DNA from: Sporanaerobacter acetigenes DSM 13106
GTDB taxonomy: Bacteria; Bacillota; Clostridia; Tissierellales; Sporanaerobacteraceae
Direction of reading: 5' to 3'
DNA length: 24,000 nucleotides
Assembly: GCF_900130025.1 (NCBI RefSeq)
Contig: NZ_FQXR01000020.1
Span: forward strand, 12,331-36,330
Position 1 is the first letter of the stretch. Each line of letters begins with the position of its first letter. This document shows, piece after piece, positions 1 to 24,000 of the stretch. The notes beneath the pieces are model-generated. The model searched no databases. It had not been told where the DNA came from and saw nothing but the letters and a program-made list of their open reading frames with translations. Position numbers and translations under genes: made by a program.

Positions 1-182
1 TAGTTGATGCGTTGCCAAATGCTATATTTAAAGTAAAACTAGAAAATGGGCATGAAATACTTGCACATATATCTGGTAAACTAAGGATGAATTATATAAA
101 AATACTTCCAGGTGATAAAGTGACTGTTGAGTTATCACCTTATGATTTGACAAGAGGCAGGATTACATGGAGAAACAAGTAG
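1..182 (+). CDS. infA: translation initiation factor IF-1, C-terminal part (5' end outside window)
   Basis: Frame 3 is open from the window edge to TAG 180-182. Translation is [59 protein letters not shown], typical IF-1. It lies directly upstream of rpmJ-rpsM. Confidence 0.93.
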
Positions 183-198
183 TATAGGAGGGATTAGA

Positions 199-312
199 AT
201 GAAAGTAAGGCCATCAGTTAAGAAGATGTGTGAAAAGTGTAAGATCATAAGAAGAAATGGCAAAGTAATGGTTATTTGTGAAAATCCTAAGCATAAACAA
301 AGACAAGGTTAA
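199..312 (+). CDS. rpmJ: 50S ribosomal protein L36 (Cys-containing, zinc-type)
   Basis: ATG 199 is preceded by AGGAGGG. The 37-aa product [37 protein letters not shown] ends at TAA 310-312. It is below the ORF-track size cut-off. Confidence 0.95.
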
Positions 313-393
313 TTTATTAATTGTATAGATATTTTAACGCGGCTGCTTTTTATAAATTTATATGAGTTTAATATTTAGGAGGTGTAAAGATTA

Positions 394-756
394 ATGGCTA
401 GAATTGCCGGTGTTGACTTACCAAGAGATAAAAGAGTGGAAATTGGTTTAACTTATATATACGGTATAGGCAGATCAAGATCAAATGAAATACTCAAAAA
501 AGCAAATATCAATCCAGATACAAAAGTAAAAGATTTAACTGAATCAGAAATTGCTGCATTAAGAGAAATTGTTGATAACTATCATGTTGAAGGTGATTTA
601 AGAAGAGAAACAGCAATGAATATCAAGAGACTTAAAGAAATCAATTGCTATAGAGGAATGAGACATAAAAAAGGCCTACCAGTAAGAGGACAAAGAACAA
701 AAACTAATGCAAGAACAAGAAAAGGCCCTAAGAAGTTAGCAGGAAAGAAAAAATAG
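394..756 (+). CDS. rpsM: 30S ribosomal protein S13
   Basis: [26 protein letters not shown] is the canonical S13 N-terminus. AGGAGG RBS present; conserved operon position. Confidence 0.98.
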
Positions 757-781
757 GAAGTTGAGAAGGAGGGATTTATAA

Positions 782-1180
782 GTGGCAGCAAAAAAAGGTG
801 TAAAAACTCGTGTTAAGAGAAGAGAACGTAAAAATATTGAAAGAGGTCAAGCTCATATTCAATCAACTTTTAATAATACAATAGTTACATTGACTGATGC
901 TCAAGGCAATGTGCTTTCTTGGGCTAGTGCTGGGCAGTTGGGATTTAGAGGTTCAAGAAAATCTACTCCTTTTGCAGCACAATCAGCAGCAGAAGAAGCT
1001 GCAAAAAAGGCAATGGAACATGGTCTTAAAACTGTTGAGGTATATGTAAAAGGACCTGGTGCAGGGAGAGAAGCTGCAATCAGATCACTTCAAGCAGCAG
1101 GATTGGAAGTAAGTCTAATAAAGGACGTTACCCCAATACCACACAATGGTTGTAGACCACCAAAACGTAGAAGAGTTTAA
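782..1180 (+). CDS. rpsK: 30S ribosomal protein S11
   Basis: GTG start after GGAGGG. Contains the S11 sequence [16 protein letters not shown]...[14 protein letters not shown]. Confidence 0.98.
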
Positions 1181-1203
1181 TCAATAGGAGGTGTATATAG
1201 GAA

Positions 1204-1827
1204 ATGGCAAGATATACTGGACCAGATTGTAGATTATGTCGTAGAGAAGGACAAAAGTTATATTTAAAGGGAGATAAATGTTTTACAGATAAATGTCCAG
1301 TTTCAAAGAGAAACTATGCTCCAGGGCAACATGGACAATCAAGAAAGAAACTTACTGAATATGGATTACAGTTAAGAGAAAAGCAAAAAGTTCGTAGATA
1401 TTATGGTATTCAAGAATCACAAATGCTTAAATACTTTAATATGGCTGATAAAATGAAGGGTATCACAGGTGAAAATCTTCTAAAGATATTAGAATCAAGA
1501 CTAGATAATGTAGTTTATAGAATGGGATTTGCTGCTTCAAGGGATGAAGCAAGACAACTTGTTACTCATGGCCACTTTATAGTAAATGGTAAGAAAGTTG
1601 ATATACCTTCAATGCTTATAAAAGTTGGAGATGAAATCGAAGTAAAAGCTAAAAGCAAAAACAGTCCTAGATTTAAAGAATTAGTTGAAAATCATAGAGG
1701 AACAACAGTTAAGTGGGTTGATGTTAATCCAGAAGATTTAAAGGGTAAAGTTGTAGCTGAACCATCAAGAGAAGATATTGATTTACCAATAGAAGAACAC
1801 TTAATAGTTGAGTTATATTCTAAATAA
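1204..1827 (+). CDS. rpsD: 30S ribosomal protein S4 (with N-terminal Cys cluster)
   Basis: [16 protein letters not shown]...GQHG and a C-terminal S4 RNA-binding domain. AGGAGG RBS present. Confidence 0.98.
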
Positions 1828-1898
1828 TAGTTTATTATATAGAATCAGTTGCCCTCAAAGTATAAAAATATATTTAATTATAAGGAGGGTTATGGTTA

Positions 1899-2846
1899 AT
1901 GCTTGAGATTGAGAAACCTAAAATTGAGATAGTTGAAATGAATAAAGAAGAGACTTATGGGAAATTTGTGTTGGAGCCTCTAGAGAGAGGTTATGGAACC
2001 ACATTGGGCAACTCTCTTAGAAGGGTACTACTTTCTTCGTTGCCTGGAGCTGCTGTATCTTCTATTAAGGTACAAGGCGTTCTTCATGAATTTAATACTA
2101 TTGAAGGTGTATTTGAAGATGTACCTGAAATAATTTTAAACATAAAGAATATAGCAGCTAAGATGTATTCAGATGAACCGGTAATGCTTAAAATAGAAGT
2201 GGAAGGGCCTTGTGAAGTTACAGCGGGAGATATCATCACTGGTCCTGATGTAGAAATAATAAACAAAGATCTTCATATTGCTACTGTAAATAGTGATGGG
2301 AAACTTTATATGGAACTAGAAATGGTAAGAGGGAGAGGGTATGTAGTATCTGAGAGAAATAAAAAAGAAGGTCAATCTATAGGAGTTATTCCTGTAGACT
2401 CCATATTCACTCCTGTGCAAAAGGTTAATTTTGCAGTAGAAAATACAAGGGTAGGACAAATAACAGATTATGATAAATTGATACTTGAAGTTTGGACAAA
2501 TGGAACTATGAAACCAGATGAAGCAACATCTCTTGGCGCCAAAATATTGACTGAACATCTAAACTTGTTTATAGGACTTACTGAACATGTAAATGACGTC
2601 GAAATAATGGTTGAAAAAGAAGAAGATAAAAAAGAGAAGGTATTAGAGATGACTGTTGAAGAATTAGACCTATCTGTAAGAAGCTATAACTGTTTGAAGA
2701 GAGCAGGTATAAACACAGTAGAAGAGCTTACTCAAAAGACTGAAGAAGACATGATGAAGGTTAGAAATCTAGGCAAGAAGTCCCTTGAAGAAGTTCAGAA
2801 AAAATTGGATGAACTAGGATTAAGTCTTAAGAAAAACGATGAGTAA
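1899..2846 (+). CDS. rpoA: DNA-directed RNA polymerase alpha subunit
   Basis: [32 protein letters not shown]-terminal domain and the C-terminal domain motif [14 protein letters not shown]. Confidence 0.98.
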
Positions 2847-2870
2847 CAAGGAATGAAGGAGGGATAATAC

Positions 2871-3212
2871 ATGGCTCAATTAAGAAAACTTGGTCGCCCT
2901 ACTGATCATAGAAAAGCAATGTTAAGAAATCAAGTAACTAACTTATTTGAATATGGTAGGATTGAAACTACTTATACTAGAGCAAAAGAAACTCAGAGAA
3001 TGGCTGATAAGATGATTACTCTTGCAAAGAGAGGCGATTTGCACGCAAGAAGACAAGTATTGGCTTATATATATGATGAAGATGTAGTGAAAAAGTTATT
3101 TGACGAAATTGCACCAAACTACTCCGAAAGAAACGGTGGATATACTAGAGTATTAAAAATGGGTCCACGTAGAGGAGACGGTGCGGAAATGGCAATAATA
3201 GAATTGGTTTAG
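2871..3212 (+). CDS. rplQ: 50S ribosomal protein L17
   Basis: [28 protein letters not shown] is canonical L17. It is the last gene of the alpha operon. Confidence 0.98.
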
Positions 3213-3219
3213 AAGGTGG

Positions 3220-3248
3220 GGGATTAAGTTTTATACTTAGTCCCTTTT
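3220..3248 (+). terminator. rho-independent terminator after rplQ
   Basis: GGGATTAAGT (3220-3229) pairs with ACTTAGTCCC (3235-3244): 10 bp including one G.U, 5-nt loop, then TTTT. Confidence 0.7.
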
Positions 3249-3274
3249 AACTTATTTAAAAATTATTAATACAA

Positions 3275-3303
3275 TTGATTCTTAAATACCCTTATGTTAT
3301 CAT
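3275..3303 (+). promoter_or_regulatory. sigma-A type promoter for the ecfA1-ecfA2-ecfT-truA unit
   Basis: TTGATT (3275-3280), 17-nt spacer, TATCAT (3298-3303), with TG at 3295-3296 (extended -10 spacing). It lies 37 nt upstream of the ecfA1 ATG. Confidence 0.5.
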
Positions 3304-3339
3304 TAATTAGTGGAAATATATTAAAAATGAGGGGTAATT

Positions 3340-4167
3340 ATGTCAGATACAATGATAAAATTAGAGAACGTGACGTATGAATATAAATCAAATGAAGAAG
3401 AATTTATGGCCCTTAAGGGTATCAATTTAGAGATAAAAAAGGGAGAATTTTTAGTAGTACTTGGTCATAATGGTTCTGGCAAATCTACATTAGCTAAACT
3501 TATAAATGCACTTTTATTGCCAACAAATGGAAAGGTTTATGTAAATGGTATGGATACTACTGATGAAGAAAAAATCTGGGATATAAGACATACTGCAGGA
3601 ATGGTATTTCAAAATCCAGATAATCAAATTGTTGCTACTATTGTAGAAGAAGACGTGGCTTTTGGTCCAGAAAATCAGGGAGTTGAACCAAAAGAAATAA
3701 GAGAAAGAATAGATAAGGCTCTCGAAATTGTTGAAATGACCAGGTATAAAAAACATGCCCCTCACTTACTTTCCGGAGGACAAAAACAACGTATAGCAAT
3801 AGCTGGAGTACTTGCTATGAATCCAGAGTGCATAATATTAGATGAACCCACTGCTATGCTTGATCCAACTGGAAGAAGTGAAGTGATGGAAACAGTTAGA
3901 AAATTAAATAAGGAACAAAAGAAAACTATAGTGCATATAACTCACTATATGGAAGAAGCTGTTGAAGCAGATAGAATAATAGTTATGGAAGAAGGGCAAA
4001 TTGTCATGGAAGGAACTCCAAGACAAGTTTTTAGTCAAGTTGATAAGATGAAAGAATTAGGTCTTGATGTACCTCAAGTGACAGAACTTGCTCATGAACT
4101 AAGAAAAGAAGGAATAGATGTCCCAGAGGATATCTTGACTGTGGAAGAACTGGTGAGGGCTTTATGA
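3340..4167 (+). CDS. ecfA1: energy-coupling factor (ECF) transporter ATPase EcfA1
   Basis: Walker [10 protein letters not shown], signature LSGGQKQR and Walker B IILDEPT. First of two tandem ABC ATPases followed by ecfT, downstream of rplQ. Confidence 0.93.
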
Positions 4168-5027
4168 TGATAAAAATTAAAAATTTAAACTTTATATATA
4201 ATCCAAATAGTCCCTTTGAAACCAAAGCTTTAAACAATGTGAATTTGGAAATAAATGAAGGTGATTTTATTGGACTTTTAGGGCATACTGGTTCTGGAAA
4301 ATCTACTCTTATACAGCATTTAAATGGACTTATAAAGCCTACAAGTGGAAGTATAATAGTTGATGGCGTGGATATAACTGAAAAAGGTGCTGATTTGAAA
4401 TCCATACGACAGAAAGTAGGACTGGTATTTCAGTATCCTGAATATCAGCTTTTTGAAGAGACTGTCTATAAAGATATTGCATTTGGACCTAAGAATTTAG
4501 GATTAGATGATAGTGAAATAGATTCTAGAGTGAGAAGAGCTATGGAGCTTGTGGGACTAGATTTTGAAAGTTTAAAAGATAGATCACCCTTTGAATTGAG
4601 TGGAGGTCAAAAAAGAAGAGTAGCTATTGCAGGAGTACTTGCTATGGAACCTAAAGTTCTTATACTAGATGAACCTACAGCAGGTCTTGATCCTAGAGGA
4701 AGAGATGAAATATTAGGTGAAATAAAAAGTTTATACAATAAAGGAAATATAACCATTATATTAGTTTCTCATAGCATGGAAGATGTAGCCAGATTGGTAA
4801 ATAAAATTGTGGTTATGCATAAAGGAGAAGTAGCTATGGAAGGAACTCCAAGAGAAATTTTCAGAAGAGCAGAAGAATTAGAGTCTATGGGCCTTGGAAT
4901 TCCACAAGTGACCTATTTTATGAGGAAATACAAAGAAAGTGGGAACGATGTATCAAGTGATGTTCTTACTATTGATGAGGCCAAAGAAGAATTATTAAGA
5001 TACTTAAGGAGAAATGGCAATGATTAA
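4164..5027 (+). CDS. ecfA2: ECF transporter ATPase EcfA2
   Basis: [17 protein letters not shown] and LILDEPT motifs. 4-nt ATGA overlap with ecfA1. Confidence 0.93.
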
Positions 5028-5817
5028 GGATATAACTATAGGACAATATTTTCCGGGAGAAACAGTTATTCACAAGTTGGATCCAAGGGTCAAAATACTA
5101 GTATCTTTTGCATTCATAATATCTCTATTTTTCATAAATAAGTTTTATCCCTATATATTAATCCTAGCATATATATTAACAGTGACAAAATTGTCCAGGG
5201 TGCCAATTAAATATGTTTTAAAAGGTTTAAAACCTTTAACTTTTATAATACTTATTACCTTTTTTATAAATTTATTTATGACAAAGGGTGTAGTATTATT
5301 TGAAATTGGTCCATTGGTTATTACAGAAGAAGGATTATATCAATCAGTATTTATGGCCTTGAGACTAATATTTCTTATAATGGGTACATCACTACTTACT
5401 TTGACTACATCACCTATTTCGCTGACAGATGGTATAGAAAAAATCCTTTCACCTTTAAAAGCAATAGGATTACCAGCCCATGAATTAGCTATGATGATGA
5501 CTATAGCTCTTAGATTCATTCCAACTCTATTGGAAGAAACAGATAAAATCATGAAAGCTCAAATGGCAAGAGGTGCTGACTTTGAAAGTGGGAATATAAT
5601 GAGTAGAGCAAAAAATTTAGTGCCGCTTTTGGTACCATTATTTATAAATGCTTTTAGACGAGCAGATGAACTAGCTATGGCTATGGAAGCAAGATGCTAT
5701 AGAGGTGGAGAACATAGAACTAGACTCAATGAGATAAAAATGGAAAGGAAAGATTATATAGCTATCATAATCATGACTATATTTTTTGGCGTATTGATAC
5801 TTACTAGGTACATTTAA
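5014..5817 (+). CDS. ecfT: ECF transporter transmembrane T component
   Basis: Polytopic membrane protein with the EcfT/CbiQ coupling-helix region [11 protein letters not shown]...[10 protein letters not shown]. It overlaps the ecfA2 end. Confidence 0.92.
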
Positions 5818-5828
5818 GAGGGATTTAG

Positions 5829-6563
5829 ATGAAAAATATAAAATTGACTATTGAATATGATGGAACTAATTATTTTGGCTGGCAAGTTCAACCAGAAGTG
5901 TCCAGTGTTCAAGGAGAAATAAAGAAAGCTATAAAAATATTAACTAATGAAGATATTGATCTAACAGGTGCAGGAAGAACGGATAGAAAAGTTCATGCAA
6001 GAGGACAAGTGGCGAATTTTATGACTAATTCTAGTATTCCTGCAGAAAAATTTTCTTATGCTATAAATAAATATTTGCCACAAGACATATCTATTGTTAA
6101 ATCAGAAGAAGTAGATATAAATTTTCATTCTAGATATGATGCTATAGGAAAAGAATATAGATATTTAATATATAATACTCATATTAGAAGCTCTTTATTG
6201 AGAAACTATACATATCATGTTCCATATAATTTAGATTTTAAAAAAATGGATATAGCTAAAGATTTTTTTCTGGGGACTCATGATTTCAGTGCTTTTATGT
6301 CTACAGGAAGTAGCATAGAGAATACTGTGAGAACAATTTATGCTGTATCTTTATGTCAAAAGAATAATATAATATGCTTTGAAGTACAAGGGAATGGTTT
6401 TTTATATAATATGGTGCGAATCATGGTGGGGACTTTAATTGATGTCGGGAGTGGAAAAATAAGACCAGAAAGTATTCCAATTATATTAGAATCTAAAGAT
6501 AGAAAAAAAGCAGGACACACCGCTAAACCTCAAGGGTTGTACTTAGAAAAAGTTTATTATTGA
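5829..6563 (+). CDS. truA: tRNA pseudouridine(38-40) synthase
   Basis: IEYDGTNYFGWQVQP...GAGRTDRKVHARGQVANF contains the catalytic Asp motif of TruA. Conserved position after ecfT. Confidence 0.96.
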   Translation: MKNIKLTIEYDGTNYFGWQVQPEVSSVQGEIKKAIKILTNEDIDLTGAGRTDRKVHARGQVANFMTNSSIPAEKFSYAINKYLPQDISIVKSEEVDINFHSRYDAIGKEYRYLIYNTHIRSSLLRNYTYHVPYNLDFKKMDIAKDFFLGTHDFSAFMSTGSSIENTVRTIYAVSLCQKNNIICFEVQGNGFLYNMVRIMVGTLIDVGSGKIRPESIPIILESKDRKKAGHTAKPQGLYLEKVYY

Positions 6564-6578
6564 AATGAAATATACTTC

Positions 6579-6607
6579 TTGACACACCTGGTTCATTGTA
6601 TTACAAT
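6579..6607 (+). promoter_or_regulatory. sigma-A type promoter for rplM-rpsI
   Basis: TTGACA (6579-6584), 17-nt spacer, TACAAT (6602-6607). Confidence 0.6.
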
Positions 6608-6694
6608 ATATAAGAGTGTTTGAATGAAAAATCCACTAGCCCCGGATTTTAGCATATAAACTACTTTACAACTCTGTAGTAAGGAGGGAAATAG
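6608..6694 (+). promoter_or_regulatory. structured 5' leader of rplM (possible L13 autoregulatory leader)
   Basis: About 87 nt of untranslated leader. Outer pairing AGAGT (6613-6617)/ACTCT (6671-6675). Inner hairpin AAAATCC (6628-6634)/GGATTTT (6644-6650). Family identity not verified. Confidence 0.3.
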
Positions 6695-7123
6695 ATGAAA
6701 AGCTACATGGCAAAACCAAATGAAGTTGAAAGAAAATGGTATGTAATAGATGCAGAAGGAAAAGTTCTAGGTAGACTTGCAAGTGAAGTTGCAAAGATCT
6801 TAAGCGGAAAAAACAAACCTATTTATACTCCTCATGTGGATACTGGCGATTTCGTTATAATTATAAATGCAGATAAAGTTGTTTTGACTGGAAAGAAATT
6901 AGAACAAAAGAGCTATAAATATCATACTGGACATCCAGGAGGACTTAAAGAAGTATCTTATGAGAGAATGATGAAAGAAAAACCTGAAAAGGCAATTGAA
7001 TTGGCAGTGAAAGGTATGCTTCCAAAGAATAGTTTAGGCAGAAGTATGTACAAAAAATTGAAAGTATATAGTGGACCTGAACACAATCATGAAGCTCAAA
7101 AACCAGTTGTTTATGAGTTCTAG
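6695..7123 (+). CDS. rplM: 50S ribosomal protein L13
   Basis: [42 protein letters not shown] is canonical L13. Confidence 0.98.
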
Positions 7124-7147
7124 TTTTTGAGGAAAGGAGGACTGTAA

Positions 7148-7540
7148 GTGGCAAACGTACAATATCTTGGAACAGGTAGAAGAAAAAAAGCTGTTGCTAG
7201 AGTTAGATTAATTCCTGGCTCTGGAAACATAATTATAAATAAAAGAGATATAGATGAATATTTTGAATATGATACACTAAAAGTTATCGTAAGAGAACCA
7301 TTGACATTAACTGAAACATTAGATAAATATGATGTAGTAGTAAATGTTCATGGTGGTGGATATACTGGTCAAGCAGGAGCAATTAGACATGGTATATCAA
7401 GAGCATTGCTTGAAGCTGATGGAGAATTAAGACCAGTGCTTAAAAAAGCTGGATACTTAACTAGAGACCCAAGAATGAAAGAAAGAAAGAAATATGGTCT
7501 TAAAAAAGCAAGAAGAGCACCACAATTCTCAAAGAGATAG
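7148..7540 (+). CDS. rpsI: 30S ribosomal protein S9
   Basis: GTG start after AAAGGAGG. Contains [14 protein letters not shown]...[19 protein letters not shown] and a C-terminal RRAPQFSKR. Confidence 0.98.
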
Positions 7541-7550
7541 AAATACAAAA

Positions 7551-7575
7551 ACACTGGATTTTCCAGTGTTTTTTT
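7551..7575 (+). terminator. rho-independent terminator after rpsI
   Basis: ACACTGG (7551-7557), loop ATTTT, CCAGTGT (7563-7569), followed by T6. Confidence 0.8.
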
Positions 7576-7638
7576 GTAATATGGACAAAAACCTCTTTAA
7601 TATATTATTTTATACAAATGTATTAGGGAGGTTTTTTC

Positions 7639-8364
7639 ATGAAGGTTATATATGTTAGAAAAAGGTATTTATATTTAATTGTTGTTGTTCTTATTCTTAT
7701 TATTTTTCTGGCTGTTTTCCATAAAGAAAAAGTTGCTACAACTTATTTACCTATAAATAGCAAGGTTATAGGAATAGATCCTGGTCATGGCGGGACAGAT
7801 CCAGGGGCTGTGGGAAGAAATGGTACAAGTGAAAATGAAATCAATTTGTCTATCGCACTAAAACTAAAAAGGTTTATTGAGCAGAGTGGCGGTATAGTAG
7901 TTATAACTAGAGATGATCTTAATGGCTTGTATACAGAAGATTTAGATCCGTCAAAAACTAAAAAAATTGAGGACTTAAAGAAAAGAAGAGAAATAATAGA
8001 TGAGGGAGATTGCGATATATTTTTAACAATTCATTTAAATAGTTTTCCCCAATCTAAATATTATGGAGCACAAACTTTTTATAAAGATGGATGTGAAAAG
8101 AGTAAAAAGTTAGCAGAAATTGTACAAGAGGAATTGAAAAATGTATTGGATCAAAATAATAAAAGGATGCCACAAAAAAGAGACGATGTATATTTACTTA
8201 GAGAAGTTAAAAGTCCTTCAATATTGATAGAATGTGGATTTTTATCAAATCCAGGTGAAGAAAAATTGTTAGCAGAAGAGAAATATCAAGAGAAAATAGC
8301 TTGGGCCGTATATATAGGAATAATAAGATATTTTAATGAAATAGAATTAGAAAATTCATATTGA
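7639..8364 (+). CDS. cwlD: N-acetylmuramoyl-L-alanine amidase, CwlD type (spore cortex muramic-lactam formation)
   Basis: N-terminal membrane anchor. Amidase_3 motifs GIDPGHGGTDPGAVG, E in SENEINL, and HLNS. Same position after rplM-rpsI as in Bacillus and Clostridium. Confidence 0.85.
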   Translation: MKVIYVRKRYLYLIVVVLILIIFLAVFHKEKVATTYLPINSKVIGIDPGHGGTDPGAVGRNGTSENEINLSIALKLKRFIEQSGGIVVITRDDLNGLYTEDLDPSKTKKIEDLKKRREIIDEGDCDIFLTIHLNSFPQSKYYGAQTFYKDGCEKSKKLAEIVQEELKNVLDQNNKRMPQKRDDVYLLREVKSPSILIECGFLSNPGEEKLLAEEKYQEKIAWAVYIGIIRYFNEIELENSY

Positions 8365-8512
8365 TGTGGATAAAGCTTGTGGATATATAAAAATACTGTG
8401 GATAATAAAATATTATGTAAATTACTTTTTTTTTAATATTATAAAATAGCAAAAGAATAGTTTACATAAGTTATCCACTATATAATGTGGATAATGTGGA
8501 TAATGTGGATAT
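8365..8512. promoter_or_regulatory. cluster of seven DnaA-box motifs (TTATCCACA / TGTGGATAA)
   Basis: Perfect TGTGGATAA at 8365-8373, 8397-8405, 8486-8494 and 8495-8503. TGTGGATAT at 8378-8386 and 8504-8512. Inverted TTATCCACT at 8471-8479. Confidence 0.75.
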
Positions 8513-8552
8513 AATTAAAAAAATAATTTAACAATTAAAAGTTAATTCTAGC

Positions 8553-8581
8553 TTGATAAAAAAATAACATAATTGTATACT
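8553..8581 (+). promoter_or_regulatory. sigma-A type promoter for the hydrogenase-sensor operon
   Basis: TTGATA (8553-8558), 17-nt spacer, TATACT (8576-8581). The AGGAGGGGG RBS is at 8601-8609. Confidence 0.5.
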
Positions 8582-8613
8582 TATTTTAGAAGACAATATA
8601 AGGAGGGGGTCAG

Positions 8614-8862
8614 ATGATAGTTTTAAATGTTTGCATTGGCAGTGCCTGCCATCTGAAAGGATCATACAATGTGATCAATAAGTTTCAAGATATTATCAAG
8701 GATAAGGGATTAGAAGATGAAGTAGTTGTAAAAGCAGCATTTTGTTTAGGTGAATGTACAAAGGCAGTATCAGTAAAAATTGATGATGAAGAAACTATTT
8801 ATTCAGTTAATGAAAAAACTGCAGAAGAATTTTTTAACCGCCATGTACTAGGGAGGTTGTAA
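8614..8862 (+). CDS. small thioredoxin-like [2Fe-2S] ferredoxin-domain protein (HfsA-like / NuoE-HydC-like)
   Basis: 82 aa with CIGSAC (Cx4C) and CLGEC (Cx3C) pairs, typical of thioredoxin-like 2Fe-2S proteins. First gene of the hfsABCD-like layout. Confidence 0.8.
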   Translation: MIVLNVCIGSACHLKGSYNVINKFQDIIKDKGLEDEVVVKAAFCLGECTKAVSVKIDDEETIYSVNEKTAEEFFNRHVLGRL

Positions 8863-8864
8863 AT

Positions 8865-10589
8865 GTGGAGCTATTAAATTTTAACAAGGCGAACTGTAAG
8901 CATTGCTATAAATGTTTAAGGGTTTGTCCAGTTAAGGCTATAAAATTTAAGAATGACCAAGCAAGTATTGTTGAAGAAAGATGTATTGCTTGTGGTCATT
9001 GCTTTATAGCTTGTCCACAAAATGCAAGGAAAGTTGCAAGTGATTTAAATAGCATAAAATCTGCTATAGAAGATGGTAAAAAAGTGATTGCATCAGTAGC
9101 TCCATCCTATATTGGCGCTTTTCCCATGGAAAGGGGAGAACAGTTAGTTACAGCCTTAAAAAAACTAGGGTTTGTATATGTAGAAGAAACAGCTATAGGA
9201 GCTGATATAGTATCTTCACTATATGAGGAAGAATTGAGTAAAGGAACGAGAAAAAACATAATAACTACTGCTTGTCCTTCAGTGAACCTTTTAATTGAAA
9301 AATATTTTCCTTCTCTTACTAACTATATGCTGCCAATAGTTTCACCAATGTTAGCCCATGGGAAAATGATGAAAGAAACTTATGGATTAGATAGTTTTGT
9401 AGTATTTATTGGACCTTGCATAGCTAAAAAAGTAGAGGCCAATGAGGTACAACATGATGATATTGTTGATGCTGTTCTTACTTTTGAGGAATTAGAAATG
9501 TGGCTTAAAGATGAGAATATAAATTTATCTAAAGAAAAATTTACTCCATTTGATGATAGATCTACTGAAAGAGGTAGGGGCTATCCTATTGATGGCGGAG
9601 TATTGAAGAGTTTTGTTAAGGATAAAGACAATATAAAATATGATATCATAAATGTAGATGGTGTAGAAGAATGTATAGATTTTTTAGAAACACTATCTAG
9701 TGAAAATATAGAAGGCGTTTGTGTGGAAATGAATGCATGTCGTGGTGGATGCGTCAATGGACCAGGTATGCCTAAAAATGATTTAAGTAGATATAGAAGA
9801 GAAAAAAATGTTAAACAATATATAAAGTCAAGAGATAGAAGTTTTACTTATGAAAAGATAAAAGTACCACGAAACATTGATTTTGACAAAGTTTTTATGG
9901 ATAAATCTTTTTATAGGCCAGAAATTACAGAAGAAGATATATTGACAGTACTTAGATCTATAGATAAATACAATGAAGCAGATGAATTAAACTGTAGTGC
10001 TTGTGGATATGCAACATGTAGAGAAAAAGCCCGAGCAGTTTTAGAAGGTATGGCAGAAACAAGTATGTGTCTTCCTTATATGAAGGGGAGGGCTGAAAGA
10101 CTTTCAAACCATATATTTGAAAATAGTCCTAATGCTATATTTGTTATAGATGGAAATTTAAATATTGTTGAGTTTAATCCAGTTTGCGAAAAAGTATTTA
10201 ATGTAAAAGCCAAAGATGTTATAGGTAGCCCAATTTCTATAGTTATTGATGATAATATCTTTGAAAAAGTAAAAGAAACTAGAGAAGATATTATACTACA
10301 AAAAGTATTTTATAAGAAACAAGGAATAGTATTGATTCAAAATATCATCCATATTGAGAATGAGGATGCTATGCTTGTCATTATGACAGATATAACATCA
10401 GCTGAAAAAGATAGAGAAGAACTTGATAGAATAAAGAAAAACACATTGGATGCTGCTCAAGATGTTATAGAAAAACAAATGCGAGTAGCACAAGAAATTG
10501 CAGGACTTCTTGGAGAAACTACTGCAGAAACTAAGGTAGTTCTTACAAAATTAAAAGAGCTAGTCCTCAAAGATGGTGATATTAAATGA
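8865..10589 (+). CDS. putative sensory [FeFe]-hydrogenase with C-terminal PAS domain (HydS / HfsB-like, group C)
   Basis: GTG start 8 nt after GGGAGG. Two CxxCxxCxxxCP ferredoxin motifs. H-domain motifs TTACPS, GPCIAKKVE and EMNACRGGCVNGPG. Extra Cx2Cx4Cx16C motif at C377/C380/C385/C402. PAS-like region at about residues 412-510 and a coiled-coil tail. Confidence 0.85.
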   Translation: MELLNFNKANCKHCYKCLRVCPVKAIKFKNDQASIVEERCIACGHCFIACPQNARKVASDLNSIKSAIEDGKKVIASVAPSYIGAFPMERGEQLVTALKKLGFVYVEETAIGADIVSSLYEEELSKGTRKNIITTACPSVNLLIEKYFPSLTNYMLPIVSPMLAHGKMMKETYGLDSFVVFIGPCIAKKVEANEVQHDDIVDAVLTFEELEMWLKDENINLSKEKFTPFDDRSTERGRGYPIDGGVLKSFVKDKDNIKYDIINVDGVEECIDFLETLSSENIEGVCVEMNACRGGCVNGPGMPKNDLSRYRREKNVKQYIKSRDRSFTYEKIKVPRNIDFDKVFMDKSFYRPEITEEDILTVLRSIDKYNEADELNCSACGYATCREKARAVLEGMAETSMCLPYMKGRAERLSNHIFENSPNAIFVIDGNLNIVEFNPVCEKVFNVKAKDVIGSPISIVIDDNIFEKVKETREDIILQKVFYKKQGIVLIQNIIHIENEDAMLVIMTDITSAEKDREELDRIKKNTLDAAQDVIEKQMRVAQEIAGLLGETTAETKVVLTKLKELVLKDGDIK

Positions 10590-11758
10590 CATATTTTATA
10601 GATATTGCCCATAATAGCTTAAATAAAGATGGCGAGGAACTTTGTGGAGATAAGGTAGAGGTAATAAGAAGAGATAAATCTGCTATAGTAGTCATGGCAG
10701 ATGGACTTGGAAGTGGTGTAAAAGCCAATATACTTTCTACTTTGACATCTAAAATAGCAATTACTATGCTTAAAGAGGGAGCAAGTATTTATGAAACTGT
10801 TGATACAATTATAAATACTCTTCCCGTATGTAAAGTTAGAAAACTTGCTTATTCTACTTTTACTATAGCTGAAATACAGGAAAATGGAGAAGCTTATTTA
10901 GCTGAATATGACAATCCTCCTGTATATTTGCTTAGAGAAGGAAGACTGGTGCCTTTAGAGAGAAGAGAAACAGTCATAAATGGTACTATAGTTAAAGAAA
11001 GCAATTTTCAATTAGAAAAAGGAGATTTACTTGTAATAATAAGTGACGGCGTAGTTCACGCTGGAGTAGGAGGAGTGTTAAATTTGGGTTGGCAGTGGAA
11101 CAACGTAGGTGAATACTTAAATAGAGCTGCTATGAATCAAAAAAGTGCAAGAAAAGTATCTAGAAATTTGATAGATACCTGTCAGTATTTATATATGGAC
11201 AAACCAGGAGATGATACAACAGTGGTGGCAATTAAGATAAGAGATAAAGAAGTAATAGATTTATTCACTGGACCTCCAAAAGATCCACTAAAAGATAAGG
11301 AAGCTGTTGAAAAATTCATGTCAGGTTCAGGCAAGAAGATTGTCTGTGGTGGCACTGCTGCTAAAATAGTTGCCAGGGAACTAGGGAAAAAAGTTATCCC
11401 AAATATGGATTTCATAGATCCAGAGGTGCCTCCAACAGCAGAAATAGATGGAATTGATTTAGTAACTGAAGGAGTACTAACTCTTAGCAAGACCATAGAA
11501 AAAATGAATAGATATATTGATTCACCCTATAAAGACAATTTGTTTGAGAGCTTTGACAAAGAAGATGGGGCTTCAAGATTGGCAAGATTGTTGATTGAAG
11601 ACTGTACTCATCTGAATTTGTGGGTTGGAAAGGCTGTAAATCCAGCACATCAGAATCCTGACTTTCCTATAGATTTAAGTATCAAGTTAAAAGTAGTAAA
11701 TGAACTTATTAAAACCATGGAAAAACTAGGGACAAAGGTCAGTCTCACTTATATATAG
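10586..11758 (+). CDS. PP2C/SpoIIE-family serine phosphatase with uncharacterised C-terminal domain (HfsC-like)
   Basis: ATGA overlap with the sensor gene. Contains MADGLGSGVKA, ISDGVVHAG and GDDTTVVAI Asp-containing PP2C/SpoIIE motifs. About 165 aa of C-terminal sequence has no motif I recognise. Confidence 0.8.
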   Translation: MTYFIDIAHNSLNKDGEELCGDKVEVIRRDKSAIVVMADGLGSGVKANILSTLTSKIAITMLKEGASIYETVDTIINTLPVCKVRKLAYSTFTIAEIQENGEAYLAEYDNPPVYLLREGRLVPLERRETVINGTIVKESNFQLEKGDLLVIISDGVVHAGVGGVLNLGWQWNNVGEYLNRAAMNQKSARKVSRNLIDTCQYLYMDKPGDDTTVVAIKIRDKEVIDLFTGPPKDPLKDKEAVEKFMSGSGKKIVCGGTAAKIVARELGKKVIPNMDFIDPEVPPTAEIDGIDLVTEGVLTLSKTIEKMNRYIDSPYKDNLFESFDKEDGASRLARLLIEDCTHLNLWVGKAVNPAHQNPDFPIDLSIKLKVVNELIKTMEKLGTKVSLTYI

Positions 11759-11773
11759 AAAAGGAGTGGAGAA

Positions 11774-13240
11774 ATGGAAAGAGTAAGAAAATTTGAAAGT
11801 GATGTTCAATTGATCAAATATGAAGTATTGAGAGAAGTAGCAAAATTAGCAATGGAAGGTACACTTGAAGAAAAAAAAGATGATATTCAATATGTAATAG
11901 ATCCAGGACCAGAACCACGTACTAGATGTTGCATTTATAAAGAAAGGGAAATAACAAAAGAAAGAGTTAAATTGGCTATGGGTGGGGATAAGGATATAAA
12001 AGGCATTGTAGAAGTATTAGAAGTTGCATGTGATAAGTGTCCTCTAAATAGGTTTTTTGTGACAGAAGCTTGTAGAGGATGCTTAGCTCATAGATGTTCT
12101 GAGGCTTGCCCAAGAGGGGCTATTCATCATATAAATGGCAGAGCTTATATAGATCAAGAGAAATGTATTGAATGTGGAAGATGTAAAGAGGCTTGTCCTT
12201 ACAATGCTATAGCAGATGTTATGAGACCTTGTAGAAGAGCTTGTCCTGCAGGAGCTATTTCTTTTGATGATTCTAAAAAAGCAGTTATCAATTATGAAAA
12301 ATGTATACAATGTGGTGCTTGTATTATTCAATGTCCTTTTGGAGCAATAATGGATAAGTCTTTTATAGTAGATGTAATTGAACTTCTAAAAGAAACTAAA
12401 AAAAATGATGATATTCATGTTTATGCTGCTATAGCACCAGCTATATCTAGTCAATTTACCTATGCAAAGATAGAGCAAGTAGTTTGCGGAATTAAGAAAT
12501 TAGGTTTCCATGACGTAGTTGAAGTGGCATTAGGTGCAGATATGGTAGGACTTCATGAAGCCAAAGAATTTGCTGAAACTGTAGAGGAAAAGGGAATAGT
12601 TACCACATCGTGTTGTCCAGCATTTGTTTCTTATATAAAGAAAAATTATCCTGAATTGGAGGATAAAATTTCAAATACAGTTTCACCTATGATTGCTATA
12701 TCAAGACTCATAAAACATATTGATCCTAAGGCTAAAATAGTTTTCATAGGGCCTTGCGTAGCTAAAAAAGGTGAAATAATGGAAGAAGAATTAAAAGGTG
12801 ATACAGATTATGTATTAACTTTTGAAGAATTAGCTGCTATGCTTGATGCTGCAGAAATTGATTTGGAAAATTGTAATGACGGAGAATTAAACAATGCTTC
12901 ATACTATGGAAGAATATTTGCGAGAAGTGGTGGAGTGACAGAAGCAGTAGCACATACAATTGAATCAAAGGGCATAGATACTGACTTTAGGCCAGTTAAA
13001 TGTGATGGTATAAAAGAATGTGACAAGGCACTTAAGATGGCCAAAGTAAATAGATTGAATGGAAACTTTATTGAAGGAATGGCTTGTGTTGGAGGATGTA
13101 TTGCAGGACCTGCAAGCTTACATCATGGGCCAAAAGATAAAAATGAAGTAGATAAATACGGAAAACTTGCTATTGAAGAAGATATAAATAGTTCTTTAAG
13201 AATATTTGAAGTTCAAGATATAAATTTAGATAGAAAATAA
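11774..13240 (+). CDS. [FeFe]-hydrogenase, catalytic-type H-domain with multiple 4Fe-4S motifs (HfsD-like, group B-like)
   Basis: CIECGRCKEACP, CIQCGACIIQCP and additional Cys motifs. H-cluster motifs TTSCCPAF, GPCVAKKGE and EGMACVGGCIAGP retain the Cys-Cys and Met positions. Confidence 0.85.
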   Translation: MERVRKFESDVQLIKYEVLREVAKLAMEGTLEEKKDDIQYVIDPGPEPRTRCCIYKEREITKERVKLAMGGDKDIKGIVEVLEVACDKCPLNRFFVTEACRGCLAHRCSEACPRGAIHHINGRAYIDQEKCIECGRCKEACPYNAIADVMRPCRRACPAGAISFDDSKKAVINYEKCIQCGACIIQCPFGAIMDKSFIVDVIELLKETKKNDDIHVYAAIAPAISSQFTYAKIEQVVCGIKKLGFHDVVEVALGADMVGLHEAKEFAETVEEKGIVTTSCCPAFVSYIKKNYPELEDKISNTVSPMIAISRLIKHIDPKAKIVFIGPCVAKKGEIMEEELKGDTDYVLTFEELAAMLDAAEIDLENCNDGELNNASYYGRIFARSGGVTEAVAHTIESKGIDTDFRPVKCDGIKECDKALKMAKVNRLNGNFIEGMACVGGCIAGPASLHHGPKDKNEVDKYGKLAIEEDINSSLRIFEVQDINLDRK

Positions 13241-13294
13241 TTATTTATATATATCTTTTAATTTATAGTTAAATTTGACATTTTAGTGTATAAT

Positions 13295-13362
13295 AAAGCC
13301 AAGATGCCGAACTGCCATTTTCTAAATTATAGGTTTGACAGTTCGGGTCTTTAGGTTTTTTT
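13295..13362 (+). terminator. long imperfect hairpin plus T-run; probable terminator of the hydrogenase operon
   Basis: Core CCGAACTG (13307-13314)/CAGTTCGG (13339-13346), extended by AAGA/TCTT and CC/GG. The T-run at 13356-13362 pairs back to AAA 13295-13297. The 24-nt loop is atypically large. Confidence 0.45.
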
Positions 13363-13465
13363 ATCTATCTAGCAATTTTTATAAAACACCTTTAATTCTA
13401 ATTGGTTATAAAAAACCCTTTAAGGGTAAAAATATAAATAATATATAGGAAGGAGTTGGTTTTAA

Positions 13466-14557
13466 ATGGAAACAAAAAAAACCCCACTATATGATGAACA
13501 TGTAAAACTTGGTGGTAAGATTGTTGATTATGCAGGATGGTTTCTTCCTGTGCAATATGAAGGAATTTTGGCTGAACATGAAGCAGTAAGAACTAAAGCA
13601 GGAATGTTTGATGTGTCTCATATGGGTGAAGTAATGGTTAGAGGAAAAGAAGCTTTAAACTATTTACAATATTTATTGACAAATGATATTGGGGTATTAG
13701 AAAACAACCAAGTAGTATATACCTTTATGTGCTATCCTGATGGTGGTGTAGTAGATGATTTATTAACATATAAAATTAATGATGAAGAATTTTTATTGGT
13801 TATTAATGCATCAAATGTAGATAAGGATTTTAAATGGATGCAAGATAATGTAAAAGATTTTGACGTAGTAGCAGAAAACATATCTGATGAAGTTGGGGAA
13901 GTTGCACTTCAAGGACCAAATGCTGAAAAGATACTTTCTAAATTGACAGATGAAAATCTTTCTGATATCAAATTTTTCCATTTCAAAAAAGATATAATTG
14001 TAGCTGGTACTAAATGTTTAGTTTCAAGAACTGGATATACAGGTGAAGATGGATTTGAAATTTACACATCAAGAGAAGGAATTGTAAAAGTTTGGAATAG
14101 CATATTAGAAGCTGGAGAAGAATATGGAATTAAACCAACTGGACTAGGATGTAGAGATACTTTAAGATTTGAAGCAGGACTTCCACTTTATGGTCATGAA
14201 ATATCTCAAGATATATCTCCAATACAAGGAGGATTTAAATTCTTCGTAAAACTTGACAAAGATGACTTTATAGGAAAAGATGCATTGGTTTTACAAAATG
14301 AGAACCTTACAAAAAAAGTAGTAGGATTTGAATTGTTAGGGAAAGGTATTCCAAGAGAAGGATATGATGTAGTTGTAGATGGGGAAAAGATTGGATATGT
14401 AGCAACAGGATATTTTGCTCCAACTCTAAAGAAAAACATAGGGACAGCTCTAGTAGATATTGAATATTCGAAAAAAGGAACTGAATTTGAAGTTATGATA
14501 AGAAACAAACCTGTTAAAGCTCAAGTAATAGATAAAAGATTTTATAAAAGAAAATAA
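13466..14557 (+). CDS. gcvT: glycine cleavage system aminomethyltransferase (T protein)
   Basis: TPLYDEHVKLGGKIVDYAGWFLPVQY...AGMFDVSHMGE...RDTLRFEAGLPLYGHE is canonical GcvT. Confidence 0.96.
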   Translation: METKKTPLYDEHVKLGGKIVDYAGWFLPVQYEGILAEHEAVRTKAGMFDVSHMGEVMVRGKEALNYLQYLLTNDIGVLENNQVVYTFMCYPDGGVVDDLLTYKINDEEFLLVINASNVDKDFKWMQDNVKDFDVVAENISDEVGEVALQGPNAEKILSKLTDENLSDIKFFHFKKDIIVAGTKCLVSRTGYTGEDGFEIYTSREGIVKVWNSILEAGEEYGIKPTGLGCRDTLRFEAGLPLYGHEISQDISPIQGGFKFFVKLDKDDFIGKDALVLQNENLTKKVVGFELLGKGIPREGYDVVVDGEKIGYVATGYFAPTLKKNIGTALVDIEYSKKGTEFEVMIRNKPVKAQVIDKRFYKRK

Positions 14558-14595
14558 ATTTAAAAAACAAAATAAATTTTAAGGAGGTAATTTTA

Positions 14596-14979
14596 ATGAA
14601 AGTTTTAAAAGATTTATTGTATACAAAAGACCATGAATGGATAAAGGTTGATGGAAATAAGGCTTATGTAGGAGTTGCAGATTATGCACAAGATCAATTA
14701 GGAGATATTGTATATGTAGAATTGCCTGACGTAGATGATGGATTTGAAATTGAAGAAGCTTTTGGAGCAGTTGAATCTGTTAAGGCTGCTGCAGATATAT
14801 ATATGCCAGTTGGTGGCAAAGTATTAGAAATAAATGAAGCATTGGAAGATGATCCAAGTTTATTGAATCAAGATCCTTATGAAAATTGGATGATATTGAT
14901 TGAATTGAGTGATGTAAGTCAATTAGATGATTTAATGAATGCGAAAGATTATGAGAAATACCTTGAAGAGGAGGCATAA
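14596..14979 (+). CDS. gcvH: glycine cleavage system H protein (lipoyl carrier)
   Basis: [30 protein letters not shown] and the lipoyl-lysine motif VESVKAA. Confidence 0.96.
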
Positions 14980-14980
14980 T

Positions 14981-16327
14981 ATGTATCCTTACATCCCTAA
15001 TACAAGTGATGATGAAAAGAAGATGCTCGAGACTATCGGAGCCAAATCTATAGAAGATCTTTTTAATGATATTCCAGATGAAGTAAAGTTAAATAGGCCT
15101 TTAAACTTAGAAAGTTCAAAATCTGAATTAGAGGTTAGAAATATACTTACGAAATTGTCAAAGGAAAATAAAACTGTAAATGATCTTACTTGCTTTTTAG
15201 GGGCAGGAGCTTATGACCACTATATACCATCAGTAGTTAATCATGTTATATCTAGAAGTGAATTTTATACATCCTATACACCTTATCAAGCAGAGATAAG
15301 CCAAGGAACTCTTCAATATATATTTGAATATCAAACTCTTATAGCTAATTTGACAGGTATGGATGTTTCAAATGCTTCACTATATGATGTAGGTTCTGGT
15401 TTAGGAGAAGCGGCTATTATGGCTACAAGTATTACTAGAAAAAATGAAATAGTTGTTTCTAAAACTGTTAATCCAGATGCTATAAGAGTACTTAAAACTT
15501 ATGCTCATGTTCAAGGAATGAAAGTCATTGAAATAGATGATTTGGATGGAACTACTAATTTAGAAGAATTAGAAAAAAATGTAGGTGAAAACACAGCTGC
15601 AGTTATGGTTCAAAATCCAAACTTCTTTGGAATAATAGAAGATGTAAAAGCTATTGAAGAAATAACTCATAAGCAAAAGAAAGCTATGCTTGTTGTAAGT
15701 GTAGATCCTATATCATTAGGTATATTAAAATCTCCTGGTGAATTAGGAGCAGATATTGTTGTTGGAGAAGGGCAGCCTTTAGGAATACCACTTAGTTTTG
15801 GTGGACCTTATTTAGGATTTATTGCAACTACACAAAAACACATGAGAAAATTGTCAGGAAGAATTGTAGGAGAATCCGTTGATGTAGATGGAAACAGGGC
15901 TTTTGTACTTACACTTCAAGCGAGAGAACAACACATAAGAAGAGAGAAAGCATCTTCCAATATTTGTTCCAATCAAGGAATAAACACTCTTGCAAGTGCT
16001 GTATATATGGTTGCTATGGGCAAAAAAGGATTAAAAGAAGTTGCTGTTCAAAGTACAGCAAAAGCTCATTATGCGCATAAGAGCATGATAAGTACAGGAA
16101 AATACAAACCATTATTTGACAAACCTTTCTTTAAGGAATTTGCTATAACAAGTGAAATACCTGGAGAAAATGTAAATGAAGCATTGCTTAAGGAAGATAT
16201 ACTAGGAGGTTTCCTATTAAATAAATATTATCCCCAATATGAAAATGGAATTCTCTATTGTGTTACAGAAAAGAGAACCAAAGGTGAAATTGATAAATTA
16301 GTAAATGTATTGGAGGGGATAAAATGA
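14981..16327 (+). CDS. gcvPA: glycine dehydrogenase (decarboxylating) subunit 1 (P protein alpha)
   Basis: Start moved from the track's 14939 to ATG 14981 (MYPYIPNT...). GAGGAGG sits 6 nt upstream, and the earlier start would overlap 41 nt of gcvH. The [13 protein letters not shown] motif is present. Confidence 0.93.
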
Positions 16328-17778
16328 AAAAGTATGATAAGTTAATTTTCGAACTTTCAACACCAGGGAGAGTAGGGTATACTCTTCCAGAATTGGACGT
16401 AGAAGAAAGTGATATCAATGAATTTATTCCAACCGAATATTTAAGAAGTGAAGAACTTAATTTTCCAGAAGTAAGTGAAGTAGACATCATAAGGCATTAT
16501 ACCAATTTGTCAAATAAAAACTATGGAGTTGATACGGGATTTTATCCATTAGGTTCTTGTACAATGAAATACAATCCGAAAATCAATGAAGATATGGCAA
16601 GACTTGATGGATTTACAAATATTCATCCTTATCAACCAGAAGAAACAGTACAGGGAGCATTGAATCTTATGTACAATTTGGAAAAATCCTTATGTGAAAT
16701 TACTGGAATGGAGAGGGTTACACTTCAACCAGCAGCAGGTGCTCATGGGGAACTTACTGGTTTGATGCTTATCAAAGCATATCATGAAAATAGAGGAGAC
16801 ACTAAACGTACTAAAATAATAGTACCAGATTCAGCTCATGGAACAAACCCAGCTAGTTCAGTAATGGCAGGATTTGAAGTAATAGAGATAAAATCCAATG
16901 AAAATGGATTGGTAGATATAGAGAGCCTAAAAGAGGCTTTGAGTGATGAAGTAGCAGGTTTAATGCTTACTAATCCAAATACATTAGGCTTGTTTGAAAA
17001 GGATATAAAAGAAATTGCAAGACTTGTTCATGATTGTGGAGGACTACTATATTATGATGGTGCCAATGCCAATGCAATCATGGGTATCACAAGACCTGGA
17101 GATATGGGTTTTGATGTAGTTCACTTGAATTTACACAAGACTTTTTCTACACCTCATGGTGGAGGAGGACCAGGAAGTGGACCAGTAGGAGTTAAGAGTC
17201 AATTGGTTGAATTTTTACCTGTACCTATAGTAGAAAAAGATGGAGATAGATATTATCTTGAATACGATATACCAAATACTATAGGGAAAGTTAAAGATTT
17301 CTATGGACATTTTGGAGTATTGGTAAAAGCCTATACTTATATTTTGACTATGGGCAGCGATGGACTCAAGAAAGCTAGTGAAATGGCTGTATTGAATGCC
17401 AATTATTTAGCAGCTTCATTGAAGGAAGACTACTATCTTCCAATAGAAAGAACATGTAAGCATGAATTTGTGCTAGGTGGTTTAAAAGAAGAAACTTTAG
17501 ATGTAGCTACTCTAGATGTAGCTAAGAGACTTCTTGATTTTGGTTTCCATCCACCAACAGTATATTTCCCACTTATTGTTCATGAAGCTATAATGGTTGA
17601 GCCTACAGAATCAGAAAGTATAGAATCACTAGATGAATTTGTAAAGGCTATGAAAGAAATAGCTAAGGAAGCTAGAGAAAATCCAGAGATACTGAAAGAA
17701 GCACCTCATGATACTCCTGTAAGGAGAATAGATGAAACGAGGGCAGCGAGAAATCCAATACTTAAATACGAAGGGTAG
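16324..17778 (+). CDS. gcvPB: glycine dehydrogenase (decarboxylating) subunit 2 (P protein beta, PLP-binding)
   Basis: ATGA overlap with gcvPA. Contains [10 protein letters not shown] and the PLP-lysine region [18 protein letters not shown]. Confidence 0.96.
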
Positions 17779-19194
17779 GTGTTTTCTTTGCAGAAAAACA
17801 TAGCAGTTATAGGAGCAGGCCCTGGAGGATATGTAGCAGCTATTAGAGGAGCACAATTGGGAGCAAATGTATATTTAATAGAAAATAGAGAAGTAGGGGG
17901 AACATGCCTCAACAGAGGCTGTATCCCTACTAAAACATATTTTAGAAATGCTGAAATAATGACTACTTTAAAAAACAGCGAAGAGTTTGGAATAAGTGTA
18001 GATAATTATCAATTGGACGGGAAAAAACTTCAGAATAGAAAAAATGAAATTGTCGGCCAATTGGTAGGCGGTATTGAAAAGTTAATTGAGTCCTATAAAA
18101 ATATAGAATTCATAAATGGAAAAGCTAATTTAAAAGATAAAAATACAGTTTCAGTTAAATTGTGTAGTGGAGAAGAACGAGAAATAAAAGTATACAATAT
18201 AGTTATTGCTACAGGTTCTAAACCTACTATGACAGAGACAAAGGGTATAGAATTGGAAGGAGTAATCACTAGTGATGAACTTCTTTCTATGGAAGAAATT
18301 CCAGAAACCTTGATAGTTGTAGGAGGAGGGGTTATAGGAGTTGAGTTTGCTAGTATCTACAATGGTCTAGGTTCTCATGTAATACTTTTAGCTTCTAGAA
18401 TGCTAAAAAATGCAGATAAAGAAGTTCAAAAGAGAATAACTCCTCTTTTAAAAAGACAAGGTATAGAAACATATGTAGATATTAGAGCTAAAGAGATAAT
18501 CAAAGAAGGAGACAAATTAAGAGTAATAGCAAAATATAAAACTAAAGATAAGGAAATAGAAGTTGTAGGAGATAAGGTTCTTGTTGCTTCAGGAAGAGGG
18601 CCAGTAGTAGAAGATTTGAACTTGGATGGTGTAGGAATAGAATATGGTCATAAAGGAATTCATGTAAATGAAGACTTTGAAACTAATATTGATGGAATCT
18701 ATGCTATAGGAGATGTAAATGATGTAGGTGTACAACTTGCCCATGTAGCTTCCAATCAAGGTGTATATGTGATGGAAAAAATAATGGGTATTGAACCTGT
18801 AATCAATTTAGATGTATGGCCAAATTGTGTATTCTGTATACCAGAGGTAGCTCATGTTGGAATGACAGAAGAAGAAGCAAAGGAAAAGAATATTGACTAT
18901 AAGGTTAGTAAATTCTTATTTGGTGCCAATGGAAAGGCTTTAACATTAGGAGAACCGGATGGATTTGTTAAAGTCATGGCAGATGAAAAGAATAAAATAA
19001 TAGGAGTTCATATAATAGGGCCTCATGCCAATGATTTGATTCACGAAGGAGCATTGGCTATTTCAAATGAATTAAAAGTTGAAAATATAGCTAAGACAAT
19101 ACATGCTCATCCAACTTTGAGTGAAGCTTTTTATGAAGCTACACTAGGATTAGAAGGACAGGCAATTCATATGGCTCCCCCTAGAAAAAGATAG
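17779..19194 (+). CDS. lpdA: dihydrolipoyl dehydrogenase (L protein / E3)
   Basis: GTG start abutting the gcvPB stop. FAD fold VIGAGPGGYVAA, redox disulfide GGTCLNRGCIPTK and C-terminal HAHPTLSE. The exact start (GTG 17779 or TTG 17788) is uncertain. Confidence 0.92.
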   Translation: MFSLQKNIAVIGAGPGGYVAAIRGAQLGANVYLIENREVGGTCLNRGCIPTKTYFRNAEIMTTLKNSEEFGISVDNYQLDGKKLQNRKNEIVGQLVGGIEKLIESYKNIEFINGKANLKDKNTVSVKLCSGEEREIKVYNIVIATGSKPTMTETKGIELEGVITSDELLSMEEIPETLIVVGGGVIGVEFASIYNGLGSHVILLASRMLKNADKEVQKRITPLLKRQGIETYVDIRAKEIIKEGDKLRVIAKYKTKDKEIEVVGDKVLVASGRGPVVEDLNLDGVGIEYGHKGIHVNEDFETNIDGIYAIGDVNDVGVQLAHVASNQGVYVMEKIMGIEPVINLDVWPNCVFCIPEVAHVGMTEEEAKEKNIDYKVSKFLFGANGKALTLGEPDGFVKVMADEKNKIIGVHIIGPHANDLIHEGALAISNELKVENIAKTIHAHPTLSEAFYEATLGLEGQAIHMAPPRKR

Positions 19195-19220
19195 CAGATT
19201 TCTGCTATCTTTTTCTTTTT
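19190..19220 (+). terminator. rho-independent terminator of the gcv-lpdA operon
   Basis: GATAGCAG (19190-19197), loop ATTT, CTGCTATC (19202-19209), then TTTTTCTTTTT. The lpdA stop codon lies in the 5' arm. Confidence 0.8.
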
Positions 19221-19286
19221 GAAATATCATTTTATATTTCAAGGTTTTTTTGATAAAATAAGATTAAAAGGATCAGGAGGGGACAT

Positions 19287-19913
19287 ATGGATAAGAAGAT
19301 AATGATAGTTATATCAATAATCTTTTTCATCATTTTTTTGAGTCTGGCTTTTTCAATAAAGGATGTTGATAAAGGTGTATTATTTGATGAAAGCATAATG
19401 GAATGGATTCATAAAAATATAAATTCTAATATGACTATAGTCATGAAGGGAATTACATTTTTAGGCTCTACATATTTTTTTATGATAGCAGGAGCATTGA
19501 TTTTATTCTATTTTATTAAAACAAAACACTATGAGGGAATATTTCCACTATTATTTTCAACTATAGGAAGTTTTTCTTTAAATGCTATTTTAAAACATAT
19601 ATTCACAAGAACAAGACCTATTGAATATTTTCTTATACATCAAGGAGGATATAGTTTTCCCAGTGGGCACGCTATGGTTTCTATGTCTTTTTATACAACT
19701 ATGACTTACTTAATTGTAAAAAACAAAAAATATAAAAATAAAAATTATTTATTTTGGATACTAAACTTTTTAATAGTAGGACTTATTGGCTTTAGTAGAA
19801 CATATTTAGGAGTCCACTGGCCTACAGATGTATTGGGGGGATATATGATGGGATTTTTAGTGTGCTTTTTTACTATCTTTTTATTTAGCCATAAAAAGAA
19901 AGAGGGATTTTGA
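19287..19913 (+). CDS. PAP2-family membrane phosphatase (undecaprenyl-diphosphatase / lipid phosphatase-like)
   Basis: Three PAP2 motifs: KHIFTRTRP, PSGH and SRTYLGVHWPTD. Polytopic membrane protein with GGAGGGG RBS. Confidence 0.85.
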   Translation: MDKKIMIVISIIFFIIFLSLAFSIKDVDKGVLFDESIMEWIHKNINSNMTIVMKGITFLGSTYFFMIAGALILFYFIKTKHYEGIFPLLFSTIGSFSLNAILKHIFTRTRPIEYFLIHQGGYSFPSGHAMVSMSFYTTMTYLIVKNKKYKNKNYLFWILNFLIVGLIGFSRTYLGVHWPTDVLGGYMMGFLVCFFTIFLFSHKKKEGF

Positions 19914-19923
19914 TTATCCCTCT
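19893..19923 (-). terminator. hairpin shared by the two convergent gene ends; probable terminator for the minus-strand ABC operon
   Basis: AGAGGGAT (19901-19908)/ATCCCTCT (19916-19923), 8 bp perfect with a 7-nt loop. On the minus strand it is followed by TTCTTTTTAT. It covers both stop codons (TGA 19911-19913, TAG complement 19922-19924). Confidence 0.5.
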
Positions 19924-21769
19924 AGTTGAGTATTTCTCTTTCTTGTTCCCTTATGAATTGATTTGTATACAATCTATAATAGTATCCTTTCTTGTTCAAT
20001 AACTCATGGTGAGTCCCTACTTCTATTACTTGACCTTTTTTTATAACTAGAATCTTATCAGCATTTTTTATGGTAGATAATCTATGAGCTATGATGAAAC
20101 TAGTTCTTCCTTTTAGTACCTTGTGGATTGTATCTTGTATTATCTTTTCTGTTTCTGTATCTATAGATGAAGTTGCCTCATCAAGTACAAATATTTTAGG
20201 ATTTCTTAAAACTGCTCTTGCAAAGGATATAAGTTGCTTTTGACCTGTTGATAAAAGGTTTCCACCTTCTCCTACTTCTGTATCATATCCATCATGAAGT
20301 TCAACAATGAAATCATGAGCATTTACAAGTTTGCTAGCTCTAATGATATCCAGTTCACTGGCTTCAAGGTTTCCGTACTTTATATTGTCTTTAATAGTAC
20401 CACTGAAAAGATGAGGAGATTGAAGTACATAACCTAAGTTTTCATGAAGCCATACTTGAGGTCTTTTTTTATAGTCAACGCCATCTATGAGAATTTCTCC
20501 TTTAGTTGGTTCATAAAATCTACAGAGAAGGTTCACAATAGTACTTTTTCCTGAACCTGTTTCTCCCACCAATGCTATAGTTTCTCCAGGATTTACATGA
20601 AGATTAAAGTTTTCAAGGACTTCTTCTCCATTTTTATATGAAAAAGATACATTTTTGAATTCAATTTCTCCATTGATACTAGGCCAATCTTCTTTTTTGG
20701 GATTCATAAAGTCTCCGTATTTTTCTATAACTTCTATACTATCTTCAATTTCTAAATCTTCATTTATAAGAGAAAATACTCTTTCGGCAGAAGCTTGAGC
20801 CGATTGAAGTTCAGCAAATATAGCAGCTAATTCTCTTACTGGTTCAAAAAACTGTATAGTATAGTTAACAAATATAACAAGAGTTCCATAACTTAATGTA
20901 TTTGAAAGAACACTTTTTCCTCCAAAATTTAGGGCAAGGGAGGTACCGATACTTCCTAAAAGAAGAATTATAGGTAAATACAATGAAGATATAATCACTG
21001 CCTTTACAGAACTATCTCTCATTTCTCCTGTTAAATTTGTGAATTCTTCTAAATTTTGTTCTTCTCTTACAAGAGTTTTAGTAGTCTTTGCTCCAGAAAT
21101 GTCCTCGTTGAAAGCACCAGTTATTCTTGAGTTTATCTTTCTTACCTTTCTATAGGCAGTAAGTATTTTTTGCTGAAAATAAACACTGATTATAGCCAAA
21201 GGTGGTATTACAGAAAGAGTTATAAGTGCAAGCTTCACATTTAGGGAAAACATGATGACTATTATAGTTATCATCATAGTTACGCCCCAAACAAAATCCA
21301 CCAACCCCCAAGATAGAGTTTCACTGAGTCTATTTATATCGGAAGTCATTCTTGCCATTAACCATCCTACTGCTCTATTGTCATAATAGGATAGGGAAAG
21401 AACTTGCAATTTTTCAAATCCTATCTTTCTTATATCATAGGCCATGCCTGTTTCTATTCTACCAGCAATAGATATGAGAAACCATGCATTTATTGCTTGA
21501 ATAAGGACTAGAAGTCCATATTTTATAGCAAAAGTTTTTAGTCCATTTGTAGTGCCTTTCATAACAAAATCGTCTATTGCTTTACCATTCATCAGTGGGA
21601 ATATAGCATCTATTGCTCCTACTCCTACCATTACTAATGCTAATATAAAAAAGTATTTTTTATATGGTTTTGCATAGACTAAAAAATTTTTCCAAAAAGA
21701 TAAATCTATTTTTTCACTGTATTCCTTTTCTTGCATATCTTCCACGATGTCACCCCCATTAGTTAACAC
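19922..21769 (-). CDS. ABC exporter permease/ATPase fusion, subunit with the consensus catalytic site (heterodimer partner 2)
   Basis: N-terminal 6-TM type I exporter domain. Walker A GETGSGKST, Walker B FVLDEATS (catalytic Glu present), deviant signature LSTGQKQL and H-loop AHRLST. Confidence 0.9.
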   Translation of the reverse strand: MLTNGGDIVEDMQEKEYSEKIDLSFWKNFLVYAKPYKKYFFILALVMVGVGAIDAIFPLMNGKAIDDFVMKGTTNGLKTFAIKYGLLVLIQAINAWFLISIAGRIETGMAYDIRKIGFEKLQVLSLSYYDNRAVGWLMARMTSDINRLSETLSWGLVDFVWGVTMMITIIVIMFSLNVKLALITLSVIPPLAIISVYFQQKILTAYRKVRKINSRITGAFNEDISGAKTTKTLVREEQNLEEFTNLTGEMRDSSVKAVIISSLYLPIILLLGSIGTSLALNFGGKSVLSNTLSYGTLVIFVNYTIQFFEPVRELAAIFAELQSAQASAERVFSLINEDLEIEDSIEVIEKYGDFMNPKKEDWPSINGEIEFKNVSFSYKNGEEVLENFNLHVNPGETIALVGETGSGKSTIVNLLCRFYEPTKGEILIDGVDYKKRPQVWLHENLGYVLQSPHLFSGTIKDNIKYGNLEASELDIIRASKLVNAHDFIVELHDGYDTEVGEGGNLLSTGQKQLISFARAVLRNPKIFVLDEATSSIDTETEKIIQDTIHKVLKGRTSFIIAHRLSTIKNADKILVIKKGQVIEVGTHHELLNKKGYYYRLYTNQFIREQEREILN

Positions 21770-23561
21770 TTACATTTTCCAAATTGTCTTCAAGGGAATT
21801 TTGTATTTCATATACCCTTTTATATAAACCTTCTTTTTTTAATAGTTCTTCGTGATTTCCTCTTTGTACTATTTTCCCTTTATCTAATACAAGAATCAAA
21901 TCTGCCTCTTTTACAGTAGAAATTCTGTGAGAAATAATTATAGTAGTAGATTTGTTTTTTCTTCCATTTAGAGCTTCTCTTATAGAAATATCAGTTTCAG
22001 TATCTACAGCACTTAGTGAATCATCAAATACAACAATAGGGCATTCATTTATTATGGTTCTTGCAATTGCTATACGTTGTTTTTGACCTCCTGACAATGA
22101 CACACCTCTTTCTCCAACGGCTGTATCATATCCTTTGTCAAAACACATGATATCTTCATGAATACTAGCTATTTCAGCAGCATCTAGTACCTTTTTATCT
22201 TCTATATTTGGATTTGAAATTTTTATATTTTCTTTTATGGTTTTAGCAAACAGAAAAGGTTCCTGTAGTACTAATCCTACATTTTTTCTAATCCACTTTT
22301 TATCAATAGTATTTAATTCTCTTCCATCTATTTTTATAGAGCCATTATTATATTCATAAAGTCTTGGAAGAAGATGAACTAATGAGCTTTTTCCAGAACC
22401 AGTAGGCCCTAGTATAGCAACAGTTTCACCAGCGTTTATATCAAAAGAGACTCCATTTAATACAGGTTTCTCCTTTTCATATTCAAAACACACATTCTCA
22501 AAGGAAACATTTCCTTGTATTTCAGGTTTTTCATGATTTTCTTCAAGTATTTCCATAGGTTCATTCAAAACTTCTTCTATACGACCTACAGCAACTATAG
22601 ATTTTCCCATATCTGTAAGTATTCTTCCCATTTGTCTTACAGGCCATAAAAGCATACCTTCATAAGTTGTGAATACCACCAATGTACCTAAAGATATGTG
22701 ACCTTTTGCTGCCCACAAGCTACCTAGAACCAATACAGCACCTATTTGCATCATACAGATAAAGTCTGAAATAGCCCAATACCACGCCAATAGCTTAATT
22801 AATTTATAAACCAGATCTTTATATTTTTCATTTTTTTCATTAAATTTTTCAATTTCATACTTTTGTCTTGCAAAAGCTTTAACTACTCTTATACCTGTTA
22901 AGTTTTCTTGTAGTACTGTAGAAAGTTTACCTTCAGCTTCATCAGCCTCTAAAAAAACTTTCTGAACTTTTGAGAAAAAAACAAAAGCAAATATAAATAT
23001 TATAGGTACTACAGCCATAGAAACTAGAGCCATTTTTACATTGAGATTGAACATTATATAAGAAACAAAAACCAAAGTAAAAATTGCACCACCTATTTCC
23101 ACCAATTGAACTGCTAAAAATCGCCTTATAGTTTCTACATCTGAGCTACATCTTTGAATCAAATCTCCTGTATCTGCTTTCACATGATATTCATAAGGTA
23201 ATCTTTGTATATGATCATATAATTGCTCTCTCATATTTTTGGCAGTGTTTTCAGAAGCTTTACTTGACAGTGTATTTTTCAAATAAAGAAATAAACCTCT
23301 AAAAATAGTTAAAATTATGAGTGCTATACCTATAATCCATAGATTGTTTCTTAAATACTCTTTACCTCCTAAAAAATTTATAGTTTTAATCATCCTAATA
23401 GAACTTATTTCTTTGCTTCCAATAATAGAGTCAATAGTAGTTTTCACTAAAAGAGGGCCTATTACTGTAAAAAATGTAGCAAGGACGATACTTACAATAC
23501 TCATTGCATAAATAAATTTGCTACCTTTCATGAACTTAAAAATCGATTTTAATCCTTTCAT
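21759..23561 (-). CDS. ABC exporter permease/ATPase fusion, subunit with degenerate Walker B (heterodimer partner 1)
   Basis: Start moved to ATG 23561 (MKGLKSIFKFMKG...), 5 nt after AGGAGGG (23573-23567). Walker A GPTGSGKSS, canonical signature LSGGQKQR and Walker B VVFDDSLS (Asp replaces the catalytic Glu). 11-nt overlap with the downstream partner. Confidence 0.9.
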   Translation of the reverse strand: MKGLKSIFKFMKGSKFIYAMSIVSIVLATFFTVIGPLLVKTTIDSIIGSKEISSIRMIKTINFLGGKEYLRNNLWIIGIALIILTIFRGLFLYLKNTLSSKASENTAKNMREQLYDHIQRLPYEYHVKADTGDLIQRCSSDVETIRRFLAVQLVEIGGAIFTLVFVSYIMFNLNVKMALVSMAVVPIIFIFAFVFFSKVQKVFLEADEAEGKLSTVLQENLTGIRVVKAFARQKYEIEKFNEKNEKYKDLVYKLIKLLAWYWAISDFICMMQIGAVLVLGSLWAAKGHISLGTLVVFTTYEGMLLWPVRQMGRILTDMGKSIVAVGRIEEVLNEPMEILEENHEKPEIQGNVSFENVCFEYEKEKPVLNGVSFDINAGETVAILGPTGSGKSSLVHLLPRLYEYNNGSIKIDGRELNTIDKKWIRKNVGLVLQEPFLFAKTIKENIKISNPNIEDKKVLDAAEIASIHEDIMCFDKGYDTAVGERGVSLSGGQKQRIAIARTIINECPIVVFDDSLSAVDTETDISIREALNGRKNKSTTIIISHRISTVKEADLILVLDKGKIVQRGNHEELLKKEGLYKRVYEIQNSLEDNLENVSVN

Positions 23562-23576
23562 TCTATCCCTCCTGTC

Positions 23577-23630
23577 AAAAACAAAATAGCCATGGGCTAT
23601 TGAAATAAAAAATACTATGCCCATGGCTAT
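23577..23630 (-). terminator. terminator-like hairpin T2 immediately upstream of the ABC exporter RBS
   Basis: Minus-strand ATAGCCATGGGC (23630-23619) pairs perfectly (12 bp) with GCCCATGGCTAT (23597-23586). 21-nt loop and tail TTTGTTTTT (23585-23577). Confidence 0.6.
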
Positions 23631-23688
23631 AAATATGCAAAACTCACCAATATCTGTTTTGGTAAAAATAAACAGTATAGAATTGCAT

Positions 23689-23722
23689 AAAAAAACCATA
23701 GGCAACCACACCTATGGTTTTT
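23689..23722 (-). terminator. terminator hairpin T1 downstream of the leader sORF
   Basis: Minus-strand AAAAACCATAGG (23722-23711), loop TGTGGTTG, CCTATGGTTTTT (23702-23691), with the T-run continuing to 23689 (U7). Confidence 0.7.
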
Positions 23723-23749
23723 GATATTTCTAGTAAATTATGTATTTAA

Positions 23750-23827
23750 TCAAAAACGATCATAGGTCGTGGATTTACATTTCGAACTTAAATTTTCTTT
23801 GATTAGTATACTGCACATTATTATCAT
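23750..23827 (-). CDS. 25-codon small ORF, candidate regulatory leader peptide of the ABC exporter operon
   Basis: AAAGGAGG (23843-23836) lies 8 nt before ATG 23827. Product MIIMCSILIKENLSSKCKSTTYDRF, stop TGA 23752-23750. The last codons are complementary to the 5' arm of T1. No homology is claimed. Confidence 0.45.
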   Translation of the reverse strand: MIIMCSILIKENLSSKCKSTTYDRF

Positions 23828-23862
23828 CAACACGACCTCCTTTATTATTTAGTATATCTATA

Positions 23863-23891
23863 AGTATATTCACATTTTTGGTAATATTCAA
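23863..23891 (-). promoter_or_regulatory. sigma-A type promoter candidate for the sORF/ABC exporter transcript
   Basis: Minus-strand TTGAAT (23891-23886), 17-nt spacer, TATACT (23868-23863), about 20 nt upstream of the sORF RBS. Confidence 0.4.
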
Positions 23892-24000
23892 CCATTATTT
23901 TCATTTGTAACACAATTGTAATATAATAAAGTAATTATTCAAATAAAATAAGTAAATAAAAAGGATATTTATAAAAAACGTGGAATATGTTAAAAATAAG

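Follow-up and report, generated by a model that had tools for sequence, protein, structure and literature searches.

In attenuators of the trp type, where the ribosome stands on a leader ORF decides which pairing register is adopted within a chain of overlapping RNA segments. The Escherichia coli trpL leader forms a 1:2 protector or pause hairpin, a 2:3 antiterminator and a 3:4 terminator, and termination follows when it is not translated. Attenuators of this type have four segments and one terminator, and sense charged tRNA at regulatory codons. The erm(K) leader was reportedly described by Kwak, Choi and Weisblum in 1991 as adopting two mutually exclusive global conformations and giving two truncated transcripts. 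According to a later account (PMC4335068, citing Kwak 1991), erm(K)/erm(D) of Bacillus licheniformis is a case of leader-peptide-dependent attenuation with two adjacent rho-independent terminators. Resistance and efflux genes such as those for ARE ABC-F proteins (vmlR, msrD/msrDL, lmo0919) and patAB likewise terminate transcription early, at an intrinsic terminator of the 5' leader, until a stalled ribosome relieves the block; patAB, too, encodes a heterodimeric ABC exporter and has its terminator in the leader (PMC4319486). The logic that we propose below has been shown experimentally, with a single terminator, for bmrB-bmrCD of Bacillus subtilis (Reilman et al. 2014, PMC4191407). In that system a leader ORF precedes a heterodimeric, asymmetric ABC exporter of the multidrug type, the terminator, antiterminator and anti-antiterminator are alternative structures, and the ribosome senses translation inhibitors, with an extra layer of promoter control (PMC4191407).

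We analysed a window of 24,000 nucleotides (the whole stretch of DNA under study). Its minus strand exhibits, in the approximately 330 bases located 5' of a two-gene ABC exporter, a leader-peptide ORF (sORF) and a chain of RNA hairpins. From sequence analysis and thermodynamic prediction, which provide all the support presented here, this leader is probably a ribosome-mediated (leader-peptide) transcription attenuator with a register-shift relay, having two registers across six segments. A stalled ribosome would most likely be able to disarm two successive transcription stop signals by one decision. The comparison set consisted of about 20 related genomes or contigs (ABC identity 64-97%), with orthologous leaders from Sporanaerobacter, Anaerosalibacter, Tissierella, Tepidimicrobium, Keratinibaculum and MAGs. 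A metagenome scan gave just three close leaders, and most of the extra diversity came from contigs encoding ABC relatives. The promoter, Shine-Dalgarno sequence (SD), sORF and two terminators (T1 and T2) listed by an earlier sequence-only reading of this DNA are all found where it had placed them. They are retained in the approximately 20 orthologous leaders, with the exception of one (L167) which has a single terminator.

The putative promoter is of the sigma-A type, TTGAAT-17-TATACT (23863-23891, minus strand as for all features below; -35 at 23891-23886, -10 at 23868-23863). It is also reported by a promoter scan, although the number of such matches in DNA as AT-rich as this does not exceed chance (27 found, 25 expected). 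All relatives exhibit a -35/-10 pair at the equivalent position, mostly TTGAAT or TTGTAT with TATAAT. A direct repeat, (A/G)TTACAA-N4-(A/G)TTACAA, with an 11-bp period (23905-23921) lies 13 nt upstream of the -35 element. Of 15 Tissierellales leaders, 11 carry this repeat at the equivalent position (-70/-81 from the SD). It is possibly a binding site for an activator of the response-regulator type.

The sORF in the 5' leader possesses its own SD, AAAGGAGG (23836-23843), 8 nt before the ATG, of which AGGAGGUC is invariant in all 16 aligned leaders. It comprises 25 codons and a stop (MIIMCSILIKENLSSKCKSTTYDRF; 23750-23827, ATG 23827, TGA 23752-23750), its length ranging from 23 to 33 codons across the relatives. 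Frame 0 is the only one that stays open over the sORF in 14 leaders (4-9 stops in frame +1, 0-6 in frame +2), the per-leader shuffle probability of an open frame being 0.03-0.10. The sORF, its SD and the position of the stop codon are kept in all the orthologous leaders compared, a conservation on which the sequence-only reading had made its proposal depend. The end of the stop codon lies 11-15 nt past the core of segment 1 (see below) in each of the 13 Tissierellales leaders, so that a terminating ribosome would cover this segment; in the window the sORF ends 27 nt before the 5' arm of T1. The leader peptide is poorly conserved, its C-terminal part changing frame between lineages, except for K-E-N at codons 10-12 (AAA GAA AAU, 23792-23800), a candidate ribosome-arrest or sensing motif. 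Most leaders exhibit (K/N)(E/Q/K)N at codons 10-13 with synonymous changes (GAA/GAG, AAU/AAC), and the motif is common even to Clostridium-group leaders of unrelated RNA sequence. The part of K-E-N in arrest or sensing is inferred, as are sORF translation, the stalling of ribosomes, the inducing signal and how efficiently T1 and T2 terminate.

Two intrinsic terminators lie between the leader ORF and the structural gene. T1 consists of CAAAAACCAUAGG (23723-23711), a loop and CCUAUGGUUUUU with a further U (23702-23689), with dG of -14.3 to -16.7 and a U7 tract. T2 pairs AUAGCCAUGGGC (23630-23619) with GCCCAUGGCUAU (23597-23586) in a perfect 12-bp stem closed by an unusually large 21-nt loop (dG -20.2). 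In a 16-sequence alignment T1 is 90% paired and T2 95%. The T1 5' arm and the start of its loop constitute segment 2, AUCAAAAACCAUAGGUGUGG (23706-23725); the 3' arm and U-tract constitute segment 3, GCCUAUGGUUUUUUUAUGC (23685-23703). Segment 4, GCAUAUUUAUAGCCAUGGGC (23619-23638), contains the T2 5' arm (23630-23619), and segment 5 (23577-23597) is made of the 3' arm GCCCAUGGCUAU and the U-tract tail UUUGUUUUU (23585-23577). The two terminators are about 110 nt apart with neither ORF nor promoter between them. A spacer hairpin (23639-23684) is seen in the folds at this place; relatives also have one, of different sequence. The T2 tail ends 3 nt before the AGGAGGG ribosome binding site (RBS) of the ABC gene. 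There is thus no room for a promoter downstream of T2, the presence of which would have told against the sequence-only reading, and transcription can reach the operon only by passing both terminators. That T1 serves the upstream gene was ruled out, since this gene is divergent in L001, the closest genome, and possesses its own separate terminator in L167 and L178. We also ruled out that CCATAGG..CCTATGG is an inverted-repeat DNA operator, given an arm spacing of 4-27 nt and the U-tracts that follow.

The RBS (23573-23567) and the start codon, ATG 23561, of the first ABC half-transporter occupy 23559-23573, and the N-terminus MKGLKSIF aligns with orthologues from residue 1. Gene callers often push the start of this ORF into the leader: the window exhibits a 650-aa mechanical ORF, and several database ABC proteins are 611-629 aa long. 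Such calls keep the leader element hidden. The regulated operon (19922-23561) encodes two type-IV (ABCB-like) half-transporters of 600 and about 615 aa, and a terminator scan places an operon terminator downstream (19923-19901). With FDDS as the Walker-B motif of chain 1 and LSTGQ as the signature of chain 2, the two are predicted to form an asymmetric heterodimer. By sequence they are distant relatives of BmrCD within the same broad class (asymmetric heterodimeric type-IV exporters), and are not orthologous to BmrC/BmrD (YheI/YheH). The YheH match (E-value about 1e-95 against 1e-122) ranks well below TM287/288 and TmrA/B, and below EfrCD-like chains and Sav1866; for chain 1, the listed 60 best PDB matches do not include BmrC (YheI).

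The whole leader has a minimum free energy (MFE) of -71.7, compared with -55.4 +/- 4.9 for shuffled sequences (z = -3.3), and none of 200 shuffles folds as well. Besides T1 and T2, it can form two alternative helices, AT1 (1:2) and AT2 (3:4). Segment 1, CCACGACCUAUGAUCGUUUUUGAU (23749-23772), is the 5' strand of AT1 and segment 2 the 3' strand; they pair over 4+7+9 bp (CCAC-G-ACCUAUG-AUC-GUUUUUGAU with AUCAAAAAC-CAUAGGU-GUGG; 23772-23749 with 23725-23706). AT1 thus shares one strand with T1, the other being maskable by the ribosome. Its hairpin (dG -20.4 kcal/mol) is stronger than T1, and the duplex has a z of -6.6 against dinucleotide shuffles. Over 13 lineages the AT1 hairpin has dG of -13 to -22, equal to or above the strength of T1 in most and weaker in L161, L171, L175 and L005. 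AT1 appears weak in several lineages when estimated without the T1 loop; with segment 2 extended into the loop, this weakness is gone. The conserved beginning of the T1 loop, G(Y)GUG, is explained by its pairing with CACG of segment 1. The AT1 core is 91% paired in the 16-sequence alignment.

AT2 has segment 3 as its 5' strand and segment 4 as its 3' strand, pairing over 10+5 bp (GCCUAUGGUU...UAUGC with GCAUA...AGCCAUGGGC). The duplex has dG -20.0, equalled by about 0.2-0.6% of shuffles, and the helix is 94.4% paired across 16 leaders. Both alternative pairings are present and stronger than the sequence-only reading had estimated, and in energy 1:2 and 3:4 can compete with the terminators. Once segment 3 is unpaired, the MFE structure in the window is AT2 (-36.4 versus -32.0 for the T2 state), and as long as segment 5 has yet to be transcribed AT2 formed in all the cases that were folded. 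With AT2 in place, a mini-hairpin of 7 bp, AAUAGCC-CAU-GGCUAUU, remains available to segment 5 ahead of the U-tract (about -6.8 kcal/mol), and could give weak residual termination. Conservation and energetics support the core of the sequence-only reading, namely a translated leader ORF and five segments of mutually exclusive pairing (OFF as 2:3 plus 4:5, ON as 1:2 plus 3:4).

Its anti-antiterminator had to be replaced. The AU-rich pairing that it suggested, AAUCAAA with UUUGAUU (23804-23798 with 23754-23748), appears in no computed fold and is not kept as a pair in relatives (AAUUAAA in L082 and L002), and was dropped in favour of another helix, P0. The predicted anti-antiterminator is this conserved helix of the SD-adjacent AGGUCGUG (23838-23831) with CACGACCU (23771-23764), the latter within segment 1. 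The 5' arm, designated as segment 0 (23831-23838), overlaps the 3' half of the SD, and P0 is part of the MFE fold. P0 is 96% paired over the 16-sequence alignment. Other leader groups pair likewise with different P0 sequences, AGGUAGG with CCUAUCU or CCUACCU, and a Proteiniclasticum equivalent, AGGUUAC with GUAACCU, was found by eye. The CACGACCU block is kept although the overlying reading frame varies by lineage (..STTY.. versus ..RP(M/V)..), indicating a constraint at the RNA level. As long as no ribosome is present, AT1 (-20.4) exceeds P0 in stability in the nascent window RNA, so that the OFF state without translation depends on P0 forming first.

The proposed OFF register would be 0:1 (P0) with 2:3 (T1) and 4:5 (T2), and the ON register 1:2 (AT1) with 3:4 (AT2), the spacer hairpin being enclosed within AT2. 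The transcript would start from the conserved promoter, and a ribosome would load at the strong SD and translate the 25-codon sORF. On reaching the stop codon it would cover segment 1, leaving segment 2 to pair with segment 3, and T1 would terminate transcription; a polymerase leaking past T1 would meet T2, segment 4 being free for segment 5. If the ribosome is held within about the first 14 codons, by a translation inhibitor and possibly with the aid of K-E-N at codons 10-12, P0 could not close and segment 1 would be free. AT1 would then form and T1 be bypassed; the unused segment 3 would capture segment 4 before segment 5 is made, so that T2 is also bypassed and the ABC operon transcribed. 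With no ribosome loaded, P0 would sequester segment 1 and part of the SD, and both terminators would form. RNA polymerase can outrun ribosomes in Firmicutes, and for this reason the model requires a polymerase pause. Such pausing is needed in Firmicutes for antibiotic-responsive leaders (PMC9226507, PMC10314930).

A rival explanation concerns the relay between the two stages. T1 alone might be regulated through the sORF and AT1, with T2 a fail-safe or a leftover duplicate and 3:4 a by-product of T2 having been copied from T1, transmitting no decision. Most Tissierellales leaders indeed have one and the same word, AACCAUAGG, as the 5' arm of both T1 and T2, as expected after a tandem duplication. 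Segments 2 and 4, and also 3 and 5, are near-copies in most lineages; the 3:4 complementarity is there an automatic outcome of terminator duplication and need not be selected. L167 manages with one terminator, so that the second stage is dispensable, and once segment 5 exists T2 thermodynamically beats AT2 in L003, L169 and L083. However, T2s that have diverged keep segment 4 complementary to their own segment 3 and not to those of other groups (window group, Clostridium group, L070, L006 and L083), and the window group possesses an extra 5-bp extension, UAUGC with GCAUA. Segments 3 and 4 are complementary to a significant degree (p<0.035) in 10 of 10 leaders belonging to five groups of unrelated sequence, whereas such complementarity is absent in all five control loci with two unrelated terminator-like hairpins in tandem (z about 0). 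An unregulated and efficient T2 right before the RBS would, moreover, abolish induction. We thus consider the regulation of T1 alone unlikely, and prefer the relay through both terminators.

L082 has a G-to-A change in segment 3 together with a matching C-to-U change in segment 4, by which the AT2 pair is kept and T2 weakened; for the outermost AT2 pair (U-A) of L003, L004 and L164, neither T1 nor T2 offers a counterpart. Classical covariation is sparse because the key helices are nearly invariant within the close clade, with changes on both sides at two pairs of AT2 and none of P0. Outside it, four further leader groups of unrelated primary sequence exhibit two terminators with 3:4 complementarity, a cross-group comparison made by independent folds rather than by alignment. 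In both groups folded whole (Clostridium spp. L012, L014, L017 and L030; L070), the full chain of P0, AT1, T1, AT2 and T2 was found; the other two groups are Proteiniclasticum L006 and L083. Tissierellales sequence words searched in all 179 loci matched only in the orthologous leaders, the wider leader family being recognised through its architecture. As judged by these predicted structures, the design recurs across many Clostridia.

Compared with the described systems, the leader does not exhibit the bmrB layout, in which a single terminator and all three alternative structures are contained in an ORF of about 54 codons (nt 60-162; PMC4191407). Here, the 25-codon sORF ends before the terminators, of which there are two in series, and the SD takes part in the anti-antiterminator. 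From the trp type the leader differs in its six segments, two terminators, lack of a regulatory-codon run and a protector helix including the SD. With serial terminators in a single leader under one peptide, the locus resembles erm(K) by description; erm(K) differs in controlling an rRNA methylase instead of an exporter, through a 14-codon leader with a different peptide. The sequence-only reading knew of no described double-terminator relay of this kind, but the two-terminator architecture is not unprecedented, as erm(K) already has two terminators (PMC4335068). The ARE ABC-F and patAB leaders have a single terminator and different, usually shorter uORFs, and no sequence or Rfam relationship to them was found (Rfam, window and six related loci). 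At the gathering score Rfam gave no match in the window and these six loci, and a permissive threshold gave chance-level matches only (E-value of at least 1).

The Rfam result, permissive thresholds included, also bears on the idea that a trans-acting factor (an RNA-binding antiterminator protein, a small-molecule riboswitch or a tRNA) runs the switch, the sORF being incidental. The repeated, conserved CCAUAGG/CCUAUGG could in principle bind a protein. The variable arm spacing (loops of 4-27 nt) speaks against a DNA operator. Almost all conserved nucleotides are accounted for by the alternative helices, with no conserved unpaired core resembling a ligand pocket, while the strong SD, start spacing, frame-specific openness and stop position are kept across groups of unrelated sequence. 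Such a factor is therefore very improbable as the agent of the switch. Least probable of all is that the leader constitutes a small gene in its own right (for a small protein, or for an sRNA that ends at T1 or T2), with the ABC operon expressed by constitutive leak or from an unrecognised promoter: attenuator leaders do often accumulate as short RNAs that may first be annotated as sRNAs, and the peptide has its conserved K-E-N, but the leader always lies directly upstream of the orthologous ABC pair while the upstream neighbours vary (VanW, LigB, FAD protein, TusA/Se-carrier and Crp-type genes), T2 adjoins the ABC RBS, the rest of the peptide is as variable and frame-shifted as described above, and the antiterminator helices would serve no purpose.

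For the ribosome-mediated attenuator with its two registers, a broader and more tentative reading, which we regard as possible but somewhat doubtful, is that these leaders represent an undescribed and widespread "register-shift" attenuator family in Clostridia (Tissierellales, Clostridium sensu stricto, Proteiniclasticum and others). One arrest at K-E-N, about 12 residues into the peptide, would be relayed domino-fashion through five exclusive helices and disarm two serial terminators. The peptide with K-E-N would then be a new arrest peptide that depends on a drug or metabolite, and terminator duplication would be how the second stage evolves as a module. If true, a very tight OFF state, the leak being the product of two read-throughs, would be combined with a full ON state from one decision.

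The leader would be a compact natural switch of low leak and high gain, made of two terminators and one sensor, which may serve to model how RNA folds during its transcription and as a part in synthetic biology, and the conserved K-E-N is a concrete candidate for a new arrest peptide. Multidrug pumps are found among the heterodimeric ABC exporters of this class, and, to our knowledge, the mode of induction is understood for very few of these exporters. Coupling of exporter transcription to the state of the ribosome would point to efflux as an intrinsic and inducible response of the anaerobic Firmicutes of digesters and guts.

The minus strand of the window carries, exactly as a sequence-only reading had claimed, a promoter-like TTGAAT-17-TATACT (23891-23863), a Shine-Dalgarno sequence (SD) AAAGGAGG (23843-23836), a short leader ORF (sORF) from ATG 23827 to TGA 23752-23750 encoding MIIMCSILIKENLSSKCKSTTYDRF, and two successive terminators, T1 and T2. 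The T1 stem joins 23723-23711 to 23702-23691, and a U-run continues from it to 23689. T2 is a perfect 12 bp stem (23630-23619 with 23597-23586) with the tail UUUGUUUUU to 23577; its 21-nt loop in the window counts as a caveat. Directly after this tail come GAC, AGGAGGG and ATG 23561, the likely true start, with AGGAGGG as RBS, of the first ABC gene. The mechanical ORF of that gene begins at GTG 23711 (window 21759-23711, minus strand; 650 aa) and spans both terminators. Among its database homologues P0010, P0011, P0015, P0035 and P0109, several are 611-629 aa long against about 600 aa, presumably with starts over-extended into the leader. The leader (297 nt) exhibits a minimum free energy (MFE) of -71.7 kcal/mol, against -55.4 +/- 4.9 for dinucleotide shuffles, none of 200 being as good. 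Rfam yielded no family for the leader region, for the window as a whole or for six related loci.

The best reading of the leader has six segments, which would adopt one of two registers: 0:1, 2:3 (T1) and 4:5 (T2) in the OFF state, 1:2 and 3:4 in the ON state. The antiterminator 1:2 (AT1) pairs CCAC-G-ACCUAUG-AUC-GUUUUUGAU (23772-23749) with AUCAAAAAC-CAUAGGU-GUGG (23725-23706). In folds of the nascent RNA with segment 3 absent, this 20 bp helix (dG -20.4) is stronger than T1 (-14.3 to -16.7), which fits the proposed exclusion of T1 by 1:2 pairing. AT1 is unchanged when all RNA as far as 14 nt beyond a P-site at codon 6, 9 or 12 is masked, and begins to erode when codon 15 occupies the P-site. 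T1 alone forms when the ribosome stands at the stop codon. These masked folds agree with the suggestion that a ribosome finishing the sORF would mask segment 1 and one stalled earlier would leave it free. The sequence-only reading missed a further helix, 0:1 (P0), in which AGGUCGUG (23838-23831, overlapping the SD) pairs with CACGACCU (23771-23764) in the full-length MFE structure. Since P0 and AT1 compete for one strand, P0 is an anti-antiterminator; it takes the role earlier assigned to an AU-rich pairing, which no fold contains and relatives do not conserve.

The segment 3:4 pairing proposed for the read-through state (AT2) joins GCCUAUGGUU (23703-23694) to AGCCAUGGGC (23628-23619), and UAUGC (23689-23685) to GCAUA (23638-23634). 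It forms when segment 3 is free of T1, and encloses a spacer hairpin. Its duplex (dG -20.0) equals T2, and 0.2-0.6% of shuffles are as good. In folds running from segment 3 to the end of the T2 tail, AT2 gives the MFE structure (-36.4, against -32.0 when segment 3 is unavailable), as it does in the related loci L175, L006 and L070. At L003, L169, L083 and L017 AT2 forms first and T2 overtakes it later, the usual kinetic situation for antiterminators. The sequence GCCCAUGGC (window 23585-23601, minus strand) is palindromic, so that segment 5 alone forms a 7-bp hairpin, AAUAGCC-CAU-GGCUAUU, followed by a U-tract. This mini-hairpin is found by the terminator scan and, at about -6.8 kcal/mol, in the AT2-state fold; some termination could persist through it in the ON state.

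According to this model, a ribosome at the sORF stop would mask segment 1 and lead to OFF, and one held within about the first 14 codons would keep P0 open and segment 1 free, leading to ON; the freed segment 3 would then pass the decision to T2. Without any ribosome, P0 would form first and the leader would be OFF.

At 96% protein identity, a Sporanaerobacter MAG is the nearest genome. Genome and metagenome scans and homologue look-ups yielded a non-redundant set of about 20 leaders, each in front of an orthologue of 64-97% identity, from sources including Anaerosalibacter, Tissierella, Tepidimicrobium, Keratinibaculum, 'Clostridium' Cult2/3 and MAGs. The sORF frame and SD are kept in all of them: each exhibits a -35/-10 pair at the equivalent place, the SD AGGAGGUCGUG, an sORF of 23-33 codons, the block CACGACCU(A/G)UG close to the sORF end, and T1 as CCAUAGG...CCUAUGG plus a U-run. 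The promoter call rests on this conservation, since promoter-like hexamers are not above chance in such AT-rich DNA (27 found by the promoter scan, 25 expected). T2 lies immediately upstream of the RBS in all leaders but one, L167 (1250-1545; 72% ABC identity), where the sORF is followed by one terminator and directly by the RBS. Because segment 5 directly repeats segment 3, slippage or duplication can remove or add a stage. The second stage is dispensable, as L167 shows, and this locus may offer a natural one-stage control for the relay. The genes upstream of the leader vary by genome (divergent in L001; elsewhere VanW, LigB, an FAD protein, TusA/Se-carrier or Crp-type), and in L167 and L178 the upstream gene has its own separate terminator; hence T1 and T2 are parts of the ABC leader. 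At two Keratinibaculum paraultunense loci (L173, L174; 1440-1560, 3212-4198) the leader is intact and has both terminators, but the first ABC gene lacks its RBS and roughly its first 30 codons, and of the second gene only the membrane domain (321-328 aa) is left; operon decay seems to be under way in this species.

In an alignment of 16 sequences (A1), pairing reaches 96% for P0, 90% for T1, 95% for T2, 91% for the AT1 core and 94.4% for AT2, against 30-50% for slid controls. The start of the T1 loop, G-Y-GUG, is conserved and explained only by its AT1 pairing with CACG; with it included, AT1 amounts to -13 to -22 kcal/mol in 13/13 lineages. Covariation within the clade is limited because CCAUAGG and CCUAUGG are nearly invariant. 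Such near-invariance is unusual for terminator stems, and is expected if each segment needs two partners. In L082, G-to-A in segment 3 and C-to-U in segment 4 retain the AT2 pair (G-C to A-U) and weaken T2 (C-G to U.G). A U-A pair closes AT2 on its outer side in L003, L004 and L164, at positions unable to pair in T1 or T2.

In lineages whose T1 and T2 have a word in common, terminator duplication by itself produces the relay complementarity. Leaders without similarity to the window, found upstream of more distant orthologues (35-52% identity), provide the strongest evidence. Their terminator stems are CCACAGGC...GCCUGUGG then ACACGCAGGC...GCCUGCGUGU in Proteiniclasticum (L006/L007/L026), AGAGGUCGUGGUU...AGCCAUGGCCUUU then AAAAAGCCAUGG...CCAUGGCUUUUU in a Clostridium group (L012, L014, L017, L030), AAACCAUGGGG...CCCAUGGUUU then GAGACUGUGG...CUACAGUCUU in L070, and again unrelated in L083. 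Each group keeps complementarity between the segments 3 and 4 of the same leader. When segments are exchanged in swap matrices, L083 segment 4 pairs well with no segment 3 but its own; L006 segment 4 does so with its own and otherwise only with the CCUGUGG-type segment 3 of L171/L178. AT2 beats shuffles (p<0.035) in 10/10 leaders; five control ABC leaders with two unrelated terminator-like hairpins exhibit no AT2-like complementarity (z about 0). An AT1 is also present in the Clostridium and L070 leaders, together with a P0 analogue that joins AGGUAGG to CCUAUCU or CCUACCU; the corresponding Proteiniclasticum words are AGGUUAC and GUAACCU, which pair. In the four Clostridium-group leaders, the stretch from T2 to the ABC start (about -85 to -20) also holds a further short ORF, preceded by a strong SD of its own and absent from the window (for example AAAGGAGGTAAAACT-ATG GAA AAT GGA GAT TTA AAA AGT GGA TGA, MENGDLKSG, just before the ABC RBS), which may be an additional layer of translational control.

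The frame of the SD-spaced start is open for 25-45 codons in 14 leaders, the other two frames containing 4-9 and 0-6 stops; per-leader shuffles retain such an ORF in only 3-10% of trials. The sORF stop codon ends 11-15 nt past the ACCU(A/G)UG core in 13/13 Tissierellales leaders, so a terminating ribosome would cover that core. CACGACCU is translated ..S-T-T-Y.. in the window lineage and ..R-P-(M/V).. in others, owing to a 1-nt indel; because the reading frame differs, it is conserved as RNA and not as peptide. A [K/N][E/Q/K]N motif occupies codons 10-13 in most leaders listed (absent from L164, L005, L006 and L070), and is K-E-N at codons 10-12 in the window (23800-23792, minus strand). Its codons vary synonymously at third positions, which suggests peptide-level constraint. 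The Clostridium leader peptides (MLNIKFRNYKENKINKNNPISIVLYN) also have K-E-N at codons 10-12, in RNA without similarity to the Tissierellales leaders. K-E-N is a candidate arrest motif; we know of no arrest peptide with it. It lies 16-28 nt upstream of segment 1, so that the leading edge of an arrested ribosome would be just short of segment 1; speculatively, this position is compatible with an arrest site. RNA polymerase could pause at a T-rich stretch by the sORF stop, which reads AUUUUUUGAU in several relatives.

A direct repeat, ATTACAA-N4-GTTACAA (window 23905-23921, minus strand; 11-bp period), lies 13 nt upstream of the -35 element, with similar repeats at the same position in 11/15 Tissierellales leaders (absent from L164, L005 and L178; one copy in L175). 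Its reverse complement, TGTAAC-N5-TGTAAT, resembles the direct-repeat sites of OmpR/PhoB-family response regulators, for example the WalR consensus TGTWAH-N5-TGTWAH. This suggests a second, promoter-level control of the exporter.

The downstream genes encode two ABCB-type half-transporters (600 and about 615 aa), one with a degenerate Walker-B/catalytic position (FDDS), the other with a degenerate signature (LSTGQ). Among bacterial structures, TM287/288, TmrAB and Sav1866 match them best. The operon terminator (19923-19901, terminator scan) is an intergenic hairpin shared with a convergent PAP2-family phosphatase gene (window 19287-19923), which exhibits a weak match to undecaprenyl-diphosphatase models. 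The remaining window is housekeeping (glycine-cleavage operon, lpd, PAP2 phosphatase). A glycine riboswitch is common upstream of glycine-cleavage operons in Firmicutes; none is seen here, no Rfam family reaching its gathering score in the 24 kb, including 13240-13466 upstream of gcvT-gcvH-gcvPA-gcvPB-lpd.

The logic is that of bmrB-bmrCD or trp ribosome-mediated attenuation, with P0 in the role of trp 1:2 and of the anti-antiterminator predicted for bmrB (PMC4191407). The likeness to bmrB-bmrCD that had been drawn thus holds for the logic, but the layout is not that of a bmrB homologue and the exporter subunits are no close orthologues of BmrCD, BmrD (YheH) being a more distant match. The double-terminator relay had also been put forward as one not known to be described. 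Two terminators in a single leader-peptide attenuator are already documented for erm(K), as a citing paper describes it (PMC4335068). Our literature search found no 3:4 two-terminator relay for ABC exporters, and Rfam no family. With erm(K) compared by that paper's description, we would class the leader, from comparative sequence and folding, as belonging to an attenuator family that is conserved and unannotated, and whose register shift chains two terminators.
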